Shown piece after piece: positions 1 to 64,000 of a DNA stretch of 64,000 bases. Both the position numbers and the translations under genes were made by a program. The number at the start of each line of letters is the position of its first letter. Positions within the stretch are counted from its first letter, which is position 1. Location of the stretch: the NCBI GenBank assembly GCA_964578745.1, contig CAZODZ010000002.1:17123-81122 (forward strand), written 5' to 3'. Source of the stretch: an uncultured Dehalococcoidales bacterium (GTDB lineage Bacteria; Chloroflexota; Dehalococcoidia; GIF9; AB-539-J10). Under the pieces are notes generated by a model. The model saw only the letters and a program-made list of their open reading frames with translations. It made no database searches and was not told where the DNA came from.

Positions 1-492
1 GCTGAAGGGCTACCTGTAGGTGCCCTGCCGGTCGATGCGGTATTCTCGCCGGTTCGCAAGGCCAACTACGTGGTGGAACCGATCAACCCGGGTGAGGAAC
101 GGAGCCCCGAACGGCTGGTTATGGAGGTCTGGACTGACGAGACCATAACCCCCTGGGAAGCGATTACACAGAGTGCAGACATACTGATCCGCCAGTTTGC
201 AGCTTTCAAAGGAGTAGAGGCGCCCACTGAGGAACAGGTGCGCCCGCCGTCTGGACTGGCCATCTCGCCGGAGCAGTACAACATGCCGCTGACTGAGGTG
301 GGTCTTTCAACTCGTGCGCACAACAGCTTGCGCCGCGGCGGCATCATGACCCTCGGCCAGTTGATCGAGAAGACCAGGGAGGGTTTGCCTCCTTTGCCTG
401 GCTTCGGAGAGAAGTCTCAGACAGAGGTCGAGGAGCTTCTGACCAGTCTGGGTTATCCAATACCCGAGAAGACAAAGGGGAAGGCCAAGTGA
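1..492 (+). CDS. rpoA: DNA-directed RNA polymerase alpha subunit, C-terminal part (gene starts upstream of the window)
   Basis: The in-frame translation from position 1 reads through the ORF 70..492 into the alpha-CTD motif LSTRAHNSLRRGGI..LGQL. The gene ends at a stop overlapping the rplQ start. Confidence 0.85.
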   Translation, partial: AEGLPVGALPVDAVFSPVRKANYVVEPINPGEERSPERLVMEVWTDETITPWEAITQSADILIRQFAAFKGVEAPTEEQVRPPSGLAISPEQYNMPLTEVGLSTRAHNSLRRGGIMTLGQLIEKTREGLPPLPGFGEKSQTEVEELLTSLGYPIPEKTKGKAK

Positions 493-842
493 GACACCGG
501 GTTTCAGGAAGAAAGCTTGATAGGCCCACGGAGCATCGGCTTGCGTTGTATCGGAACCAAGTCGCCGAACTCATTGACCATGAAAAGATGGTGACAACGG
601 TCGCGAAGGCCAAAGAGGTGAAGGGTCTCACAGAGCGGATGATCACGCTCGGCAAGGAAGGCAGTCTAGCGTCCAGAAGACGTGCGCAGCAGTTCATCAC
701 ACAGGAGCGTGTGGTGAAGAAGGTCTTTGGAGACATTGCCAGACGCTATGCCAATCGGCCCGGCGGTTATGTTCGGCTGGTGCGCATAGGACCGCGTCAC
801 GGTGATGCTGCAGAGATGGCGCAGCTCGAGCTCGTGGAGTGA
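489..842 (+). CDS. rplQ: 50S ribosomal protein L17
   Basis: The 117-aa product has typical L17 sequence (RKLDRPTEHRLALYRNQ...). The GTG start overlaps the rpoA stop (GTGA). Gene order is the conserved rpoA-rplQ. Confidence 0.9.
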   Translation: MRHRVSGRKLDRPTEHRLALYRNQVAELIDHEKMVTTVAKAKEVKGLTERMITLGKEGSLASRRRAQQFITQERVVKKVFGDIARRYANRPGGYVRLVRIGPRHGDAAEMAQLELVE

Positions 843-1606
843 CGTTTCAGAAGTATGCGGCGCTCGTCGAGTATGATGGTGCGCTGTTCCGGGGGTTCCA
901 GATACAGGCGGAGGGTCGCACTGTCCAGGGAGAGATCGAGAAGGCGTTAAGGAACTTGACCGGGAGGGTGATCCGTGTCCAGGGGGCGAGCCGCACTGAT
1001 TCTGGTGTGCATGCGGTTGGTCAGGTGATAAGTTTTTGGGTCCCGGGCGGATTTGAGGAGCGTACGATAGTGCGAGGTCTGAACCATTATTTGGCGGAGG
1101 ACGTCTCCATTCGCGGAGTATGTCGGATTCATGATGACTTCGATGTCCGCCGTAGGGCGGTTGCTCGTCACTATCGTTATGCAATCGTGAATGAAGATAC
1201 TACGGTACCACCTTCCGTTCGACACATGGCGCTGCGTGTTAGACGGGCACTCGACGTGAGCCGTATGCGGGCTGCTGCCCGTGCGCTTGTCGGTGTGCAC
1301 GATTTCTGTTCTTTTGCAACGTCCCTCGACGAGGCGGGTTCAACTGTGCGGCAGGTATATGAGGCGCGTGTCCTTGACCATGGGAGCGTGATCGAGTTCT
1401 GGATTGCCGCCAATGCATTCCTGCGGCATCAGGTGCGTAATACCGTTGGCCAGCTGCTACAGGTAGGATTCGGTCGGAGTGGGGTTGAGGTGTTCCATGA
1501 GCTGGTGAACAGACCGCAGCGCGGGGCTGCTGGACCGGCCGCTGATGCCAGAGGACTATGCCTTGTCAAAGTGACGTATGAGGCACCGCTGCAATTCGCT
1601 GCGTGA
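839..1606 (+). CDS. truA: tRNA pseudouridine(38-40) synthase
   Basis: The product contains [12 protein letters not shown] and the catalytic RTDSGVHA motif. The GTG start overlaps the rplQ stop. Confidence 0.85.
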
Positions 1607-1641
1607 TGCGGATGGGTGGCAGTGCACATGGAGATGAGTCG

Positions 1642-2073
1642 ATGCAGACGTACAGTCCGAAGCTGAAAGATATTGAGAGGGAGTGGCATGTGATTGATGC
1701 CGCTGGCAAGACTCCTGGCGAAGTTGCCACACGCGCAGCCGTGCTTCTCCGCGGAAAACATAAGCCTATATTTGCCCGGCATATCGACACGGGTGACTAT
1801 GTTATTGTTCTCAACGCAGCCAGGGTTGTTGTCACGGGCAACAAGAAGACACAGAAGATATACTACCGACACTCGGGCTACCCCGGTGGATTGAGAGCTC
1901 CGACGCTCGAAGACGTGATGAGGAAGGACCCGAGGAGGGTGATAGAGCATGCTGTCAAAGGCATGCTCCCCAAGAATGCTCTGGGCCGTGCGATGTACCG
2001 CAGACTGCGCGTGTATGCCGGGGCAGAGCATCCTCACCAGGGTCAGCTTGCACAGAGAGAAGGTGAACGCTGA
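1642..2073 (+). CDS. rplM: 50S ribosomal protein L13
   Basis: The L13 sequence is [23 protein letters not shown]... A GGAG RBS lies 9 nt upstream of the ATG at 1642. The ORF track start at 1603 is probably too long. Confidence 0.85.
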
Positions 2074-2468
2074 TGGCCGATGCAGCTTATGTCTGGGGGA
2101 CAGGTCGACGTAAGACCGCAATAGCGCAGGTCCGGCTGTATGCCGGTAATGGTGAGATCAATGTCAATGGCAAACCGCACGCCGAAGTCTTTCCACGACT
2201 CGAACTCAGGCGTATGGTTGAGTCACCACTGCAGGTCACGGATCTTGCCGATAAGTTCCGTGTCGAAGTGAAGGTTCAAGGCGGTGGTATCAGTGCCCAA
2301 GCCGGTGCTATTCGACTCGGTATCGCTAGGGCACTTGTCCGGGAGAGTGTGGCTCTCAAGCCGATCCTGCGCAAAGAGGGGTTCCTGACACGGGACCCGC
2401 GTGTTAAGGAGCGCAAGAAACCCGGGCTGCGGCGCGCCCGCAAGGCTCCTCAGTACACCAAGCGGTAG
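2073..2468 (+). CDS. rpsI: 30S ribosomal protein S9
   Basis: The 131-aa product ends in the conserved S9 C-terminus ...RKAPQYTKR. The start overlaps the rplM stop. Confidence 0.9.
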   Translation: MADAAYVWGTGRRKTAIAQVRLYAGNGEINVNGKPHAEVFPRLELRRMVESPLQVTDLADKFRVEVKVQGGGISAQAGAIRLGIARALVRESVALKPILRKEGFLTRDPRVKERKKPGLRRARKAPQYTKR

Positions 2469-2506
2469 TCGTCCCCCAACTACAGCCCTTGTGAAGAGGT
2501 GCTTCA

Positions 2507-2548
2507 GAAGGGTGGCAGCGGAACACAAGCTGCCACCCTTCTTTCTTA
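2507..2548 (+). terminator. Rho-independent terminator of the rplM-rpsI operon
   Basis: A perfect 13-bp inverted repeat (gaagggtggcagc / gctgccacccttc) surrounds a 9-nt loop and is followed by tttctt. It lies 40 nt after the rpsI stop. Confidence 0.7.
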
Positions 2549-3024
2549 CGTGCGAACGCCACATTCAGCCTTCCTCGCAGCGCGGTGACCGTTGAGTGAA
2601 CGGTGTCAATGACGTAACATGGTACTTGAAGCTGACAGACCTTCCTGATCCTGCTGATGCTGTGGCGCTGTGACAGACACGTCATCAAACAATGTTCTAC
2701 ATTCGTGCTGTACTTGATGGTGGTGTTGCAGTCGGGCAGTTGCAGGGCCTTCTGTCGAACTCCGGGTACGGGTGGGTTGGCTGAAGGGTGACCATGGTGG
2801 TAGTGTGTGCGCTTGCTGGTAAGCCGACGCTTGTGTACATGGAGCTTCCAATGGGCGTATATCGCTTCGACAGGATGGAGGGATACCCAGTGCACGTATC
2901 TGGAGGGGTGCGCAGAGAGCCTCGTTCTCCAGTTGGGGGGTCAGCCGCTCTTTTCTGTGGGTCTGAGAACAGCGCTGTAAAATCCGAGGGGGCGCGTACA
3001 TGCCAGTCAAGGAGGGCCGTTTGT

Positions 3025-3330
3025 ATGGCAATTAATAAGCCATGGCTGAGATTTACACGTGAGAATGTTGAGAAGGCTCCTGATTGTCAGGGAATCTACG
3101 AGATATGCAGTCTCACCCCTGAGGGCAAGAGGCTCTGGCGATTGGGGAAGGTGCATAACCTCAGGCAGCGGCTTATTACCCGCTTGACCGATCCACCGCC
3201 CCCTGAGAACTGCTACTTTCGCTACTTCGAAGCCGGGCTCTCCCATGACATTGACGTCCTTGCTGGCGCGCTCTTTGACAGCTACACACGGCCAGCTCGA
3301 GAAGCCTGGGAAGAGGAAAATAAGCCCTAG
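3025..3330 (+). CDS. small GIY-YIG domain protein (UPF0213/YhbQ-like)
   Basis: GIYEI, followed after 9 aa by RLWRLGKVHNLRQRLITRL, fits the GIY-YIG motif pair. An AGGAGGG RBS lies 8 nt upstream of the ATG at 3025. The longer ORF from 2788 has no support. Confidence 0.55.
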   Translation: MAINKPWLRFTRENVEKAPDCQGIYEICSLTPEGKRLWRLGKVHNLRQRLITRLTDPPPPENCYFRYFEAGLSHDIDVLAGALFDSYTRPAREAWEEENKP

Positions 3331-3371
3331 CAGGTCTCGCACCTCTCTGTGCGGATTACAGAGAAGGAAAA

Positions 3372-3445
3372 TGGGCCATTGTGGACTCGAACCACAGACC
3401 CCGGTCTTATCAGGACCGTGCTCTAGCCGACTGAGCTAATGGCCC
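3372..3445 (-). tRNA. tRNA-Ile (anticodon GAT)
   Basis: The reverse complement folds as GGGCCATTAGCTCAGTCGGCTAGAGCACGGTCCTGATAAGACCGGGGTCTGTGGTTCGAGTCCACAATGGCCCA. It has a 7-bp acceptor stem, a GGTTCGAGTCC T-arm and the anticodon loop CTGATAA. CCA is not encoded. Confidence 0.85.
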
Positions 3446-3503
3446 GACGTTTATACTATAGCGTGTTCGGGGCAGCAGCTGCAAGATGTGTGTATGCAGG
3501 TGT

Positions 3504-3728
3504 CTACGCTTCCTCTATCGAGACAAGGTTATCGCCGATCTGGACGCTTGTCTCGGGTGAGACCATCACCTCGATAACAGTCCCATCCGTCGTTGCCACT
3601 ATCTCGTTTTCCATTTTCATGGCTTCGATGGTAAGGAGAAGGTCCCCTTCCTTGACCTTTTGACCAGCGGTAACCTTGACGCTCAGAACCTTGCCTGGCA
3701 GGGGTGAGGTAATGACTTCTGTCGCCAC
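3504..3728 (-). CDS. biotin carboxyl carrier subunit of the Na+-translocating decarboxylase
   Basis: The 74-aa product is a biotinyl domain with the EAMKM biotinylation motif. It is the last gene of the decarboxylase operon. Confidence 0.85.
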   Translation of the reverse strand: MATEVITSPLPGKVLSVKVTAGQKVKEGDLLLTIEAMKMENEIVATTDGTVIEVMVSPETSVQIGDNLVSIEEA

Positions 3729-3759
3729 GATATCTTTTCCTCCAGTGCGTATTGCTCAA

Positions 3760-5322
3760 TCAGAGCGGTATGTTGCCATGTCGCTTCTCAGGAAGTGTCT
3801 CTCGTTTGTCTTCGAGAATGGTGAAAGTCTGTGCGAGTTTGACCCTGGTCTCCTGCGGGTCGATGACGTCGTCTACGGAGCCGCGCTCGGCGGCCCTGTA
3901 CGGATTGGAGAAGAACTCTTGGTATTCCGCGATCCGCCTCGCACGGACTTCAGCAGGGTTCTCGGCGTTCTTGATCTCCCGTGCGAAGATAATCTCGGCT
4001 GCGCCGCTTGCGCCCATGACCGCGATCTCGGCCGATGGATACGCAAGGACTACGTCAGCTCCAAGGTACTTTGAGCACATGCCAACGTATGCCCCCCCAT
4101 AGGCCTTGCGCAGGATCAGCGTCACCTTGGGGACGGTAGCCTCAGAGTAGACATACAACAACTTGGCACCGTGCCTGATAATTCCGCCGTGCTCCTGGAC
4201 CGTACCTGGCATGTAGCCCGGAACATCGACGAGCGTCAGCAACGGGATGTTGAAGCAATCGCAGAATCGTATGAAGCGCGACGCCTTGTCAGATGCGTTG
4301 ATATCAATAACGCCAGCCATGAACTTTGCCTGGTTGGCTATGATACCGATTGTCTTCCCTCCAAGATGGGCGAAGCCAACGACGATATTGGTAGCGAAAT
4401 ACTTGTGCACCTCAAGGAATTGCCCTTCATCCACAATCCTCGTGATGATCTCTCTCACGTCGTATGGCTTGTTGGGGTCTGCGGGCACCACGTCACGCAG
4501 CGCAGGCTCAAGGCGAGTCACAGGGTCGGCTGAAACAGACTGTGGCGGCCGCTCGCGATAGTTTTGAGGGATATATGACAGCAGTTGACGCACCGTCTCG
4601 ATCGCGCCGACGTCGTCGGGCGCAAGAAAATGCGCGACGCCGCTCTTCTGGTTGTGTACCAATCCGCCGCCGAGTTGTTCGTGGGTGACTTCTTCGGATA
4701 GGACGCTCTTCACCACGGCTGGCCCAGTGATATACATGGTGCTGGATTTGCGTGTCATGATGATGAAATCGGTAATTGCGGGAGAATACACTGCTCCCCC
4801 CGCTGTAGGTCCCAGAATCACCGAAATCTGCGGAATTACGCCCGATGAGCGTGAGTTTCGGAAAAATATCCTTCCGTATCCATCCAGAGCGTCGACACCC
4901 TCCTGGATGCGTGCTCCACCCGAGTCAAGAAGGGCGATACAGGGTATGCCTGTTTGAAGTGCGAGGTCCTGCGTCCGCGCGATCTTTAGCGCATGAGTCT
5001 CCCCAAGCGAGCCGCCCATTACGGTGAAGTCTTGCGCGTACAACGCGACCTTTCTACCGTTGACAGTACCGACACCAGTGACGACGCCGTCTGCTGGAAG
5101 TTCCATCTTGTCGAGGTCGTAGTACGTAGACCGGGTGCGCATGAACGCGTCGTATTCGACGAAGGATCCTTCATCGACCAGCAAAGCCACGCGTTCGCGG
5201 GCGGTGAGCTTTCCTTTCTCGTGCTGCGCTTCAACCCGTTCTGGACCGCCATGAGCGTAGATGGCCGCGCGTTTCTGCTGCAGTTGCTCCAGCTTGCTCA
5301 ATTCTCCGTTCCTGTCTGCCAT
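3760..5322 (-). CDS. methylmalonyl-CoA / acyl-CoA carboxyltransferase (decarboxylase alpha subunit)
   Basis: The sequence is a carboxyltransferase (ADRNGELSKLEQL..., with GG-rich oxyanion motifs). An AGGAGG RBS precedes the ATG at 5322. The ORF track N-extension to 5439 overlaps the upstream gene and is rejected. Confidence 0.85.
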   Translation of the reverse strand: MADRNGELSKLEQLQQKRAAIYAHGGPERVEAQHEKGKLTARERVALLVDEGSFVEYDAFMRTRSTYYDLDKMELPADGVVTGVGTVNGRKVALYAQDFTVMGGSLGETHALKIARTQDLALQTGIPCIALLDSGGARIQEGVDALDGYGRIFFRNSRSSGVIPQISVILGPTAGGAVYSPAITDFIIMTRKSSTMYITGPAVVKSVLSEEVTHEQLGGGLVHNQKSGVAHFLAPDDVGAIETVRQLLSYIPQNYRERPPQSVSADPVTRLEPALRDVVPADPNKPYDVREIITRIVDEGQFLEVHKYFATNIVVGFAHLGGKTIGIIANQAKFMAGVIDINASDKASRFIRFCDCFNIPLLTLVDVPGYMPGTVQEHGGIIRHGAKLLYVYSEATVPKVTLILRKAYGGAYVGMCSKYLGADVVLAYPSAEIAVMGASGAAEIIFAREIKNAENPAEVRARRIAEYQEFFSNPYRAAERGSVDDVIDPQETRVKLAQTFTILEDKRETLPEKRHGNIPL

Positions 5323-5377
5323 ACTGTCACCTCCTCGTGATATGTGGTGAGGCACGAGCGCCCCCGCCTCCGCCTTC

Positions 5378-6763
5378 CTAACCAAGTATGCCCAGGAACA
5401 CACCACCTGCAATAGCTGCACCGATGGCTCCTGCCACATTGGGGCCCATGGCGTGCATCAGGAGAAAGTTCCGCGGATTCTCTTTCTGGCCGAGCACCTG
5501 CACGACACGCGCGGACATCGGCACCGCCGAGACACCTGCTGCCCCAATCATTGGGTTGATCTTCTCTTTCGAGAAGAGGTTCATGAACTTGGCTAGCAAT
5601 ACGCCTGCCCCGGCTGCACTTGCGAACGCGACGACGCCCAGCACAAGGACAAGCAGCGTACGGGGTTGAAGGAAGTTTTCCGCAGGCATGCTGGCGCCGA
5701 TGGCAAGTGTCAGGAATATCGTGAGAATGTCGACCAGTCCATCCTGTGCCGTATTGCTCAGGCGTTCAACGACGCCTGATTCGCGGAATAGATTGCCCAC
5801 CATGAACAGCCCTATCAACGGTGCTGATGAAGGGACGAAGAGGATCACGACAATCGTAGTAATAATCGGGAACAATATCTTCTCTTGTTTGCTCACGGGT
5901 CGCAGCTGCGGCTTCATGTAAATCTTGCGCTCTTCCTTCGTCGTGAGCAGCCGGATGACGGGTGGTAGGATAACGGGTACTAGGGCCATGTATGAATAGC
6001 ACGCCACGGCGGTCGCGCCGATGATTTGTGGCGCGAGAACGGAGGTAACGTATATCGTGGTGGGGCCTTCCGCTCCGCCTATGATCCCGATCGAGGCGGC
6101 CTCTGGCATGGTGAACCCGCTGAGCAGCGCCAGGAAGAAGGCGAAATACACACCGAACTGGGCTGCAGCGCCGAGAAGGAGCGTCTTTGGGTTTGCCAGC
6201 ATCGGCCCGAAATCAGTAAGGGCGCCGAGACAGAGGAACATGAGTGGAGGCAGAATCTGCCACATTACACCGTATTGAAAGATCCTCGCCAGAATGCCGA
6301 CAGGGGATGTCGGGTGCTGGCTCTGGTCTGTTTGTTCTTGAGTGAGGATTCGTGCGATCGTCTGGCCTTTTTCGACTTCGTCACCCTCATTGACCATCCA
6401 TTTATCAACCCGGCCGAACACTGGTGCCGGGATGGTGCTCGTGGTGGTGCCTGATTCGATTGTGACAAGCGTGGTGCCTTTGCTGAAGCGCGTGACCTCT
6501 TCAGTGTCGATGCTTACCACAGTCCCAGCCACAGGAGACTCCAGGTTGAGGGCGTAGTCCATCGTTCCACCGAGTGGCAGGTTTACGAGTATCATGCCGA
6601 ACCCGATTGGCAAGAGAAGCAGAGGTTCCATCTTCTTGGAGATGGCGAGGTAGATGAGGAGTCCGCCGATGGCTAGCATGACAGCATTTCCCCAGAAGAA
6701 ATGCTGCAAGCCACTTTCTAGTAGACCAAACACGTCAAGTCCTCCGTGAATGAGGTGTGCCAC
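5378..6763 (-). CDS. Na+-transporting decarboxylase beta subunit (OadB/MmdB/GcdB family) with an inserted biotinyl-like domain
   Basis: It carries the conserved family motifs TDFGPMLANP, LLMHAMGPNVAG and GVSAVPMSARV. The cytoplasmic loop carries an extra beta-barrel-like segment of about 60 aa. Confidence 0.85.
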   Translation of the reverse strand: MAHLIHGGLDVFGLLESGLQHFFWGNAVMLAIGGLLIYLAISKKMEPLLLLPIGFGMILVNLPLGGTMDYALNLESPVAGTVVSIDTEEVTRFSKGTTLVTIESGTTTSTIPAPVFGRVDKWMVNEGDEVEKGQTIARILTQEQTDQSQHPTSPVGILARIFQYGVMWQILPPLMFLCLGALTDFGPMLANPKTLLLGAAAQFGVYFAFFLALLSGFTMPEAASIGIIGGAEGPTTIYVTSVLAPQIIGATAVACYSYMALVPVILPPVIRLLTTKEERKIYMKPQLRPVSKQEKILFPIITTIVVILFVPSSAPLIGLFMVGNLFRESGVVERLSNTAQDGLVDILTIFLTLAIGASMPAENFLQPRTLLVLVLGVVAFASAAGAGVLLAKFMNLFSKEKINPMIGAAGVSAVPMSARVVQVLGQKENPRNFLLMHAMGPNVAGAIGAAIAGGVFLGILG

Positions 6764-6797
6764 AGTGTGGCATTGTCATGAGCAGCCACACGGATGC

Positions 6798-6938
6798 TCA
6801 GTCTTTGCTCTTCTCTCTTGTGGTCTGGGTCGCGATGCGCGAGCCCACAGTGATGAGTGCCGCAAGGATGACCAGCAGAAGGAACACCATTCCGAAGCCG
6901 CCAGCGGCAATCTGGATCGCGAAATCCCAATCTATCAT
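6798..6938 (-). CDS. OadG-like small membrane subunit of the decarboxylase (46 aa, not in the ORF track)
   Basis: I translated it manually as MIDWDFAIQIAAGGFGMVFLLLVILAALITVGSRIATQTTREKSKD. It has a single TM helix and an OadG-like N-terminus. It sits 34 nt upstream of the beta subunit on the same strand. Confidence 0.6.
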   Translation of the reverse strand: MIDWDFAIQIAAGGFGMVFLLLVILAALITVGSRIATQTTREKSKD

Positions 6939-7040
6939 GTTTCAGTACCTAGTGGGTCGGCGGAAGGCTGTAACTCAGATCGTCTCAGCCTGACAGCCCC
7001 CCGCTTTGTGGCCTAATAGTGTACCATGCCGCCCCTGTCG

Positions 7041-7568
7041 CTACGAGACATCTTCCGGGCTTCTCACGCTGGACAGCGTTCTGGCGACCGTAGAGTGTGT
7101 GAACCCGCGGTTGTACAGATAGCGCGAGAGGCGTCGTACGAACGTCTCATGTTGCAGTCCTGTCATCGAGGCCGCCTTGTGTCGGGCCAGTTCAAGCGCG
7201 ACTACGTCATCGTCTATCCCTTCCGTCAAGCGGTCAGCCAGCTCCGGTGCAATGCCCTTATCCCTGAGTTCCTTGCGGATGAGCCGTCTACTTCTAGGTC
7301 TGAAGGCCTGGCGGCTTTCACTCCACGACCTGGCAAACGCGTCATCGTCAAGAAGGCCCTGCTGCAGAAGTCTGCTGATGGCTTCTTCGACTACCCTCGT
7401 CGGGAATCCTGCTGCCTGTAGGCTCCTCCTGATTTCGGCAGTACTGCGCATGCGGTGCTGCAGCAGCCTGTAGGAACGTTCCATCGCTTGTTCTATTCCG
7501 TGTCGTGGGGCCATTAGACAAGATGGTGTGCGATTAGTCTTGCGGCTGGGTCGACTGGATGTCTTCAC
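7041..7568 (-). CDS. recX: recombination regulator RecX
   Basis: The RecX-like helical repeats lie immediately downstream of recA. The start is ambiguous. The ATG at 7568 overlaps the recA 3' end by 35 nt, and the ATG at 7514 lies 20 nt after the recA stop. Confidence 0.7.
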
Positions 7569-8595
7569 CGCCTTCTACCGGCTTGAGCGCCGCAAGTGAT
7601 TGGCGTATCTCCCGCTCGATCGTTGAGGCTATTTCCGGGTTCTGTCTTAGGAACTCACGCGCGTTCTCGCGCCCCTGACCCAGCCTGTGCTCTCCATAGG
7701 TAAGGAATGCCCCGGCTTTCTTGATGATGCCTGCGCTCACCCCGAGGTCGAGCAGGTCCCCTTCCTTACTGATGCCATGATAGAACAGAATGTCGAATTC
7801 TGCTGTGCGGAAAGGTGGTGCGACCTTGTTCTTGACTACGCGTGCCTTAACACGCATGCCGACAATTTCCGTCCCTCGTTTCAGCGACTCTCCCCTCCGG
7901 AGGTCGATGCGGACAGAGCTGTAGAATTTCAGCGCGCGGCCCCCTGGCGTAACCTCCGGATTGCCGAAGATGATGCCGACCTTCTCCCTCAGCTGATTGA
8001 TGAAGACAACTGCGGTCCGGGACCGGCTGATGGAGGCGGTTAGCTTCCTCAAAGCCTGTGACATGAGTCTGGCTTGGAGGCCGACATGCGAGTCACCCAT
8101 GTCGCCCTCTATCTCGGCCTTCGGCACCAGCGCGGCAACGCTGTCTACCACAATAACATCGATGCCGGAACTGCGCACAAGGTGCTCCGCTATTTCGAGT
8201 GCCTGCTCTCCCGTGTCTGGCTGGGAGATGTAAAGGTCGTCGATATTGACGCCGCAGGCCCTGGCGTACTGCGGATCAAGGGCATGCTCAGCATCTATGT
8301 AGAGGGCCCGTCCGCCAGCCTTCTGTGCCTCAGCAATGATGTGCTGTGCGAGGGTTGTCTTGCCGGATGATTCCGAGCCGAATATTTCCGTAACCCTGCC
8401 GCGGGGAATGCCCCCGACGCCGAGAGCCATGTCAAGCGAAAGCGAACCGGTAGGGACAACATCTACATGCTGTGTGGCTACCTGCCCGAGCCGCATCAAT
8501 GAGCCGCGCCCAAACTGCCTTTCGATCTGTTCAATGGCGAGTTCGACTGCCTTTTCCTTATCAGTGGTCATCGTGTCCTGCCTTTCACTGCCCAC
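7534..8595 (-). CDS. recA: recombinase RecA
   Basis: It has the Walker A motif [11 protein letters not shown] and full-length RecA conservation. The start may be the internal M at 8572. Confidence 0.95.
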
Positions 8596-8616
8596 GACTG
8601 GTTGTGGTAGTGGGAC

Positions 8617-9561
8617 CTACTTTCTCCTGACCTCCCGGCCTACTTTCCAAACGTGTTCTTCCTCGGGTGCGTGGACATCTCCTCGCGCGCTGCCACCCTT
8701 GCGACCCTGCCAGACCGGCTTCCTCTTCTGAAGGAATGCGTTTTGCCCTTCATTCCCATCCCGTGTCAGAGACTGCATGACGATAAGTTCGGTGCCGTAA
8801 CGGAATGCGTGGCGCTCATTGAGGTCCTGTATGTTGTACAGGAACTGTTTCTCCCATCTTACTACCAGGGGCGCGTTTGCAGCTATTGACTTGGCCATCT
8901 CCCAAGCTTTCTCATCAAGCTCCGAATCGGGATAAACATAGTTGACCAGTCCCGCTTCTTTGGCCCACTCAGCCGACCTTGCTTCTGCCGTGAGAAGTAG
9001 CTCGTGTATGCGTTTCCTTAGGAAGGACTTGTACGAACCTGCTGTCGGTGTGTAGCAGCCGAAGCCAACCTTTCCACCGGGCAGGGCGAAGCGTGAGTCA
9101 GTCGAGGCAAGCACGATGTCTGAGCTTCCTGCGAGTGCCACTCCGAACGCGTAGCAGTTACCCCTCACCACGGCGATCACAGGAACCGTGATGCTGCCAG
9201 CCATGAACTGCAGCATCCTGGGCGTTCTCTCAAAATACCAGCGTTGGCTAAGGAGATCCTTGTTCGTGAAGGCAGTGAAGTCACCACCTGAGCAGAAATG
9301 CTCTCCCGATGATCTCAGCAGAGCGCAGGAGATATCCGGGTTGTCCTCAATAAGCTGCAGCGCATCGGTCATCTCTTCGATGAGGGTTACACTCAGGGCG
9401 TTCTGTACCTGGGGGCGATTTAGCGTAATTACTGCAACGTGGCTGGACGTGTCCCACTCCAAGACAATGTCGTTGTATTCGCGTGGTACAGGGAAAGTGG
9501 GCGTATAGGGAGGATAAGTACCCGATGACTGCATCTTCAGAACTGTTGGGTGAAAGTTCAT
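8617..9561 (-). CDS. enoyl-CoA hydratase/isomerase (crotonase) family protein
   Basis: It has the crotonase fold motifs (ITLNRP..., GGD oxyanion region, ...FLQKRKP). A GGAGG RBS favours the ATG at 9561, the third M of the listed ORF. Confidence 0.8.
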   Translation of the reverse strand: MNFHPTVLKMQSSGTYPPYTPTFPVPREYNDIVLEWDTSSHVAVITLNRPQVQNALSVTLIEEMTDALQLIEDNPDISCALLRSSGEHFCSGGDFTAFTNKDLLSQRWYFERTPRMLQFMAGSITVPVIAVVRGNCYAFGVALAGSSDIVLASTDSRFALPGGKVGFGCYTPTAGSYKSFLRKRIHELLLTAEARSAEWAKEAGLVNYVYPDSELDEKAWEMAKSIAANAPLVVRWEKQFLYNIQDLNERHAFRYGTELIVMQSLTRDGNEGQNAFLQKRKPVWQGRKGGSARGDVHAPEEEHVWKVGREVRRK

Positions 9562-9628
9562 TGTCATAGCCTCCAGTCCGCCTCATCCTCGGGCAGCAGC
9601 ATGATGCAGGCCATTATACATCAGGGTT

Positions 9629-10342
9629 TCAAGTCAGATGTTGCAGGAACCTATCTGCTGGGCGAAGACTGAGGCTGCTGATGCCGAGCGCTATCAGGCT
9701 CAGTCCCCCTGTCATCGCTCCGGCAAACATGAACATGTCCTGCCAGAATTGAAATGGAAACAACATTACAAGGTAATCCATCTGCGGATCCAGTTGCCAG
9801 AATGGATTGTCAAAGAGCAGAAGGTGGAAGTTGACGAACATCCCTCCAAAGTCTACAACGAAAAGCACCGCTCCACATACGAGACCTGCTAGGCTGAGCA
9901 AGGCGCCGTTTCGCAGACTCAGCAGCAGGGCGTACTGCCGGTGTTGAGATGCTGCAAAGGCCGTCAAGGTGACCAGTACCAGGAGACTGATTGATTGTAG
10001 TAGAGAGTTCATGTCGAAGAGACCCTTCACATCGGCTAGGTGAATCAGTTCATACTTGTGAAAGAGAGGGAAAACTGTACCGTCGGTCTTTGTGACCTGC
10101 ATCTGCGGGCTTACAGCCTGCGAGTTAAAGTACTCAATGAGCCTTTCCACTATCCGGTCGAGCTGCTCTCTGTCGAGACCGGTTGTCTCGCTGACGTGGT
10201 ACAAGTCGAACCCGCGAGTATACAGCCCAGGGCTGTTCATCTCGATGCGCACCGAGGTGCAGAGGAACAGAAGCGGGAGAAGCAGTACGATGAGGCAGTC
10301 GAAGATCTTGTATTGGATGCGATTCTGCATTCGCTCAGCCAT
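9629..10342 (-). CDS. integral membrane protein, TIGR01906/DUF1461 (Lit-like) family
   Basis: It has an N-terminal TM helix, a soluble middle region and C-terminal TM helices with a LFPFQFW motif. An AAGGGG RBS precedes the start. Confidence 0.45.
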   Translation of the reverse strand: MAERMQNRIQYKIFDCLIVLLLPLLFLCTSVRIEMNSPGLYTRGFDLYHVSETTGLDREQLDRIVERLIEYFNSQAVSPQMQVTKTDGTVFPLFHKYELIHLADVKGLFDMNSLLQSISLLVLVTLTAFAASQHRQYALLLSLRNGALLSLAGLVCGAVLFVVDFGGMFVNFHLLLFDNPFWQLDPQMDYLVMLFPFQFWQDMFMFAGAMTGGLSLIALGISSLSLRPADRFLQHLT

Positions 10343-10382
10343 TCTGTGAGCCCCTTGTGAACCACGTGGTATAATCTTCGCG

Positions 10383-13300
10383 ATGGCTTCGGCCTTCGTT
10401 CACCTCCACGTTCACACCGAGTATAGCCTTCTCGACGGCATGTGCCGAATCCCCCAACTCATCAGCCGTACGCTTGAGCATGGCATGAGTGCCATTGCCA
10501 TCACCGACCACGGGAACATGTACGGTGTGATCGATTTCTATACGGCCGCCAAAGCAGCGGGGGTGAAACCTATCATCGGCTGCGAAGTCTATGTGGCCGA
10601 GGCTGGCCGAGCGAACAGGGATCCCGCATTCAGGAACCCATATCATCTGACACTGCTCGCACGTGACAGTGAAGGATATCATAACCTTCTGCAGCTTGTT
10701 ACGAAGTCCTATACCGAGGGTTTCTACTACAAACCGCGGGTGGACCGGCAACTGCTTGAGGAGCACCGAGCAGGGCTTATCGCGCTGTCCGGCTGTGCCA
10801 GTGGCGAACTTGTGCGCCTGCTTCTTGAAGGCAGGGTTGAGGAGGCGGAGAAGGTAGCTTTCTGGTATCGCACTGTCTTTCCCGAGTTCTATGTTGAAAT
10901 CCAGAGGCATCCTATTCCCGACCTTGAGAAAGTGAACCCGCAACTGATTGCGCTTGCCCGCAAACTGGAGATTCCGCTCGTCGCGACTTTTGATGTTCAC
11001 TATGTCGACAGGGAAGATGCCGAAGCCCACGACCTGTTGCTGTGCGTGCAGACCAATTCTACTGTGCACGATAAGAAGCGACTCAAAATGGCCGGCGACT
11101 TCTTCTATCTCAGACATCCGGACGAGATTGCTCAACTGTTCGAAGACCTGCCCGAAGCGCTTGAGAACACTGTGCGAATAGCGGATTCCTGTAATCTTGA
11201 ACTTGATTTCTCTCAACTGCACCTGCCGGCGATTCCGCTGCCCGTGGATGTTACGCCGGAACAGTACCTTGGCGACCTCTGTTGGGAAGGGTTTCGACAA
11301 CGCTACCCGGAACCGAAACCGGAGCATGAGGAGCGGCTGCGATACGAGCTTGATGTTATTGCGAGGACGCACTTTGCCGATTACTTTCTGGTCGTGTGGG
11401 ATATTGTTTCGTTTGCCAAGGAACAGGGCATCTACTATGGTGTTCGTGGAAGTGCTGCCGCCAGTCTTGTCCTCTACTGTCTGAACATCACTGATATAGA
11501 CCCCCTCGAATACGGTCTGGTGTTCGAGCGGTTTCTCAATATCGAACGGCGTGAAATGCCGGATATCGACCTCGATTTCCAGGATGACCGGCGTGAGGAG
11601 ATGCTTGCCTATGTCAATACCAAGTATGGCAGCGACCACGTAGCGCAGATCATCACATTTGGCACCATGGGTGCCAGGGCCGCACTCCGCGACACTGGCC
11701 GCGCGCTTGGGATGCCGTACAGCCAGGTCGACAGTATCGCTCGTCTCATTCCTCAAGAGTTGACCATCACGCTTGAGCGCGCTCTCAATGAGAGTCCGGA
11801 ACTGCGCCAGGCGTATGACACCGATGAGGATGTTCGGAAGCTCATAGACGCGGCGCGAAAGCTTGAAGGACTCGTTCGCCATGCAAGCACACATGCGGCT
11901 GGTGTCGTTATTTCCCGTGATGTTCTGACCAACTATGTGCCTCTTCAGCCCGTCGGAAAGACCGGGCAACAGGGTTTGATGACCCAGTTTCACATGTGGA
12001 ACATCGCGAAGCTCGGCCTGCTTAAGATGGACTTCCTTGGGCTATCCAACCTCACCATCTTGGCTAAAGCGCGTGACATAATCCGTGAACGCCGAGGCGT
12101 GGCGATCGATTTCCAGGAACTGCCGCTGGATGACAGCCGTACATTTCAGTTGCTGGCATCCGGCGAGACGCGGGACATATTCCAGTTGGAGAGCAAAGGA
12201 ATGAGACGCTATCTGCAAGAGTTGCGTCCCTCCAAGTTCGCCGACATCTCCGCTATGGTGGCGCTCTACCGTCCCGGTCCAATGGAGCAGATAGATACGT
12301 TCATCAGGGCAAAGCAGGGAGTTGCGCCCGTGCACTACCCTCATCCTGCACTGGAACGCATTCTGGAAGAAACGTACGGTGTTATCGTGTATCAGGAGCA
12401 GGTGATGTTCATCGCCCGCCTCCTTGCCGGATACTCCATGGGGCAGGCCGATATCTTTCGGAAAGCCATGGGCAAGAAAATTGCAGAGGTTATGAAACAG
12501 CAGGAGCAGACCTTTGTGGAGGGTGCTGTCCAGAATGGAATTGATCCGAAAGTCGCACATGAGATATTCAGCCTGATTGAGCCATTCGCGGGCTATGCGT
12601 TCAATAAGGCTCACAGCGTCAGCTATGCACTTGTGGCGTATCGGGGTGCGTATCTCAAGGCAAATTATCCAATTGAGTATCTGACCGCCTACCTCAATAC
12701 GTATTCGGACAACATGGACAAAGTCGGCCTCGCGTGGGATGAATGTCGCAAAATGGGTATACGTATCCTCCCGCCCGATGTGAATCGGAGCGAGGCAGGC
12801 TTCACCATTGAAGATACGGATTCGGGTCCTGCCATTCGGTTTGGACTCGCTTCGATCAAGAACGTAGGCAATGGACCGGTAGAGGCCCTTGTCTCTGCGC
12901 GTGGGACGATGCCGTTCAACTCGATTGAGGACTTCTGTCGGCGCGTGGGCTCACGTGCTCTCAACAAGAAGGCACTTGAGAGTCTCATCCGCGTTGGAGC
13001 GTTCGATTGTCTTGGGAATCGGTCAGGTCTTCTTGCGTCACTTGATCGCATTGTAGCGTTTGCCCAGGCCGAGCAGAGGTCGCGGGATGCAGGACAGACC
13101 TCCATGTTTGATGTGCTTGCGGAGGCAGGTCCGGTGCTGGACTTGGTGGCGAATGGAGAGGTCCCCGAGATATCGGCACGGGAGAGGTTGGCATGGGAAC
13201 GTGAGTTGTCGGGCGTGTATTTCTCGCGCCACCCGGCGGAGGGAATAGCGGCTGACCTGAAAGGTGTTGTGACCGGACAGTGTGCCACGTTGGCTCATGA

Positions 13301-13817
13301 CGGGACGGAGCGCGAAGTCGTCGTGGGCGGTCTTGTGACGTCTGTGCGCCAGTCGTTTACGCGCGAAGGGAAGTCGTTTGTCGTGGCGGAACTGGAAGAC
13401 ACATCCGGGAGTGTTGAGGTCACCGTCTGGCCGCGTGTGCATGAAGCGACGAAAGGCCTGTGGGTTGAGGGGGCGCTGATAGTTGTCAAGGGTCAACTCA
13501 GGAGCCGTGACGGACAGGTTCAGCTTACGTGTCAGCAGGCGCAGAGATATACGCCATCCGCAAGCTCGTCTGTAAGGCGTCCACCGACACGAGAGCTGAC
13601 GATAGAGATGACTGAGACTGCGGATCCTGAAAGGGATGAGGAATTGCTGTCCAAGGTAATAGCTCTCTTGCGGCAGTGCCCGGGTGAGGATCGCGTCACG
13701 CTTGTCATCAACACGCGGGGTGGTACGCGGGCGGAATTCGACCTCCCTGCCCTTCGAGTATCGTTTACCGGCGAGCTTGAACGGCAACTGGCTGCTGTGC
13801 TGACAGGCAGCACGTAG
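10383..13817 (+). CDS. dnaE: DNA polymerase III alpha subunit
   Basis: The 1144-aa product has the PHP domain start VHLHVHTEYSLLDG plus the polymerase core and an OB fold. A TGgTATAAT extended -10 box sits 8 nt before the ATG, suggesting a leaderless transcript. Confidence 0.95.
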   Translation: MASAFVHLHVHTEYSLLDGMCRIPQLISRTLEHGMSAIAITDHGNMYGVIDFYTAAKAAGVKPIIGCEVYVAEAGRANRDPAFRNPYHLTLLARDSEGYHNLLQLVTKSYTEGFYYKPRVDRQLLEEHRAGLIALSGCASGELVRLLLEGRVEEAEKVAFWYRTVFPEFYVEIQRHPIPDLEKVNPQLIALARKLEIPLVATFDVHYVDREDAEAHDLLLCVQTNSTVHDKKRLKMAGDFFYLRHPDEIAQLFEDLPEALENTVRIADSCNLELDFSQLHLPAIPLPVDVTPEQYLGDLCWEGFRQRYPEPKPEHEERLRYELDVIARTHFADYFLVVWDIVSFAKEQGIYYGVRGSAAASLVLYCLNITDIDPLEYGLVFERFLNIERREMPDIDLDFQDDRREEMLAYVNTKYGSDHVAQIITFGTMGARAALRDTGRALGMPYSQVDSIARLIPQELTITLERALNESPELRQAYDTDEDVRKLIDAARKLEGLVRHASTHAAGVVISRDVLTNYVPLQPVGKTGQQGLMTQFHMWNIAKLGLLKMDFLGLSNLTILAKARDIIRERRGVAIDFQELPLDDSRTFQLLASGETRDIFQLESKGMRRYLQELRPSKFADISAMVALYRPGPMEQIDTFIRAKQGVAPVHYPHPALERILEETYGVIVYQEQVMFIARLLAGYSMGQADIFRKAMGKKIAEVMKQQEQTFVEGAVQNGIDPKVAHEIFSLIEPFAGYAFNKAHSVSYALVAYRGAYLKANYPIEYLTAYLNTYSDNMDKVGLAWDECRKMGIRILPPDVNRSEAGFTIEDTDSGPAIRFGLASIKNVGNGPVEALVSARGTMPFNSIEDFCRRVGSRALNKKALESLIRVGAFDCLGNRSGLLASLDRIVAFAQAEQRSRDAGQTSMFDVLAEAGPVLDLVANGEVPEISARERLAWERELSGVYFSRHPAEGIAADLKGVVTGQCATLAHDGTEREVVVGGLVTSVRQSFTREGKSFVVAELEDTSGSVEVTVWPRVHEATKGLWVEGALIVVKGQLRSRDGQVQLTCQQAQRYTPSASSSVRRPPTRELTIEMTETADPERDEELLSKVIALLRQCPGEDRVTLVINTRGGTRAEFDLPALRVSFTGELERQLAAVLTGST

Positions 13818-14349
13818 CGTGTTGCCTGACGCAGTAGTCCTTGATCCCCTCAAGGGTGAGTAACTTCCGCTTCATCTCCAGCCCTTCTCCGAAGCCTGTC
13901 AGTGCTCCATTCGCACCGATGACCCTGTGGCAGGGTATCACGAGTGGAAAAGAGTTGTGATGCAATGCTTGTCCGGTAGCTTGCCTGGCTGCAGGAGCGC
14001 CAGCAGCACGCGCGACCCAGGAGTAGGAGCGAGTCTCACCGTACGGAATAAGCTTTGTAGCATTCCATACACGCCTCTGGAAGTCCGTCCAGCACATCAT
14101 GTCCAGTTCGACGGGGAAAGACACCTTCTGCCCTGAGGCATACTGTCTCAGCCACGTGGCAAGTGGCTCGAACCTCTCCAACTGAGTCTTGGCCGCTGTC
14201 GCGTGAAATCGGCATAAGGTGCTGTACAACCTTGCAATGGCGGCCTTTTCAGAGGCTTGCGGCAGTGTCGTCGCCACAAGTCCGCGAGCACTTTGTGCCA
14301 GGCCGATCATGCCCAGTGTGGTGCTCACGGTGGTGTACTCGATTATCAC
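13765..14349 (-). CDS. ogt: methylated-DNA--protein-cysteine methyltransferase
   Basis: It has the PCHRVIGANG active-site motif and an N-terminal Ada-like domain. The 3' tail overlaps the dnaE 3' end convergently. Confidence 0.8.
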   Translation of the reverse strand: MIIEYTTVSTTLGMIGLAQSARGLVATTLPQASEKAAIARLYSTLCRFHATAAKTQLERFEPLATWLRQYASGQKVSFPVELDMMCWTDFQRRVWNATKLIPYGETRSYSWVARAAGAPAARQATGQALHHNSFPLVIPCHRVIGANGALTGFGEGLEMKRKLLTLEGIKDYCVRQHATCCLSAQQPVAVQARR

Positions 14350-14350
14350 G

Positions 14351-14920
14351 CTACAGGTTCACCGGTTCGATGAGTCCGTAGTTGCCATCCTTTCTCCTGT
14401 ACAGGAGATTGGCCTTTCTTGTGTCTGAATTGATGAACAGGTAGAAATCGTGTCCAAGCAACTCCAACTGGTCTGTCGCTTCGTCTAGGTCCATTGGCTT
14501 TAATGTGAAGCGTTTAGTCTTGACTATCCTCCGCGGTTTCTCCTCCTCTGGTTGCTCGCTCAGCGGCTTGAGCGGCTGCACCGCAGGTTCCATCGTACGG
14601 ACGGTGTCCTTCGTCTTCCCAAAACGCTTGCCCTTGTATCGGGCTACTCTGCTGGACAGGGTGTCTACCACTCTGTCGATGGCAGTCCTTGCATCGTTCG
14701 CGTGTTCCTGTGCCCTGATCAATATGCCGTTTGTGCCGTTGAGCGTCACCTGGACCACAAAACGCCGATCCGCTGTCTTGAGACCCTCGTCAGATATCTC
14801 CACTTTTCCGTCGTCTACGCCGGGGAGGTAGCGATCCATCTTGCCGATCCGGTTGAGCGCGTATTCCTGGATTGTGGATGGGATGTTGGTTCCGTCCTTT
14901 GCGACGATCTGCAACTCCAT
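14351..14920 (-). CDS. hpf: ribosome hibernation promoting factor (long HPF)
   Basis: The sequence MELQIVAKDG... matches the RaiA/HPF N-domain and is followed by a C-terminal dimerization domain. A GGAGG RBS precedes the ATG at 14920. Confidence 0.8.
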   Translation of the reverse strand: MELQIVAKDGTNIPSTIQEYALNRIGKMDRYLPGVDDGKVEISDEGLKTADRRFVVQVTLNGTNGILIRAQEHANDARTAIDRVVDTLSSRVARYKGKRFGKTKDTVRTMEPAVQPLKPLSEQPEEEKPRRIVKTKRFTLKPMDLDEATDQLELLGHDFYLFINSDTRKANLLYRRKDGNYGLIEPVNL

Positions 14921-14934
14921 ACGTTCCTCCCTCA

Positions 14935-15684
14935 CTAGATCTCTCGTGCTACAGTTAGTCCCCACACGTGTAAAGCTCCCGCATGTCGCAGCGCTTCCGC
15001 ACACGACAGCAGTGTTGCTCCCGTTGTGCATACATCGTCAACAAGAAGTATGTTTCTTCCTTTGAGATTGACATCCTCGCACGCGAATGCCCCCGCCACG
15101 TTCAGCGAACGTGTCTGGGCGTCACGTGACTGGACCTGACTATCAGTATTCCTGACACGTGAAACCATTCCCGTGTCGATCGGCAGGTCTGTTCTGCGCG
15201 AGAGCGCCTCTGCCAGGAGACGCGACTGATTGTATCCTCTACGACGCTCACGCGCTTTGTGTAGTGGCACGGGTGTGATTGTGTCCGGTGCAAATTCCAT
15301 GCTGGAGAATCCCTCTGCGAGGTATCCCGCGAGAAGTGGTGCCAGTGCCCTCAAGTTGTTGTACTTCAACTCGTGAATGGCCTGTCTGATCGCGCCTTCG
15401 AGGCGAAAGACGGAACGAATGCCGGTTATTGGAGGTGTGTGAGCTGCGCACGAAGGGCAAAGGACACTGCTGGATTGAGGTCTGCCGCAGACTGGACAGA
15501 CCGGTGGCTCAATCCTCACCAGTGTGCGCTCACAGGACACACAGATAAACGCCCCGGGCCGCCCACATCTCACACAGAGCCGAGGAAAAAGGCAGTCCAG
15601 CGTAGAGTCAAACGCAACACGGCAATGGAACACCGAAGCAATGCCCCGGCTAACCGTCCTAGTGGCTGCGCGCGCGCAGTTCAC
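14935..15684 (-). CDS. comFC: ComF family phosphoribosyltransferase (ComFC)
   Basis: It has an N-terminal Cys4 zinc finger (CPVCGRP...CPSC) and the PRTase motif ILLVDDVCTTGATL. Confidence 0.75.
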   Translation of the reverse strand: MNCARAATRTVSRGIASVFHCRVAFDSTLDCLFPRLCVRCGRPGAFICVSCERTLVRIEPPVCPVCGRPQSSSVLCPSCAAHTPPITGIRSVFRLEGAIRQAIHELKYNNLRALAPLLAGYLAEGFSSMEFAPDTITPVPLHKARERRRGYNQSRLLAEALSRRTDLPIDTGMVSRVRNTDSQVQSRDAQTRSLNVAGAFACEDVNLKGRNILLVDDVCTTGATLLSCAEALRHAGALHVWGLTVAREI

Positions 15685-15868
15685 CGCTCAAGATAGGCTC
15701 GTTGAGGTAGATCTCTCCGTTGCGTATCTTGATATTGTAGCCGCATTCGGGGTTTGTACATACCCACGCCTTGTACCGAATCGTCGCCCCTTGGCTTCCG
15801 AAGTCCGACAGGGGGACGAGGTCGCCCTTGTCACACTTCTGGCATTTCGGGAATGGAGCGTTCTCCAA
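15659..15868 (-). CDS. small zinc-ribbon protein (69 aa)
   Basis: It has two Cys pairs, CQKC and CTNPEC, about 35 aa apart. It starts at TTG and is preceded by a GGGAGGTGG RBS. Confidence 0.5.
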   Translation of the reverse strand: MENAPFPKCQKCDKGDLVPLSDFGSQGATIRYKAWVCTNPECGYNIKIRNGEIYLNEPILSGELRARSH

Positions 15869-15949
15869 GGTTATCCACCTCCCAGACCAAATATATCTAG
15901 GGTAGTATATCCCAACGTCTTCGTAGGAGCAAATATTTCCCGCCGTTTG

Positions 15950-16549
15950 TCATTTGTCCATGTCTCTAAGACCGACTCGGCCAAGGCACGTGTAGCGGGC
16001 TCCTTCAGGTGATAATAGGCTCTTCATGAGGCTCACTTTGCTCACGTCGAACGGCTCAGGGATAACCTGCGCAGCGTGCCTCAGAGCTGCAGAGAGGCTC
16101 TCTCGTTGCGTTGTCGTGGCCTCCTGTCGGACACGTCCCAATGTAAGATGTGGCGCAAACGGGCGGCTCTCAGCAGGAAATCCCAGCTTGACCATGGCAA
16201 CATCAATAGATTGAGCGAGGCGACCGAGTGTCTCGTGGTCGCCTTCTAACCCGATCCATACCACCCGTGGGTTTCTGGTTGACGGGAATGCCCCGAGTGC
16301 GGCCAGACGGAGGCGCAACGGGCCGCCGCCTTTGCATGCGGCGGCCATCGTCTGCCTGATGTCCTCTATGCGAGAAGTTGGCACGTTTCCAAGGAACTTC
16401 AGTGTGAGGTGGATTGCATCTCCGTCTACCCACTTGACAGGAGCCTTGCACGAGTCTCGAAGGGTGATGATTGTCTTGGACAGCACCTTCTTGACATTGT
16501 CGGGCAACTCGACTGCCACGAAGCAGCGAACTGTCTCATCCTGTGCCAT
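15950..16549 (-). CDS. thpR: RNA 2',3'-cyclic phosphodiesterase (2H phosphoesterase, LigT/ThpR)
   Basis: It has two H-x-T-x motifs, HLTLKFLG and HLTLGRV. Confidence 0.8.
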   Translation of the reverse strand: MAQDETVRCFVAVELPDNVKKVLSKTIITLRDSCKAPVKWVDGDAIHLTLKFLGNVPTSRIEDIRQTMAAACKGGGPLRLRLAALGAFPSTRNPRVVWIGLEGDHETLGRLAQSIDVAMVKLGFPAESRPFAPHLTLGRVRQEATTTQRESLSAALRHAAQVIPEPFDVSKVSLMKSLLSPEGARYTCLGRVGLRDMDK

Positions 16550-17426
16550 CCTTGGATCCTCCCTCCGACAGGATTCTCAGAGCATTCATGCCGAGCATGA
16601 GGTCGCGGTGTTCAGGGTCGAATTGTGGTGCTGCACGGACTTCTCTCAATGCACGTGTTTGGGACACCAGTGGATAGTCTGAGCCGAACAGGATACGTTC
16701 CGGCCCTACAAGCCGCGCGACGGTACCGTAAACTCGTGTGTCATACAACAAGTGTGTCGCCGCACTATCAAAATACACGTTGGTGAGCCTGGCTTTGACC
16801 TCTGGCATGAGCCAGTAGAATGGCAGACCACCGCCCCAGTGCGCCCCAACGATGAGAACGTCGGGATACTCCATCGCTAGGCCATAGAGCTGGTCGGGTG
16901 TGATTGTCCCCTTGCCACTGTACTGGTGGCCGACCGGCTCAGAGACGTGAGACACGACGATAAGACGACGCTGCGTGACAAGTCCGACCAGTTCCATTAG
17001 AAGAGGGCGATCGAGCAGAGAGTAACCCTGGATGTCAGGTCTCAGTTCACCCAATCCCCGCGCCCCCGCCGCAGCACACCGTTCGACTTCACGAAGCGCA
17101 CGCTCCTTCGCGCGAGGCTGCACTGCACAGAAGGCTACGACGCGGTCGGGATGCCGCGCCGATACTTCAAGCAGATAGTCGTTGGTCCGCACACACATAT
17201 CGTGGTCAGACCATCCTAGGTTCAGGGCGACTGACAACTGGATCTCTGACTCGTCCATTGAGGACAGCAACTCCTCCCCGGCAGCCAGTCGCGATCTGGG
17301 ATTTCCGTAGAGCAGGCCAAACAGAGGATCGCGCCGTGTCAGCTCGTCGCGTCGCTCTATCACCCACGGCGGCACTATATGTGTGTGAAAATCGACGATC
17401 ACTTCAGGGCTGTCTCCTGCTTTCAT
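16536..17426 (-). CDS. amidohydrolase-family metal-dependent hydrolase (TIM barrel)
   Basis: It has an N-terminal DFHTHIVP metal-binding motif and amidohydrolase_2-like length and organisation. Confidence 0.6.
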   Translation of the reverse strand: MKAGDSPEVIVDFHTHIVPPWVIERRDELTRRDPLFGLLYGNPRSRLAAGEELLSSMDESEIQLSVALNLGWSDHDMCVRTNDYLLEVSARHPDRVVAFCAVQPRAKERALREVERCAAAGARGLGELRPDIQGYSLLDRPLLMELVGLVTQRRLIVVSHVSEPVGHQYSGKGTITPDQLYGLAMEYPDVLIVGAHWGGGLPFYWLMPEVKARLTNVYFDSAATHLLYDTRVYGTVARLVGPERILFGSDYPLVSQTRALREVRAAPQFDPEHRDLMLGMNALRILSEGGSKDGTG

Positions 17427-17911
17427 GCTACACGCAGGCGCTCTCGCAGTTCTCGCAGGTTTTCAACGTCTTCCTGGTTGTATTTCAAGAGCGTTTGCAA
17501 GGCGTGCGCGTCGCCGTAGTTGACGTATCTCCACCAGAGTTGCACCGCGTGTCTCCCATCGATGCCACGCAGGCGTCTCGTGATCCCGAGACACTGTTCA
17601 ACAGCCTTGAAGCCACCGTAGAGGCCCTGATCCCAGCAGTCGTACATCAGGTCCCTGTGGATGAGCATCGAACCGAGCGGGATGCCGAGTTTCATCTCGA
17701 TGAACACGAGGTCAAAGCGCGTGCCATTGTAGGTGTAGAGACGTCGTACACCTTCCAGGGAGCGCATCACTGTGTTTGTATCTATGCGGTTTCCTACGAG
17801 CTGGATAAGCTCAAAGCCGGTAGGCACCTCGCGGTAGATACCAAAAACAGTGATGCTGTCTCGCCATGGGCTCAAGCCGGTCGTCTCGATATCAAGATAC
17901 GCGTCCATGTG
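17423..17911 (-). CDS. RNase H-like 3'-5' exonuclease (DEDD, YprB-like)
   Basis: DAYLDIETTGL is a DEDD exonuclease motif I. The likely start is the ATG at 17911, because the listed N-extension overlaps the upstream gene. Confidence 0.6.
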   Translation of the reverse strand, partial: HMDAYLDIETTGLSPWRDSITVFGIYREVPTGFELIQLVGNRIDTNTVMRSLEGVRRLYTYNGTRFDLVFIEMKLGIPLGSMLIHRDLMYDCWDQGLYGGFKAVEQCLGITRRLRGIDGRHAVQLWWRYVNYGDAHALQTLLKYNQEDVENLRELRERLRVA

Positions 17912-18457
17912 GTGTCTTTGGGATAACGGTCTCACCGTCTGAAAGCAGTTGGCCGACCACACGGCCTGTCACCAGAGCGCCTGCGGCGATAATGAGGTTC
18001 AGCACAACTGTGAAGACTACGCCGAAATACACTGCCATGACTGGAAGCAGGAATGGCTTGATGGCTCTTCCGTAGAGAAAGACCGCGACCTGCTCTGTAC
18101 CTGCACCTTTCTTGCGGATCTCACTCAGGAAAGGATACCACGCATATGCAGGGCCCGTGGAGACGATTGCTGCAAGTAATGCCAGAGAGACTCCCCTTAT
18201 CCCGGAGTGCGCTCCAACAAAACGTGCCACCGTTTGTGCCTGCAGGTATCGGTTTGTCAGCAACAGCACGAGAAATACCAATAACAGAGGCAGAACAACC
18301 ACTCGCATGCTGGCCGCACTCAATGAGAGGGCAGACAGTGTCTGGGCTTGATCGACGAAATACCCCACTACGTAGGTGCCAATGGCGGCGATCAGGAATA
18401 TGAGTCCAGCGGGAGCCGTCGAACTGCCACGTCCTGCAGCCTTCTGACCTCGCTGTC

Positions 18458-18461
<4 letters not shown>
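17892..18461 (-). CDS. nucleoside-recognition (Gate) domain membrane protein, SpmB-like
   Basis: The sequence is hydrophobic and polytopic, with Gate-domain-like segments. The real start is probably the GTG at 18461 overlapping the upstream stop (GTGA). The listed N-terminus is Cys/Arg-rich and has no family resemblance. Confidence 0.45.
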
Positions 18462-20967
<2,506 letters not shown>

Positions 20968-21307
20968 TCATCCTCCGATTCAGGATGTGTCGGCTCGCCT
21001 GCAATGTACCAGTAGACTCGGTGTGTCGCACTGCCTTCTTCAGCTCCCCTTTTCCTTTTCCAGCCAGATTCACTGCCTGAGCTCCACCAGCTTATGTCCA
21101 ATTTCAAGCCGAATGCCACTGGATGCCTCAGTGATCAGTCGCTCCGTTCCCTTTTCTTTCTTTGGCGGGTACCGCTGGTCCAGGCTGTTTCCTCAATCTC
21201 CGATATAACTCTACTCGCAGGGGCTGAGTCATCCATCTTCAAGTTCCTGAAGATTTGGGCGTCGACCGATATATCGATGAAGCCTACTGGTAGTAGACAT
21301 ATAGCCA

Positions 21308-21649
21308 TCACCGCCATGTGTTTCGCCCGATTCTGAGCGATGCCATATGATGAAGTGGTTGTGACGAGGGTCGGCTTGTCGTTGAATTCTTCACCTCCTG
21401 GATCTGCCGCGAGAGCCCTGCTTGATGAACTGACCAAAGGCAGTGATACATGATGTCAATTCCAGCGGGAATCAGCACCTTGGTGAATGCGTGGCTGGCG
21501 CTGGTGAGCGGGGTAGTCTCGCGGTAGCTCACTGCCTTATGGGAATTGTCCATGCTTCGTCCCTCGATGATCACGTATCCAAGTGTCCCGGCGGCAGGAA
21601 GAGCGAGCAGCATGATGAGCATCATGCGGAGTTTACGCCTGTTTCTCAC
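21308..21649 (-). CDS. hypothetical small secreted/membrane protein
   Basis: The only support is the ORF and an N-terminal hydrophobic signal-like segment (MMLIMLLALPAAG). No family was recognised. Confidence 0.2.
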   Translation of the reverse strand: MRNRRKLRMMLIMLLALPAAGTLGYVIIEGRSMDNSHKAVSYRETTPLTSASHAFTKVLIPAGIDIMYHCLWSVHQAGLSRQIQEVKNSTTSRPSSQPLHHMASLRIGRNTWR

Positions 21650-21743
21650 CGCTGCACGCTAGGATATAGCAGCAGACATCTGCCAGCCAATGGGGATCTC
21701 ACCTATCACGTCTTCACGCAGCGGCTTCTCTGGTACAATTGAA

Positions 21744-22661
21744 ATGGATGCCCCCGTACGGGGTCGGCTTATTGCGGTGGAACAGAACTTCTATCTACTT
21801 GACGTCTTTGCAGAAGGCCAGTACTCCGGCAATCAGCTGGCGGTCTTTCGCAACGCTGCGCATATTAAGGCGGATGACATGCGCAGGCTCGCAGCCGAGG
21901 TTCATTTTTCGGAGACCGCCTTTATCATGTCCGACGAACCTTGGAGCGGTGCGTACGCCATGCGTGTGTTCACTCCGGCTGAAGAGATACCTTTCTCTGG
22001 CCATGCTGTGCTCGGCGCTGCGTATGTGCTGCAGACGGAGTTGTTCGGTTCCAGCTACCCGCAGATGGCCGTAGACCTGCCGTGTGGTCGCGTGAACATT
22101 GCGTTCACTTACCGATACACGGCTGTTGACTTGGTGTGGATGACTCACCTGCCTCCAGAATACGGCGGGACAGTGGAACGGCACGCGGCGGCAGCTGCTG
22201 TGGGGCTGGACGTGTCGGAGGTTATTGAAGGGCTGCCGGTAATTCAGGTGTCCACGGGGATGCCCTTTCTTATGATTCCTGTGCGTTCGCGCTTGGCTCT
22301 GGCCCGCGCCCGTGTGGACACGCAGAAATACGTCTCTCTAAGGGAGGCTACAGGCGTCCGCTCACTGTACCTCTTTGCACCTGAGACATACAGTGCTGAT
22401 AACCGCTTCAGCGCGCGGATGTTTGCGCCCGACTATGGCATACATGAGGATGCGGCTACGGGTGCTGGCGCAGGATGCCTGGCAGCGTATGTGCTTGACT
22501 ACATGACTCCCGAATTCGATGCCACTGACTTCAGCATTGAGCAGGGCTATGAGATATGGCGGCCGTCGCTTCTTTTCGCCCGGGCCCGGCGGGGTGTTGA
22601 AGGTATGCGGGTCGATGTCGGAGGTCGTGTCCAGATGGTGGCACGCGGAAGCTTTGTGTAG
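21744..22661 (+). CDS. PhzF-family isomerase (phenazine biosynthesis-like protein)
   Basis: The N-terminus has the PhzF/DapF fold signature ...YLLDVFAEG..GNQLAVF... A TGgTACAAT -10-like box lies 4 nt before the ATG, so the transcript may be leaderless. Confidence 0.7.
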   Translation: MDAPVRGRLIAVEQNFYLLDVFAEGQYSGNQLAVFRNAAHIKADDMRRLAAEVHFSETAFIMSDEPWSGAYAMRVFTPAEEIPFSGHAVLGAAYVLQTELFGSSYPQMAVDLPCGRVNIAFTYRYTAVDLVWMTHLPPEYGGTVERHAAAAAVGLDVSEVIEGLPVIQVSTGMPFLMIPVRSRLALARARVDTQKYVSLREATGVRSLYLFAPETYSADNRFSARMFAPDYGIHEDAATGAGAGCLAAYVLDYMTPEFDATDFSIEQGYEIWRPSLLFARARRGVEGMRVDVGGRVQMVARGSFV

Positions 22662-22845
22662 CGGATGGTGACGCCGTTCCGACGTTGGCAAGTCGCGCCG
22701 GATGTCCGCCCGGTGAGATACTGAACTTGGAGGTCCCATCTCTCTTCCGCATTTTCAGTTTGAAATTGTTGCGAGCGACCGCACAACTAAGGCGAGGCTC
22801 GGCCAACTCACTACGCGGCATGGTGTTGTTTCGACACCTGTCTTC

Positions 22846-23934
22846 ATGCCGGTTGGCAGCCAGGCAACGGTCAAGTCCATCACACCGGAAGAGGTTCAAG
22901 CAGCCGGCGGCGAGATGATACTGTGCAACTCATACCATCTCTACCTGCGCCCGGGTGTGGATGCAATTCGCGCTGCCGGTGGACTCCACGCCTTCATGGG
23001 ATGGCAAGGGGGCATAGTCACCGACAGCGGAGGATTTCAGGTCTTCAGTCTTGCTGGGCTTCGGGCCTTGGATGATAACGGTGTGACGTTCCGCTCTCAC
23101 ATCGATGGAAGCGAACATCGTTTGACGCCCGAGACCTCCGTGGCTATTCAGGAAGCCCTTGGAGCAGACATAATCATGGCGCTCGACGATGTTCCCCCCG
23201 CCGACGCTACGGACAGCCGCGTACGGGAGGCAGTTGGGAGGACTCACCGGTGGGCTGAACGCTGCCTCAGGGCGCAGACCCGCGATGATCAGGCTCTCTT
23301 CGCAATAGTCCAGGGTGGAAGGGATCACGGGCTGCGCGAGTATTCGGCACGCTCTCTCCGGGCGCTCGACTGCCCCGGATATGCCATTGGCGGTCTGAGT
23401 GTCGGGGAGGCCAAGGAGACCATGTATCAAGTATTGGCGTGGACGGCTCCTCTGCTTCCCGAAGGCAAACCACGTTATCTGATGGGTGTTGGAGCACCGG
23501 AGGATCTTGTTGAAGCGGTCAGTCATGGAGTTGACATGTTCGACTGCGTGCTGCCCACCCGGGTGGCACGGAACGGAGCGATTTACACGGCGAAGGGGAG
23601 ACGTAACATTAGGCATGCCTCGTTCAGGTTGCAACACGGTCCGCTTGAAATGGGCTGTGATTGCTATACCTGCCGCACGTTTTCTGCTGCCTATGTGCAC
23701 CATCTTTTTCGCTGTGAAGAATTACTCGGCTATCGTCTGGCGACGATTCACAACCTGCGTTTCATGCACCGTCTGATGGAGCACATCAGAGAGGCGATAC
23801 GAGTTGGAGATCTGCAAGAGTTCAAGAAGGAGTTTGCACGGACGTACCGGCCATCCAGCGAGGAGGCGAGGCTTTCTCACCGGCGTAGTCGTACCAGAAC
23901 TACATTTCACATTGACAGGAACGGGCTATCCTGA
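22846..23934 (+). CDS. tgt: queuine tRNA-ribosyltransferase
   Basis: Tgt conservation runs throughout, including the Zn site CDCYTC. The conserved N-terminal 31 residues (FQFEIVASDRTTKARLG..HGVVSTPVFMPVG) are encoded in frame upstream with no ATG, GTG or TTG. The true start is therefore upstream and unresolved. Confidence 0.8.
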   Translation: MPVGSQATVKSITPEEVQAAGGEMILCNSYHLYLRPGVDAIRAAGGLHAFMGWQGGIVTDSGGFQVFSLAGLRALDDNGVTFRSHIDGSEHRLTPETSVAIQEALGADIIMALDDVPPADATDSRVREAVGRTHRWAERCLRAQTRDDQALFAIVQGGRDHGLREYSARSLRALDCPGYAIGGLSVGEAKETMYQVLAWTAPLLPEGKPRYLMGVGAPEDLVEAVSHGVDMFDCVLPTRVARNGAIYTAKGRRNIRHASFRLQHGPLEMGCDCYTCRTFSAAYVHHLFRCEELLGYRLATIHNLRFMHRLMEHIREAIRVGDLQEFKKEFARTYRPSSEEARLSHRRSRTRTTFHIDRNGLS

Positions 23935-23936
23935 CG

Positions 23937-24647
23937 GTGGGTGCTATTCTCACGTATAACAATGTTCTCTGGCTGGCGTTTGTGCTCGTCGACCTTGCTG
24001 TTGCCGTTGCAGTGTTCAGGCTCTTCGGCAAGCACGGCCTTGTTGCCTTAGTCGTTGCCTCGGTGATAATGGCCAATGTCCAGGTCACCAAGTCGGTAGT
24101 GCTGTTCGGCCTGACAGCGACCCTCGGCAACGCTTTGTATGGCAGTGTGTTCTTTGCCACGGATATATTGAGCGAAGTCTATGGACGGCAGGAAGCTCGC
24201 AGGTGTGTGTGGCTCGGTTTCCTGACCATGGCACTTGTCATACTCTGGATGTCTTTCTGTCTGAGCTTTGTGCCAGGCCCCTTTGACCTGGCCCACGAGT
24301 CGCTTATGCAGGTCTTTGGTTTCCTTCCACGTATTGCCCTCGGCAGTCTTGTGGCGTATCTGGTCTCCCAGCACCACGACATATCGTCCTTCCATTTCTG
24401 GCGACGGCGGACACAGGGGAGGCATCTATGGCTTCGTAACTGCGCCTCGACGATGGTCTCACAGGCAATTGACAGCGTCCTCTTCTGTTTTATCGCCCTA
24501 TGGGGTGTCTACCCTCCCGGGGCATGGCTTGAGATATTGCTGACGACGTATGTGCTCAAGTGGGTGGTGGCCCTTCTCGATACACCTTTCATTTATCTTG
24601 CGGTTCGCCTTAAGCCTTCCGACCTCCCGACAACCGACTCGAGGTGA
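23937..24647 (+). CDS. yhhQ: queuosine precursor transporter (YhhQ/DUF165 family)
   Basis: The product is polytopic and carries the YhhQ motif NALYGSVFFATDILSEVYG. It starts 3 nt after the tgt stop, so queuosine salvage genes are co-located. Confidence 0.75.
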   Translation: MGAILTYNNVLWLAFVLVDLAVAVAVFRLFGKHGLVALVVASVIMANVQVTKSVVLFGLTATLGNALYGSVFFATDILSEVYGRQEARRCVWLGFLTMALVILWMSFCLSFVPGPFDLAHESLMQVFGFLPRIALGSLVAYLVSQHHDISSFHFWRRRTQGRHLWLRNCASTMVSQAIDSVLFCFIALWGVYPPGAWLEILLTTYVLKWVVALLDTPFIYLAVRLKPSDLPTTDSR

Positions 24648-24798
24648 CAGGAGCGGCACTGATCGGAGGGGGTGCTTGCAGCAATGTATCCTGTCCTGAG
24701 AATCTCTGAGAGCGTTGCGCCAGTGGACAAAGCTGGTTATAGTGGCATCAATCGCACATGCCTGCGAGACGAAATGGCCTGGGGGGTGAAGGGTTCAT

Positions 24799-25568
24799 AT
24801 GAGCCTGAGGCTCGACTGTACCGACTCTGGATGTTACATCCGGGTGGACTCGCTCGACCTCCCGTGTGCCGCCTGTGGCGGATCTGTCCAACCTGTCGAA
24901 CTCCGCGCTTATGGGCCTGTGCGTCTGCACGTGGCACCACCGGAACAGACAGGCCCGCTTCTGTGGCGCTACGTGCCACTGCTGTCTGTCTCCAGTCAGT
25001 TCGGCGAAGCGTTACTTGGCGAAGGGGAGACTTCTCTTGAAGAGACGCCGCAGCCTGTAGCCAATCTTCGTGGCAGTCGACTGCTTCTCAAGGATGGAAT
25101 GGTCGACTCTGCTTGGGCAATCCAGGACCGTGGGGCTGTTGCCACCATCGTGTCCAGGGGCAATATGGCTGCATCTGTTTCTGTGTGCGGTGCCTGTGCA
25201 GCTCTGTGGGTAGCCGTGGTTGTTGGCGGGCGGATTCTGGACTCCGAGTTATCCCTGTGGCTGTCTGTGGCTCAGCTGTCATACGTGTTTGGAGAACAAC
25301 TTTGCTCGTTGTGACCGGTCTCTGTGCCTTGCGCCAAAGACCATTCGCTCTGTCAATTTCGATTCTCCCCCGAGGAGGGTCGATGGTTTCAAGACCATTG
25401 CATATAAGGTGTGCGAGGAGATGGGATACGGCCTGTCTGAGTGAGTTGTTGAGCCCACAAGTTCTGGTGGGGTGGGGACTCCTTTCTGCTGATGACCCCG
25501 TTGCCTGCATCATTACCGGCAACGGACTGAAACATGTGCCAGTCTCACAGCGATGTCGAGGTTTTTGA
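24799..25568 (+). pseudogene. thrC: decayed threonine synthase (thrC) remnant
   Basis: Three frames carry ThrC-like pieces: the N-terminal Cys motif CTDSGCY..CAACGG, a region LLLKDGMVDSAWAIQDRG where the PLP lysine of SFKDRG is replaced by Q, SRGNMAASVS, DGFKTIAYKVCEEMGY and the C-terminal ITGNGLK. The remnants span about 770 bp, against more than 1 kb for an intact gene. Confidence 0.5.
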
Positions 25569-25637
25569 CTGCAGGTCAAGTCGACTGGAAGATTTAATGT
25601 GACAGTGGCTCGCGATGTACCACGAAGGAGAGGATCA

Positions 25638-27206
25638 ATGAGAGTCTGCACTGTACAAGAGATGCGCGAACTGGACCGCCGTGCTGCAGATGAATATGGA
25701 CTGCCTGCCCCCATCCTCATGGAGAATGCGGGACACGCTGTCTACCGGGTCCTCAGGTCAGAATATGGTACGGATGGTCGCCGTTATGTCGTTGTGTGTG
25801 GTAGGGGCAACAATGGAGGCGATGGCCTTGTGGTAGCACGGCTGTTGCATTCCGATGGTGCTGACGTGCGGGTGTATCTCCTTGCTCCTGAAGAGGCGCT
25901 CTCCGGTGATGCCAAGGCGAACCTCGATGCTGCCAGGAAGGCTGGCATCCCGCTGCAACGCGTACAGTCGCTTGATGATCTGTATCTCGGACGTCGGTGC
26001 GACGTGGTGGTGGATGCCATCTTTGGAACGGGTATCACCCGTGAAGTGGAGGGCCTTGATGCCTTTGTGATCAATCGTATCAATGATTCCGGCCTTCCTG
26101 TTGTGAGCGTCGATATTCCCTCGGGCGTGGACGGAAACACAGGTGCCATTCACGGTACGGCGGTAAGGGCTGCCTGCACGGTGACGTTTGGCTTGCCAAA
26201 ACTAGGGAATCTGCTGCCACCGGGAAGGGAATTGGGTGGTCGTCTCTTCGTTTCCCGCATTTCTTTTCCGCCGGCGCTGTACGGTACTGAGGGATGGGCA
26301 CGGCTGGTCAAACCGGTCAGACTACCGCCTCGTCGACTGGAGAGCCACAAGGGAAGCTATGGACAACTGTTGCTTGTCGCGGGAGCCGCCGCCTATCGTG
26401 GTGCACCAGTCCTCTGTGCGCTCTCTTTTCTCAAGTCCGGTGGTGGCTATGTCCGGCTTGCAGCCCCTCGCTCCATCGTCTCCCAACTCGCGACGATTGC
26501 CTTCGAATCTGTGCTTGTCCCTCTTGAGGAGACCAGCGAGGGCAGTGTGGCGCTCTGTAATCTGCAGGACCTCGAAGAGCATGCGCTGGCTGTTGACCTC
26601 ATGGTCGTTGGTCCTGGACTCTCGCTCAACCCTGAGACGCAGGAACTTGTGCGTGCTCTTGTCTCGCTGAAGGACATTCCTGTGCTGATAGATGGCGATG
26701 GCCTGACTGCGATAGCTCAGGATGCGGGAATGGTGCGCGCACGGAATGCTCCAACACTTCTGACGCCTCACGCGGGTGAAATGTCACGGCTGCTAGGATG
26801 GTCTGTTGATGAAGTTGTTTCTGACCGCGTCAGAGCTGTTCGCGAGGCATCCCGTGAATTCGGTTCCACGGTTCTGTTGAAAGGTGCCAGCACGCTCGTT
26901 TGTGAGCCCGACGGTGTGGTCTCGATCAATCTGACGGGAAACCCTGGCATGGCGACTGCTGGGTGTGGCGATGTCCTTGCAGGCACGATTGCGGCGCTTG
27001 TAGGCCTTGGCTTGGAGCCTCGCAGCGCAATGGAGACCGGCGCGTTCGTGCACGGTGTAGCTGGAGACCTTGCAGTGGAACAGAAGGGCCAGGATGGTAT
27101 CATCGCAAGGGATGTCATGGAGCAACTGCCAGCAGTGATGAGACTCTACCGGAGTGATTTACAGTCTCTTGAACGCAACCGTGACAGTCGAATTGTCGTT
27201 ATATAG
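25638..27206 (+). CDS. nnr: bifunctional NAD(P)H-hydrate repair enzyme (epimerase/dehydratase)
   Basis: The N-terminal YjeF-N domain (GRGNNGGDGLV) is fused to a C-terminal carbohydrate-kinase-like dehydratase domain (GPGLS...CGDVLAG). A GAAGGAGAGG RBS precedes the ATG at 25638. Confidence 0.85.
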   Translation: MRVCTVQEMRELDRRAADEYGLPAPILMENAGHAVYRVLRSEYGTDGRRYVVVCGRGNNGGDGLVVARLLHSDGADVRVYLLAPEEALSGDAKANLDAARKAGIPLQRVQSLDDLYLGRRCDVVVDAIFGTGITREVEGLDAFVINRINDSGLPVVSVDIPSGVDGNTGAIHGTAVRAACTVTFGLPKLGNLLPPGRELGGRLFVSRISFPPALYGTEGWARLVKPVRLPPRRLESHKGSYGQLLLVAGAAAYRGAPVLCALSFLKSGGGYVRLAAPRSIVSQLATIAFESVLVPLEETSEGSVALCNLQDLEEHALAVDLMVVGPGLSLNPETQELVRALVSLKDIPVLIDGDGLTAIAQDAGMVRARNAPTLLTPHAGEMSRLLGWSVDEVVSDRVRAVREASREFGSTVLLKGASTLVCEPDGVVSINLTGNPGMATAGCGDVLAGTIAALVGLGLEPRSAMETGAFVHGVAGDLAVEQKGQDGIIARDVMEQLPAVMRLYRSDLQSLERNRDSRIVVI

Positions 27207-27284
27207 TAAAGCCGTTTTGCCTGTCTTGTATGACCGGTCGGAGGTACAATCGGGTGTGAATAGTAATGGTGGTGAGTGTTTTTG

Positions 27285-27336
27285 CGTACGTAGACCTTCT
27301 ACGTACGTTGACAATCGTGAAGGAGGGAATTAGAAT
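27285..27336 (+). promoter_or_regulatory. candidate operator palindrome plus a consensus-like promoter for the tubulin-like gene
   Basis: A 10-bp-arm inverted repeat (cgtacgtaga-cct-tctacgtacg, 27285..27307) abuts TTGACA (27308..27313). A 17-nt spacer leads to TAGAAT (27331..27336). The ATG lies 7 nt downstream, which predicts a leaderless mRNA. Confidence 0.5.
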
Positions 27337-27342
27337 AGCCCC

Positions 27343-28515
27343 ATGAAGCTGCTCGTGATAGGACTTGGACAATGCGGCGGCCGTATCGCCGACCGTTTTG
27401 CACGTTTGAACAAGAGGGGCCATGCCCTCCGTGGCATGGACACGCTGGCCGGCGTGTTCGCGGTCAATACGGATATCACCGACCTCAGTGGTCTTCGGAC
27501 CATCAAGCCTGACTATAAGCACCGCATTCTTATCGGTGCTCAGCGTACCAATGGCCACGGTGTGGGCAAGATCAGCGAACTTGGAGCGGAGATTGCCAAC
27601 GAAGACGTAGATAAGATCATCGACGCCATCCGGACGGCTGAGGGTTTTTACGAGACCGACGCATTTCTGCTATGCGCGGGTGCCGCAGGCGGCACAGGCT
27701 CGGGGTCGATAGGGGTTCTTACTAAACACCTGAAGGAACGTTATATTGGCAAGCCTGTCTATAACGTCATCGTCCTGCCATTCCGACAGGAAGAGACGAC
27801 TGAAACAAGGACTATCTACAACACGGCAACCTGTCTGAAGTCGACGTATCTGGTGGCGGATGCCGTATTCCTCATCGATAACCAGCGCTATGTGAAGAAG
27901 GATGCGGCTGCGGAGACTAACCTCAACACTATCAATGCCCGGGTTGTGGAGCCGTTTTATAATCTCCTTTGTGCGGGGGAAGAGACTAACAGGAGGTACG
28001 TCGGCTCCAAGACGCTCGACGCTGGCGACATAATCCAGACACTGGCCGGGTGGACCGTTATCGGCGGCGGTATGTCACGACTCCAGAGGCGCCTGCCGTT
28101 CTGCGGGCCCAAACGAGACTTCCGCGAGAAGATGTCAGACACAAGCCGTGCTGTCCATGCCATGGATCAGGCCATCAGTGAGTTGTCTATGACAATCGAC
28201 CCCACAGACGCGGGCAGAGCGATGTATCTCTTGACCGCACCGTCACGGGAAATGAGCATGGATGTCATCAAACAGTTGGGTGATAACCTCAGGAACCTTG
28301 CACCCAATGCCTTGATTCGCAGTGGGGACTATCCCCGGGAGACTAGGCAGGTGGACGTTACGGTGGTCCTGTCCGAAATCGGTAGCGTCCGCAAGGTCAC
28401 GGACTACTTCACCAAGGCCATCGATCTCATATCGGTCATGAAGGCCAAGAAAGGGCTGGGTTATCAGACCCGGCGACTGGAAGAGGCGTTCGACGAGATT
28501 CCGGTGTTGCTATAG
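27343..28515 (+). CDS. tubulin/FtsZ-superfamily GTPase, CetZ-like paralog (not the canonical FtsZ)
   Basis: It has a GLGQCGGRIADRF Gly-rich N-terminus, the T4 motif GGTGSGS, NGHGVG, ELGAEIANEDVD and a T7-like DAGD loop. The overall pattern resembles archaeal CetZ more than FtsZ. The canonical ftsZ is at 52325..53458. Confidence 0.75.
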   Translation: MKLLVIGLGQCGGRIADRFARLNKRGHALRGMDTLAGVFAVNTDITDLSGLRTIKPDYKHRILIGAQRTNGHGVGKISELGAEIANEDVDKIIDAIRTAEGFYETDAFLLCAGAAGGTGSGSIGVLTKHLKERYIGKPVYNVIVLPFRQEETTETRTIYNTATCLKSTYLVADAVFLIDNQRYVKKDAAAETNLNTINARVVEPFYNLLCAGEETNRRYVGSKTLDAGDIIQTLAGWTVIGGGMSRLQRRLPFCGPKRDFREKMSDTSRAVHAMDQAISELSMTIDPTDAGRAMYLLTAPSREMSMDVIKQLGDNLRNLAPNALIRSGDYPRETRQVDVTVVLSEIGSVRKVTDYFTKAIDLISVMKAKKGLGYQTRRLEEAFDEIPVLL

Positions 28516-28538
28516 TAGCAGGGGAAATTGTCTATGAG

Positions 28539-28580
28539 CTACAGTCCCTGTCAGTTCTGACAGGGACTGTAGCATTTTTC
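28539..28580 (+). terminator. Rho-independent terminator (possibly bidirectional)
   Basis: A perfect 15-bp inverted repeat (ctacagtccctgtca / tgacagggactgtag) with a 3-nt loop is followed by cattttt. It lies between convergent genes. Confidence 0.7.
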
Positions 28581-28601
28581 TCCCTTTTGTCCGCCGGGAA
28601 C

Positions 28602-29135
28602 CTAGTGACGAGCCTTTGTAAATATGGCCCAGGTAGTGGCAATTGCTTCCGCGTGCTGTTTCCGGGCGGTTCTCTCGGCCTCGTCCCGTTCCTTCAGCGC
28701 CTGTGCGACGGCGTCATCATAGCTCTTCTTCGATTCGGCCGCTGCCGCCTCATACGACTGCCTTGCCTGGGCGATTGCTTCGTCAAATGCCTGTCGTGCC
28801 TTGTAGAGGCTCTCTTCCATCGCCTTTCTTGCGTGAGCAAGGCTCGAATCATAGGACTTGCGCGCCTGGGCTATGATGTCCTGGCAATTCTTGCGTGCCT
28901 GCTCGACCGCGCTGCTGTAGTCCTTCTCAGCCTTCTGTTCCTGTTCCTTGTAGGCGCGCTCAAGTTCACGCTCGGCTTCAACGTATGCCAAATATGCTGC
29001 CGCGGCGCGCTGCTGCGTCTCGTCCAGAAGTCCTAGGGTCGGCTGCTGTGATGTTGTGGTCTGTTTCTCTGCTTCTTCAGCTGGAGTCTCGTTCTCCTGT
29101 TGCTGCTTCACTGCCGCTCCTTCTGAGGTGGTCAT
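28602..29135 (-). CDS. hendecad-repeat coiled-coil protein (177 aa)
   Basis: It has about six tandem 11-residue repeats (AQARKSYDSSL / AHARKAMEESL / YKARQAFDEAI ...). An AAGGAGGG RBS precedes the ATG at 29135. Confidence 0.6.
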   Translation of the reverse strand: MTTSEGAAVKQQQENETPAEEAEKQTTTSQQPTLGLLDETQQRAAAAYLAYVEAERELERAYKEQEQKAEKDYSSAVEQARKNCQDIIAQARKSYDSSLAHARKAMEESLYKARQAFDEAIAQARQSYEAAAAESKKSYDDAVAQALKERDEAERTARKQHAEAIATTWAIFTKARH

Positions 29136-29224
29136 CTATGCCCTCCTTCTTGCCGTCTTAGTCATCAAAATGCGCTGGGTACCTGTCGCCCCCAGTTGTC
29201 GCTCCGTGAGCGCTTCCCAGACGA

Positions 29225-30787
29225 CTACTCCTCTTCCTCGTCTCTATCGAACGGGCGTTCTCGTTCGCTCGCGTACATCCTGGACAAGAACTGGAGACGG
29301 GCATTGATATCCCGGGCTGGTTCCCGGGGTTGCATTCGCGGCGGAGCAGGTTCTTCCGGTTCGAATCGGCTCATCGCCTCGTCCAACTCCCTTGCTGGCT
29401 GACGTCTCTCAGCGACGTCATATCCGGCTTTCTCGGCGCTGGCGACGGCATCCTCGAACACACGCATGGATGCACGGGCCGCCTTACGGGCCGCCCTGGC
29501 CGTTTCTTCGGACTTCTTGATGGCTTCCTGCAGCATTCGTGAGGATGCGACTACAGCCTCCTTTGCAGATGCCACCGAATCAGCAAGTGCCTCACGTATG
29601 ATGCGTTTGGATTCTTCTGTGGCCTCGCGTGCCTCGGCGCTCGTCTGCTCAGATTGGCGTATAGCTTCAGCTGCCAGACGCTTGGCCTCTTCAGCTGCCT
29701 CTGACGTCACCCGTGATATCTCCTCGGCCCGTGCCGCTGAACGTTGTGCCACTGCAAGGGCTTCCTCTGCAATTCTGGTGGACGAGGTGCTGACTTCCTC
29801 ACTCCTTCTCACGGCTTCGCGCGCCGCGCGTTCTGCTTCCTCTGCCTTACCGATTGCTTCCTGTGAGGCTCGCCCTGCAGACTCGACAGCTTCACGGCTT
29901 GCGCGGACTGATGCTTCAATACGGGCGACTGCTTCTTGGGAGGCGCGTATCTGGCGCTCGGCTTCACGCTGGCTCAGCTTACCCGCCTCTTCGGCACGGC
30001 GTAGAGCTGCCTCGAAAGCATGCTGGGATTGCTCAGCGGATGCGTTGGCATTTGCGATAGCCTCCTCGGCCCGTGCCCGTGCTTCCTCAAATGCCGCGGT
30101 AGAGAGCGCGGCGGAGTCACTTGCTGCTTGGAACACGCGCTCCGCCCGTGATACTGCCTTCTGCGAGGCCTTCTCAGCATCCTTCGCGACCTTCTCCGAA
30201 TTGCGTGCCACTCGCTCGGCCGCAGCCTGGGCCTCACGAGAGACTCTCACCGATTCCTCGGCTGCTCGTGCCGCGCGCGCTCCGTATTCCTCCGCTTGGG
30301 CGGTCGCCTGTTGTGCTGCACGGCGTGCCTCGTCCACTTTCTGTTGTGCCGTCTGGGCTGTCTTCTCGACCCGCGAAAGTGATTTCTGGGACGAGGAGAC
30401 CGTCTCTTCCATCGTAGCGATTGCCTGGTTCACCAGTTGCTCCAGGCGCGCAATTGCCTGCTGGAACGAACGGGCTTGTTGCTCAGCTGTTTCAGTTGAC
30501 GCCTTCAGAGCCCGCTCTGCCGCTGCAATGGCTTGCTCGGCACGTTCAATTGTGCCGCGGGAAACTCGCGAAGAGTCATCCGCAACCTCGGTTGCCCTGC
30601 GCACTGCGTCCTCCGCCAGTTTCCGTGCCTCATCTGCGGATTCCCGGGCCTCGCGAGCTATCGATTCGATCCTGCTCATGGCTTGTCCTGATGCCCGGCG
30701 CGACTGCTCCGCGGCTTGCTTGGCTGCCAGGCTCATTTGCTCCGCTCGAGCTACTGCTTCCTCAAAAGAAGGCGAATCGTTATCCAT
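29225..30787 (-). CDS. large hendecad-repeat coiled-coil protein (about 520 aa)
   Basis: Tens of 11-residue A/E/R/S-rich repeats (RASQEAVARIE / ASVRASREAVE ...) are followed by an acidic tail. An AGGAAA RBS precedes the ATG at 30787. The listed N-extension to 31003 overlaps the upstream nitrilase gene. Confidence 0.6.
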   Translation of the reverse strand: MDNDSPSFEEAVARAEQMSLAAKQAAEQSRRASGQAMSRIESIAREARESADEARKLAEDAVRRATEVADDSSRVSRGTIERAEQAIAAAERALKASTETAEQQARSFQQAIARLEQLVNQAIATMEETVSSSQKSLSRVEKTAQTAQQKVDEARRAAQQATAQAEEYGARAARAAEESVRVSREAQAAAERVARNSEKVAKDAEKASQKAVSRAERVFQAASDSAALSTAAFEEARARAEEAIANANASAEQSQHAFEAALRRAEEAGKLSQREAERQIRASQEAVARIEASVRASREAVESAGRASQEAIGKAEEAERAAREAVRRSEEVSTSSTRIAEEALAVAQRSAARAEEISRVTSEAAEEAKRLAAEAIRQSEQTSAEAREATEESKRIIREALADSVASAKEAVVASSRMLQEAIKKSEETARAARKAARASMRVFEDAVASAEKAGYDVAERRQPARELDEAMSRFEPEEPAPPRMQPREPARDINARLQFLSRMYASERERPFDRDEEEE

Positions 30788-30875
30788 GCATGTATTTCCT
30801 GGATGCGAAGTGTAAAGCACACTACCCCTGCGCCTCGGCAGGGTCGCTCTATTGTAGTCGCCGATCTCGTCTATT

Positions 30876-31700
30876 TCAACGAATGGGCGGGAGCTTTCGA
30901 TTATGCAGGACAGGCAGTTGTTCCCTTGCCTGAGCCAGCAGGCTGAAATCCAGGTTCGCAAGCACCACGGCGTTCTCTTCGCCGGAGGCACGTGCGAGTA
31001 CACGCCCCCATGGGTCTACCAGCATGCTGTTCCCGTATGTTGGGATACCGCCTGCACCAATACCCGATTGCCCAGGCGCGACGACAAAACTCAAGTTCTC
31101 AATGGCGCGTGCGCGTACGAGGACCTCCCAGTGCGCGGCACCGGTAAGCTCCGTGAAAGAAGAGGGCACGAATATCAGATCGACTCCCGAGGCCGACATC
31201 TCGCGGTAGAGCTCGGGAAAACGGAGGTCATAGCAGATGCTGAGCCCCATCCTGATGCCTGCTGCGTATGCCAGTACAACTTCAGAGCCCGCTGAGTACT
31301 TCATAGATTCGCTGATCGAGCGATCGTCAATCGTGATGTCGAAGAGGTGTATCTTGCGGTATGCGGCAATGATATCGCCGTCGGTGCCGATGAGAACGGA
31401 CGTATTGTATGGCCTCCCCCCTGGATTGCGCTCATGAACGCTTCCCGCGAGTATCCATGCGTTTCTCTCGTAGGCCAGTCTCTGAAGAGGAGAAAGGGCT
31501 GAACCCGGGAGTGGTTCAGCAATAGCGTCAAGCTCTATGTCGTCGCCGCGGTAGTCAAACGTCTCTGGCAGAGCGACGAGTTGGGCGCCTTCATCAAGGG
31601 CGCGCTCAACCAGTCGTGCTGCCCTGCGGATATTGTCCGACTTGTCCGGTCCGCTGGCCATTTGCACGATTGCAGTCCTCAATCGGTTCGGTTCAGTCAT
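30876..31700 (-). CDS. carbon-nitrogen hydrolase (nitrilase/omega-amidase superfamily)
   Basis: It has the catalytic triad context: E in LVALPE, K in YRKIHLF and C in GLSICYD. Confidence 0.8.
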   Translation of the reverse strand: MTEPNRLRTAIVQMASGPDKSDNIRRAARLVERALDEGAQLVALPETFDYRGDDIELDAIAEPLPGSALSPLQRLAYERNAWILAGSVHERNPGGRPYNTSVLIGTDGDIIAAYRKIHLFDITIDDRSISESMKYSAGSEVVLAYAAGIRMGLSICYDLRFPELYREMSASGVDLIFVPSSFTELTGAAHWEVLVRARAIENLSFVVAPGQSGIGAGGIPTYGNSMLVDPWGRVLARASGEENAVVLANLDFSLLAQAREQLPVLHNRKLPPIR

Positions 31701-31817
31701 GTGATGGTCACACTCTCTGTCTCAGTCGCCGTGCAGCCTCTGTCATACCGGCAGAATGCGGGATCAATCAACATGATATCATGCGATGCGCACGTATCGT
31801 ACAGAATGGCTTGCCCT

Positions 31818-31856
31818 GGAAAATGAAGAGCGGCGACAAGCTGCGTGTCGCCGCTC
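31818..31856 (-). terminator. Rho-independent terminator of the TRAP transporter operon
   Basis: A 10-bp GC-rich stem (gagcggcgac / gtcgccgctc) is followed on the minus strand by ttcattttcc. It lies 20 nt after the dctM stop. Confidence 0.6.
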
Positions 31857-31876
31857 CTTTCTCATGTGCGTGATTC

Positions 31877-33217
31877 CTATCGAATCATTTGCGCCGGCAG
31901 CCACGTGATGATCTGGGGGAAGATTGCCATGATAACCAGTGTAAGGGCAATCATGCCGATGAACGGTATCACGCCACGGATGATGTGACTTGAATCGATG
32001 CCCTGCTCCGGCTTTGTGACCGCCTTCAGGAAGAAGATGGCATAGGCGAATGGGGGGCTGAGGAATGACATCTGCAGGTTCACAATTATCATCATTGAGA
32101 ACCAGAGATAGTCGAAGCCTAGTTCTCCCGCAATAGGTGTCACAATCGGCACTATGATGAGCACGATGCCTATCCAGTCGATAAACATGCCCATGATGAA
32201 CACGAGGAACATGATGACCAGTAGTGCACCCCACCTGCCTCCAGGCGCAGAAAGGACGAATGCGTTAACTACGTCGCCGCACCCAAGGCCGAGGAAGATG
32301 CTTGTGAAGAACGTTGCTCCGACCACCACGATGAAGACCATGCTGAATGTACCTGCGGTCGCAAAGCACGTCTCCTTCAGCACACGGAAGCTCAGCTTGC
32401 GGTACGCGGCGGCCATCAGCGTCGATGCGAGTGCGCCCACGGCAGCGGCCTCTGTCGGTGCTGCAATACCGAAGAATATGCTCCCCAGCACTGCAAGCAC
32501 GAGTATCACGGGTGGCAACAGCGACGTCAACAGCAACCGCAGCTTCTCCGCCATCGGGACATTGCGCTCTTCCGGTGGCAGCACGGGAGCCTCATGGGGC
32601 CGCAGCGCGCAGCGGATAAGGATGTAGGCCGTGTACATGGCCGAAAGCGTTAGTCCTGCCGGGAACGCAGCCATGAACAGCTGTCCCACGGAGATCGTGG
32701 CCATGGGACCGTAAAAGATAAGCATGATGCTGGGTGGGATGAGTATGCCCAGCGAACCGCCTGCGCAGCACGCGCCAGTGGACAGTTCTTTTGAGTAGCC
32801 CCGCTCCAGGAGGGCTGGCAAGGCGATCAGGCCCAGCATTGTTACCGATGCGGCGATGACTCCCACGGTAGCGGCGAGAACCGTTCCGAACCAGATGGTC
32901 GCGACGGCGAGGCCGCCCCTCAGACCTCCAAGCCACAGATAGAGTGTGGTGAACAGTGACTTGGATACTCCCGAGCGTTCGACCATGATGCCCATGAATA
33001 TGAACAGTGGAACTGCAAGAAACGTGTAGTTGGTGGTGATGCCGAACAGCCGGTCATAGAACAGTGAGAAAATGGTCATCGGCGGAGTCCAGAAGAGAAT
33101 GCCCGATACGAGTGCAACGCCTCCCAGTGCGAGGCCGAGGGGGAAGCCGCTGGCAACTCCGACCAGCAGCATCAGGATCATGGCGATGGTGATGACTTCG
33201 GTACTCGCGTCTATCAT
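31877..33217 (-). CDS. dctM: TRAP transporter large permease
   Basis: The 446-aa polytopic product has the DctM-family fold and overlaps the dctQ stop. Confidence 0.85.
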   Translation of the reverse strand: MIDASTEVITIAMILMLLVGVASGFPLGLALGGVALVSGILFWTPPMTIFSLFYDRLFGITTNYTFLAVPLFIFMGIMVERSGVSKSLFTTLYLWLGGLRGGLAVATIWFGTVLAATVGVIAASVTMLGLIALPALLERGYSKELSTGACCAGGSLGILIPPSIMLIFYGPMATISVGQLFMAAFPAGLTLSAMYTAYILIRCALRPHEAPVLPPEERNVPMAEKLRLLLTSLLPPVILVLAVLGSIFFGIAAPTEAAAVGALASTLMAAAYRKLSFRVLKETCFATAGTFSMVFIVVVGATFFTSIFLGLGCGDVVNAFVLSAPGGRWGALLVIMFLVFIMGMFIDWIGIVLIIVPIVTPIAGELGFDYLWFSMMIIVNLQMSFLSPPFAYAIFFLKAVTKPEQGIDSSHIIRGVIPFIGMIALTLVIMAIFPQIITWLPAQMIR

Positions 33218-33729
33218 AAGTCTTCTCCCGTCCGGAGCTTATATAAGTCACGTATGACCCAGACGAGTGCCGCGAGCACCCAGAGAGAGAGTGCGATCAC
33301 CAGCATCCAGCGGTATGGCCAGAGCGGTGGGCGCCAGAATCCCACCTCTGAGAACTCTCCAGTCACGAATGAGCGGATCGCTCTCGGAACTGCACGTTCC
33401 AGCATAAGAATAAACAGGGGGAAAAACAGGAAGATGTTCCCGAGTGCGTCGACCAACATTTTGGTCTTCTCGGAATAGTGTGTGTACAGGATGTCGACCC
33501 GTACCTGTTCCCGCCTGGTTGTCACCCAGGCCATACCCATGAGCATTACCGTGCCGCCAACCATGTAGCTGATGTCAAATGCCCATACGGTTGGTTCGCG
33601 GAACAGGTAGCGCATGAACGTGTCAAACGTGAGAGCGAGTATGAGAACCACGAGAAGCCATGACACGCCCTTGCCGACCCACGTACTGATGGCATCTACA
33701 GCGCCAAAAAATGGTCTTAGTGCTTTCAC
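33214..33729 (-). CDS. dctQ: TRAP transporter small permease
   Basis: The 171-aa product has 4 TM helices and sits upstream of dctM in an overlapping arrangement. Confidence 0.75.
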   Translation of the reverse strand: MKALRPFFGAVDAISTWVGKGVSWLLVVLILALTFDTFMRYLFREPTVWAFDISYMVGGTVMLMGMAWVTTRREQVRVDILYTHYSEKTKMLVDALGNIFLFFPLFILMLERAVPRAIRSFVTGEFSEVGFWRPPLWPYRWMLVIALSLWVLAALVWVIRDLYKLRTGEDL

Positions 33730-33820
33730 CAGATTCTGCCTCTCGTTCTAGTCAAGCCAGAAACAGCAGACATGAGGCCCCGCCGGGTGGTCTCATGCCT
33801 GCTGTTGTCATGATCGAGAC

Positions 33821-34981
33821 TCAGGGTTCGTATGTCATTATCTGGGGATCAGGTTGAGTGAAGGCCTTGAACTCGCGATAGGAAGCAACGAAGTCTCGCT
33901 GAGACGCCAGGACCTTTGCGAAGAACTCGTCCTCCGCTGCAATCTCGTCGTACTTCTTGTTCGCAACCTCCACGATTGCCTTCTGGACATCCTCAGGCAG
34001 GTAGACGAACTCAGTCCCGTACTCTTTAAGGTTGGCGATGCCCTGCATGTCTGCGTAGTCGACCATGGCGAGCGACCGGATGGTGATAGCCTCGGCGGCG
34101 TGAGTGACAATAGCCTTCAGGTCGTCAGGGAGAGCATTCCACTGGTCAGTGTTTATGAGGAGCTCGAATGCTGACTGTGGAGCATGGATGCCAGGGCCAT
34201 GTACGTACGCACCAAGCTCCTGGAAGCCTGCACTCCAGTCAACGCCGGGAGTGCTGAACTCGAACGCATCTATGACACCACGCTGCATGCTCTCGTAGAT
34301 CTCGCCACCGGGCATGGTGACGACCGCGGCGCCCATCTCGTTGAGCATCTCGCCCCAGATTCCTGCGGTGCGGAACTTCATCCCTTTGAAGTCGTCAAGG
34401 CTCGTCACGGGCTCGGCGAACCAGCCGAACAACTCTGCTGATGTGAATGTGCTCAGGTTTGCCACAACATTGAGGTTCTGCCTGTCATACATCTCCTGAT
34501 GCAGTGCATGTCCACCGCCCTCGTAGTACCAGACGGCGAACTCCTGCGGCGCCATGCCTGCCGGGTACAGGTTAAACAGGTCGCCCGCGAGGCCGATTTC
34601 GCTCGTGTGGTAGTGGGAACCCGTGAGCGTGCAGTCGAGAACGCCATCGGAGACAGCACGCATTTCCTTCAAGGCGTCGACAATGGCACCCCCCGGGTTG
34701 TTCGTGATTACAAGACGTCCATTCGACATCTCGTCGACAAAGCTGGTGAACATGTCGCCCGCCTTGTACATTACGAAGCCAGTGGGGAATGGCATCTGCA
34801 TACGCCATTCAATGGTTTCCGCCGAAGGCTGAGATGGCGCTGCCTCTTCCTCCTCTTCCTCAGGTGCCTGGCCGTTCCCCTCTTCCTCTGGCGGAGCTGC
34901 TTCCGGTGCACATCCGGCAACCACCAGAACCGCGATCACCACCATTGTGCCCAGAAGCGCAAATAGTCGCTTCCCTTTCAC
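33821..34981 (-). CDS. dctP: TRAP transporter substrate-binding lipoprotein (DctP family)
   Basis: It has a signal peptide with a VAGC lipobox, an acidic linker and a DctP-like body. It starts at GTG with a GGAGGTG RBS. Confidence 0.75.
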   Translation of the reverse strand: MKGKRLFALLGTMVVIAVLVVAGCAPEAAPPEEEGNGQAPEEEEEEAAPSQPSAETIEWRMQMPFPTGFVMYKAGDMFTSFVDEMSNGRLVITNNPGGAIVDALKEMRAVSDGVLDCTLTGSHYHTSEIGLAGDLFNLYPAGMAPQEFAVWYYEGGGHALHQEMYDRQNLNVVANLSTFTSAELFGWFAEPVTSLDDFKGMKFRTAGIWGEMLNEMGAAVVTMPGGEIYESMQRGVIDAFEFSTPGVDWSAGFQELGAYVHGPGIHAPQSAFELLINTDQWNALPDDLKAIVTHAAEAITIRSLAMVDYADMQGIANLKEYGTEFVYLPEDVQKAIVEVANKKYDEIAAEDEFFAKVLASQRDFVASYREFKAFTQPDPQIMTYEP

Positions 34982-35147
34982 AGTTCACCTCCTTTTTTGC
35001 TTGTGAATGTTCCTGTCTGTTCAAGTGCCTCCGCTCTATAGTAGGTTGCTGAAAGCCCACAGTCAAGTGTTGCCGCGTGTGTAACCGCAAATAGTACAAC
35101 AGCTGGCAATGAACAGCGACTCAACAGCGGTGGTGCTCGAGCATACG

Positions 35148-36065
35148 TTACGCCGCTTGTCCACCAGAGCGCAGCCGTGACAGGACTTCACCCCACTCAC
35201 CTTTCTCCCAAGTCACCAACAAGGGCCCTGCGATGAACATCGAACTGTACGTGCCGATGAGCAACCCGAGGAACAGAACCAGTATGAAGTAGTGAATAGT
35301 CGCTCCGCCAAACAGGAGAAGTGCGAGAATCACACAGAGGGTTGTCAATGACGTGTTGACTGTCCGCACAATTGTTTCAACCAGGCTTGCGTTGACAGTG
35401 ACGTGAAGGTCTGCACTCAGCCCCTTTGCCCGGTTCTCCCGAATGCGGTCGAACACAACCACCGTGTTGTTGATGGTATAGCCCACGATGGTGAGTAGCC
35501 CAGTGATGAACAGGGCGTCTATCTCCACGCCGCTGAACCTTCCCAAGAGTGCAAATATGCCGGCCACTATGACAATGTTGTGTATCAGCGCCACGATTGC
35601 GCACGTGCCCCATTTGAAAGGACTTGGCATACGCCGGAATGCCCAGGCGATATAGAGCAGCATCGCTGCAGACGCAATAAGAACGGCAAGCCCTGCCTTC
35701 TCGGCTGTCTCTGTGGCAACAGCAGGCGAGACCGTGTTGTAGTCCAACACTGTGATCTCTGAATCCAGCGCTGTTCTGATGGCCTGTATCAGTGCCTCTC
35801 GTTCATCGACATCAAGTTGACTCAGCCGGACGAGATAGTCGCCTTCACTTCGCTGGACGCTTGCCTCGGCGTGACCGGCGTTCCATATGGCCTCTCGTAG
35901 CTGCGTTTGTTCGACCTGAGGTTCAAAATGGAGGGTCATAGAGGTCCCTCCGGCGAAGTCTATCCCCGGCTTCAATCCGAATCCGATCAGTGCTATCACG
36001 GCTATGACAAGTGCAACTGCCGAGCCGAGGAAGAACCAGTGTCGCTTACCAACGAAATCCATCAT
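35148..36065 (-). CDS. secF: protein translocase subunit SecF
   Basis: It has SecF conservation (FVGKRHWFF, a periplasmic domain and 6 TM helices). It overlaps the secD stop. Confidence 0.9.
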   Translation of the reverse strand: MMDFVGKRHWFFLGSAVALVIAVIALIGFGLKPGIDFAGGTSMTLHFEPQVEQTQLREAIWNAGHAEASVQRSEGDYLVRLSQLDVDEREALIQAIRTALDSEITVLDYNTVSPAVATETAEKAGLAVLIASAAMLLYIAWAFRRMPSPFKWGTCAIVALIHNIVIVAGIFALLGRFSGVEIDALFITGLLTIVGYTINNTVVVFDRIRENRAKGLSADLHVTVNASLVETIVRTVNTSLTTLCVILALLLFGGATIHYFILVLFLGLLIGTYSSMFIAGPLLVTWEKGEWGEVLSRLRSGGQAA

Positions 36066-37396
36066 GATTTCACCCCGTATGAACGCAGGTCGGCGGCCAG
36101 CTTATTGGACACGACGATACGAAGGAACGTGCGAGTCACGACGATGGCTGTGAACATGCTCATGGCGACGCCGATGAAGAGCGTGAGGGCGAAACCACGC
36201 ACCATGAATGCGCCAAAGGTGCCTCCAAGCCAGAATAGTATGAGACATGCGATGAAGGTGGTAATGTTGCTGTCTCGGATAGCCGACCACGCACGCTGGA
36301 ACCCGATCTCTACAGCAGGCGGAAGCGCTCTTCCGGCACGTAACTCGTCCTTCATCCGCTCAAATATGAGTACGTTTGCGTCGACAGCCATTCCAAGCGA
36401 TAGTATGAATGCTGCTATGCCTGGCAGCGTGAGCGTCAGTTGGGCCGAGAAGACATCGAATATCGCGAGCAGGAGAAGGCCGTAGATGCCAAGACTGAGG
36501 CATGCTATCAGGCCTGGAATACGGTAGTACACAATCATGAAGACGACCAACAGGAGGACGCCCACGCCGGCTGCTATCAGGCTCTTCCGTATTGAGTCGG
36601 CCCCGAGCGTCGCGTCCACATCCCGTTCATCAATAAGCTCCAGAGGTACATCAAGTGCGCCGGAATTGAGCTTGTTGACTAGGTCGCGGGCTTCCTCGAC
36701 TGTGAACTGTCCCTCGATCTGCCCCCGGTTCGAAATGACCGCGTTGACAATGGGAGCCGAGATTACCTGGTCATCGACTGTTATGGCAAGTGGCTTCTGT
36801 AGATTGCGCTGCGTGATTTGCTCGAACAGGTGTGCACCCTCACTGTTCCATTCGAACACTACGATCGGTGCCCCGTACTGGTCGAAGTCCTGCGAGGCGC
36901 TCTTCAGGTACTGGCCTGTGAGTTCCCGTTCCTGCCCGTCAGTGCCTTCAGCTGCGGCGGGCTCTTCCTTGAAGACGTAATTGCCCTCATCGTCGAGTAC
37001 GGGGTTCCCTGCTTCATCAACCTTCACCTCTCTGAAATAGAGCAGGCCTGTGTCTCCAATGAGACGGATGGCACGCGTGATATCCTTCACACCTGGAAGC
37101 TGGACAAGAATCCGGTCTGTACCCTGTTTTTGAATGGTTGGCTGGGCAGCGCCAAATTCGTCAACCCTACGCTGTATCTTCTCGATTGCGGATGCCATTG
37201 CCTGCTCATCCGTCACAGATGGATCCTTCTTTGTCAGATCCGCGCGGTAGAGGAGCTGGCTTCCACCACGAAGGTCCAGTCCCAACCGCAGGCCATCCTC
37301 GCCAAGCAGGTTCGATTGCACGGGGAGGATCGCCCACAGCGACAGGCCACATAGAATGATGATGAATCCAAGGAGAGCAACTTCTCTTCTCTTCAC
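36062..37396 (-). CDS. secD: protein translocase subunit SecD
   Basis: The 444-aa product has the SecD periplasmic domain and a C-terminal TM bundle. The gene order secD-secF is conserved. Confidence 0.9.
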   Translation of the reverse strand: MKRREVALLGFIIILCGLSLWAILPVQSNLLGEDGLRLGLDLRGGSQLLYRADLTKKDPSVTDEQAMASAIEKIQRRVDEFGAAQPTIQKQGTDRILVQLPGVKDITRAIRLIGDTGLLYFREVKVDEAGNPVLDDEGNYVFKEEPAAAEGTDGQERELTGQYLKSASQDFDQYGAPIVVFEWNSEGAHLFEQITQRNLQKPLAITVDDQVISAPIVNAVISNRGQIEGQFTVEEARDLVNKLNSGALDVPLELIDERDVDATLGADSIRKSLIAAGVGVLLLVVFMIVYYRIPGLIACLSLGIYGLLLLAIFDVFSAQLTLTLPGIAAFILSLGMAVDANVLIFERMKDELRAGRALPPAVEIGFQRAWSAIRDSNITTFIACLILFWLGGTFGAFMVRGFALTLFIGVAMSMFTAIVVTRTFLRIVVSNKLAADLRSYGVKS

Positions 37397-38946
37397 TTCG
37401 CGGTCCTCACAGTCTTGACTTCCCTGTTATAGGTTTTCCTCGCAAGAGTGAGAGCCTCCTCACGCGAGTTTATTTCACCCGAGGCCTGTGCCTCAAGGAC
37501 TCTAGCTAGAATGCGGCCGACGGTGGGGCTGGGCCCAATGTTGAGCAGCATCATGATATCGTTGCCAGTAATCAGTCTGGGCGGATGCACGGCCTCTTTC
37601 TGGCGGGCATGTTCGTCAATAACGTACCGCGCCAGTTTGCACACATTGCTCCACTCGGTCATCGTGTACAGAGGGCCGCGGCAGGCAAGATAGTCCGCAA
37701 GCGCCAGATAGAGCACGCCAAAACCGGCGTCCTTTGTATCTCGGAAGAACCTGTAGACTGCCCGTGTGGAAGGGAGTCCTTCACCGGACATCTGAGCCGG
37801 CCGCAGGTGATTGTAGACGAGCGTCTGGACAAAGGTACATTCCTGTTGGCTGAAGCGCAGCCGGCGAAGAATCTCTCTGCTGACGTGTGCGCCTTCTTTA
37901 GTGTGACCGAGGAAGCGTGCACGCCCGCTCTCGGTGAGCGTCTTTGTCTGTGGTTTGGCGACGTCGTGGAGAAGGCACGCAAGCTTGATGAGAGTTGCGC
38001 GTGTAGCCCCTGGAGAGACCTGCTCTCGCAGATAGGCCCGAAAGTGTGGCTGCGCCGGCAGGCAATCGCGCATCTCGTCGTTTCCGTATGCCCATTCCCC
38101 CTCGGCCGCGATGAACTCAAAAGTTGCCACAGTCTGCACTGAGTGCTCAAGCACATCCCAGAAATGCGAAGCAGGTTGCTCGACACCGCGGCACGCCTCC
38201 ATTTCGGGCAGCAGCTTCCCCAGAAGATCCAGCCGGTCCATGTGTCTCAGACTCTCAGCGGCGCCGTTCATGGCAAGTATCTTCAGCACTTCCTCACGTA
38301 GGCGCTCTCCGGCCACCGCCGCTATGCCGTCCGCTGACATTCGAACAAGGTCTTCAGTGTGGCCGTCGATCGTGAAGCCGAGTTCGGTCGCCAGCCGCAC
38401 GGCCCTGAGCAGACGGCCATGGTCGTCTTTGAATACTCCTTCGGTCACAGCTCTCAGCAGTCTTGACTGCAGGTCGTCGAGTCCACCGAACGGGTCGATC
38501 ACTTCCTGCAGAAGTACATCATGGCCGCCTTCCGGTGCTTCTAGGAGGTCTGCTATTCTGCTCGCGCGTATTGCCAGGGCGTTAACGGTGAAGTCCCGAC
38601 GCGACAGGTCTTCGGTGATATCACCCTCAAATCCTACGAAGTCAATTGTTCTGATGGGGACCGCCGACCCATTCGGAGCCCTTTCGCTGCTTGCAGGGAC
38701 AATGACGCGTGCGATTCTGCGCTCCTCTTTCAGGGCTACGTACGAGCCGTCCGTCACGGATGCAACTTCCTTTGCGGTGCGCAGTGCGTCGCCTTGGATA
38801 GCGATGTCGATATCCGGCGATGCCCTCCCTATCAGGCTGTCACGCAGGAACCCCCCGACCACATAGCCCGGGTGCCCCGGTGTGTCGGAAAGCCTGAGGA
38901 CAGGAGTAAGCTGGGCAGAGGAGCAGGTGCAAGATGATAGGGGCAT
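37393..38946 (-). CDS. cca: CCA-adding tRNA nucleotidyltransferase with an HD domain
   Basis: It has a Pol-beta-like head (GGFLRD, DIDIAI), a poly(A)-polymerase-like body and HD motifs (LLHDVAKP). Confidence 0.8.
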   Translation of the reverse strand: MPLSSCTCSSAQLTPVLRLSDTPGHPGYVVGGFLRDSLIGRASPDIDIAIQGDALRTAKEVASVTDGSYVALKEERRIARVIVPASSERAPNGSAVPIRTIDFVGFEGDITEDLSRRDFTVNALAIRASRIADLLEAPEGGHDVLLQEVIDPFGGLDDLQSRLLRAVTEGVFKDDHGRLLRAVRLATELGFTIDGHTEDLVRMSADGIAAVAGERLREEVLKILAMNGAAESLRHMDRLDLLGKLLPEMEACRGVEQPASHFWDVLEHSVQTVATFEFIAAEGEWAYGNDEMRDCLPAQPHFRAYLREQVSPGATRATLIKLACLLHDVAKPQTKTLTESGRARFLGHTKEGAHVSREILRRLRFSQQECTFVQTLVYNHLRPAQMSGEGLPSTRAVYRFFRDTKDAGFGVLYLALADYLACRGPLYTMTEWSNVCKLARYVIDEHARQKEAVHPPRLITGNDIMMLLNIGPSPTVGRILARVLEAQASGEINSREEALTLARKTYNREVKTVRTAK

Positions 38947-38994
38947 GGATGTCGATTATAGCCTCAGGCGGCGGCTATTGTAAAGCAGAAACAG

Positions 38995-40425
38995 CTATGC
39001 TGGCAGAGCAGCCCGACCGCTCACGATAGAGAGCGCCCGCGCTGCTCGAGCGATTGTGGGATATACTGGCACGCCTGCGGACGAAAGCGTGCTTGCAGCA
39101 GCTTGTCTCTCGGTCTCTGCTGATCCCGATGGCAGCACAACAACAATGGCTTTGTCCGACGTGCCTGAAAGCCTCGCCAGGAATCGCGCGATCTCCATAC
39201 CCTCGTCCGCACTGAGGAAGCTCGCCATGATGTCCATATCCATCTGAACCATCAGGAGTTCGATTCCACGATCCTCTGCAACGGTCTGTATAGCTGCACA
39301 AATTGTCTCGAGGCCACGGAACTGCGCCGGGCTCACGTCAACGGGATTGCGCAGTATTGAACCGACTTCGCCGACCAGTTCCAGCAGCCGGTACCTGGTG
39401 GCTGGTTCGAGTTCTGGAAGGAGCAGGCCGTTGTCCGCGCACGCGTCGCTGCCGGACACGGAGATGCCGCCTCCTCCGTCCGCGAGACCACCAACCACAG
39501 CAACGTTCCGCGCACGCGTTCGTCCTAGGTTCTGGAGCAGGAGAAGGCAATCGCAGAGTTCCTCCAAGCTGTGTGCTTCCATGGTTTCTGCCTGCCGCAT
39601 CATCGCACTCCATATGGCTGGCGAAGCAGCGAGCGATCCGGTGTGAGAATGGGCTGCGTTTGCGCCGGCCGGTGTCCTGCCACCCTTCCACAGTACGACT
39701 GGTTTCCTGGCCGCGACCCTTTTCAGGGAGTCGAAAAGGCGACGACCATCCCGTGTGCCCTCAAGGTACATCCCAATGGCGCCTGTTTTGCTGTCTTGCC
39801 CTAGGTAGTCAAGGAAATCGCTTGCGTCGAGGTCAAGGCTGTTCCCCACGCTCACGCCTTTGCTGAAGCGTATGTCGCGTGCGAGTCCATACTCGACAAG
39901 CTTGGCGGCAATGCCGCCGCTTTGGGAGATGAACCCGATTGGACCAGGAATCCCTATCTTGCCGGTGGCAGCGGGTCCTAGGGGTATATGTGCTTCAGGG
40001 CAGTAGCTTCCGATGCAGTTGGGGCCGATTATGCGCAGCCCTGCGCTCCTTGCCCTGCGCAGCATTTCGGTTTCAAGGTCCGCCCCTTCGGGTTTGCCTG
40101 TCTCGCTGAAGCCTGCGGTGAAGAACTGGACGACACGCGCCCGCTTGGAGATGCACTCATCTATCAATTGCAGCACCGAGTGAAGCGGGACTGACGCGAT
40201 CACGTAGTCGATGTCATCGTCAATCTCGGCGAGGCTTCTCGCGATATTGAGACCCCCGATGGTGCCACCATGCCTGCTGACGGGATAAATGGGGCCGCTG
40301 TATCCTGCCGCCAGGAGACCCTGTACCCATTTTGCCCCGGCTTTGGTCGGGTCTGCAGACGCGCCCACCACGGCGATGGAACGGGGATAGAATACCGCAT
40401 CAAGAGTGGCAGCACATGGTGACAT
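38995..40425 (-). CDS. acyl-CoA synthetase (NDP-forming) alpha-type subunit
   Basis: It has a CoA-binding Rossmann domain (IAVVGAS..) and a succinyl-CoA-synthetase-like ligase-CoA domain with the phospho-His region (SHTGSLA). Confidence 0.7.
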   Translation of the reverse strand: MSPCAATLDAVFYPRSIAVVGASADPTKAGAKWVQGLLAAGYSGPIYPVSRHGGTIGGLNIARSLAEIDDDIDYVIASVPLHSVLQLIDECISKRARVVQFFTAGFSETGKPEGADLETEMLRRARSAGLRIIGPNCIGSYCPEAHIPLGPAATGKIGIPGPIGFISQSGGIAAKLVEYGLARDIRFSKGVSVGNSLDLDASDFLDYLGQDSKTGAIGMYLEGTRDGRRLFDSLKRVAARKPVVLWKGGRTPAGANAAHSHTGSLAASPAIWSAMMRQAETMEAHSLEELCDCLLLLQNLGRTRARNVAVVGGLADGGGGISVSGSDACADNGLLLPELEPATRYRLLELVGEVGSILRNPVDVSPAQFRGLETICAAIQTVAEDRGIELLMVQMDMDIMASFLSADEGMEIARFLARLSGTSDKAIVVVLPSGSAETERQAAASTLSSAGVPVYPTIARAARALSIVSGRAALPA

Positions 40426-40559
40426 GGCGGCTACATTCTACGCGAGAACATGGCGTAAACGCACCCCCACGTCAACGTTCGTATCTACGCGATTGACAGA
40501 TGTGCCCGTGTCAGAGAATATGTTCGGACTTCGAGATATCACATTAGGAGTGTTGCATC

Positions 40560-41951
40560 GTGAGTACTCTGGAGCAGATGAAGCTGTTCATGGAACCTGC
40601 GTCGATAGCCGCAATAGGAGTTTCCAGGCGAACCGGCCCTGGTGAATACAACCTGCTTGCGAATCTCGTTTCGTACGGCTACGCAGGGCGTCTCTACCCT
40701 GTGAATCCAAATGCGACTGAGATACTTGGATTGCCGGCATATCCGGATGTTGCCGCCGTGCCTGAGGTCACTGACCTTGCACTCATCAGCCTTCCTCGCG
40801 CTCTCGTGTTGCAGGCCGTCCGTCAGTGTGTGGCAAAGGGCATCAAAGCAATTGTCATCATCACTCAGGGTTTCGCGGACGCCGATGACGAAAGAGGTAC
40901 ACAGCTGCAGAATGAACTGGTAAAGATGATCAGAGGTACCGATGTGCGCGTTCTGGGGCCGAATACGTTTGGAATTGCCAATGCAGGTCTCAAACTGAGC
41001 TCGTCTTACATACCGGTGCCGATGGAGGTGAACGGTGTTGGGACTGTGTCACAGACCGGTGGAACCTTCCTTGGCTTAAACGACATAAGACTTATCGGCA
41101 AAGCCATTGATGTAGGGGACATGTGCGACGTGGATATCGTCGATGCCCTTGAATACTACGAGGCGGATGACCAAACGAAGGTGATCGCCTTGCACGTGGA
41201 GGGCATGCCCGATGCCAGGGAGTTCCTGCGTGTGCTTGAGAGGGTGGCGCGGAAGAAGCCCGTTGTGACGCTCAAGACTGGTCGGTCCGAACGCGTAGCG
41301 GAGGCCGTACAGTCCCATACAGGAGCACTCACGGGGAGTGACGCGGTATGGGACTTGGCTTTGAGAAGGGCTGGCGCAACCCGGGTCGAAGACATCGAGG
41401 AGATGTCCGATACGCTGCGGGCGTTCCTTCGCCTGAATCCCCCCCTTGGCACCGGGGTGGGTATTACTACTTACACTGGCGGATTTGGGATAATCGCCGC
41501 GGACGCCTGTGCGCGGAGTGGCCTGGACCTTGTACGATTCACCGACCGCACCATGGACGGACTGCGGGAGCTATCGCCTGAATGGCTGGGTGTAGGCAAT
41601 CCAGTCGACATCTGGGCGGGAGTGTCGATAATGGGGCACACGCGCAAGGCTATGGAGACCGCCGCCCTGCGGCTTGTCATGAACGATCCAAATGTACACG
41701 CGGCTATGGCCGTTATCGGTGCATTTGATCCGCACATGGGGGAAGAACACGTTGAGATGATTGAAGAGATGGCGCGGGACCATCCAGAGAAGCCATTCGT
41801 CTACTTCATGTACGGTCCAGAATTCCAAGCCGTCAGGGAGACTGTAGAAGCAACTGGCACCACGCTCGCGTTCCCTACGCCCGAGCGGGCGTTTCGGGCG
41901 CTGATGCATCTGAAACGGCACCGTGACTTTCTCGGACGCTTGCCACGGTAA
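40560..41951 (+). CDS. acyl-CoA synthetase (NDP-forming) alpha-type subunit, paralog
   Basis: It has the same architecture (IAAIGVS.., SHTGALTG). It starts at GTG with a TAGGAGTG RBS and is divergent from its paralog. Confidence 0.7.
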   Translation: MSTLEQMKLFMEPASIAAIGVSRRTGPGEYNLLANLVSYGYAGRLYPVNPNATEILGLPAYPDVAAVPEVTDLALISLPRALVLQAVRQCVAKGIKAIVIITQGFADADDERGTQLQNELVKMIRGTDVRVLGPNTFGIANAGLKLSSSYIPVPMEVNGVGTVSQTGGTFLGLNDIRLIGKAIDVGDMCDVDIVDALEYYEADDQTKVIALHVEGMPDAREFLRVLERVARKKPVVTLKTGRSERVAEAVQSHTGALTGSDAVWDLALRRAGATRVEDIEEMSDTLRAFLRLNPPLGTGVGITTYTGGFGIIAADACARSGLDLVRFTDRTMDGLRELSPEWLGVGNPVDIWAGVSIMGHTRKAMETAALRLVMNDPNVHAAMAVIGAFDPHMGEEHVEMIEEMARDHPEKPFVYFMYGPEFQAVRETVEATGTTLAFPTPERAFRALMHLKRHRDFLGRLPR

Positions 41952-41964
41952 GGTATTGCCTTGC

Positions 41965-42978
41965 TCAACCCCGGCGCGCACGCACCGTCTTGCACATGGT
42001 TGCTGCCAGCTTGATAGCCTCAATCATGCTCGTGGGGTCAGCTGTACCTTTGCCAGCTTTGCCGAATACCGTACCGTGGTCAACGGACGTCCGAATGATG
42101 GGCAAACCAAGGGTGACGTTTACACCCTTTTCGAACCCGACCATCTTGATGGGTATGTGGCCTTGGTCGTGATACATGGCGATGGCAAGATCGAACTCAC
42201 CCTTGAAGGCACGCAGGAACGCGGTGTCCGGGGGTAGGGGGCCACGCACATTGATACCCTGGTTTTTGGCTTCCTCTATCGCAGGGATGATGTGCTTCAC
42301 CTCTTCGTCGCCAAACAGCCCTCCCTCGCCGGAATGAGGGTTGAGACCGGGAACCACAACGCGTGGGTTGTCGATCCCCATATTCTGGACAGCCTCCACG
42401 CCCAGCTTCATGACCTTCAAGATGCGTTCCTTTGTAACAAGATCACATGCGTCGCGGAGCGAGACATGTGTGGACACGTGTGCGATTCGGAGGTTGTCAG
42501 CCGCGAGGAGCATGACAGCATCACTCACTCCAGCCAGGTGTGCCAGTATCTGGGTATGACCGGGAAAGTGATAGCCAGCTTGGTTGAGCGCGTCTTTGTT
42601 GAGCGGAGCCGTAACAACTGCCTCAGTTTCACCTGCGAGAGTCATAAGGGTGGCCTTTTCGATAGCCTCGTAGGCAGCCTTTCCCGCCTTCGGATCCACA
42701 CGCCCGCGGACGAGGGATGCCACGTCGACGTTATTCAGGTCGATGACGTTAATGGTGTCAGGTGCATCATCCATAGCGGATGGGCCATCAACGACGTTTA
42801 CATGCATGCTAGCGCCGACGATGTTGATGGCTGCTCTCATAGTCTCGGCGTCGCCGACAACGATTGCTCTGCAGAGGCTGTTCATGTGCGGGTTGTCCAG
42901 GGCTTTGACGATTATCTCAGGGCCGGCGCCAGTCGGATCCCCCATTGTAACTGCGAGAATAGGTCTGTAGTCGCTCAT
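41965..42978 (-). CDS. pdxA2: PdxA-family dehydrogenase (4-hydroxythreonine-4-phosphate / 4-phospho-D-threonate dehydrogenase, PdxA2-like)
   Basis: It has PdxA-family conservation (AVTMGDPTGAGPEI, GHTQ, HVSTHVSL metal site). Confidence 0.75.
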   Translation of the reverse strand: MSDYRPILAVTMGDPTGAGPEIIVKALDNPHMNSLCRAIVVGDAETMRAAINIVGASMHVNVVDGPSAMDDAPDTINVIDLNNVDVASLVRGRVDPKAGKAAYEAIEKATLMTLAGETEAVVTAPLNKDALNQAGYHFPGHTQILAHLAGVSDAVMLLAADNLRIAHVSTHVSLRDACDLVTKERILKVMKLGVEAVQNMGIDNPRVVVPGLNPHSGEGGLFGDEEVKHIIPAIEEAKNQGINVRGPLPPDTAFLRAFKGEFDLAIAMYHDQGHIPIKMVGFEKGVNVTLGLPIIRTSVDHGTVFGKAGKGTADPTSMIEAIKLAATMCKTVRARRG

Positions 42979-44261
42979 CTTGTGCCACTTCCTGTCAGAT
43001 ATTGAGCTGCCTGTACCATTTCCTCTTCGTTTCCGAACCCGCCCGCCTTTGTCACGACTCGCAAGCCTGCATGATTTCGGCCGACAGCTTCTCCCACAAT
43101 GACCCCCGGCTGCAGGTTTCCAAGTATATGAAGCGCTTGGATACCCTTGTCGCCACAGACTGATCTGGCAACATCACCGCCACTGAGAAACAGCCCCTCT
43201 ACAGGAGCGGTCGCAAGCACCCGACTCACTATTGAGCCCATAAGCGGCGCCATCAGGCGCCTGTACTGGGAGACGAATTGTGCCAGACTGGAACTGAGTA
43301 CCACTAATGGCTCAGTTCTCAGCAGCTGCGTGGCCTCTGCCGCAATCTGGTTCATCCGCGGTTCTCGGCCGGCTCTGGTTCTGAAATCTTCCGGCTCAAT
43401 AGAAATGAACGGCGCGCTGAGTTCGTCGAGCAGACGGTGGAGTTGGCGGACACTCACTTCATTGCGGCTCCCGACCGCGAAGAGTGCGTGGCCACCCTTC
43501 GATTTAGGCAGTACGCTCTCCCGCGACGCGTAGCCGAAGGCGGGTGGTATCTGTGCGCCAAGACCACCCGAGCCACAGGGAAGCCATCTCCTGCCACCCT
43601 GTGCGAGTGCACCTGCGATGGTTTTCAGGTGTCGGTCCTCGGTCGCATCCACCACCACCGCGCGAGAGGAGCACTGGTGGATCTGCTCCGCAAGGTGCTC
43701 TGGTCCCTGTTCAACATCGTCGAGACCGATTCTCTCTGCCGCAATGCCGGAGTCCGAGCGAAGCAGCTCTACGATACTTGACTTCAATACTGGGCTGACC
43801 GGGTCCCGCGAGAAGCTTGTCTTGCTCACGGGTACGCCGTTAACCAGCAGTTCGCCGTTCAGAACGATCCGCTTGATGGCGGGGAAGGCTGGGCACACAA
43901 CTGCGTGGGCTGCCCTTGTCACGTCCAGCAGCGCCTGCAACTCAGCTACAACATTCCCGCGAAGCGTGGAGTCTATCTTCTTGTAGATGTAGTAGTCGCG
44001 GAACCGCTCTGCGACGGCCTTCACCCTGCGGTATGCCTCGCTGGCGCGCTCGGCACGGCTGTCTGTCGTTATGACCACCGCATCCGATGCAATCGTTCCT
44101 GATGAGGCAAATGTGATTATGGCTGATAGACCGGCGAGTGAAAGACCGACACCGGTATCCATTGCCCCGGTGAGGTCATCGGCGATGACGCAGAAGCGAG
44201 TCTCCGTACGTGAAACCTCCATGCCGCAGCTTACTGTAAACGGCGTTTGAAGACCTGTCAA
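42975..44261 (-). CDS. four-carbon acid sugar kinase (DUF1537 / OtnK-DtnK family)
   Basis: It has a two-domain YgbK-like architecture (N-terminal ...IADDLTGA...). It is translationally coupled to the downstream pdxA2. Confidence 0.7.
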   Translation of the reverse strand: MTGLQTPFTVSCGMEVSRTETRFCVIADDLTGAMDTGVGLSLAGLSAIITFASSGTIASDAVVITTDSRAERASEAYRRVKAVAERFRDYYIYKKIDSTLRGNVVAELQALLDVTRAAHAVVCPAFPAIKRIVLNGELLVNGVPVSKTSFSRDPVSPVLKSSIVELLRSDSGIAAERIGLDDVEQGPEHLAEQIHQCSSRAVVVDATEDRHLKTIAGALAQGGRRWLPCGSGGLGAQIPPAFGYASRESVLPKSKGGHALFAVGSRNEVSVRQLHRLLDELSAPFISIEPEDFRTRAGREPRMNQIAAEATQLLRTEPLVVLSSSLAQFVSQYRRLMAPLMGSIVSRVLATAPVEGLFLSGGDVARSVCGDKGIQALHILGNLQPGVIVGEAVGRNHAGLRVVTKAGGFGNEEEMVQAAQYLTGSGTR

Positions 44262-44344
44262 TGTCGGGGAGTACGGTGTAAAATGGCAGGTGCGGTCAGT
44301 GCACAGCCAGAGAACGTGGTCCGGCCGAAGGAGGTTACTACCGT

Positions 44345-45484
44345 ATGGACATACTGCTCAGTGAACAGGAAAAGATGTTCCGCCAGCAGCTGCGGGAGTT
44401 CGTGGAAGCGGAGATTGCCCCGTTTGCCGACGAGTGGGATCGGCGAAACAAGCTTGCCTATGAGGCATTCCAGAAGATGGCCAAGGTTGGGCTCACCGGT
44501 CTCACGATTCCCGTCGAGTATGGTGGGCAGGGGGGCTCCCTTGTGGATGCTTACCTCATGTCTATAGAACTGGCGCGTTCGAGTATCGCAGTTGCGTCAA
44601 TCATAGGCACTCATCTCGGTCTTGCCTTGAGCGGGCTGTACCACTTCGGGAATGAGGATCAGCGGCGACGATTCGTGGTTCCGGCAGCAAGGGGTGAGAA
44701 GTTGTGCTCATATGCTTTGACTGAGAGGGAGGCCGGCAGCGATGTCTCTAGGATGGCGACTACTGCCCGGCGCGAAGGCGACGAGTGGGTCTTGAACGGT
44801 GGCAAGTGCTTCATCTCAAACGGAGACACCGCGGATTTCATTCTCACGTTTGCCACGGTTGACAGGCAGCTCGGCAGCAAGGGCATCACTGCGTTCGTTG
44901 TGGAGAAGGGCATGCCTGGCTTTAGTGTTGGCAAAGTGGAAGATAAGCTCGGCATCAGGGCTGAGAGCGCTGCCGAATTGAATTTCGATGACGTGCGTGT
45001 ACCGGTTGCCAATCAGATCGGCGAGGTCGGCAAAGGAATGCGCATCGCCTTGACCATACTTGACGAAGGCCGTCTCGATGTTTCAGGTCAAGGCGTGGGT
45101 GTTGCTACCGCCGCACTTGAAGCGGCGATTGCGTATTCGAAGCAGAGGCGACAGTTCGGTCAGCTCATCTCAGAGTTTCAGGGTATCCAGTGGATGCTTG
45201 TAGACATGGCCAACGAGGTCGATGCGGCATGGCTCATGGGTTACCGTGCAGCGAGGCTGGCGGCCAGCGGCGCAAGATTCACGCGGGAGGTTGCCCAGGC
45301 GAAGCTCTACGCTGCAAATGCGGCAGTCGATGTCACGCGCAAGGCACTTCAGATCCATGGTGGGTATGGCTATATGAAGGACCTGCCCCTTGAGCGCTAC
45401 TACCGCGACGCCAAGATACTTGAGATATATGAAGGTACCAGCGAGATCCAGCGGCTGGTGATATCGAGGGCCCTGCTTGGCTGA
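44345..45484 (+). CDS. acyl-CoA dehydrogenase
   Basis: It has ACAD family signatures throughout (YALTEREAGSD, catalytic Glu in YEGTSEIQ). A GGAGGT RBS precedes the start. Confidence 0.85.
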   Translation: MDILLSEQEKMFRQQLREFVEAEIAPFADEWDRRNKLAYEAFQKMAKVGLTGLTIPVEYGGQGGSLVDAYLMSIELARSSIAVASIIGTHLGLALSGLYHFGNEDQRRRFVVPAARGEKLCSYALTEREAGSDVSRMATTARREGDEWVLNGGKCFISNGDTADFILTFATVDRQLGSKGITAFVVEKGMPGFSVGKVEDKLGIRAESAAELNFDDVRVPVANQIGEVGKGMRIALTILDEGRLDVSGQGVGVATAALEAAIAYSKQRRQFGQLISEFQGIQWMLVDMANEVDAAWLMGYRAARLAASGARFTREVAQAKLYAANAAVDVTRKALQIHGGYGYMKDLPLERYYRDAKILEIYEGTSEIQRLVISRALLG

Positions 45485-45495
45485 GGCAGCTGGTC

Positions 45496-47196
45496 TCAGG
45501 CGACTATCTGGAAGCGGCTGACGTCAACTACGCCTTTGTCGGTGATGCGCAGTTCCGGGATTACCGGCAACGCGAGGAAGGATAGTAAGGCAAAGGGGGC
45601 TGGTGGGACTTTGCCCAGTGCCCTTGCAGCCGATTCTACAGCTTGCTCGTCAGTCAGCACCCGCGCGAGCGGTGCCTGAGAGAGAAGTCCGGCTACCGGC
45701 AAGGGAAGCCGAGCCTTCAGCTCTCCGTCCGCATACACTGCCAAGCCACCACCGCTCTCTTCAAGGGCGTGGATGGCGCCCAGAATATCCTCGTCGGTGA
45801 CTCCAACTGCCAGCAGGTTGTGGGAATCGTGGGCGACGGATGTCGCAAGCGCGCCACGTTCGAGACCAAAGCCGTGTACGAGTCCCTTGCCAACGGCTCC
45901 GCTGGCATGATGACGTTCCACGACGACTAACTTGAGCAGATCCCTGTCGATGTCGCTCACGATATTCCCGTCCTGCACTGCAGGCACGCACTGCAGCCTG
46001 CGTGTTACTATCTGACCGGGCATCAGTCCGATTGTCGGAAACTCGCCGCCCGTGTGGCGTAGTCGGAGCGATTCGAGCGTTGTCCCGCCGGTATGGATGC
46101 TGTCGGTCAGCTCGGCGCCCGGAGTTGGTGAATCGAAAAGCGGGTTGCCGGCAACCGCAACAAGCACTCCGTTCCGGTATACACGATCGACCTGAAACTC
46201 GTTTAAGTCATCTATGGTAATAAGGTCGGCTTTTCTCCCCGGGCCGATGAACCCTCTGTCATGCAGCCGGAAATAGTGGGCTGGACTGAGTGTCGCCAGT
46301 TGTACTGCCCGTACAGGTGCCATTCCCATGGCAATGGCCCGCCGCACAACGTGGTCGATGTCCCCTTCATTCTTGAGATCGACGGCGCTTCTGTCGTCGA
46401 CGACGAGCATACATCGGGTGTAAGTTGAGTCGCTGACAACCGGCAGGAGAGCCTGCAAGTTCTTCTCGGAAGAGCCCTCGCGCAGCATGATATACATACC
46501 TTTGTGGAGCTTCTCCGCAGCCTCTTCATACGTGGTGCACTCGTGGTCGGACATCACACCTGCTGCAATGTATGCGTCGAGGTTGGTGCCTGACAGCCCT
46601 GGCGCGTGACCGTCAATAGGACGACCACGGGCTGCATCGATCTTGGCCAGCGCCTCCTCGTCGCCGGCAATAACGCCGGGATAATTCATCATCTCCCCCA
46701 GGCCGATGACCCCTGGTCTCTGCAGCAGTGTGCGCACTTCCTTTGAAGAGATCCTGGCGCCTGACGTCTCAAGTGGAGTCGCTGGTACGCAGGAGGGAGC
46801 CATGAATCGCATATCCAGCGGCAGTCTCTCTGCCCATTCCATGCAGAACTCGATGCCCGCCATGCCTGCGACGTTGGCGATTTCGTGCAGGTCGGTGACA
46901 ACCGTGAGCGTTCCTCGCGGGACAACTGCCTCGGCATATCGTGCTGGATGCAGCATTGAACTTTCGATATGGGTGTGACCGTCGATGAGAGCCGGCGCTA
47001 CGAACGCACCTTGCAGATCAACAATCTGACGCCCCTTGGTGTAGGAACCAATTCCTGCAATGGTGTCGCCGCAAATGGCGATGTTGGCCTTGTCGATGCT
47101 TCCCGTGACCGTGTTGATGATGCGGCCGTTCTTCAACACCAGGTCGGCTTCAGTTTGGCCCCGTGCCACCGCAATGAGTTCATGAACTGGCATCAT
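45496..47196 (-). CDS. ade: adenine deaminase
   Basis: It has an amidohydrolase metal site (IDGHTHIES) and the AdeC-family body. The likely start is the MMPVHEL methionine pair at 47196/47193, just after the hpt stop. Confidence 0.8.
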   Translation of the reverse strand: MMPVHELIAVARGQTEADLVLKNGRIINTVTGSIDKANIAICGDTIAGIGSYTKGRQIVDLQGAFVAPALIDGHTHIESSMLHPARYAEAVVPRGTLTVVTDLHEIANVAGMAGIEFCMEWAERLPLDMRFMAPSCVPATPLETSGARISSKEVRTLLQRPGVIGLGEMMNYPGVIAGDEEALAKIDAARGRPIDGHAPGLSGTNLDAYIAAGVMSDHECTTYEEAAEKLHKGMYIMLREGSSEKNLQALLPVVSDSTYTRCMLVVDDRSAVDLKNEGDIDHVVRRAIAMGMAPVRAVQLATLSPAHYFRLHDRGFIGPGRKADLITIDDLNEFQVDRVYRNGVLVAVAGNPLFDSPTPGAELTDSIHTGGTTLESLRLRHTGGEFPTIGLMPGQIVTRRLQCVPAVQDGNIVSDIDRDLLKLVVVERHHASGAVGKGLVHGFGLERGALATSVAHDSHNLLAVGVTDEDILGAIHALEESGGGLAVYADGELKARLPLPVAGLLSQAPLARVLTDEQAVESAARALGKVPPAPFALLSFLALPVIPELRITDKGVVDVSRFQIVA

Positions 47197-47716
47197 TGTG
47201 TTCCAGTGCGTAGATGTCAGGCAGGTATCGGAACTTGTTGTCGAAATCGAGGCCGTAGCCAACTACGAAGGCATCAGGCACAGCAAATCCGATATAGTCG
47301 ATGTCGACCGGAATCTCGCGCCGCGACGGCTTGTCAGCGAGAGCACATACACTGACCGAACTGGCGCCAAGTTCTTTCAGGTACCTGCAGACAAAGTCCA
47401 CGGTATAACCGGTGTCAACAATATCCTCGACAATCAGGGCATCCTTGCCTCTCACGTCTGTGGTCAGTCCCTGCTGTAGAGACACCTTGCGGGAAGTCTC
47501 CGTCCCGCCTCCGTAGCTGGAGACCGTGATGAAGTCCACTTCAATTGGCAAATCGAGTTGCCGCACGAGGTCTGCCATGAAGATGAACGCACCTTTAAGT
47601 ATGCCGACAACAACGAGTTTCCGGCCCCGGTAATCCGCAGATATTTCCGCAGCAAGTCGCGACACGGCCTGCTCGATGTCCTTTCGGGGGATAAGCAGTT
47701 CAAGTCCCTTGGCCAT
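47180..47716 (-). CDS. hpt: hypoxanthine-guanine phosphoribosyltransferase
   Basis: It has the PRPP motif LIVEDIVDTGYT and an HPRT fold. A GAAGGAA RBS supports the ATG at 47716, which avoids overlap with the upstream fusion gene. Confidence 0.8.
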   Translation of the reverse strand: MAKGLELLIPRKDIEQAVSRLAAEISADYRGRKLVVVGILKGAFIFMADLVRQLDLPIEVDFITVSSYGGGTETSRKVSLQQGLTTDVRGKDALIVEDIVDTGYTVDFVCRYLKELGASSVSVCALADKPSRREIPVDIDYIGFAVPDAFVVGYGLDFDNKFRYLPDIYALEHNDASS

Positions 47717-49166
47717 CGGTTCCTTCAGCATCATGTTCATGCGGCTGTTTTTCTGTCAGTATGCCGATAAAGGGCAAATTGCGGTACTCGTCCTTGTAGT
47801 CAAGTCCGTACCCGACAAGAAACTCGTCAGGTATCTCGAATCCTACGTAATCGAGCTTCACATTGGCCAGGCGCTGTGTCTTCCTGTCCAGTAGCGTGCA
47901 TACGCGCAGGCTGGCAGGCTTGTGTGCTCTCAAGTGTGACAGAACGTAATTAAGTGTCATGCCGGTGTCAACAATGTCTTCAACCATCAGCACATGCTGG
48001 TCTGCGATGCTGTTGTCGAGATCACGCGTGATCTTCACTACCTCGCCGTCTCCGCCGTAGTGCGAGATGTCCATGTAGTCGACTTTGACCGGAATGGACA
48101 TATGTCTTATCAGGTCGGAGAGGAAACACACGACGCCCTTGAGAATGCCGACCACTACAACTGTCTTGCCTTCGTAGTCCTTTGATATCTGGCGCGCCAG
48201 TGAGCGGACTCTGCGCTGTATCTGGGTAGAGCTGTAAAGGACCCGGCCGACACCTTCGACCTTGGCGTCTCCGCCTGGCCCGTAGCCATACTTGGATAGC
48301 AGCTTGACGAAGTCCTTCTTGGTAACAAGCCGGATATTGATGTCTGGGTACATCTCGCGCAGCTTCCTCACCTTCCGGTTCTTTTCCGTGATGAGGTCCT
48401 GCTTCATCGTCGTCAGTTCGAGGTACATATCCAGCTCAGGCAGATAGAAATCAGGCGTGAACATCTGCGAGACGCCGCTGCCATTCCACGCCAGAGGGAA
48501 GGATCTTGGTTCGTAGAGCCACTCAATCTGGTAGAAGTCGAGGAGATTCGCAAACTCGGCCTCGCTCTCATGAGCGAACTCGACGGACCTGAGGCGTCCG
48601 CTGCCAGCGGAGTAGACTGGAGAACGAGCCGAGCGTTCGCGCGCTTTCCATACGCGTTCTTTGAATTGCTGTAGTTCGGCTCTCTCAAGTACCACTGAGC
48701 AGACCGATGCGGCGGATCTGAGGAAGTCCTTTTCCGCTGTGGATAAGTCTCGCGATTCGCGTGAGTAAATGCGGAGTTCTCCAATAGTCTCGTCACCACG
48801 TAAGATGGGAGCCGCGGCGATAGAATTGACGTGCTGAGATTCGGCCACATCCGGGTGCTGCAAGCGCTTGTCTGTTGGCGCGTGTGTTACGACTGCGATG
48901 TTGCCCTCCAAGACTTCCGGCAGGCTTTGACGTGCCATCAATGGGCCTTTTCGCAGGTAGAGGTCACTCAGCCCGAACGCGCCAACCGTAGTCAGATAGT
49001 TGCGCTTGGGGTCGAGAAGCAACACGCGGCACCCGTTCATGTCAGTTGCCTTCGCGACTGCCTTGGCGATGGCGTTGCAGGTGCGCCTCAGTGTGAGGCC
49101 GGAATTGGCAACGCTGACTATGTGCTGAAGTGCCGAACAATAGCGCGCCCTTGACGTTGTCACCAC
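47700..49166 (-). CDS. three-domain protein: GAF, a central restriction-endonuclease-like(?) domain and an HPRT domain
   Basis: The N-terminal 160 aa are GAF-like. The C-terminal 180 aa are a second HPRT (VVVGILKG..., VLMVEDIVDTGMT). The central 120 aa carry PDFYLPEL...YLELTTMK. The gene sits 20 nt downstream of nrdJ. Confidence 0.6.
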   Translation of the reverse strand: MVTTSRARYCSALQHIVSVANSGLTLRRTCNAIAKAVAKATDMNGCRVLLLDPKRNYLTTVGAFGLSDLYLRKGPLMARQSLPEVLEGNIAVVTHAPTDKRLQHPDVAESQHVNSIAAAPILRGDETIGELRIYSRESRDLSTAEKDFLRSAASVCSVVLERAELQQFKERVWKARERSARSPVYSAGSGRLRSVEFAHESEAEFANLLDFYQIEWLYEPRSFPLAWNGSGVSQMFTPDFYLPELDMYLELTTMKQDLITEKNRKVRKLREMYPDINIRLVTKKDFVKLLSKYGYGPGGDAKVEGVGRVLYSSTQIQRRVRSLARQISKDYEGKTVVVVGILKGVVCFLSDLIRHMSIPVKVDYMDISHYGGDGEVVKITRDLDNSIADQHVLMVEDIVDTGMTLNYVLSHLRAHKPASLRVCTLLDRKTQRLANVKLDYVGFEIPDEFLVGYGLDYKDEYRNLPFIGILTEKQPHEHDAEGTDGQGT

Positions 49167-49185
49167 TCTCCCCCACGACTCTTCA

Positions 49186-51690
49186 TCACGAGCACTTGGT
49201 GTAGCCGCAGCCAGGGCAGATGCTGCACCCCTCCTGGTATATTAGTGTTCCCCCGCACTCGGGACACTGCGCTGGCATCGCTGACTCCTTCGGTCTCGTC
49301 GACGCACTCTCGATCGCTGTCCTGTCGCTAACATACTTCTCAAGGACGCTAGCTATGGCGTCCGCACAAGACGTGATTGCGCGTCCGTGTTCCCACGATA
49401 TCGAAGGGCAACGAATTCCGCGGAGGTTCTTCACAATTGAGGCTGGATCTAGGCCACAGCGCAGTGCATTGGATATTAGCCGGCTCGTGGCCTCGAGTTG
49501 GGCTGCGGCACACCCGCCAGCTTTGCCCAGCGTCGCAAACGTCTCGCATGCACCGTGTTCGTCGAAGTTGATGGTGACATACATATTGCCGCAACCTGTG
49601 CTTACCCTCTCGGTAATGCCTCTGGTAACCTTGGGTCGTGCCCGTGGGCGAAGCATCTCTGGTTCCGCTGTCCGGGCCGATCCGGCAGTCAGCACCTGGT
49701 CCTGTCGGCTGCCATCGCGGTAGATTGTGATGCCCTTAAGGTGGTGCTCATATGCGGCCATGTAGACATGTTTAACATCATCGCGAGTCGCTGACTGGCT
49801 GAAGTTGACCGTCTTGGATACGGCACTGTCGGTGTAGCGCTGAAAGGCTGCCTGCATCCTTACGTGCCAGTCGGGTGACACATCGTATGCGGTCACGAAG
49901 ATGCGCTTCACATCGTCCGGCACGCCCTCGATGTCTGCCAGCCTAGTTCCGGCCGCAAGCGTGCGCATCAGTTCTTCACTATAGAAACCACCCTCTCTTG
50001 CTTCTTTCTCAAAGTAGTAGTTGACCTCGAGAAAATCCTCTTTGTCCAGAATGCGGCGCACATAGGTGAGAGCGAACACTGGCTCGATACCACTTGAACA
50101 ATTGGCCACGATGCTGAGGCTGCCGGTGGGAGCGATCGTTGTACGGGATGCATTGCGGTAGCGGGGGCCGCCAGGGATGTCATATATGCTGCCCTCGAAT
50201 GCGGGGAACACACCGCGACTTTTGGCTAGGTCGATGGACGCCTGGTTGGCGGTCTCCGAGACCAGCCTCATTACGTGTTCCGCTGTCTGCAGGGCTTCCT
50301 CGCTGTTGTACGGTATGCGAAGCCTGATCAGCATGTCCGCGAAACCCATTACACCGAGGCCGATCTTCCGCGTCGCGTGTGTTTTCTCGCGTATCTCAGG
50401 TAGGGGATACCGATTGACTTCAATGACGTCGTCCAGAAAGCGGACTGCAAGCCGGACCGTCTCTGTGAGACGCTCGGTATCTATGGCTGGGCCCGACGGC
50501 GACTCATAAACCATCTTGGAAAGGTTGATGGAGCCGAGATTGCACGATTCGTACGGCAGCAGCGGCTGTTCGCCGCACGGGTTGGTGCTTTCGATTGCGC
50601 CGAGATGTGGAGTAGGGTTGCATCGGTTTATCTCGTCTAGGAAGATTATGCCGGGGTCGCCTGTGAGCCACGCGGTGTCGACTATCAGATCGAAGATGTC
50701 TCGTGCCCTGCGTGTATCGACAGCCTGGCCAGTCCGAGGATTGCGTAGCTCATATTCAGTGTCGTCGATTACTGCTTGCATGAAGTCGTCGGTCACCGCT
50801 ACCGACAGGTTGAAGTTGGTAAGCACGCCGGGGTCCTTTTTCGCCGTGATGAAGCGTTCGATGTCAGGGTGTGTCACGTCTAGGATGGCCATGTTCGCGC
50901 CTCGGCGCATCCCTCCCTGTTTGATCACGTCAGTTGTCCGGTCGAATACCTGCATGAATGACAAAGGCCCGCTTGCAACTCCACCGGTGCTTCCGACCCT
51001 GTCTTTCTCCGGACGAAGGTGTGAGAACGAGAATCCGGTGCCGCCGCCGCTCTTGTGTATCAGCGCTGTGTACTTGACTGCATCGAAGATGGACTCCATG
51101 GAGTCCTCCACCGGCAGGACGAAACAGGCCGACAGCTGCCCCAGTTCCCGCCCGGCGTTCATGAGTGTGGGGGAGTTGGGCAAGAAATCGAGATTCGCCA
51201 TCACTCTGTAAAAGGCGTCTTCCCAGTAGGCGCAGTCCTCTCCCGGGTTCAGAATTGTCTCGGCTGCAGCTACGTGTCGGGCGACACGCCTGAACATCTG
51301 TTCCGGTGTCTCAACAGGCTCGCCGTTTCCGTCTTTCGCAAGATACCGGCGTTTCAGAACGGTAAGCGCGTTCTTGGATAATTGAATGCCACTACATTGT
51401 GGTTCGCCGCCTGTCGATGATAGTATCGGCAACTGTCTCGCCTTTCCGACTCGGGATCGCCGGCGGGAATGCCTCGGTCCAGATGTCGTTACATAGCCTT
51501 CCATACCTGGCAGGGGTCGAGCGGTGCCAAGCCGCTCGCTCACCTGCACACTTAGTTGTTCAAGAAGGTCGCGATCGTTCACTCCCACAGATTCGGCGGC
51601 AGCAAAGACTGCACGCACCACCTGCTCTTCGGTAAGTGGCGTTGTCTCCTTCGCCTTGCCTGTTCGTGCCATGTGTGCCGTCTGCCTCAC
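49186..51690 (-). CDS. nrdJ: adenosylcobalamin-dependent ribonucleotide reductase (class II)
   Basis: The 834-aa product has the NrdJ core (LSKNALTVLKRRYL, the active-site region) and a C-terminal Cys4 zinc ribbon (CPECGG...CPGCG). The N-terminal 100 aa or so are uncharacterised. Confidence 0.85.
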   Translation of the reverse strand: MRQTAHMARTGKAKETTPLTEEQVVRAVFAAAESVGVNDRDLLEQLSVQVSERLGTARPLPGMEGYVTTSGPRHSRRRSRVGKARQLPILSSTGGEPQCSGIQLSKNALTVLKRRYLAKDGNGEPVETPEQMFRRVARHVAAAETILNPGEDCAYWEDAFYRVMANLDFLPNSPTLMNAGRELGQLSACFVLPVEDSMESIFDAVKYTALIHKSGGGTGFSFSHLRPEKDRVGSTGGVASGPLSFMQVFDRTTDVIKQGGMRRGANMAILDVTHPDIERFITAKKDPGVLTNFNLSVAVTDDFMQAVIDDTEYELRNPRTGQAVDTRRARDIFDLIVDTAWLTGDPGIIFLDEINRCNPTPHLGAIESTNPCGEQPLLPYESCNLGSINLSKMVYESPSGPAIDTERLTETVRLAVRFLDDVIEVNRYPLPEIREKTHATRKIGLGVMGFADMLIRLRIPYNSEEALQTAEHVMRLVSETANQASIDLAKSRGVFPAFEGSIYDIPGGPRYRNASRTTIAPTGSLSIVANCSSGIEPVFALTYVRRILDKEDFLEVNYYFEKEAREGGFYSEELMRTLAAGTRLADIEGVPDDVKRIFVTAYDVSPDWHVRMQAAFQRYTDSAVSKTVNFSQSATRDDVKHVYMAAYEHHLKGITIYRDGSRQDQVLTAGSARTAEPEMLRPRARPKVTRGITERVSTGCGNMYVTINFDEHGACETFATLGKAGGCAAAQLEATSRLISNALRCGLDPASIVKNLRGIRCPSISWEHGRAITSCADAIASVLEKYVSDRTAIESASTRPKESAMPAQCPECGGTLIYQEGCSICPGCGYTKCS

Positions 51691-51695
51691 AGTCC

Positions 51696-52175
51696 TCAGC
51701 TGTTGCCGGGTGCAGAAGGGGTGTCCTGGCTTTCTTTGGACAGGCTCTCCAGTGCTTCCTTGAGAGCACCTATGTCGGTGAATTCCCGGTACACACTGGC
51801 AAACCGTATGTATGCGATGTGGTCGACTCGTTCGAGCTGGTCCATGACGAGATCCCCGATTGTGGAACTCGAGACTTCCACTCTGCCAAGGCCATGCAAT
51901 TGGTCCTCTATGCCGGTAATGATCTTCTCAACCGTTCCTGTCGGCAACGGTCGCTTCTCGCACGCCTTTCTTATGCCCGAAGCCAGCTTTTCGCGGTTAT
52001 ATGGCTCGCGTCTGCTGTCCTTCTTCACGACATAGAGAGGATTGCTGTAGACCCGCTCGGTTGTAGTGAAGCGTGCGCCACATGCGACACAGACCCTTCT
52101 GCGACGGACTTCTCCTCCCATTCCCCTCGAGTCTACGACTCTCGAGTCGGGGGCGCCGCAAAAAGGGCATTTCAC
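51696..52175 (-). CDS. nrdR: transcriptional repressor NrdR
   Basis: It has a zinc ribbon (KCPFCG...CVACG) and an ATP-cone. It starts at the GTG at 52175 with a GAGG RBS. The listed N-extension is not conserved. Confidence 0.8.
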   Translation of the reverse strand: MKCPFCGAPDSRVVDSRGMGGEVRRRRVCVACGARFTTTERVYSNPLYVVKKDSRREPYNREKLASGIRKACEKRPLPTGTVEKIITGIEDQLHGLGRVEVSSSTIGDLVMDQLERVDHIAYIRFASVYREFTDIGALKEALESLSKESQDTPSAPGNS

Positions 52176-52324
52176 TGGGCATGCCTCACAATTTGTTGTG
52201 CCACAAACAAAGTGTACCACCACATGTTGGGGGCTCCAAGATAAGAGGAGCTCTGCAGTGGTGTCTTGAAAAGCCAACGGGGAGGACGGAGAACCCGTCC
52301 TCCCCGTGCGGGCGGGACAGGCAA

Positions 52325-53458
52325 CTATTGCCAGGAAAGCTTGGAGGGCTCAGGCGTAACGTCCGCTCGACCCTTCAATGCCTGCGTGAGCTGACCACCT
52401 GCACCGTGTCGCTGGCCACGGCGGAGGAACGATGGGACATCAAGTGTGTCGCCGCCACCCTTCATCAGTCTGCGCAGTTCTTCAGTATCGGGAGATCCCT
52501 TGCCATATTGACTTGTGAATCCGGTTGCTATGACGGTGATCTTGATCTCGGCATCCATCTTCGGATCGAACACGACGCCGAAGATGATGTTCGCCCGTGG
52601 ATCAACGGCCTCGCTGATGACACTTGCCGCCTCGTTACATTCGAACAACGTCAGGCTTGGGCCGCCCGTGATGTTGAAAAGCACGCCCTGGGCGCCTGCG
52701 ACCTGTGCATCAAGCAGCGGGCTTGCGAGTGCTGCCTTGGCCGCCTCTGCAGCGCGATTCTGGCCGCTGCCGCGCCCCACGGACATCCATGCAGGGCCGG
52801 CATCTTTCATGACCGACTTGATATCGGCGAAGTCAAGATTGATGAGACCGGGCACTGTTACCACCTCAGAAATGGCCTGCACACCGAGCAGCAGGGCGTC
52901 GTCTGCGAGCCTGAAGGCGGAATCGATTGTTGTCTTGGCATCACACAACTGAAGCAGCCGATCGTTTGGGATGATGATGAGCGTATCCACCTTCTCGGTC
53001 AGGTTGAGAATGCCTTCCTCAGCCACTTCCGATCTGTGGCCTCCCTCAAACTTGAACGGCTTGGTTACCACGCCGATAGTGAGCGCACCGGACTCCTTTG
53101 CCGTCTCTGCAACCACCGGGATGCCACCAGTGCCTGTTCCTCCACCCATGCCAGCTGCCACAAATACCATGTCAGCACCCTCGACGATTTCCTGTATTAG
53201 CTGCTTGCTCTCCTCGGCAGCCTTGTGTCCAACGCGGTGATCTCCGCCTGCTCCGAGACCGCGTGTCAGTTTCTCGCCGAGCTGGATCCGTGTGGGTGCC
53301 TCGGCAAGAGCGAGGGCTTGGGCGTCCGTATTCATGGCGATGAATTCTACGCCGCGGATGCCCTCGCGGATCATGCGGTTGATTGCATTTGTTCCACCGC
53401 CACCGATGCCGATAGCCTTGATCTTGGCAGGGGCGGGTGTGTATGTTGTCTTAGCCAT
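52325..53458 (-). CDS. ftsZ: cell division protein FtsZ
   Basis: It has [17 protein letters not shown] and the GGGTGTG T4 loop, with full FtsZ conservation. An AGGAGGA RBS precedes the start. Confidence 0.95.
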
Positions 53459-53497
53459 CTGTTCCTCCTAGTCTTCTCAACGTTTCAGCGCACAACA

Positions 53498-54718
53498 CTA
53501 TCCGCGGAAGAGCTTGCGCAGCAGTCGGGTGATGCTACCGAACATTCCGGCACGTTTGTCCTGCCATGCGGATGGTTCGCGGTTGCGGGCCTGCCAGAGG
53601 ATGAGCCCGAGTGTCGTTGCGTATGCGGAATCGCGTAGAATGTCGGTGATACCGTAGACCCCGCTGCCAAGCGGAGCGCCCTTGCGCACGGGCATTTTCA
53701 GTTGCTCCCTGCCCAAGTCCACGAGGCCTCCGAGGTTCGCGGTACCACCTGTGAGTACGAGTCCACAGGGGGCGAGACGCTGGTAGTCAGTTGTTGGAAG
53801 CTCGAGAAGGATGAGTTCGAACAGCTCCTCCATCCTGGAGCGCACGATGTCACATAGTTCACGGTACGACGCGGCATGCCCGTTCTCGATGCCTGTCAGT
53901 TCGGTCTCCCTGCCGAACTCCTTGTTCGGTGTCGCATCACCGTATGTCTTTTTCATGCGCTCTGCGACATGGAACGGGAGGCCGAGCCCGATGGCGATAT
54001 CGCTTGTTATCTGATAGCCGGCCACTGGGATGATCGCTGTGTGATAGATATCCCCGTCCTTGAATACGGCTATATCTGTTGTGCCGCCGCCGAGGTCTGC
54101 CATGATGATGCCGCTTTCGCGTTCCTGGGCGGTGAGCACAGCCTCGCCGCTTGCCAGAGGTTCAAGTACGAGGTCGTCAACCTGCACGCCGATACTCCGG
54201 ATGACTTTGACGAGATTCTGAACAGACGAGACCGATGCCGTGATGATGTGGGTCTCCACATCAAGTCGCGTGCCATGCATGCCAACGGGTTGCTTGACAC
54301 GCTCTTCCCCGTCGAGCGTGTAATAGCGTGGGATGGCGTGCAGCAGCTTCTTCCCCTCAGGTACAGCTACATTTCTGGATGCAGCGAGGACCCGCTGCAG
54401 GTCCTCCGAACGTACCAGCCGGTCATTCCTGGGAATGGCCACAACGCCTTTGTTGTTGATGCTGCTGATGTGCCGCCCAGTGACACCAACGAAGACCGAA
54501 TCGACCCGCGTGCCGCTGATCTTCTGTGCCTCCTGGATAGACGCGGCGATGGCCTCTTTAGCCTCGTCCATGTTGACGACGATACCCTTGTGTAGTCCAT
54601 GGCTGGGCACAACGCCAACGCCGAGAACCTCGATGTCATCCTGGTTTCTGACGTTCGCCACGATGGTCGCTATCTTGGTGGTACCCACATCAATGGCGGA
54701 GACAATTCCTTTGGCCAT
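53498..54718 (-). CDS. ftsA: cell division protein FtsA
   Basis: It has the actin-fold motifs (SAIDVGTTKIAT, DLGGGTTD). An AAGGAGGTG RBS precedes the ATG at 54718. Confidence 0.9.
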   Translation of the reverse strand: MAKGIVSAIDVGTTKIATIVANVRNQDDIEVLGVGVVPSHGLHKGIVVNMDEAKEAIAASIQEAQKISGTRVDSVFVGVTGRHISSINNKGVVAIPRNDRLVRSEDLQRVLAASRNVAVPEGKKLLHAIPRYYTLDGEERVKQPVGMHGTRLDVETHIITASVSSVQNLVKVIRSIGVQVDDLVLEPLASGEAVLTAQERESGIIMADLGGGTTDIAVFKDGDIYHTAIIPVAGYQITSDIAIGLGLPFHVAERMKKTYGDATPNKEFGRETELTGIENGHAASYRELCDIVRSRMEELFELILLELPTTDYQRLAPCGLVLTGGTANLGGLVDLGREQLKMPVRKGAPLGSGVYGITDILRDSAYATTLGLILWQARNREPSAWQDKRAGMFGSITRLLRKLFRG

Positions 54719-54763
54719 ATTCACCTCCTTAGATTGCTCAGGACGCTGAGCCACAGAACGGCT

Positions 54764-55660
54764 CTATGCAAGACGCTCAGCGACTCTGAGCCGCGCACTG
54801 CGGCTGCGTGGGTTGGAGCGGGTCTCCAACGAAGTAGGTCGTATGACCTTCCTTGAGACGAGCGAGAAGACGTGGCGTGCTGCCTCCCTGCGCATGAACT
54901 GCTTCACAATGCGGTCCTCGAGAGAGTGGTAGCTTATGACTACTACACGACCCCCCTCACGCAGGAGTTCTGCTGTCTGGTCCAATGCCAGCCTGAGGTT
55001 CTCCAGCTCCCTGTTCACCGCAATTCGAAGCGCCATGAATGTGCGGGTGGCAGGATGGATCCTGCCGCGTCTGCCGCCGTGGACCTGCTGCACAATGTGC
55101 ACAAGTCGTAATGTGGACAGGATCGGCCTGTTCTGGACGATCCTGTGCGCAATTTGGCGGGAGTAACGTTCTTCTCCGTACTCCCACAATATGCGAGCGA
55201 TTTCCTGCTCGCTGCAATTGTTGACAATGTCTGCTGCTGACGTGCCCTGCGCTGAATCGAAGCGCATGTCAAGGGGCGCTTCATGCTGAAAGCTGAAGCC
55301 CCGCTCGGCTGTGTTCAGCTGCATGGATGAGACGCCGAGATCCATCAGGATCCCAGCATTCCGGACAAATCCATGTGACTCGCAGATGCTCTTGAGCTCA
55401 GAGAAGTTGCCGCGGGCGAGTGTTACCCGAGGGCCGAATGATGACAGGTTCTCTCGTGCCAGTTCTATCGCAGAGGGGTCCGCATCAATGCCCAGGAGCT
55501 GGCCGTCAGGCCCACTTCTCTCCAGAATGGCACGTGCATGTCCTCCTGCCCCCACTGTACAATCCACGTATAACTCCCCCGGTTGCGGTTGCAACGCTTC
55601 CATGACCTCAGTCACCATCACGGGGATGTGTGCCATTGATGCGATGTCTCGGATGCTCAA
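54764..55660 (-). CDS. rsmH: 16S rRNA (cytosine1402-N4)-methyltransferase
   Basis: It has MraW signatures (HIPVMVTEV, YVDCTVGAGGH). Confidence 0.9.
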   Translation of the reverse strand: MSIRDIASMAHIPVMVTEVMEALQPQPGELYVDCTVGAGGHARAILERSGPDGQLLGIDADPSAIELARENLSSFGPRVTLARGNFSELKSICESHGFVRNAGILMDLGVSSMQLNTAERGFSFQHEAPLDMRFDSAQGTSAADIVNNCSEQEIARILWEYGEERYSRQIAHRIVQNRPILSTLRLVHIVQQVHGGRRGRIHPATRTFMALRIAVNRELENLRLALDQTAELLREGGRVVVISYHSLEDRIVKQFMRREAARHVFSLVSRKVIRPTSLETRSNPRSRSARLRVAERLA

Positions 55661-56082
55661 CTACCTCCCAGACTCTCAAGAATCTGTTCAGCCTGTTCTT
55701 CCGACGACTGCTTCTCCTGCTTCCAGAGTTCTTCGTTCCAGAGTTCAACGGACTGGTTGACGCCGACCACAACCACCGTTTCACCGATTTCGGCGTGCAG
55801 ACGCAATGGCATGGGCAGGCCTATGCGCCCCTGCTTGTCAAACGATGTGGAGAATGCGCTGCCAAATATGGCACGGTTTAGCTTGCGCTGGCTCGCGGAG
55901 GTCAGTGCCTTAGAAGACAGCTCGTCCGCGATGCGCTTCCACTCCGAGAGGGGGTAGACGCGGATGCATTTCTCAGTGCCTTTTGTGAGCACGATTGTGT
56001 CCCGCATATCACGGCGGAACTTGGGTGGTAGGGGCACTCGTCCCTTGTCATCCAGCTTGTATACGTACTCACCAAAAAACAT
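55657..56082 (-). CDS. mraZ: transcriptional regulator MraZ
   Basis: It has the duplicated MraZ domain (YVYKLDDKGRVPLP ...). It is the first gene of the division cluster. Confidence 0.9.
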   Translation of the reverse strand: MFFGEYVYKLDDKGRVPLPPKFRRDMRDTIVLTKGTEKCIRVYPLSEWKRIADELSSKALTSASQRKLNRAIFGSAFSTSFDKQGRIGLPMPLRLHAEIGETVVVVGVNQSVELWNEELWKQEKQSSEEQAEQILESLGGS

Positions 56083-56108
56083 CTATGCTCCCCCAGGAGG
56101 TGCACAAT

Positions 56109-56170
56109 CCTCCTAATCTCCCCACTTTCCCCCACACCCCTATTTAAGGTGCTATGCTTCCGTTTGTCAA
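56109..56170 (-). promoter_or_regulatory. putative mraZ promoter with MraZ-box direct repeats
   Basis: On the minus strand the arrangement is TTGACA-17nt-TTAAAT. It is followed by GTGGGGGAAA-GTGGGGAGAT-TAGGAGG repeats at 10-bp spacing, like the MraZ operator, and then a GGGGGAG RBS. Confidence 0.45.
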
Positions 56171-56216
56171 GTGGCGGGCAGCAATTCTTTGCTAAAACCT
56201 GACCTGCATGCTGCGA

Positions 56217-56245
56217 TTCATTTCCTGCTCTGCCTGTGCTAGAAT
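56217..56245 (+). promoter_or_regulatory. putative trmD promoter
   Basis: An extended -10 box TGcTAGAAT (56237..56245) sits 17 nt downstream of a weak -35 TTCATT. It lies about 35 nt upstream of the trmD ATG. Confidence 0.4.
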
Positions 56246-56279
56246 GGGGAGCTTGTGAGAACCATCGCGCGAGGGCTTT

Positions 56280-57020
56280 ATGCGGATAGACATCCTCTGT
56301 CTCTTTCCCGAGATGTTTGTCTCGCCCTTTAGCTACAGTATCGTGAAGAGGGCTGAAGAGCGTGGTCTCGCGCAGGTGGTTGCCCACAACATCCGCGATT
56401 TCACGCATGATCGTCACCGCACCGTTGATGACTACCCTTATGGCGGTGGCGTAGGGATGGTGCTCAAGCCGGAGCCCATCTTTGAAGCTGCGGAGCATGT
56501 GAAGAAGACGACCGGCTTTGGTGACTGCCCGGTGGTCTTGTTGACACCCCAGGGCAGACTGTTTACTCAAGATATTGCCCGTGAGTTGTCACACCACCCG
56601 CAGTTGATGCTGATATGTGGACATTATGAGGGGGTGGATGAGCGCGTTGCGGAACATCTGGCTACCGATGCCTTAAGTATCGGGGACTATGTACTCATGG
56701 GAGGAGAGGTGGCGGCCATGGTTGTGGTCGAGGCAGTAGTACGGCTGCTTCCGGGCGTGCTGGGTTCTGAGATGTCGACGGTGGACGAGTCGCATGCGGA
56801 TGGGTTGCTAGAGTACCCCCAGTACACGCGGCCTGAAGTCTTCCGCGGATGGGCGGTACCACCAGTACTCCTTTCGGGCAATCATGGTGAGATTGCAGCG
56901 TGGAGGCGGCGACAGACACTGTTACGCACTGCGAAAAGGCGCCCGGACCTGCTCGAACGAGCAACATTGAGTGACAAGGAGCGAACATGGATATCAGAGA
57001 GCTTGTTGAGCCAACTATAA
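56280..57020 (+). CDS. trmD: tRNA (guanine37-N1)-methyltransferase
   Basis: It has the SPOUT fold ([28 protein letters not shown]). Confidence 0.9.
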
Positions 57021-57370
57021 GAAGAGGAAGAGAAGGACTGCCGCAGCTGTCTCCAGGCGATACCGTGCGAGTGGCCTTTCGCGTACGGGAAGGCGATCGA
57101 GAGCGCATACAGAATTTCCAGGGCATGGTGATCCGGTTGCGGCGCAGTGTTGACGGTGGCAGGTTTACCGTCCGCCGTGTTTCCTACGGAGTGGGTGTTG
57201 AGTACACTTTCCCGTTCCAGTCTCCGTTGCTTGAGAGGATCGAAGTCCTTCGCCGGGGCAAGGCACGCCGTGCGAAGCTCTACTACATGCGGAATCTGAG
57301 CGCCAAGCGTGCGCGGCTCAAAGAGAGGCGCACCAAGAATGCCCAGGCCAACTCCGGCGAAGAAGCTTGA
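56987..57370 (+). CDS. rplS: 50S ribosomal protein L19
   Basis: It has the L19 core (PGDTVRV...) and sits directly after trmD, which is the conserved order. Confidence 0.85.
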
Positions 57371-57393
57371 GAGCTGCTGGTATTCTCTGACTG

Positions 57394-59790
57394 ATGCTCT
57401 ATGCCGAGGTGGCGGTTAACGCCCCTGCGGGGCGATCTACCTACTCTTACGCGGTCCCCGAGACTCTGTCTGTCCGTGAAGGCCAGCCTGTCTGGGTACC
57501 TTTCGGGCCGAGGACGGTTCGGGGTATCATTGTCCGGCTGGGTGCTGTGCCTGGACATGAATCTCCACGGGCTATCCTTTCGGCTTCATCGGAATTCAAC
57601 CTCACAGCTTTCCAGATTGGCATTGCACACTGGACAGCCGAGCGCTATCTTAGCCCGCTGTTCTCTGCCCTTTCTCTCTTCCTGCCACCTGGCGTAGAAC
57701 GCCAACCAGATACATACCTTGCCCCTTCCGGCAAAGAGGACATTCCTGGAGGATTGTCAGAGCGGCAAAGGAAGTTGCTTCAACTGGTCGCTTCGCGTGG
57801 TCGCATCGCGCTCAAGGACGTGGAGAAAGCGATGGGCAAGAGGCGGACTTCCCATGATGTGGCTATCCTTGTGCAACGTGGCCTCCTCAGGCGGGAAGAC
57901 GTCACACGCGAGCGCCGAATTGGAGAGCGCACAGACCTGCTCGTCTCGCTCTCGCAGAGGGTCCGGGAGGCTGGAAACGATCTGACGAGTGTCGTGCCTC
58001 GCACAGCTTTCCGGCAGCGTGAGGTGTTGGAGTACCTGTTATCTCTCTCTGGACCCGTATCATTTGAGGATCTCCGCGTTCGTTTCGGAACGCAGCGCGC
58101 TGTCCTCCGTGTACTTGAGCGGAAGGGGCTTATCGACGTTCACGAGAGGCGCATCTGGCGCAGTCCACTGCGTGCGGCGTCACCGCGTTCAAGCATCGTG
58201 CCCAGACTGACCGGTTTTCAAGCTCGCGCCTGGAAGACGCTCGCCGATGGAATGCGCAGTGGTCTGTACCGCGAGTATCTCCTGTTTGGTGTCACTGGCA
58301 GCGGCAAGACTGAACTGTACCTGCGGGCCACACAAGAAGCTCTCGCTTCGGGCCGGAGCGCTATCTGCTTGGTGCCTGAGATAGTCCTTGCGGCGCAGAC
58401 AGTCGACCGATTCATGGGACGTTTCCCCGGTCGGGTGGCGCTCCTGCACAGTGGCCTGGCACCAGGTGAGCAATTGGACGAGTGGGAGCGGGTGTGTCGT
58501 GGCGACGCGTCGGTTGTCATCGGGCCGCGGAGTGCCCTGTTTGCACCGGTGAATAATCCCGGTGTAATCATCCTTGATGAGGAACACGAATGGGCCTACA
58601 AGCAGGACGACGTCGCACCCCGCTACCACGCTCGCGCCGTGGCAAGGGAGATGGCAAGTCGCGCTCGAATACCGCTGCTCCTTGGAAGCGCGACACCGGA
58701 TGTTGAGACCTTCGATCGGGCGCTACAGGGTGGCGCGCAGTTGCTTGAACTACCTGAGCGTATCAGCGACGGCGGACTGCCACTCATAGAACTGGTGGAT
58801 ATGCGCAACGAGTTGCGTGCAGGAAACTTCAGCCTGTTCAGTCGTGTGTTGTTGTCGGCTATGCGTGAAGCCCTCGGACGGAAAGAACAGATTCTGCTGT
58901 TTCTGAACCGCCGGGGAACGGCCACCCTGGTACAGTGTCGTCGCTGTGGGCATGTCTTTGCCTGCCCGAGGTGCTCGGTGGCGCTGGCATATCATGCGAC
59001 GGAAGAAAGGCTTGTCTGTCACCGATGCGGCTATTCCACGCGAGTGTCCGAGACCTGCCCCACGTGCAAAGGCTCCCGTATTCGGTATCTCGGAGTGGGA
59101 ACACAGAGGGTAGTCGACGAGGTGCACACGGTCTTTCCCGGTGCCAGAGTCATCCGGTGGGACAGCGATGTGCCTGCTCGTACGAGAGGGCAATCGCGCC
59201 TGGACGACGCTGTTCACTCGGGCGACGTTGACATCATCGTGGGTACGCAGATGGTTGCGAAAGGGCTGGACTTCCCCAATGTCACGCTTGTCGGAGCCAT
59301 AAGTGCGGACTTGGGTCTGACATTGCCTGACTACCGTGCCGGAGAGCGCACCTTTCAATTGCTCTGCCAAGTGGCCGGCCGCGCTGGTCGCGGTCTGAAG
59401 CCTGGCAGAGTCGTGGCCCAGACATACGAACCGGAGAACTATGTGATACGCTCTGCCGCTGCTCAGGACTACCGAGCCTTTTTCGAGGCAGAGATGAAAT
59501 ATCGAGAGGAGGCATATTATCCTCCCTTCTGCTCAGTCGTACGACTGGTGTACGCACATACGAACGACGACCGCGGTCGTTCAGAGGCGGAACGGGTCTA
59601 CCGACTGTTGGCGAGGCAGTCGAGCGACTTACTTCGTGTCACCGGCCCAACACCTGCCTTTGTTCATCGTCTTAGGGGTCGGTATCGGTGGCAGGTGCTG
59701 GTACGTGGAGAGAATCCAGCGGCTGTGGTCGCAGGGCTGTCATTGCCGAGTGGGTGGATGGTTGACGTAGATCCACAGAGTGTTGCGTAG
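57394..59790 (+). CDS. priA: primosomal protein N' (replication restart helicase)
   Basis: The 798-aa product has Walker A (GVTGSGKT), DEEH, and Cys-rich zinc-binding inserts (CRRCGH..CPRC..CHRCG..CPTC). Confidence 0.9.
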   Translation: MLYAEVAVNAPAGRSTYSYAVPETLSVREGQPVWVPFGPRTVRGIIVRLGAVPGHESPRAILSASSEFNLTAFQIGIAHWTAERYLSPLFSALSLFLPPGVERQPDTYLAPSGKEDIPGGLSERQRKLLQLVASRGRIALKDVEKAMGKRRTSHDVAILVQRGLLRREDVTRERRIGERTDLLVSLSQRVREAGNDLTSVVPRTAFRQREVLEYLLSLSGPVSFEDLRVRFGTQRAVLRVLERKGLIDVHERRIWRSPLRAASPRSSIVPRLTGFQARAWKTLADGMRSGLYREYLLFGVTGSGKTELYLRATQEALASGRSAICLVPEIVLAAQTVDRFMGRFPGRVALLHSGLAPGEQLDEWERVCRGDASVVIGPRSALFAPVNNPGVIILDEEHEWAYKQDDVAPRYHARAVAREMASRARIPLLLGSATPDVETFDRALQGGAQLLELPERISDGGLPLIELVDMRNELRAGNFSLFSRVLLSAMREALGRKEQILLFLNRRGTATLVQCRRCGHVFACPRCSVALAYHATEERLVCHRCGYSTRVSETCPTCKGSRIRYLGVGTQRVVDEVHTVFPGARVIRWDSDVPARTRGQSRLDDAVHSGDVDIIVGTQMVAKGLDFPNVTLVGAISADLGLTLPDYRAGERTFQLLCQVAGRAGRGLKPGRVVAQTYEPENYVIRSAAAQDYRAFFEAEMKYREEAYYPPFCSVVRLVYAHTNDDRGRSEAERVYRLLARQSSDLLRVTGPTPAFVHRLRGRYRWQVLVRGENPAAVVAGLSLPSGWMVDVDPQSVA

Positions 59791-59828
59791 CCTTCTTTGG
59801 TCTGGGAGAATGTGCCGGCGGTGTCAGT

Positions 59829-60401
59829 ATGATGTACATACTGGGCATAATGGGTAGTCCACGGGGCGGGGGGAATACGGACATACTGCTGGATGCAGCC
59901 CTTGATGCTGCGGCCGATGAGGGAGCGCAAACGCGCAAAGTCATGGTGTCGACACTGGACATCCATCCCTGTCTCGAGCTGTACCATTGTGCTGTCGACG
60001 GGACGTGCTCGATACGTGACGACATGCTGCCCCTGTATGACGAAATCGTTGCGGCCGACAGACTTATTCTCGCATCTCCTATTTTCTTCTACGGCCTTAC
60101 CAGTCAGGCCAAGGCTGTGGTGGATCGCTGTCAGGCACTCTGGGTGAGACGGCATGTTCTCAGGTCTTGGCATCCTGATGTGGATGTGCGCAGGGGTGCA
60201 CTCATCGCAGTTGGCGCAACACGTGGTACCAGGCTTTTCGATGGCACCATGCTTACGGCGAGGTACTTCTTCAATGCGGTCGGCATGAGCTTTGATGAGC
60301 AGTTGCTGATACGCGGCGTCGATCACAAAGGTCAGATCCTGGACTTTCCTCAACACGTCGAGGAGGCAAGAAAGCTTGGCAGGCGTCTTGCCACTCAGTG
60401 A
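59829..60401 (+). CDS. NADPH-dependent FMN reductase-family flavoprotein (iron-sulfur flavoprotein-like)
   Basis: It has the flavodoxin-like NADPH-dependent FMN reductase pattern (ILGIMGSPRGGGNT) and a compact Cys cluster (HPC...HC...C). Confidence 0.6.
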   Translation: MMYILGIMGSPRGGGNTDILLDAALDAAADEGAQTRKVMVSTLDIHPCLELYHCAVDGTCSIRDDMLPLYDEIVAADRLILASPIFFYGLTSQAKAVVDRCQALWVRRHVLRSWHPDVDVRRGALIAVGATRGTRLFDGTMLTARYFFNAVGMSFDEQLLIRGVDHKGQILDFPQHVEEARKLGRRLATQ

Positions 60402-60664
60402 CGTGCCTCACATGTCGTGAGGCGTGTTGTCTCTCCTGCTTGGACTTCGACAGTACCCTGAGGCGCCGTTGCCATTCGATCTGGTTTCTCCCGGCAGGTA
60501 ACGGCTGTGTCAAAGGGCCTGCGGTGTGGTAGTGGTGGTGAGTGAGACTGCTGTAACAGTGCACGTGCAGGCGTGGGTGGAATTCTTCAGAAGAGGTCTC
60601 TCGCAGGTCACGGGACATTATCTGCTGTTCTCTCCTCGGCGTTATCCGGAACTCGACAAATCTG

Positions 60665-61087
60665 ATGGGGACGGCACAAAACAGAATAGTTTCATTAGCA
60701 ATTATTATGCGAAGGACGCGTCAGTGTGAGGTGATAAAGACCATAGTGAGTTGGACAGATTCTCATCCGACAGCGGAGGATGTGCATGAACCTGCACGCA
60801 GGCAGTTACCTGGAATCAGTCTCGATACCGTCTACCGGAATCTGAAGTGGCTTATTGCCAACGGCGAGATTCAGGTGCTTGAGGGGGCTGGTGGCGCGAA
60901 CCGGTACGATGCTTGTACTCGCAACCACTACCACTTCGTGTGCGAATGTTGTGGATGGGTGATCGACCTGAACTTGAGCCTGAGAGAGAAGCTGGAACGT
61001 CTCGTGGCCGAAGACACAGGATTTCTTGTGCACGGCCACAAGCTCGAGTTCCGCGGTATCTGCGACAGGTGTCGTGTACAAAAGTGA
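60665..61087 (+). CDS. Fur-family transcriptional regulator (Fur/PerR/Zur-like)
   Basis: It has a winged-helix N-terminus and C-terminal CxxC pairs (HYHFVCECCG, CDRC). The start may be the M at 60707. Confidence 0.7.
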   Translation: MGTAQNRIVSLAIIMRRTRQCEVIKTIVSWTDSHPTAEDVHEPARRQLPGISLDTVYRNLKWLIANGEIQVLEGAGGANRYDACTRNHYHFVCECCGWVIDLNLSLREKLERLVAEDTGFLVHGHKLEFRGICDRCRVQK

Positions 61088-61129
61088 ACTATTATTTATA
61101 TCGTTGGGTAGAGTATGAGGTGAGCTACC

Positions 61130-61561
61130 GTGGCGGTATTGAGTGCAGGCGAACTGTGCGATGAGGCAGTGAACATTGAGAGCAACGGTGTTGCCTGTTA
61201 CGGATCACCGCTTAAGAAGCTCGGCGACAGTCAGGATGAACACACGTGGCGGCTCAACTCTGTCCGCCATCAACTGAAGAAGGGCGGCGAGTGGCCGGAT
61301 GTCGGCACGACATGGCAGGACGAAAGGGTCGGTGCGATTATGGAGAGCGTAACGAGCGCTGTGCCTCGCGACGTGGAAGCTGCTCACACTGAACTCGACG
61401 CGCCCAAGGAAGCTATGGCCAGGAGGATTGAGGCGTACGCGATATACCGCAGTCGTGGCAAAGAGGCAACGGTTGAGGCCGAGAAGAAACTCTATGATAC
61501 CATGGCCGATGAAGAACGTATACGTCACCTTTCTCTGCTGGATACGTATGAGAGTACCTGA
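61130..61561 (+). CDS. hypothetical protein
   Basis: It is an ORF between fur and sufC with no recognised family. Confidence 0.25.
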   Translation: MAVLSAGELCDEAVNIESNGVACYGSPLKKLGDSQDEHTWRLNSVRHQLKKGGEWPDVGTTWQDERVGAIMESVTSAVPRDVEAAHTELDAPKEAMARRIEAYAIYRSRGKEATVEAEKKLYDTMADEERIRHLSLLDTYEST

Positions 61562-61635
61562 CTAACCCTATGGGCTGGCATACAGTTAAGGAGAAGCGGA
61601 CACTCGAAGGTTAGGTTATCGCTGTCAGGAGATGA

Positions 61636-62385
61636 ATGATGGATGATGTCATCCTTTCTGTGAGGGGCCTCGTTGTCGAGGTCGGCAGCACCGAGATACT
61701 CCACGGTATCGACTTGGAGCTGCACGCTGGTGAGACTACGGCGCTGTTCGGACCAAATGGTAGCGGCAAGAGTACTCTGCTGATGGCAATAATGGGCTTC
61801 CCGCGTTACAGGGTCACCCGTGGGACTATCTTCTTCAAGGGTCACGATGTCACTGCCATGCCTGTCGATGAGCGCGCGCGCCTTGGAATGGGCATGTCGT
61901 TTCAACGCCCCCCAGTCGTTCGAGGCGTGAAGACGCGTGACATTGTGCGGGCCTGCAGCCGACGTGAGGGAGAGGATGCCGACTTGTGTCATCTGGCCAG
62001 CGTGGCTGGCCTGAGCGAGTTTCTTGATCGCGATGTGAATTCCGGTTTCTCGGGTGGTGAGATCAAGCGCTCGGAATTGCTGCAACTTCTGGCACAGGAT
62101 CCCGATCTGGTTATGCTTGATGAGCCCGAATCGGGCGTCGACCTTGTCAACATGTCGCTCGTTGGCGATCTTATCAACCAGCTGTTACAGAAGGATGTTC
62201 GCATACGGGAGCGCAGCCACGCTGGGCTGATCATCACACACACCGGCCACATATTGGACTACGTGAGCGCCCGCACTGGGTATGTGATGATTGATGGCCG
62301 GTTGTCGTGTGGAGGGGACCCACACGAGATTCTCGCGACCGTCAAGAAGTGCGGATACGAGGAGTGTGCCCGATGCATGAAGTAA
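61636..62385 (+). CDS. sufC: Fe-S cluster assembly ATPase SufC
   Basis: It has the ABC ATPase motifs (GPNGSGKST, LSGGE, LDEPESG). Confidence 0.9.
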   Translation: MMDDVILSVRGLVVEVGSTEILHGIDLELHAGETTALFGPNGSGKSTLLMAIMGFPRYRVTRGTIFFKGHDVTAMPVDERARLGMGMSFQRPPVVRGVKTRDIVRACSRREGEDADLCHLASVAGLSEFLDRDVNSGFSGGEIKRSELLQLLAQDPDLVMLDEPESGVDLVNMSLVGDLINQLLQKDVRIRERSHAGLIITHTGHILDYVSARTGYVMIDGRLSCGGDPHEILATVKKCGYEECARCMK

Positions 62386-63593
62386 CCGACCGGGAACACC
62401 TGGAAGACACTGGGATGACGAGCGAATACCCATCGCGGGTGGAACCGTCGGCCTATGCGGCCGAAGTAGAGGAGCAGGCTTACGAACCGCAGCTGGCTCA
62501 TCTGCCGGAGGACATGCGTGCTCGAATGCTTGATGCTGGGATCGTGGTTGATGAGAGCGTTGGCCGTTCTGGCACGTTCATCCAGCTAGACCACTCCGCT
62601 GTCCATTCGTCGGTCAATACTGAATCGATAGAGATGCTGCCCATAGGCCAGGCATTCGACAAGTACAATTGGCTGGCTGATCTGTGGTGGAAGGCTGTCC
62701 CTCGGGAGACGGATCAGTACACCAAGAGTGTTGAGGAGGCCCGCTATAACGGCTACTTCATCCGTGCTCTTCGTGGTCAGAAGACACTTCTGCCTCTCCA
62801 GGCATGTCTTTACATGGGAACAGGCGGCAGTGCTCAACGGGTACACAATATACTGGTTGCTGAAGAGGGCTCGGAACTGCATATCATCACGGGTTGCACT
62901 TGCGGTACTGGTGTCCAGGAAGGTCTCCATCTCGGCGTCTCCGAGTTCTACATCCGAAAAGGAGCCAAGGTGACCTACACTATGATTCACAACTGGGAGC
63001 CTGGAATCGCCGTCCGCCCTCGAACTGGCATCATACTTGAGGAGGACAGCACGCTTGTGAGCAATTACGTCATCATGAAGCCAGTGTGGGACCTCCAGAT
63101 GAATCCGGCGGCATATTGCGAAGGTAGAAATGCCATGGTGCGGTTCAGCAGCGTTATGGCAGCATATGAAGGCTCGCACCTCGACGCGGGTTCGCGTGTC
63201 TTCCTCAATGCCCCCGGCTGTCGTGCCGAGATAATCTCGCGGACCGTCGCGCGGGGTGGCGAGACCATCGCCCGCGGCTACATCGAGGGCAATGCTCCAG
63301 ATGTGAAAGGGCACCTCGAGTGCAGAGGTCTCATACTCGGAGATACGGGCGTCATTCATGCAATTCCGGAGTTGCGTGGGACACTGGCTGGCATAGATCT
63401 GTCTCATGAGGCTGCGGTAGGCAAGATAGCAGAGGAAGAAGTCGAGTATCTGATGGCTCGGGGGCTGACTAGGTCGGAGGCTACTGCAGTCATCGTCCGT
63501 GGTTTCCTGCGTGTTGATGTTGAGGGGCTTCCTGATGTACTCAGCACAGAACTGCGCAAGGCTATTGAGGCGAGCGAACGGGACCTTACATAG
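62373..63593 (+). CDS. sufB: Fe-S cluster assembly protein SufB/SufD family
   Basis: It has the SufBD beta-helix region and follows sufC with a 13-nt overlap. The start is taken at MHEVTD (62373) rather than the listed 62307. Confidence 0.8.
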
Positions 63594-63618
63594 GAAGAGA
63601 CAAGGAGGAGGTAGATCC

Positions 63619-63777
63619 GTGGACAAGTACCGGTGCACAGTGTGTGGCTATATCTATGATCCTGATAAGGGAGATCCCGACAATGGTGTTGAGCCGGGGG
63701 CCGCATTCGACGACATGCCGGATGATTGGGTCTGTCCCGTGTGTGGCGCTCTCCAGAGTGCATTCGAAAAAGTGTAG
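63619..63777 (+). CDS. rubredoxin
   Basis: The 52-aa product has [10 protein letters not shown] and WVCPVCG. It starts at GTG with an AAGGAGGAGG RBS. Confidence 0.85.
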
Positions 63778-63786
63778 GTGATTAAC

Positions 63787-64000
63787 ATGAGCGACTCCTC
63801 CGTATTGAAGGATAGTAGTCAGACTGCGTCAGCCGTGCGCGAGCTTGTCGCTGAGAAAGCGCTATCGTTGCAGCGGTACCTTTACTACGCGGAATTGGCC
63901 ACTAACGCGGGCCTCGAACAGACTGCCGATATTCTACGGGCGGCGGCCCGCAGTGAGGCTGAGCAGGCCAGACAAGGCATTGCGTACCTTGAAGGCACCA
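63787..64000 (+). CDS. rubrerythrin-like ferritin-fold protein, 5' part (runs off the window end)
   Basis: I translated it manually as MSDSSVLKDSSQTASAVRELVAEKALSLQRYLYYAELATNAGLEQTADILRAAARSEAEQA... It has the E-x-x-A...Y...A pattern of a rubrerythrin diiron helix and follows rubredoxin. Confidence 0.5.
   Translation, partial: MSDSSVLKDSSQTASAVRELVAEKALSLQRYLYYAELATNAGLEQTADILRAAARSEAEQARQGIAYLEGT

Follow-up and report, generated by a model that had tools for sequence, protein, structure and literature searches.

A second, CetZ-like tubulin/FtsZ-superfamily GTPase in a bacterium of the Dehalococcoidales

Described relatives and the identity of the protein

The described family that the protein reported here most resembles is CetZ, which is characterized as specific to archaea in two accounts (PMC9856176, PMC11621097) and is represented here by CetZ1 (4b46) and CetZ2 (4b45) of Haloferax volcanii and by CetZ of Methanosaeta thermophila (3zid). 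In Haloferax CetZ1, the hydrophobic C terminus (LESLF), the equivalent of the tail discussed below, is needed for rod formation, and analysis of mutants including E218A showed that T7-loop GTPase mutations perturb rod development and assembly (bioRxiv 10.1101/2024.04.08.588506); binding of the CetZ1 tail to the adjacent subunit has also been proposed. In bacteria, Santana-Molina et al. 2023 (PMC9871819) found that the CetZ_C HMM matches Dehalococcoidia sequences at about 1e-10, and they termed such sequences "sparse paraphyletic groups" without further analysis. The Chloroflexota-Dehalococcoidia sequences called "CetZ-like" in that study are almost certainly the same proteins as those considered here.

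The window (i.e., the whole 64-kb stretch of DNA analyzed) contains an ORF with an ATG start that encodes a GTPase of this superfamily (Table 1). With archaeal CetZ it shares the architecture of a tubulin GTPase domain plus CetZ_C, a GQxGG-type T1 loop, the GGTGSG of T4, an acidic catalytic residue in T7, and a T3 loop, GHGVG, that is identical to that of CetZ1; further motifs are GLGQCGGRIADRF (aa 7-19), NGHGVG (aa 70-75), and ELGAEIANEDVD (aa 79-90). The GTPase residues are intact on alignment, and in the T7 loop D229 and D226 line up with E218, which is catalytic, and D215, respectively, of Haloferax CetZ1. The catalytic T7 residue is thus Asp, as in FtsZ, whereas it is Glu in CetZ1, and the long amphipathic M-loop of CetZ1 is absent from the alignment of the window protein.

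Table 1. Features of the CetZ-like locus and of the division cluster, in window coordinates
Feature	Position	Strand	Basis or remark
Perfect inverted repeat CGTACGTAGA (27285-27294), cct, TCTACGTACG (27298-27307), abutting the -35 box	27285..27307	.	Real, nonrandom
Sigma-70-type promoter: TTGACA (27308-27313), 17-nt spacer, TAGAAT (27331-27336)	27308..27336	+	11/12 match
CetZ-like tubulin-superfamily GTPase gene	27343..28515	+	390 aa plus stop codon; ORF, Pfam, PDB, AlphaFold, Foldseek
Tubulin/FtsZ GTPase domain, aa 3-183	27349..27891	+	PF00091, E 4.8e-32
T1 loop GLGQCGG, aa 7-13; T3 loop GHGVG, aa 71-75	within 27349..27891	+	Invariant in 18 homologs
T4 tubulin signature GGTGSGS, aa 116-122	27688..27708	+	Invariant in 18 homologs
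CetZ_C C-terminal domain, aa 192-360	27916..28422	+	PF21011, 53.4 bits vs cutoff 21.6
T7 (synergy) loop LDAGD, aa 225-229	28015..28029	+	D226, G228, D229 invariant (18 homologs)
C-terminal peptide D-E-I-P-V-L-L-COOH	28492..28512	+	F383, I386, P387, L389 invariant (18 homologs)
Intrinsic-terminator-like hairpin 28538-28573 (16-17 bp stem) plus ATTTTT, between convergent genes	28538..28580	+	Sequence
C2, a small helical protein (177 aa) whose gene converges on the cetZ-like gene	28602..29135	-	Same position in 54/80 loci
Large helical-repeat protein C1, 521 aa from MDNDSP	29225..30790	-	Near the cetZ-like gene in 64/80 loci
Candidate C1 promoter TTGAAA-17-TACAAT, ~60 nt ahead of the start codon of C1	30851..30879	-	10/12 consensus match only
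Reduced division cluster mraZ-rsmH-ftsA-ftsZ	52325..56082	-	Without mur, ftsW, ftsI genes

Domain searches separate the protein from FtsZ. A Pfam search gave it no match to FtsZ_C (PF12327), and across the family CetZ_C is matched by 83 of 85 members and FtsZ_C by 0 of 85; its score against the TIGR00065 FtsZ equivalog, 60.8 bits, lies under the cutoff of 295.2, which the canonical FtsZ of the window, itself with FtsZ_C, passes. With bacterial FtsZ the protein has in common the superfamily fold, the T7 aspartates, a D-[IV]-P-x-[FL]-L tail, and a coexisting FtsA, but it differs in the lack of FtsZ_C, in a T1 loop that reads GQCGG rather than GGGGxN, and in its location outside the mraZ-ftsZ cluster, which lies 24 kb away. 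A tblastn search of the window with the CetZ-like protein found no second paralog and did not recover the window's own ftsZ at E < 10.

The closest sequence matches in the PDB are CetZ1 (3e-40), CetZ2 (2.5e-24), and Methanosaeta CetZ (3.6e-15), with weaker matches to FtsZ (7e-12 or worse), gamma-tubulin (8e-10), BtubB (1.7e-7), and TubZ (~5e-6). An AlphaFold model built with an 85-sequence alignment, used in place of one with 18 close homologs only (pLDDT 49.7), reached a pLDDT of 93 and a pTM of 0.91, and in Foldseek comparison with the PDB it placed the same three CetZ structures at ranks 1 to 3, with CetZ1 closest (E 1e-32, TM 0.91, rmsd 2.3 A) and FtsZ structures ranking after CetZ (E about 1e-24). 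Eukaryotic tubulin with its MAPs and bacterial BtubA/B share the GQCG T1 motif, the GGTGSG signature, and the idea of filament-associated helical proteins; the similarity is, however, far weaker and covers part of the protein only, the window has no alpha/beta-type heterodimer pair, and the kinesin-light-chain-like bklc gene of BtubA/B is absent at the window locus. A preliminary description of the locus had proposed a second tubulin-superfamily GTPase with CetZ-like features, and the CetZ_C score, the CetZ1 match, and the Foldseek ranks bear this out. We conclude that the data support a second tubulin/FtsZ-superfamily GTPase that is distinct from FtsZ and specifically CetZ-like.

Could the protein instead belong to one of the noncanonical bacterial families? 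The FtsZ-like 1/2 membrane-remodeling GTPases of Makarova and Koonin are also noncanonical bacterial paralogs with unusual neighbors, and 22 of the 85 family members match Tubulin_2 weakly. The window protein has no match to Tubulin_2 (PF13809) in the Pfam search, its tubulin-type C-terminal domain is complete and classed as CetZ_C, and its neighbors are helical-repeat proteins rather than the partners reported for the FtsZl1 operon; we regard this identity as highly improbable. More improbable still is a TubZ- or PhuZ-type tubulin that segregates the DNA of a plasmid, prophage, or other mobile element to which it belongs. It would account for the TubZ structures among the weak PDB matches and for a weak PHROG match (E 1.3e-4), but it sits poorly with the CetZ_C domain, with the absence of a TubR-like gene, centromere repeats, and PADLOC matches, with a GC content the same as that of the flanking DNA, and with a neighborhood of chromosomal housekeeping genes (nnr, tgt, gap, dnaX, and ribosomal protein genes) across 80 loci. 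Both families, left open in the preliminary description, are set aside on the Pfam, PDB, and PHROG results. The GC content and the stable synteny also argue against recent horizontal acquisition or a mobile element.

Relatives of the CetZ-like protein occur in at least 528 species-representative genomes, nearly all labeled Dehalococcoidia or Dehalococcoidales, and named relatives are all Dehalococcoidia or Chloroflexota. The earlier statement that such proteins are not expected in bacteria is therefore not supported, and their presence had already been noted in PMC9871819; new relative to that study are the number of species genomes, one supported clade, the paralogs, the partner genes, the tail motif, and the promoter architecture. 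In a neighbor-joining tree of 80 sequences, from which tubulin, TubZ, and FtsZl sequences were left out, the Dehalococcoidia-type sequences form their own clade beside archaeal CetZ (bootstrap 97) and outside the CetZ1 and CetZ2 groups, at 28-34% identity, although the deeper nodes have bootstrap values below 30. Many of the 80 loci compared carry two or three cetZ-like paralogs.

The promoter region and its palindrome

The preliminary description had reported a promoter, a palindrome, a hairpin, and the sequence motifs, and all of them are present; 6 nt separate the -10 box from the start codon, so that the A of the latter is the seventh nucleotide after the box. Promoter matches of at least 10/12 number only six in the whole window and those of 11/12 only two. 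The arrangement is not peculiar to this genome: TTGACN-17/18-TAnnnT ending 6-9 nt before the start codon is found in 40 of 40 loci of this clade (L001-L040), with a diverged spacer sequence. In more distant clades the same promoter is combined with a leader that carries a Shine-Dalgarno sequence. Transcription is predicted to start at 27343, the A of the ATG, which would make the mRNA leaderless, and the conservation of a promoter abutting the ATG in all 40 loci supports this reading. An AGGAGG lies at 27321-27326 inside the promoter spacer and is kept only in the closest clade. As a Shine-Dalgarno sequence it is unlikely, being 16 nt from the ATG without an alternative start codon in range and absent from the other leaderless clades; it could be part of a leadered read-through transcript from nnr, though the 16-nt spacing is poor for a Shine-Dalgarno sequence. 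For comparative work on gene expression in Chloroflexota, the conserved leaderless promoter makes a clean example.

The palindrome is more difficult to interpret. It was read in the preliminary description as a repressor operator, so that the gene would be an accessory element under tight regulation. The perfect 10+10 repeat lies directly against the -35 box, which is suggestive, and the palindrome occurs once in the window against none expected (perfect inverted repeats with arms of 10 bp or more and a loop of at most 10 nt are found at only five places). In addition, a short ACGT-core palindrome (CGTACG or CACGTG) is kept at the same place in the 14 closest genomes, while the sequence farther upstream has diverged completely. 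The palindrome as a whole, however, is specific to this species: no relative has its left arm, L001-L013 and L040 included, and conservation is limited to the promoter-proximal part, ACGTACGT (27301-27308), with the ACGTACG/CACGTGCG core beside the -35 box, and to the closest clade. L014-L040 lack the motif although they keep the promoter. The element is centered near -47 and its core near -38.5, positions that would also fit an activator site or slower divergence beside a promoter, and there is no adjacent regulator gene. A search of the 136-nt upstream region for an RNA element gave no Rfam match and a fold z-score of -1.1, which is not significant. We therefore do not retain the operator claim as it was made and consider such a function unlikely. 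A role of the palindrome as terminator of the upstream nnr gene is ruled out, as neither strand has a U-tract and the element is not conserved.

Partner genes, tail peptide, and host

The hairpin terminator noted earlier after the gene is conserved in structure in close relatives: a hairpin with a T-run, of different sequence, is retained in L001-L013, in L040, and in the B-paralog loci. Beyond it lie what the preliminary description called coiled-coil neighbors, which are more exactly two minus-strand genes convergent to the cetZ-like gene. The locus is conserved together with these neighbors. C1 and C2 hold a fixed position and orientation in 64 and 54 of the 80 loci, respectively, among which all other neighbors vary. 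C1, whose ORF extends to 31003, is rich in A, E, R, and S and repeats about every 25 residues, its self-similarity peaking at offsets of 25, 50, 75, 100, and 125; it has conserved F-E-x-A-V-A-R-A-E at the N terminus, conserved R-L-x-F-L-S-R-M-Y at the C terminus, and an acidic tail, and in the PDB only designed helical repeats match it. C2 has a variable acidic N terminus, the core L-D-E-T-x-Q-R-A-x-x-A-Y-x-A-Y, and a C-terminal W-x-I-F/Y-x-K, and it has only 33 homologs, all hypothetical proteins. Searches of Pfam, PDB, PHROGs, and PADLOC assigned neither protein to a family or structure beyond composition-driven matches, and such helical-repeat neighbors are not among the cetZ-associated genes given in the available portion of the CetZ review (PMC9856176). 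The candidate promoter upstream of C1 would drive a C1-C2 operon. C1 is absent nearby in 16 of the 80 loci (e.g., gap-cetZ-dnaX loci), so the partnership is not obligatory for every paralog.

The CetZ-like protein ends, after a very short linker of about 12 residues, in a peptide whose family motif is [DE]-I-P-[SVT]-L-L; of the 98 cetZ-like ORFs in the 80 loci, 96 have this terminal motif. Both this protein and CetZ1 have a short tail with a conserved hydrophobic end, which is essential in CetZ1, but D-I-P-x-L-L differs from the acidic ...L-E-S-L-F of CetZ1. The FtsZ of the window has LDVPSFL in its tail, and the D-I-P-x-L-L peptide appears to mimic the FtsZ tail that binds FtsA.

The host is bacterial, with FtsA, MraZ, and RsmH beside FtsZ, and not archaeal like the hosts of the described CetZ proteins, yet the hosts on both sides have an S-layer-type envelope and no murein. 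We assign it to the wall-less Dehalococcoidales type because its division cluster has no mur or ftsW genes; the adjacency of mraZ, rsmH, ftsA, and ftsZ is a hallmark of wall-less Dehalococcoidales and SAR202 (PMC10608941). The canonical ftsZ (52325..53458) is present as first described, but it lies on the minus strand and adjoins ftsA, whose product ends in the amphipathic helix GMFGSITRLLRKLFRG. In Dehalococcoides mccartyi BTF08, the disc-shaped cells of pure cultures contain much of an "FtsZ/tubulin GTPase" (btf_0551) and of a hypothetical protein encoded nearby (btf_0548), and both are down in the barrel-shaped cells of cocultures (PMC8163811). The two are presumably orthologous to genes of the window. 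A search for the D. mccartyi ortholog with the L049 paralog as the query returned, among the 120 matches listed, only uncultured relatives at identities of at least 80%.

These observations also bear on whether the protein might be a division-specific second "FtsZ," comparable to archaeal FtsZ2, that joins the Z-ring through an FtsA-binding tail and helps constriction without septal peptidoglycan, rather than a shape determinant. A C-terminal peptide almost exactly like that of FtsZ and a host without wall-synthesis division genes would suit such a role, as would the B paralog that adjoins dnaX-ybaB-recR in many loci. Moreover, archaea without pseudomurein are described as needing two FtsZ proteins (reviewed in PMC9856176), and FtsZ and the tubulin-like protein of D. 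mccartyi drop together when the morphology changes (PMC8163811). Against this role, the sequence, the domain content, and the fold are all CetZ-like and not FtsZ-like, and in 0 of the 80 loci does the gene adjoin ftsA or ftsZ or lie in the mraZ-ftsZ cluster. Division in Haloferax reportedly does not need the CetZ proteins. On balance, a division-specific second FtsZ seems to us an unlikely identity, and we proceed with the CetZ-like reading.

A proposed mechanism and its meaning

By analogy with archaeal CetZ, the protein probably builds a cytoskeleton that serves cell shape or division. We propose that the gene is transcribed from its own strong sigma-70-type promoter, whose architecture is conserved, and that transcription starts at the A of the ATG and ends at the hairpin at 28538-28573. 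The protein, which has the residues and the fold for it, would bind GTP via its T1-T6 loops and polymerize head to tail. As happens in CetZ1 and FtsZ, the T7 residue of one subunit, here D229, would complete the active site of its neighbor. We speculate that the resulting filaments would lie at the envelope of a wall-less, S-layer-type cell and would control its shape and/or assist its division. The two convergent helical-repeat proteins, which are linked to the gene, may scaffold or bundle the filaments much as MAPs do, and the invariant C-terminal D-I-P-x-L-L would be a docking handle. We predict that its receptor is most likely FtsA, because the tail reproduces the core (D-I/V-P-x-F-L) of the C-terminal peptide found in bacterial FtsZ, or else another protein that binds the FtsZ tail, with the neighboring helical proteins as an alternative. 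The likeness spans six residues only, and docking could instead be on SepF, C1, C2, or the adjacent subunit.

Whether the shape function of CetZ1 carries over to the CetZ-like clade is uncertain, because canonical CetZ does not include this clade and the tree is weakly supported at its deep nodes. Taken together, we consider it fairly probable that the protein is a bacterial member of the CetZ-like tubulin/FtsZ branch that works by the mechanism above as a whole, the branch being vertically conserved and multiplied into paralogs in the peptidoglycan-less Dehalococcoidales. A bolder and more tentative model, which we offer as possible though doubtful, is that of a composite cytoskeleton, in which two or three archaeal-type CetZ-like paralogs, with a tail remodeled into that of bacterial FtsZ, dock on FtsA and, together with MAP-like C1 and C2, set the disc shape and drive division without peptidoglycan. 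If this were true, CetZ would be a cross-domain solution for shaping cells that have only an S-layer, and the system would be a bacterial example of a tubulin with dedicated filament-associated proteins.

The Dehalococcoidales have lost peptidoglycan and have an archaeal-style S-layer. How, then, can such cells maintain a disc shape and divide with neither wall nor elongasome? To this question the present analysis brings a short set of candidates, namely, one to three tubulin-like paralogs, two helical-repeat partners, and one docking peptide. For the evolution of the tubulin superfamily, the clade raises the alternatives of interdomain transfer and ancient retention, with a tail that appears adapted to a bacterial adaptor. 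The organohalide-respiring Dehalococcoidales are environmentally and biotechnologically important, and a CetZ-like system would be conserved and expressed across the whole order.

Identity and distribution of the cetZ-like protein

All of the protein motifs quoted in a preliminary description, which took this gene to encode a CetZ-like second tubulin/FtsZ-superfamily GTPase, are present in the 390-aa open reading frame (ORF), and no in-frame start codon lies upstream of its ATG. In Pfam, the protein has a Tubulin/FtsZ GTPase domain (aa 3 to 183; E 4.8e-32) and a CetZ_C domain (aa 192 to 360; 53.4 bits versus a gathering score of 21.6), and its match to the NCBIfam FtsZ equivalog is far below the cutoff (60.8 versus 295 bits); the window's canonical FtsZ has Tubulin and FtsZ_C domains. 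The top PDB sequence match is Haloferax volcanii CetZ1 (4b46; E 3e-40; residues 1 to 360 aligned), followed by CetZ2 (4b45; 2.5e-24) and Methanosaeta thermophila CetZ (3zid; 3.6e-15), with weaker matches to the best FtsZ (7e-12), gamma-tubulin (8e-10), and TubZ (~5e-6). An AlphaFold model from an 85-sequence alignment across the wider family (pLDDT 93.0, pTM 0.91; 18 close homologs alone gave a pLDDT of 49.7) was ranked by Foldseek, among PDB structures, closest to CetZ1 (E 1e-32; rmsd 2.3 A; TM 0.91 on the target), followed by CetZ2 and Methanosaeta CetZ, with FtsZ structures from rank 4 (E ~1e-24). The T1 (GxGQCGG), T3 (GHGxG), and T4 (GGTGSG) loops are invariant among homologs, as are D226, G228, and D229, the last of which, in the T7 loop LDAGD, aligns with the catalytic E218 of CetZ1. 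These profile scores, sequence and fold matches, and invariant loop residues identify the protein as a CetZ-like tubulin-superfamily protein that is predicted to be competent as a GTPase; they confirm the initial observation and support its CetZ-like reading. Genomic context, domain content, and composition speak against a TubZ/PhuZ-type segregation tubulin, an FtsZl1/l2 identity, and a defence-system or mobile-element origin, all of which were rejected.

The view that CetZ-like proteins are not expected in bacteria is not borne out. A scan with one genome per GTDB species found relatives encoded in at least 528 genomes, the best 80 of which share 58 to 95% identity, and exhaustive HMMER searching of a set of 1.84 billion cluster representatives gave 970 clusters at E <=1e-3 (68 at <=1e-30), with identities grading from 53% to about 28%. 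The literature is split on whether CetZ is archaea-specific: it is called so in a review (PMC9856176) and in a recent paper (PMC11621097), but CetZ-like sequences of Dehalococcoidia were already noted by Santana-Molina et al. (PMC9871819), so the existence of such bacterial proteins is not new. The breadth, clade coherence, and genomic context of the family appear to be undescribed.

Whether the protein is a true CetZ had been left undecided. A neighbor-joining tree was built from 80 full-length sequences, with 100 bootstraps and the window's FtsZ as its root. In it, all Dehalococcoidia-type sequences, divergent paralogs included, form one separate clade of 34 with a bootstrap of 97; the rest of the tree includes Haloferax CetZ1 and CetZ2, and the position of the clade relative to archaeal CetZ falls at deeper nodes with bootstraps below 30. 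CetZ_C is matched by 83 of 85 family sequences and FtsZ_C by none of them (0/85). The description that fits these sequence comparisons best is a bacterial family that is sister to CetZ or a side branch of it. Every named close homolog is from a Dehalococcoidia, Dehalococcoidales, or Chloroflexota MAG. Two MAG contigs bearing cetZ-like genes are labelled Deltaproteobacteria: L073 (PLLV01000041.1, "Syntrophaceae") and L076 (JAUVYB010000005.1, "Deltaproteobacteria"). The synteny of L076 (enolase, gap, cetZ, dnaX, ybaB, recR) is typical of Dehalococcoidia, and probably both contigs were mis-binned or mislabelled and do not represent a second phylum.

Promoter and flanking elements

Features of the cetZ-like locus and of the division cluster in the same window
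Feature	Position	Strand	Remarks
Perfect 10+10 inverted repeat	27285-27307		abuts the -35 box
Promoter TTGACA-17-TAGAAT	-35 27308-27313, -10 27331-27336	+	11/12 match
Promoter spacer	27314-27330	+	cgtgaaggagggaat
AGGAGG in spacer	27321-27326	+	16 nt from ATG
cetZ-like ORF	27343..28515	+	ATG start, 390 aa, N-terminus MKLLVIGLGQCGGRIADRF
Intrinsic-terminator-like hairpin	28538-28573	+	16-17-bp stem, then T-run
C2, small protein	28602..29135	-	130-200 aa among relatives; 54/80 loci
C1, large protein	29225..30790	-	500-780 aa among relatives; 64/80 loci
Promoter-like TTGAAA-17-TACAAT	~60 nt upstream of C1 start	-	consensus match
Reduced division cluster mraZ-rsmH-ftsA-ftsZ	52325-56082	-	rsmH directly next to ftsA
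Canonical ftsZ	52325..53458	-	immediately downstream of ftsA

The near-consensus promoter reported before the ATG is confirmed, in a 64-kb window with six matches at >=10/12 and two at 11/12. When the 90 nt preceding each of the 80 homologs were compared, TTGACN-17/18-TA(G/C/A)AAT was seen to end 6 to 9 nt before the start codon at every locus (40/40) of the clade with >=67% identity (L001 to L040), even though the spacer and all sequence 5' of the -35 box are no longer recognizably alike between its subclades. This conservation of placement is a strong phylogenetic footprint for the leaderless transcript predicted in the window's clade. At more distant loci, the same promoter lies 25 to 50 nt upstream in 29 of 40, with a GAGGTG-type Shine-Dalgarno sequence in 27 of those 29. 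The window's other 11/12 match, TTTACA-18-TATAAT (minus strand, 38984..38955), likewise lies close to a predicted start codon (38946; ORF 37393..38946), ending 8 nt before it, which suggests that leaderless genes may be frequent in this organism.

Although the sequence between the two boxes of a promoter is ordinarily unconstrained, here it hardly differs among the 14 closest genomes. The perfect AGGAGG in this spacer has no suitably placed start codon; its separation from the ATG and its restriction to the closest clade make a Shine-Dalgarno function unlikely.

The proposed palindromic operator fares less well. The perfect repeat is real, occurs once in the window versus 0 expected by chance, and is one of only five places there with perfect inverted repeats of >=10 bp, but its left arm is missing in all relatives; what is kept, in the 14 closest genomes only, is a short palindrome centred on ACGT (cACGTACG or cACGTGCG) that adjoins the -35 box on its upstream side. 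The repeat may represent a transcription-factor site of which this species has gained a second, inverted copy; a repressor operator is a rather unlikely reading of it. A role as terminator of the neighbouring nnr gene was ruled out, as there is no U-tract, and the region upstream of the cetZ-like gene gave no Rfam match and no significant RNA fold. Two further such repeats, at 52278-52310 just downstream of ftsZ and at 31828-31855 between a nitrilase-family gene and dctM, are presumably terminators. The hairpin terminator described after the cetZ-like gene is present; a GC-rich hairpin and T-run of unrelated sequence follow the gene in L001 to L013 and L040 and also follow the B paralogs, and none is evident in L014 to L039.

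Conserved helical-repeat neighbours

When the window's neighbours were compared with the 80 loci and all ORFs were clustered de novo, the helical-repeat proteins C1 and C2 emerged as the retained partners, constant in position and orientation, lying just downstream of the cetZ-like gene and convergent with it; the coiled-coil neighbours singled out earlier are thus conserved. As neighbours, all the others (nnr, tgt, the nitrilase-family gene, and the TRAP transporter) are confined to the 14 to 16 closest genomes. C1 (521 aa; about 24% Ala, 16% Glu, 13% Arg, and 10% Ser) has a repeat of ~25 residues, with self-similarity peaks at offsets 25, 50, 75, 100, and 125, between conserved N-terminal FExAVARAE and C-terminal RLxFLSRMY motifs, the latter followed by an acidic tail. 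C2 combines a conserved core (LDETxQRAxxAYxAY), helical repeats variable in number, and a conserved C-terminal WxI(F/Y)xK. Neither has an evident transmembrane segment or a family in Pfam, PDB, PHROG, or PADLOC beyond compositional matches to designed helical repeats, and only 33 C2 homologs are detectable, all hypothetical proteins.

In the Dehalococcoidaceae-type order, gap, cetZ-A, C2 and C1 (opposite strand), cetZ-B, dnaX, ybaB, and recR follow one another. In many such genomes a pair of cetZ-like paralogs thus brackets C2 and C1 (L048 to L069, e.g., L054:1734-2909 and L054:5956-7179; L076:4764-5936). Some loci carry tandem copies, including a third divergent paralog ending E-L-P-T-L-D; there is no second cetZ-like copy within the 64-kb window.

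C-terminal tail and proposed function

The canonical ftsZ reported earlier is present, although on the minus strand, and its cluster lacks mur, ftsW, ftsI, and ftsQ genes. Adjacency of rsmH and ftsA with loss of dcw wall genes is a signature of Dehalococcoides mccartyi, Dehalococcoidales, and SAR202 in a Chloroflexota phylogenomic survey (PMC10608941). The same reduced arrangement has been described in wall-less Dehalococcoidales, SAR202, and Mollicutes.

In the AlphaFold model, the last fold helix of the cetZ-like protein (aa 350 to 369) is followed by a low-confidence linker and the terminus EEAFDEIPVLL. A terminal [DE]-I-P-[SVT]-L-L-COOH is found in 96 of 98 cetZ-like ORFs from the 80 loci, the exceptions being one G-I-P-V-L-L variant and one sequence broken by Ns, and the most divergent clade members have similar (D/E)(I/L)PxL endings. 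FtsA, ZipA, and SepF bind bacterial FtsZ by its conserved C-terminal peptide (consensus D-I/V-P-x-F-L), and the tail core described here is almost the same; the window's own FtsZ carries LDVPSFL in its tail, and its FtsA has a typical amphipathic membrane-targeting helix at the C terminus (GMFGSITRLLRKLFRG). In contrast, haloarchaeal CetZ1 ends LESLF, a tail that is functionally essential because its mutation to AESGG abolishes rod formation (bioRxiv 10.1101/2024.04.08.588506). We posit from motif similarity that the D-I-P-x-L-L tail would serve as a docking handle, with FtsA or another FtsZ-tail receptor as its most likely partner and C1 and C2 as the alternative. With such a tail, could the protein be a division-specific second FtsZ? 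This reading, which overlaps with the favoured one of a cytoskeleton for shape, division, or both, seems less likely for a family that matches CetZ_C.

Two genes of D. mccartyi BTF08, btf_0551 ("FtsZ/tubulin GTPase") and the nearby btf_0548 (hypothetical protein), have products that are abundant in disc-shaped pure-culture cells and reduced or undetected in co-cultures with barrel-like cells (PMC8163811). Their spacing fits the cetZ-A/C2/C1/cetZ-B module, and they are candidate orthologs. There is good motivation to propose that the cetZ-like protein would form a cytoskeleton serving shape, division, or both in cells that lack a wall. The cetZ-like gene belongs to a known family, as a bacterial variant that is found throughout its lineage and is accompanied by conserved accessories that are new.

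Follow-up and report, generated by a model that had tools for sequence, protein, structure and literature searches.

A CetZ-like gene and two lineage-specific genes for predicted helical rods form a probable cytoskeletal module in Dehalococcoidia

We analysed a stretch of 64,000 nucleotides (the window) from an uncultured Dehalococcoidales bacterium, in which two co-directional genes on the minus strand, here designated L and S, are both convergent with a CetZ-like gene of the tubulin family. The three genes and the signals around them are as follows.

27308..27336, plus strand: promoter-like TTGACA-17-TAGAAT of the CetZ-like gene, ending 6 nt before the ATG
27343..28515, plus strand: CetZ-like gene, 390 aa, with the Pfam domains Tubulin and CetZ_C; the protein ends ...EEAFDEIPVLL
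28538..28573, between the two convergent stop codons, no strand assigned: perfect hairpin of 16 bp (9 G-C pairs) with a T-run on the plus strand
28602..29135, minus strand: gene S, an ORF of 177 aa
29142..29147, minus strand: Shine-Dalgarno sequence AGGAGG of S, 6 nt 5' of its start codon, read from the sequence
29225..30787, minus strand: gene L, an ORF of 520 aa
29466..30815, plus strand: antisense ORF of 449 aa, spurious, arising from GCN/GAR/CGN-rich codons; not a gene
30851..30879, minus strand: promoter-like TTGAAA-17-TACAAT for the L-S pair, found by scan within the 3' end of a nitrilase gene

Judged by its sequence, the gene at 27343..28515 is a member of the CetZ family. Its product matches the Pfam models Tubulin (PF00091; 4.8e-32, 112 bits) and CetZ_C (PF21011; 2.8e-14, 53 bits), both above cut-off, and its closest solved relatives are Haloferax CetZ1 (4b46; 3e-40) and CetZ2 (4b45), together with 3zid—with 4b46 aligning to residues 1-360 of the window protein, the GGTGSG and AGE motifs included. 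Archaeal CetZ proteins control cell shape; we know of no partner proteins for CetZ, nor of any S- or L-like partners described for its archaeal members. The likeness to Haloferax CetZ1 and CetZ2 lies in the two domains, Tubulin and CetZ_C, whereas the window protein comes from a bacterium (Dehalococcoidia), has a basic pI of 8.8 and carries a terminal D-[IV]-P-x-L-L peptide resembling the C-terminal peptide of FtsZ. Public records name the CetZ-like homologue 'cell division protein FtsZ'. The window also contains genes for FtsZ, FtsA, RsmH and MraZ at 52.3-56.1 kb, in a dcw cluster reduced to mraZ-rsmH-ftsA-ftsZ without cell-wall synthesis genes between them.

The arrangement of the three genes is conserved well beyond this window. 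When Dehalococcoidia genomes were examined from the CetZ side, 33 of 36 loci showed L and S, in that order, running towards the opposing CetZ-like gene, with one of the remaining three loci lying at a contig edge, one carrying L only and one carrying S only. When metagenome loci were approached from the S side, the convergent CetZ-like gene was found in 33 of 33 and L in 34 of 35. L is missing from loci L005/L124 and L037, and S from L033; therefore, neither partner is strictly indispensable. Moreover, no S or L neighbours were found at 42 loci of paralogous CetZ-like genes (14 of these in module-bearing genomes), and no Ala/Glu/Arg-rich periodic ORFs lay beside these paralogues, whose neighbourhoods are heterogeneous. 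The flanks turn over, with the yjeF and nitrilase genes retained in the closest clade only. The linkage of S and L is near-obligate; it is confined to a single group of CetZ-like orthologues and does not depend on which genes flank it. A preliminary description of this DNA had proposed that the tubulin-like gene and its two neighbours constitute one cytoskeletal or membrane-shaping module, as opposed to scattered homologues; the co-occurrence counts clearly bear out the linkage, and the paralogue loci are without the pair. Coiled-coil genes of unknown function beside archaeal tubulin-like genes are a recurring theme (PMC9871819).

The L-S pair and the CetZ-like gene have separate conserved promoters. 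A TTGAAA-N17-TA(C/A)AAT element about 55-70 nt 5' of L is kept among orthologues whether the nitrilase gene is present or not, and the L start itself (ATG at 30787, MDNDSPSFEE) is backed by the N-termini of orthologues. On the other strand, 32 of the 37 distinct upstream regions of orthologues contain TTGAC[AG]-N16-18-TAnAAT ending 6-8 nt before the CetZ-like start codon, and the CetZ-like mRNA is probably leaderless. The hairpin at 28538..28573 is a terminator for the CetZ-like gene and possibly acts in both directions. As S/L and the CetZ-like gene are convergent, no single transcript serves all three. The earlier suggestion that S and L are co-transcribed with the nitrilase gene proved unnecessary, since L has its own conserved promoter and the nitrilase gene occurs only in the closest relatives.

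Protein S is acidic (pI 5.3), and its conserved sequence falls into a head, a repeat array and a C-terminal motif.

28938..29033, minus strand: S head motif LLDETQQRAAAAYxAYxEAxRxLExAYKxQE, residues 35-66, from invariant columns of the alignment
28641..28937, minus strand: S hendecad array, residues 67-165, about nine units with the consensus A-Q-A-R-K-S-Y-D-E-A-I
28605..28640, minus strand: S C-terminal motif (E)xTWxxFTKAR[KRH], residues 166-177, conserved in the alignment

The invariant columns of the head are L37, T40-A45, A47, Y48, A50, Y51, A54, L58, E59, A61-K63, Q65 and E66, and those of the C-terminal motif are T168, W169, F172, K174 and R176. In the array between them, apolar residues occupy positions 1/3, 7 and 10/11 of each hendecad. 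The 11-residue period is pronounced when self-similarity is scored against 200 shuffles, as was done for both S and L (z 9.1 at offset 11, 7.0 at 22, 6.7 at 44 and 4.9 at 55), and the top offset is 11 or 22 in all 38 of 38 S orthologues—in agreement with the hendecads first noticed in S, although there are about nine units rather than about six. The copy number differs among orthologues (lengths of 118, 129, 140 and 175 aa), and the alignment gaps are 11 and 44 residues long. An AlphaFold2 prediction based on a 25-sequence alignment has residues 1-34 disordered, followed by a single helix over residues 36-176 at pLDDT >90. S is very rare, with only 25 clusters among 5.8e9 proteins, and a Foldseek search of its model against the PDB gave no significant match, the sole hit being stathmin in a tubulin complex at E=6.7.

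Protein L has the same acidic pI of 5.3 and consists of a long repeat array, a Pro-rich linker, a C-terminal helix and an acidic tail.

29438..30787, minus strand: L repeat array, residues 1-450, 18 in-register 25-residue units (7+7+11) without an indel
29258..29317, minus strand: L C-terminal helix DIxxRLxFLxxMYAxxK, residues 491-510, from the alignment; the helix is predicted at low pLDDT
29228..29257, minus strand: L acidic tail RPFDRDEEEE, residues 511-520; nearly all orthologues end in an acidic tail

The dominant period of L is 25 residues (z = 12.7 at 25 and 9.3 at 50), with weaker self-similarity peaks at 7, 11, 14 and 18 that correspond to a 7+7+11 substructure; of 37 orthologues, 34 have their top offset at 25 and three at 50. 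The preliminary description had taken L to be built of tens of 11-residue repeats, but the actual unit is 25 residues in 18 copies, and the hendecads it quoted (RASQEAVARIE and ASVRASREAVE) are fragments of this 25-mer; the acidic tail that it reported is present (DRDEEEE). The most conserved unit is the first, PSFEEAVARAEQMSLAA, and apolar residues fall at positions 1, 4/5, 7/8, 11/12, 15, 18/19 and 22 of the 25-mer. These define an alanine-rich seam of seven positions per 25 residues, in which large hydrophobic residues occupy just ~2-3 of the seven; it is therefore not certain that two strands would form a stable coiled coil, and the helices of L could bind a surface instead. Beyond the Pro-rich linker, R497, L498, L501 and Y505 of the C-terminal helix are invariant and I494, F500 and M504 near-invariant. 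A hydrophobic-moment scan singled out neither this helix nor any membrane-targeting-like segment.

Orthologues of L, recovered from the fetched loci by phmmer and hmmsearch, can be aligned among 37 distinct sequences down to 30% identity, with indels of 25, 50, 11, 22 and 14 aa. Elsewhere, an exhaustive phmmer search of 1.84e9 representatives gave 18 matches, so that L too is very rare; most of these are fragments, and none connects L to a broad family. Word-indexed homologue searches yielded 8000 low-complexity candidates for full-length L and three for a chimera of its N- and C-terminus, with none scored in either case. The alignment of the phmmer fragments was too ragged for structure prediction, and L was folded from its single sequence. 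The resulting AlphaFold2 model, in which confidence is limited for this reason, is all-helical, without per-repeat turns, and has a pTM of 0.40 (pLDDT 56-70 in the four others). It folds back at G269, a position that lacks conservation: only 7 of 20 orthologues have G or P there. Tandem Repeats Finder detected nothing in the repeat DNA, which marks the repeats as old at the nucleotide level. No coiled coils with a 25-residue repeat emerged from a literature search.

Sequences of this kind could in principle be functionless low-complexity stretches or mis-called ORFs, with the real gene perhaps being the plus-strand ORF at 29466..30815. The composition of L is extreme (24% Ala, 16% Glu, 13% Arg and 10% Ser), a 449-aa antisense ORF does exist, and helical bundles designed de novo top the PDB matches, pointing to composition. 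We nevertheless find this explanation scarcely credible, as it is contradicted on several sides. The sense frame of L is open over 495-727 aa and alignable in 37 of 37 distinct orthologues, whereas the antisense frame is broken to ~100-340 aa in most of the 37—as expected of a spurious ORF, which is how it had been regarded from the start. Stop-codon conservation was used for this judgement, the third-position test being uninformative: by coordinate arithmetic, the antisense ORF shares third codon positions with L, and a test on these wobble positions cannot separate the two frames. In addition, conservation extends to the N- and C-terminal motifs outside the repeats and to the promoter of L, S is preceded by a strong Shine-Dalgarno sequence, and the repeat register is exactly kept between species.

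The coiled-coil periodicity of both proteins is non-heptad, 11/3 in S and 25/7 in L, and its helical phase is kept by the orthologue indels. Steps of 11, 14, 22, 25 and 50 residues preserve this phase, which is a signature of rod-like non-heptad coiled coils, and structure modelling predicts both S and L as long α-helical rods. Neither protein gave a Pfam or NCBIfam model above threshold or matched a natural solved structure, and a profile-profile comparison of S with L (probability 0.9%) found them not detectably related. Hendecad dimers such as Scy and FilP have an alanine-rich seam and a repeat number that expands and contracts in evolution (PMC9858780). The resemblance to Scy and FilP put forward in the preliminary description holds for geometry, in that S and L are also predicted long helical rods with non-heptad periodicity and alanine-rich seams, but it does not extend to homology. 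S and L show no sequence homology to Scy or FilP and no DivIVA-like N-terminal motif: the Pfam DivIVA model was unreported for either protein at E<=1, and NCBIfam DivIVA_Wag31 reached 16.4 bits on S against a cut-off of 260, over the rod and not the head. L further differs in its 25-residue unit (7+7+11), and S and L come from Chloroflexota and are linked to a tubulin-family gene, unlike Scy and FilP.

These parallels raise the alternative that S and/or L self-assemble into a scaffold of the intermediate-filament kind, as Scy, FilP or crescentin do, with the CetZ-like protein sharing a process (e.g., shape or polarity) without direct binding. FilP and Scy are themselves long, non-heptad, alanine-seamed rods (PMC9858780), the S/L pair and the CetZ-like gene use separate promoters on opposite strands, and the 18 equivalent units of L could drive staggered self-assembly. 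However, a linkage that is limited to one CetZ-like orthologue group and outlasts complete flank turnover is more typical of physically interacting products, and a DivIVA-like head domain is absent from S and L. We consider such a scaffold unlikely.

Another alternative, also foreshadowed in the preliminary description, is that S and L are amphipathic surface coats of the phasin, LEA, apolipoprotein or perilipin type on lipid, polymer granules or membrane, with the CetZ-like protein acting there too. Phasins, LEA_4 proteins, apolipoproteins and perilipins share Ala/Glu-rich amphipathic helices with S and L and an 11-residue period with S, and Ala-rich, weakly hydrophobic faces are compatible with surface binding. 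Phasin_2 (PF09361) matched 3 of 20 L orthologues weakly, at best with 31.8 bits in L038 against a cut-off of 24.9 (22.7 bits in L027), and among the S orthologues one matched Perilipin at E=0.025, far below threshold, and two matched PspA at E=0.03. Yet the lone Phasin_2 score to exceed the cut-off adds up several repeat matches, with no individual domain passing, and the window proteins gave no hit even at E<=1—neither to the apolipoprotein, perilipin and LEA models nor, for L, to Phasin_2—so the proposed kinships do not stand. Furthermore, the apolar face is mostly alanine, which suits insertion into lipid poorly, S and L are both strongly acidic, and no PHA or lipid genes were found near the locus. 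An 11-mer surface binder would not need the strict coiled-coil phase of the indels, including those of 14 and 25 residues, which together with the conserved terminal motifs points to a rod with specific ends. A surface coat is thus improbable in our estimation.

Structure-based searches with L brought up further helical proteins. A PDB profile search returned mainly de novo designed helical proteins, read as compositional matches and not as homologues, and a Thermotoga methyl-accepting chemotaxis protein at E=0.02; in a Foldseek search of the L model against the PDB, chemoreceptor cytoplasmic hairpins, Rad50 and MukB came out on top. That L is a diverged methyl-accepting chemotaxis protein, an SMC/Rad50 arm or a component of a TubZRC-type DNA partition system is still hardly tenable. 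The TM-scores are at most 0.30 with marginal E-values, and such matches are generic for long hairpins; MCPsignal, SMC and HTH domains are absent by Pfam and NCBIfam; and L contains no transmembrane or HAMP input and neither the ABC ATPase head nor the hinge of SMC, Rad50 or MukB, its repeat spanning residues 1-450. Moreover, the locus lies among chromosomal housekeeping genes and belongs to neither plasmid nor phage. The chemoreceptor or SMC homology that the preliminary description had set against its own proposal was accordingly not encountered as domains in L.

We regard it as fairly probable that one Dehalococcoidia clade has a conserved cytoskeletal module of three genes, S, L and the CetZ-like gene, in which S and L are unrelated, lineage-specific all-α rods, and we infer direct contact of S and L with the CetZ-like protein. 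Coiled-coil proteins such as ZapB, EzrA and TubY bundle, anchor or regulate FtsZ or TubZ filaments; the analogy with S and L would be one of concept only, in that a coiled-coil protein acts on a tubulin-superfamily filament or is encoded alongside it, whereas S and L have no Pfam or NCBIfam homology to them, their putative partner belongs to the CetZ family and not to FtsZ or TubZ, and FtsZ and FtsA are encoded separately. Within such a module, S would be a dimeric or higher straight coiled-coil spacer of ~12-21 nm, depending on the species, whose functional sites would be its two invariant ends; the hendecad array would set only the distance between these ends, holding both on the same helix face. 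L would be a long rod, ~67 nm when extended and about half of that if folded back, offering 18 equivalent surfaces, and a flexible linker would join this rod to a docking helix and the acidic tail. The net charges of the rods and the CetZ-like protein are opposite, and the acidic S and L may bind, bundle, space or anchor filaments of the unusually basic CetZ-like protein. Because FtsZ and FtsA are present separately, these filaments would serve cell-shape or envelope organisation and not division.

A more specific arrangement, which we put forward as a long shot, would make L a periodic side-binding 'ruler' or stabiliser of CetZ-like protofilaments and S a length-tunable strut whose two invariant ends cross-link the filament with either L or the membrane. 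Along a curved or helical filament, the 18 strictly in-phase units of L would turn an identical acidic/basic surface towards one subunit after another, by analogy with tropomyosin, nebulin and stathmin—long helices with many equivalent repeats, each of which could face one filament subunit. The subunit repeat of tubulin/FtsZ-family protofilaments is ~4.0-4.4 nm, and the 25-residue unit of L spans ~3.7 nm; hence, one L repeat per filament subunit does not fit. If true, the ruler arrangement would be without precedent among prokaryotic tubulin homologues as a repeat-matched system resembling microtubule-associated proteins, and its host would be a wall-less bacterium using an archaeal-type shape cytoskeleton.

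The module is invisible in current annotation, where the CetZ-like protein is labelled FtsZ and S and L have no family model. For the structural biology of coiled coils, the 25/7 periodicity of L, with 18 units in register across species, represents an unusually clean natural case. S and L are the first proteins to qualify as candidate partners of a CetZ-family cytoskeleton, and a bacterial CetZ-like gene with two dedicated, co-inherited rod proteins offers concrete candidates for organising a CetZ-type filament. In the Dehalococcoidia hosts, an internal cytoskeleton could set cell shape, given that the dcw cluster in the window is reduced to its four genes with no wall-synthesis genes between them.

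Two minus-strand genes in the window, which derives from a Dehalococcoidia (Chloroflexota) bacterium, run in the same direction and encode the helical-repeat proteins S and L, with a gene for a CetZ-like member of the tubulin superfamily convergent to both:

27343..28515, plus strand: CetZ-like gene (390 aa)
28602..29135, minus strand: S (177 aa)
29225..30787, minus strand: L (520 aa)

The start of L was placed at the ATG at 30787 (MDNDSPSFEE...), which is backed by orthologues; an alternative, longer ORF starting at GTG and extending to 31003 runs into the nitrilase gene. Co-occurrence of S and L with the tubulin-like gene, proposed in the preliminary description, was borne out by a survey of 36 genome loci encoding CetZ-like proteins of 54-95% identity—33 carried both partners, adjoining the CetZ-like gene downstream and convergently, with one contig ending just past S, one locus (L033) having L only and one (L037, confirmed by reading the ORFs) S only. 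A further 42 loci carry paralogues of the CetZ-like gene (48-58% identity), and none of them shows a comparable neighbour; 14 of these loci belong to genomes that also hold the module. An independent metagenome survey starting from S recovered a convergent CetZ-like gene in 33/33 loci with room for it, and L upstream of S in 34/35. The flanking yjeF and nitrilase genes are kept in the closest clade only; outside it, histone-deacetylase-family, SecDF, RmuC and other genes adjoin the trio, which is the conserved unit. The CetZ-like protein led to 78 genome loci, every one of them in Dehalococcoidia or Chloroflexota metagenome-assembled genomes, and 14 genomes hold a module-linked copy together with at least one unlinked paralogue. 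We also observed tandem CetZ-like pairs (L039, 3623..6193; L041, 6001..8470; L043, 6001..8551; L052, 4751..7176), and in the first two of these loci S and L adjoin the downstream copy only. On a 4600-bp JGI metagenome contig (L084, Ga0136651_10012827), the S protein is 100% identical to that of the window; the contig also encodes the CetZ-like protein and part of L, and probably stems from the same population.

The expression signals and overlapping frame around these genes are as follows:

27308..27345 region: promoter-like TTGACA-17-TAGAAT, ending 6 nt before the CetZ-like ATG
28538..28573: 16-bp hairpin then T-run, between the convergent stop codons
30879..30851: promoter-like TTGAAA-17-TACAAT, upstream of L
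29466..30815, plus strand: antisense ORF (449 aa)

Orthologues keep the L promoter hexamers, about 55-70 nt upstream of L, whatever the upstream gene; the L-S pair thus has its own promoter, and the earlier suggestion of co-transcription with the nitrilase gene is unnecessary. An AGGAGG Shine-Dalgarno sequence precedes S. For the CetZ-like gene, a conserved sigma-70-like promoter ends 6-8 nt before the start codon in 32/37 distinct orthologous upstream regions, suggesting a leaderless mRNA; in more distant orthologues (L037-L039) the spacing is instead 27-35 nt, and there is a purine-rich stretch. In a clade of 70-79% identity (L021-L030), the 5' UTR of about 60 nt separating the L promoter from the start codon contains a conserved element (…ACTTTGCGGAGCCAAGCGAGGTTTTCC…), which may be a regulatory RNA structure; in the clade of the window itself the element is not obvious. 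The sole Rfam match at the gathering threshold in the window is one tRNA gene (3372..3445, minus strand). As for the antisense ORF, codon-position statistics cannot separate it from L because the wobble positions are shared; its frame is broken in most orthologues, while that of L is open in 37/37, confirming that the antisense ORF is spurious, as the preliminary description suggested.

The CetZ-like protein matched Tubulin (4.8e-32) and CetZ_C (2.8e-14) in Pfam, and among solved structures it is closest to Haloferax CetZ1 (4b46, 3e-40, residues 1-360 aligned), CetZ2 (4b45) and 3zid. Public records, among them that of an identical GenBank protein (HHE41091.1), use the name 'cell division protein FtsZ', with 'tubulin-like protein CetZ' used in some JGI entries only. 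The window also holds a bona fide FtsZ, in a separate locus:

52325..56082, minus strand: minimal mraZ-rsmH-ftsA-ftsZ division cluster

This FtsZ is canonical (Tubulin plus FtsZ_C), with a canonical C-terminal peptide, beyond which an additional tail of about 30 residues extends. With this FtsZ present, the CetZ-like protein is an additional tubulin homologue, not the division FtsZ and probably without a role in division, and its public name is a probable mis-annotation. The four genes have no cell-wall synthesis genes among them, and mur, ftsW, ftsI and ftsQ are missing between rsmH and ftsA, which fits a wall-less Dehalococcoidia. All Dehalococcoidia CetZ-like paralogues (L006-L083; window 28486..28515), with or without S and L, end in D-[IVL]-P-x-[LF]-[LF]—e.g., FDEIPVLL, KDIPSLL, GRELPLL and KDIPTVF—resembling the LDVPSFL peptide of the FtsZ in the window's genome. 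The FtsZ C-terminal peptide is a docking site for FtsA, ZipA or SepF; given the resemblance, it is conceivable that CetZ-like proteins and FtsZ share a tail-binding partner, such as FtsA. With a pI of 8.8 the CetZ-like protein is basic; S and L, at pI 5.3, are acidic.

Periodicity in S and L was assessed as BLOSUM self-similarity against 200 shuffles. The 11-residue repeats previously ascribed to both proteins are clean in S (z = 9.1, 7.0, 4.5, 6.7 and 4.9 at offsets 11, 22, 33, 44 and 55), which comprises about nine units with the consensus A-Q-A-R-K-S-Y-D-E-A-I and apolar positions 1/3, 7 and 10/11. For L, the general character of the description held but the repeat unit did not: a 25-residue period dominates (z = 12.7 at 25 and 9.3 at 50), with secondary peaks at offsets 7, 11, 14, 18 and 32. 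Residues 1-450 of L fall into 18 units in perfect register with no indels, each apolar at 1, 4/5, 7/8, 11/12, 15, 18/19 and 22—seven seam positions, mostly alanine, per 25 residues, in a heptad-heptad-hendecad order with 3.57 residues per turn. Both periods are properties of the whole families, the top offset being 25 in 34/37 and 50 in 3/37 L orthologues, and 11 in 30/38 and 22 in 8/38 S orthologues. Tandem Repeats Finder detected no DNA-level repeats, indicating that the protein repeats are old. A 'ruler' arrangement, in which each L repeat would match one filament subunit, is attractive but unlikely: the 25-residue unit is about 3.7 nm long, whereas subunits of tubulin/FtsZ-family protofilaments repeat at roughly 4.0-4.4 nm.

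Length variation follows the same phase. S orthologues measure 118, 129, 140 or about 175 aa, and every gap in their alignment is exactly 11 or 44 residues long; among L orthologues, which range over 495-727 aa, the length differences come in blocks of 25, 50, 11, 22 or 14 residues. These indels correspond to whole seam turns (3, 4, 6, 7 or 14), so that both proteins tolerate only phase-preserving changes, as would be expected of a continuous coiled-coil rod. AlphaFold2, run on a 25-sequence alignment, gave S a disordered head (1-34) and a single unbroken helix (36-176, pLDDT >90). The L model, from the single sequence only, is all-helical (mean pLDDT 78; helices 8-69, 76-268, 270-453, 459-473 and 491-510), and its fold-back at G269 is not conserved (7/20 orthologues). 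A solenoid with one helix per repeat was excluded, as the model shows no per-repeat turn. In S, the variable hendecad array lies between an invariant head (LLDETQQRAAAAYxAYxEAxRxLExAYKxQE) and an invariant C-terminal motif (TWxxFTKAR). In L, the first unit (PSFEEAVARAEQMSLAA) is strongly conserved, and a C-terminal helix (DIxxRLxFLxxMYAxxK; invariant R497, L498, L501 and Y505), accompanied by a Pro-rich linker and an acidic tail, is conserved too. In one assembly (L001/L014; contig_23487, MFD02416.bin.2.249; S at L001 8001..8417, L at 6313..7905), the C-terminal motifs are gone from S, which is 138 aa long and has the tail ...RHDRCPHAHGVRRERDGGKEGLR, and likewise from L, whose tail reads ...AASRRQAGYSFPPAVPCQDV...; this looks like frameshifts from assembly errors or pseudogenisation.

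Neither S nor L reached a Pfam or NCBIfam threshold, the 25 S orthologues gave no family match above cut-off, and S and L showed no detectable relationship to each other. Against PDB profiles S had no match, and L retrieved de novo designed helical proteins, a reflection of composition. An amphipathic surface coat of the phasin or LEA type would agree with Phasin_2 matches in 3/20 L orthologues; the whole-protein cut-off was exceeded in one only and no single stretch passed, and we consider this reading improbable. BORCS6 appeared in 5/20, always below cut-off. With frames and periods kept across orthologues and no family assigned, an artefact, a methyl-accepting chemotaxis protein or an SMC coiled coil are each extremely improbable. 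Both families are rare: S comprises only 25 clusters among 5.8e9 proteins, and L 18 matches, mostly fragments, among 1.84e9 representatives. Our literature search found no description of the module or of either family; Santana-Molina et al. (PMC9871819) noted that archaeal tubulin-like genes are often neighboured by coiled-coil genes of unknown function.

Rods of this kind could also build an intermediate-filament-like scaffold independent of the CetZ-like protein—a possibility we hold to be rather doubtful alongside the linkage of the three genes. What the analysis shows is the gene linkage, the repeat periods and the helical character of both proteins. The best-supported reading is that S, L and the CetZ-like protein constitute a lineage-specific three-gene cytoskeletal module, in which two dedicated non-heptad coiled-coil rods would accompany a CetZ-like filament former. 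S would act as a strut of tunable length with two functional ends. L would be a long, periodic rod bearing an acidic tail and a docking helix on a tether. We infer that S and L oligomerise and bind the CetZ-like protein directly, and that the module may serve cell shape or envelope organisation in these Dehalococcoidia.

What the first reader, a model, noticed from the sequence alone, without database searches (positions are those of the whole stretch)
47700..49166. GAF / nuclease-like / HPRT three-domain fusion immediately downstream of nrdJ and upstream of a canonical hpt
The 488-aa protein has three parts. The N-terminal 160 aa are a GAF-type small-molecule-binding domain. The central 120 aa carry PDFYLPEL...MYLELTTMK, which resembles a PD-(D/E)XK restriction-endonuclease-like core. 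The C-terminal 180 aa are a complete second hypoxanthine phosphoribosyltransferase, with PRPP loop VLMVEDIVDTGMT. A canonical stand-alone hpt and adenine deaminase follow on the same strand, and the fusion sits 20 nt after the B12-dependent ribonucleotide reductase. I do not recognise this architecture as a described family. It could be a ligand-gated purine-salvage enzyme, a PRPP or nucleotide-sensing regulator of the nrd/purine operon, or a nucleotide-modifying factor.
Basis: partly seen in the sequence, partly recalled or inferred. Interest (0 to 1): 0.65.

Follow-up and report, generated by a model that had tools for sequence, protein, structure and literature searches.

The report
Sensor–nuclease-like–HPRT fusion; conserved X–hpt module
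The gene is real and encodes a GAF sensor, a phage-endonuclease-I-like domain and a purine-salvage enzyme (HPRT) in one chain, and it is the fused form of a widespread but undescribed gene pair in which this nuclease-like protein sits next to HPRT, so many bacteria seem to run purine salvage with a partner nobody has studied.

Summary
ORF 47700-49166(-) is one intact gene: GAF (res 26-162), a ~100-aa PD-(D/E)XK domain 'X' (197-296) and an HPRT domain (309-470; TIGR01203 200 bits, cutoff 150). It lies 19-22 nt after nrdJ and before a canonical hpt and ade.

X is a true homologue of T7 endonuclease I (profile vs PDB 3CAE, E 1.6e-6; AF2 pLDDT 87.5; best BFVD hits are phage 'Endonuclease I'). It keeps the three catalytic carboxylates (E202, D239, E250). 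The catalytic Lys is an invariant Thr, while K262 and K265 in the next helix are conserved.

The architecture is common in Dehalococcoidia and is annotated only as 'HPRT'. nrdJ lies directly upstream in 78/78 loci.

X is also an autonomous family (at least 8000 clusters) in Chloroflexota, Actinobacteria, Armatimonadota and Firmicutes. An HPRT gene follows it on the same strand in about 60 of 69 informative metagenome loci and 4/4 MAG loci. The window protein is therefore a Rosetta-stone fusion of an obligate X+HPRT module.

Function is untested. My best guess is a metal/phosphate-binding, possibly hydrolytic, partner of HPRT under GAF control, co-expressed with ribonucleotide reductase. I found no literature on it.

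The parts
47700..49166 (-). Whole GAF-X-HPRT gene (488 aa from GTG 49166; probable true start is GTG 49163, giving 487 aa; stop codon at 47700-47702).
   Evidence: P0001 is 100% identical and 487 aa.
48681..49091 (-). GAF domain (res 26-162). G45-C46-R47 and the GLSDLYLRKGP motif are invariant. The ligand is unknown.
   Evidence: Pfam GAF 35 bits. AF2 pLDDT is 85-96 over this region. The nearest PDB entry is the PtsP GAF 3CI6, E 1.7e-5.
48579..48680 (-). Long helix leaving the GAF domain, then a variable low-complexity tether (res 163-196).
   Evidence: AF2 helix 143-180. This stretch carries the indels and low conservation in alignment A1.
48279..48578 (-). X domain (res 197-296): endonuclease-I-family PD-(D/E)XK fold. 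E202, E219, P238-D239-F240, E250, K265 and P274 are invariant. T252, T253 and K262 are >=97% conserved. The basic helix alpha2 spans 256-272.
48243..48278 (-). Short conserved connector from X to HPRT (res 297-308; K302 and G305 invariant). It follows the invariant KYGYG motif (K292-G296) that ends X.
   Evidence: Alignment A1.
47757..48242 (-). HPRT domain (res 309-470). The PRPP loop VEDIVDTGMT is intact. Flexible loop II is shortened by 3 residues and has an H-Y dyad. Arg replaces the O6-recognising Lys.
49186..51690 (-). nrdJ-type (class II) ribonucleotide reductase. It lies directly upstream in every fused-family locus that reaches far enough.
   Evidence: Pfam Ribonuc_red_lgN/lgC + TSCPD. 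Present in 78/78 loci.
51696..52175 (-). nrdR (Zn-ribbon + ATP-cone repressor), first gene of the operon. The likely start is GTG 52175, giving 'VKCPFCG'.
   Evidence: nrdR is upstream in 55/57 loci.
47180..47740 (-). Second, canonical stand-alone hpt (normal SSY loop, LADK). It is 42% identical to the fused HPRT domain. Its annotated start overlaps the end of the fusion gene by 41 nt.
   Evidence: Present in only 10/59 related loci.
45496..47262 (-). Adenine deaminase, last gene of the cluster. Its true start is probably about 22 codons into the listed ORF.
52277..52307 (-). Strong terminator-like hairpin (14 bp, 10 GC, followed by a T-run) after ftsZ. It marks the 5' boundary of the nrdR-nrdJ-fusion-hpt-ade unit. 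No terminator-like site lies on this strand within the unit.

Best explanation
This is one real gene for a three-part protein. It is the fused, Dehalococcoidia-specific version of a two-gene module found across Terrabacteria: a ~100-residue endonuclease-I-family protein ('X') encoded directly upstream of hpt.

I infer that X and HPRT work as one physical unit. X has kept the metal-binding carboxylate triad of T7 endonuclease I. Its catalytic lysine has moved out of the beta-strand (T252) and is probably supplied from the basic helix alpha2 (K262 or K265). X is therefore most likely a Mg2+-dependent module that binds phosphoesters, and may still hydrolyse them, acting on a nucleic acid or nucleotide substrate. 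The HPRT half carries out, or at least senses, 6-oxopurine phosphoribosyl transfer.

The flexibly tethered GAF domain adds small-molecule control. In Dehalococcoidia the protein is made from the NrdR-controlled nrdR-nrdJ operon, so purine salvage rises and falls together with deoxyribonucleotide synthesis.

Shown: the domain identities, the conservation pattern, the X-hpt linkage and the nrd linkage.

Inferred: a physical X-HPRT complex, metal binding by X, lysine migration, and the nature of the substrate.

Unknown: the GAF ligand and X's substrate.

The confidence given (0.45) is for the whole mechanistic statement. For its parts: one real three-domain gene about 0.97; X+HPRT as a functional module about 0.9; X catalytically active about 0.4-0.45.
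For: (1) Domains.

(2) X is under purifying selection about as strong as HPRT and much stronger than GAF. Median identity to the window protein across 83 loci is X 70%, HPRT 73%, GAF 51%. Across 143 representatives from several phyla, E202, E219, D239, E250, K265 and P274 are invariant.

(3) Gene-pair and fusion evidence. All 4 stand-alone X genes examined (Actinobacteria, Armatimonadota and Firmicutes MAGs, plus one unnamed JGI contig) are followed within -4 to +24 nt by an HGPRTase equivalog scoring 186-207 bits. Among 80 metagenome loci chosen by X similarity alone, about 60 of the 69 with enough downstream sequence have HPRT on the same strand within 550 nt; 41 of those are within 150 nt. 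X-HPRT fusions without GAF recur, for example P0123, P0134, P0142, P0153 and T. roseum WP_012643103.1.

(4) The gene order X then hpt equals the domain order in the fusion, and the connector is short and conserved.

(5) There is a precedent for the catalytic Lys moving into the second core helix of this fold: Pa4535, motif PD-EXX-K (PMC3424549). Helix alpha2 of X has a median net charge of +7.

(6) Operon: nrdJ is directly upstream in 78/78 loci and nrdR in 55/57. The gap is 19-22 nt and no terminator lies between nrdR and ade.

(7) Most fused loci (49/59) lack an adjacent second hpt. The fused domain keeps the PRPP loop, the Lys68 equivalent, the Asp137 equivalent and Arg199. It may therefore be the working HPRT there.

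(8) The context is housekeeping (ftsA-ftsZ, trmD-rplS-rnhB, nusA-infB) and there is no significant PADLOC hit.
Against: - No biochemical data exist.
- The canonical Lys67 is essential in T7 endonuclease I (my own recollection of the mutant literature; PDB 2PFJ carries Ala at that position). In every X it is replaced by Thr.
- The full-length AF2 model was too poor (pLDDT 63) to show any X-HPRT interface.
- N-terminal partners of X (GAF, P-loop-degenerate Cytidylate_kin2, one MerR HTH) would fit equally well if X were a ligand-binding or regulatory module.
- In some fused lineages the HPRT catalytic loop is eroded. In T. roseum and P0142 the D137 equivalent is Asn and the Ser-Tyr dyad is lost. 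That would suit a sensor role for the PRT domain rather than an enzymatic one.
- A nuclease does not directly produce HPRT's substrates (free bases).
Confidence: 0.45

Rival explanations
1. X is a nuclease-derived but non-catalytic regulatory module. It binds a phosphorylated ligand (a nucleotide, PRPP or (p)ppGpp with Mg2+) or the HPRT itself. It controls HPRT activity or oligomeric state, possibly acting as a lid over the active site. GAF is a second input.
For: The catalytic Lys is lost in all X while the carboxylates and basic residues are retained. X is fused C-terminal to sensor-type or HTH modules in the way an effector-binding domain would be: a MerR HTH followed by X in P0242, and a Cytidylate_kin2-like domain lacking the P-loop Lys. 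The overlapping or abutting X-hpt genes suggest a stoichiometric complex. HPRT loop II is shortened or lost specifically in covalently fused forms, as if X had taken over the lid role.
Against: No PD-(D/E)XK domain is known to me as a small-molecule allosteric sensor. Invariance of all three metal ligands plus the helix Lys is more typical of a live active site, and Lys migration has a precedent. Only one MerR-X cluster was seen. X-adjacent HPRTs mostly keep a normal loop.
Confidence: 0.3
2. The X-HPRT unit is a nucleic-acid-binding gene regulator of the PurR/PyrR type. X binds operator DNA or leader RNA, and the PRT domain senses PRPP or purine nucleotides. The unit autoregulates the hpt (and, in Dehalococcoidia, the nrd) operon.
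For: PRT-fold proteins repeatedly double as regulators (B. subtilis PurR and PyrR; my own knowledge). NCBIfam gives weak PyrR-family hits to the PRT domain. X has a very basic helix and structural neighbours that bind RNA without cutting it (RAP domains). A small gene upstream of the gene it regulates is a common layout. The HPRT half is degenerate in T. roseum. The window's clade carries a separate canonical hpt.
Against: X is far more conserved (55-70% identity between phyla) than transcription factors usually are. The acidic catalytic triad would repel nucleic acid unless a metal is bound. The HPRT partners score as full HGPRTase equivalogs. No conserved RNA element was detected upstream in the window or in 18 X-hpt loci.
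Confidence: 0.17
3. This is an ordinary ligand-gated HPRT. X is merely a structural spacer or dimerisation element with no function of its own.
For: T7 endonuclease I is an intimately domain-swapped dimer (PMC3424549), and HPRTs are oligomeric enzymes.
Against: X exists as a free-standing protein in thousands of clusters. It is about as conserved as the HPRT domain and much more than GAF, and it keeps active-site-type residues invariant. None of this is expected of a passive spacer.
Confidence: 0.06
4. A mobile defence or toxin module (nuclease effector plus PRTase), or an assembly or frameshift artefact.
For: PRTase and PD-(D/E)XK domains do occur in defence systems. There are weak PADLOC hits (E 1e-4 to 2e-3) to generic PD-DEXK models.
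Against: The context is a conserved core-genome one next to ftsAZ/nrdRJ or ribosomal/nusA genes. No hit reaches significance. X-type matches in 50,697 phage genomes are only remote endonuclease-I relatives. The ORF is contiguous in 83 loci.
Confidence: 0.02

Closest known systems
Bacteriophage T7 endonuclease I (gp3; Pfam Phage_endo_I PF05367; PDB 1FZR, 1M0D, 2PFJ, 3CAE)
   Same: The homology is detectable by profile (E 1.6e-6 over ~90 residues). The core is the same alpha-beta-beta-beta-alpha-beta arrangement, and the best BFVD structural matches are phage 'Endonuclease I' proteins. Glu20, Asp55 and Glu65 correspond to E202, D239 and E250. The basic helix and the 'YP..N/D-I-R/K' strand after it also align. 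The 2012 survey already binned Dehalococcoides and T. roseum proteins here.
   Different: The catalytic Lys67 is an invariant Thr. X has its own strongly conserved signature: FAHxSE, EWxYEP, TPDFYLP, ELTTxKQ, KNRK. It is cellular and housekeeping, it is tied to hpt, and it lacks the C-terminal part of endonuclease I. Most members, including the window protein, fall below the Pfam gathering score (15 bits against 29). No junction-resolving role is implied by its context.
Bacterial HPRT/HGPRT (TIGR01203; e.g. Caldanaerobacter HGPRT 1R3U, Bacillus anthracis 3H83/6D9Q)
   Same: About 50% identity over the whole domain. The PRPP loop, the LKG Lys, Asp137 and the Arg199 equivalent are all conserved. 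It scores above the equivalog cutoff.
   Different: It carries about 300 extra N-terminal residues (GAF + X). Loop II is 3 residues shorter and has a His/Tyr-Tyr dyad instead of Ser-Tyr. In this protein the O6-recognising Lys is Arg. It is embedded in an nrdR-nrdJ operon.
PRT-fold regulators PurR (wHTH + PRT) and PyrR (UPRTase/RNA-binding) of Bacillus; TilS-HprT complex/fusion (KEGG K15780)
   Same: In each case a phosphoribosyltransferase domain is coupled to a module that binds nucleic acid, placed N-terminal or upstream. hpt is habitually linked to a nucleic-acid-acting partner in Terrabacteria (my own knowledge).
   Different: The N-terminal module here is neither a winged helix nor a TilS PP-loop ATPase; there is no such Pfam hit. 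The JGI label 'TilS/HprT' is a mis-transfer. Regulation of gene expression has not been shown.
Pa4535 (PDB 1Y0K) type PD-EXX-K active-site variant
   Same: The Lys is absent from the beta-strand motif and is supplied from the second core alpha-helix (PMC3424549). X matches this with T252 in the strand and K262/K265 in alpha2.
   Different: No detectable sequence relationship was tested or seen. Pa4535 is itself uncharacterised.

Membership tests
HPRT / HGPRTase (TIGR01203 equivalog) | Whole-domain profile score above the curated cutoff. | tested here: met
   200.5 bits against a cutoff of 150, res 309-470. E 1e-50 to PDB HGPRTs.
HPRT / HGPRTase (TIGR01203 equivalog) | PRPP-binding loop (V/I)-x-E-D-I-x-D-T-G-x-T, together with the Lys68, Asp137 and Arg199 equivalents (human numbering). 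| tested here: met
   VEDIVDTGMT, LKG and YRNLP are invariant in 32 homologues.
HPRT / HGPRTase (TIGR01203 equivalog) | Catalytic flexible loop II of canonical length with a Ser-Tyr dyad. | tested here: not met
   The loop region is 20-21 residues against 23 in the references. The dyad is H-Y or Y-Y in the fused family. The window's second hpt and most X-adjacent HPRTs are canonical.
HPRT / HGPRTase (TIGR01203 equivalog) | Lys that recognises the 6-oxo group (human K165, 'LLDK'). | tested here: inconclusive
   It is Arg ('LLDRK') in the window protein and its closest clade, and Lys in most of the fused family. Arg could still hydrogen-bond to O6.
HPRT / HGPRTase (TIGR01203 equivalog) | Hypoxanthine/guanine + PRPP gives IMP/GMP (enzyme activity). 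| not testable with these tools
   This needs an enzyme assay.
T7 endonuclease I family (PF05367) / PD-(D/E)XK superfamily | Sequence homology to the family. | tested here: met
   The family profile A3 matches 3CAE at E 1.6e-6. Some members hit PF05367 at 3e-5. The window protein alone is below the gathering score (15.1 against 29.1 bits).
T7 endonuclease I family (PF05367) / PD-(D/E)XK superfamily | Restriction-endonuclease-like alpha-beta-beta-beta-alpha-beta core fold. | tested here: met
T7 endonuclease I family (PF05367) / PD-(D/E)XK superfamily | Acidic catalytic residues (Glu20, Asp55, Glu65). | tested here: met
   E202, D239 and E250 are invariant in 143 representatives.
T7 endonuclease I family (PF05367) / PD-(D/E)XK superfamily | Catalytic Lys in the (D/E)-x-K motif (Lys67). 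| tested here: not met
   The position is Thr in 142 of 143 sequences. K262/K265 might compensate from helix alpha2, but I could not check this in 3D.
T7 endonuclease I family (PF05367) / PD-(D/E)XK superfamily | Domain-swapped homodimer and four-way-junction cleavage. | not testable with these tools
   Only monomer predictions were available.
GAF domain | Pfam GAF profile above the cutoff, and the GAF fold. | tested here: met
   PF01590 35 bits (cutoff 22.4) and PF13185 33.2 bits (cutoff 28.6). The AF2 region is confident. The ligand is unknown; the nearest relative is the PtsP GAF at E 1.7e-5.
Bifunctional TilS/HprT (KEGG K15780; the JGI label on homologues) | N-terminal TilS PP-loop ATPase domain. 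| tested here: not met
   There is no ATP_bind_3/TilS hit in Pfam or NCBIfam. The N-terminus is GAF + X.
Known anti-phage defence systems (PADLOC-DB 2.0) | A significant match to a defence-system protein model, and an island context. | tested here: not met
   The best hit is E 1.5e-3 (window protein) or 1e-4 (stand-alone X), to generic PD-DEXK segments. The synteny is core-genome.
PurR/PyrR-type PRT regulators | Sequence-specific DNA or RNA binding coupled to a PRPP/nucleotide-sensing PRT domain. | not testable with these tools
   There are only weak PyrR-model hits, far below cutoff (39 bits against 218). No conserved RNA element was found.

The most novel reading that the evidence does not exclude
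X+HPRT is a previously unrecognised two-component enzyme or regulatory system of purine metabolism in Terrabacteria. An endonuclease-I-derived protein with a relocated catalytic lysine forms an obligate complex with HPRT. In one version it couples cleavage or recognition of a nucleic acid or nucleotide substrate directly to 6-oxopurine salvage. In the other it acts as a nuclease-fold allosteric lid and sensor for HPRT. Lineage-specific sensor add-ons (GAF, Cytidylate_kin2-like, MerR) are attached, and in Dehalococcoidia the system is wired into the NrdR/RNR regulon.
Probability: 0.4. Interest if true: 0.78.

Novelty: new variant of a known kind. Interest (0 to 1): 0.62.

Why it matters
HPRT is a textbook salvage enzyme and a major (p)ppGpp target, and it is thought of as acting alone. 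Here, in thousands of genomes from Chloroflexota, Actinobacteria, Armatimonadota and Firmicutes, it comes with a highly conserved endonuclease-like partner. The partner has no family model, no name and no literature, and databases silently label the fusions 'HPRT' or 'TilS/HprT'.

If X is catalytic, this defines a new cellular activity for the phage endonuclease I fold and a direct link between nucleic-acid processing and purine salvage. If it is regulatory, it would be the first nuclease-fold allosteric module of a PRT enzyme.

Either outcome changes how purine salvage and dNTP supply (the NrdR-NrdJ operon) should be modelled in Dehalococcoidia, which often depend on salvage. It is directly testable in a cultured organism, Thermomicrobium roseum (WP_012643103.1). 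It also calls for an annotation fix: a new domain family, and removal of the TilS/HprT mislabel.

Tried and rejected
- Frameshift or assembly chimera: rejected. The same contiguous ORF occurs in 83 loci and many contigs.
- JGI's 'bifunctional TilS/HprT' label: rejected. There is no TilS domain.
- Defence system or toxin: no significant PADLOC hit, and the context is core-genome.
- Phage or plasmid origin: phage matches are only remote endonuclease-I relatives. The plasmid search gave only the T. roseum megaplasmid hpt and a remote insert in a DnaE.
- Riboswitch or leader RNA upstream of X-hpt or in the window: none at Rfam gathering thresholds.
- A HEAT-repeat protein as a third conserved partner: it appears in only 7 of 52 loci, so it is lineage-specific.
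- A conserved small gene between X and hpt in loci with a 230-270 nt gap: L111 shows plain intergenic DNA.
- Full-length AF2 model: too poor (pLDDT 63; X and part of HPRT below 50) to read domain contacts.
- AFDB fold search: the library was unavailable.
- Measuring K262/K265 to carboxylate distances: the model coordinates were not exposed to scripts.
- A strict NrdR-box consensus search found nothing near nrdR at up to 3 mismatches, although two box-like palindromes can be seen by eye.
- Six literature searches found no description of the fusion or of the gene pair.
Full report
**1. The observation**

The minus strand carries an uninterrupted ORF at 47700-49166 (488 aa).
- The junction with nrdJ reads TGA-N19-GTG-GTG with a GGGGGAG Shine-Dalgarno. 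The second GTG (49163) is the likelier start: it gives 487 aa, as in the 100%-identical database protein P0001 from a Dehalococcoidia MAG, and homologues start 'MTTSR'.
- Pfam finds GAF (res 26-162) and Pribosyltran (314-458). NCBIfam's HGPRTase equivalog scores 200.5 bits against a cutoff of 150, as good as the neighbouring stand-alone hpt at 194 bits.
- nrdR, nrdJ, the fusion, hpt and adenine deaminase lie head to tail on the same strand. The only strong terminator-like hairpin on that strand sits after ftsZ, upstream of nrdR.
- The same contiguous three-domain ORF occurs in 83 loci, 80 of them from species-representative genomes, so it is not an assembly or frameshift artefact.

**2. The middle domain ('X')**

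On its own the segment gives only weak hits to Phage_endo_I (E 0.018) and to T7 endonuclease I structures (E 0.003).
- An exhaustive search with the 126-aa segment found 1954 representative clusters (843 below 1e-10), with lengths of 99-487 aa.
- A profile of 61 diverse members matches T7 endonuclease I (3CAE) at E 1.6e-6 over about 90 residues.
- With that alignment AF2 gives a confident model (pLDDT 87.5, pTM 0.78) with the alpha-beta-beta-beta-alpha-beta restriction-endonuclease core.
- Across 143 representatives, E202, E219, P238-D239-F240, E250, K265 and P274 are invariant. T252, T253 and K262 are at least 97% conserved.
- E202, D239 and E250 align with Glu20, Asp55 and Glu65 of T7 endonuclease I, but Lys67 aligns with the invariant T252.
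- The PD-(D/E)XK survey documents a precedent for the Lys moving into the second core helix (Pa4535, PD-EXX-K). It also lists Dehalococcoides and Thermomicrobium proteins under Phage_endo_I, without mentioning phosphoribosyltransferases (PMC3424549).
- Helix alpha2 of X, which carries K262 and K265, has a median net charge of +7.

**3. X is an autonomous family tied to HPRT**

Architectures found among X proteins:
- GAF-X-HPRT
- X-HPRT without GAF
- Cytidylate_kin2-X (20 of 60 sampled)
- one MerR-X
- stand-alone proteins of 110-190 aa, the most numerous form

The best matches are 'hypothetical proteins' from Chloroflexota, Armatimonadota, Actinobacteria and Firmicutes MAGs.

Linkage to hpt:
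- All four stand-alone X genes I looked up, from different lineages, are followed by a ~185-aa gene at -4 to +24 nt. Each of those genes scores 186-207 bits on the HGPRTase equivalog.
- I scanned metagenome contigs with patterns taken from X only, and 69 loci had at least 450 nt downstream of X.
  - 41 have HPRT within 150 nt on the same strand.
  - 14 more have it 168-542 nt downstream.
  - 5 Cytidylate_kin2-X genes also have HPRT 330-395 nt downstream.
  - 4 have it 2.1-2.7 kb upstream.
  - 4 further Cytidylate_kin2-X loci show no HPRT in the 460-670 nt of sequence available.
  - 1 stand-alone X locus has none.
- The gene order equals the domain order of the fusion.
- The cultured Thermomicrobium roseum DSM 5159 carries an X-HPRT fusion annotated simply as hpt (WP_012643103.1, 333 aa).

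The window protein is therefore a Rosetta-stone fusion of a conserved X+HPRT module.

**4. The fused family and its operon**

Across the 83 fused loci, median identity to the window protein is 51% for GAF, 70% for X and 73% for HPRT. In a 32-sequence alignment X holds the longest invariant runs.
- nrdJ lies directly upstream in 78 of 78 loci that extend far enough (median apparent gap 31 nt), and nrdR in 55 of 57.
- The second hpt and ade follow in only 10 of 59, namely the window's own subclade.
- The conserved association is therefore with the NrdR-controlled class II RNR, not with the downstream salvage genes.
- All named hits are Dehalococcoidia/Chloroflexota MAGs.

**5. The HPRT half**

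It is about 50% identical to solved bacterial HGPRTs and 42% identical to the adjacent hpt.
- The PRPP loop and the Lys68, Asp137 and Arg199 equivalents are invariant.
- Flexible loop II is 3 residues shorter, with an H-Y or Y-Y dyad in place of S-Y.
- In this protein the O6-recognising Lys is Arg.
- X-adjacent but unfused HPRTs mostly keep the canonical loop.
- In the Thermomicrobia-type fusions the loop dyad is lost and the Asp137 equivalent is Asn.
- Covalent fusion to X thus goes together with relaxation of the catalytic lid. This is compatible either with X taking over part of that role or with the PRT domain drifting towards a sensor.

**6. GAF**

It is a confident GAF fold. A long exit helix is followed by a variable, indel-rich tether to X. 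The nearest solved relative is the PtsP/EI-Ntr sensor GAF at E 1.7e-5, so no ligand can be inferred.

**7. Interpretation**

Shown:
- the domain identities
- purifying selection on X about as strong as on HPRT
- the X-hpt linkage across phyla
- the nrdR-nrdJ linkage in Dehalococcoidia
- the housekeeping context and the absence of defence-system signatures

Inferred:
- X and HPRT form one functional, probably physical, unit.
- X still binds metal and phosphate, and may still hydrolyse a nucleic-acid or nucleotide substrate using a relocated lysine.
- GAF gates the unit.
- Co-transcription with nrdJ couples purine salvage to dNTP synthesis.

Rivals I cannot exclude:
- X is a non-catalytic allosteric or lid module for HPRT.
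- The X-PRT unit is a PurR/PyrR-like regulator that binds nucleic acid.

A passive-linker reading and a defence or artefact reading are unlikely.

**8. Novelty**

Every domain belongs to a known superfamily, and the fusion is abundant in databases under a generic name. It is therefore not categorically new. However, the X subfamily has no model of its own. Its invariant E...E...PD...E-x-T-T...K-x-x-K signature and its near-obligate linkage to hpt appear undescribed. I rate it a new variant of a known kind with moderately high interest. It is readily testable in T. roseum or with recombinant proteins.

Noticed in passing
window 52187-52215 (-), just upstream of the probable nrdR start (GTG 52175): Two adjacent palindromes resembling NrdR boxes, ACACTTTGTTTGTG and CACAACAAATTGTG. 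A strict consensus search with up to 3 mismatches did not pick them up. They would place the whole nrdR-nrdJ-fusion-hpt-ade unit under NrdR control.
   Followed up: partly
window 52277-52307 (-): A very strong terminator-like hairpin (14 bp stem, 10 GC, T-run) between ftsZ and nrdR. The ORF listing extends nrdR to a TTG at 52277 inside this hairpin, which is almost certainly too long.
   Followed up: partly
window 47700-47740 and 47180-47262 (-): The fusion gene and the annotated hpt start overlap by 41 nt, and hpt overlaps the longest ade ORF by 83 nt. In relatives such as L081 the genes are separated by ~6 nt or overlap by 11 nt, so the true starts of hpt and ade here are probably internal Met codons. 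The packing suggests translational coupling.
   Followed up: no
L099 3368-5231; also L089, L090, L092, L096: Cytidylate_kin2-like (P-loop 'GSGG', no Lys) fused to X, followed 330-395 nt downstream by an HPRT gene. This is a second sensor- or kinase-like add-on to the same X-hpt module. Sources name these proteins 'cytidylate kinase'.
   Followed up: partly
L168 5944-6945 (Thermomicrobium roseum DSM 5159 megaplasmid NC_011961, WP_012643103.1): An X-HPRT fusion in a cultured thermophile, annotated plain 'hpt'. Its HPRT half has EDIVNTG (Asp to Asn at the general-base position) and no Ser-Tyr loop dyad. It converges on mutM, overlapping it. P0142 is of the same type.
   Followed up: partly
L085, L087, L091, L093, L107, L111, L120 (150-440 nt upstream of X, opposite strand): A ~390-aa HEAT-repeat protein is encoded divergently from X-hpt in 7 of 52 loci. 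Stand-alone X also gives a weak PADLOC hit to a model called HEAT_CxxC_PD-DEXK (E 1e-4). This is probably lineage-specific synteny, but the coincidence is unexplained.
   Followed up: partly
L085 5937-10372: In an Armatimonadota MAG, X-hpt is followed by a Bmp/PnrA-type nucleoside ABC transporter operon (two ABC_tran domains, two BPD_transp_2, Bmp). This supports a purine-salvage setting for the module.
   Followed up: no
L170 526-5490 (Miltoncostaea oceani plasmid NZ_CP064357, dnaE): A 1654-aa DnaE carries an internal segment 35% identical to X (E 1e-6). It is probably an intein or homing-endonuclease insertion of the endonuclease I family.
   Followed up: no
Homologues P0007-P0119: JGI/IMG systematically labels the GAF-X-HPRT proteins 'bifunctional protein TilS/HprT', and some stand-alone X proteins 'hypoxanthine phosphoribosyltransferase'. 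Both are annotation-transfer errors.
   Followed up: yes
window 3372-3445 (-): A single tRNA gene is the only Rfam hit in the 64-kb window. No cobalamin or purine riboswitch lies near nrdJ, hpt or ade.
   Followed up: no
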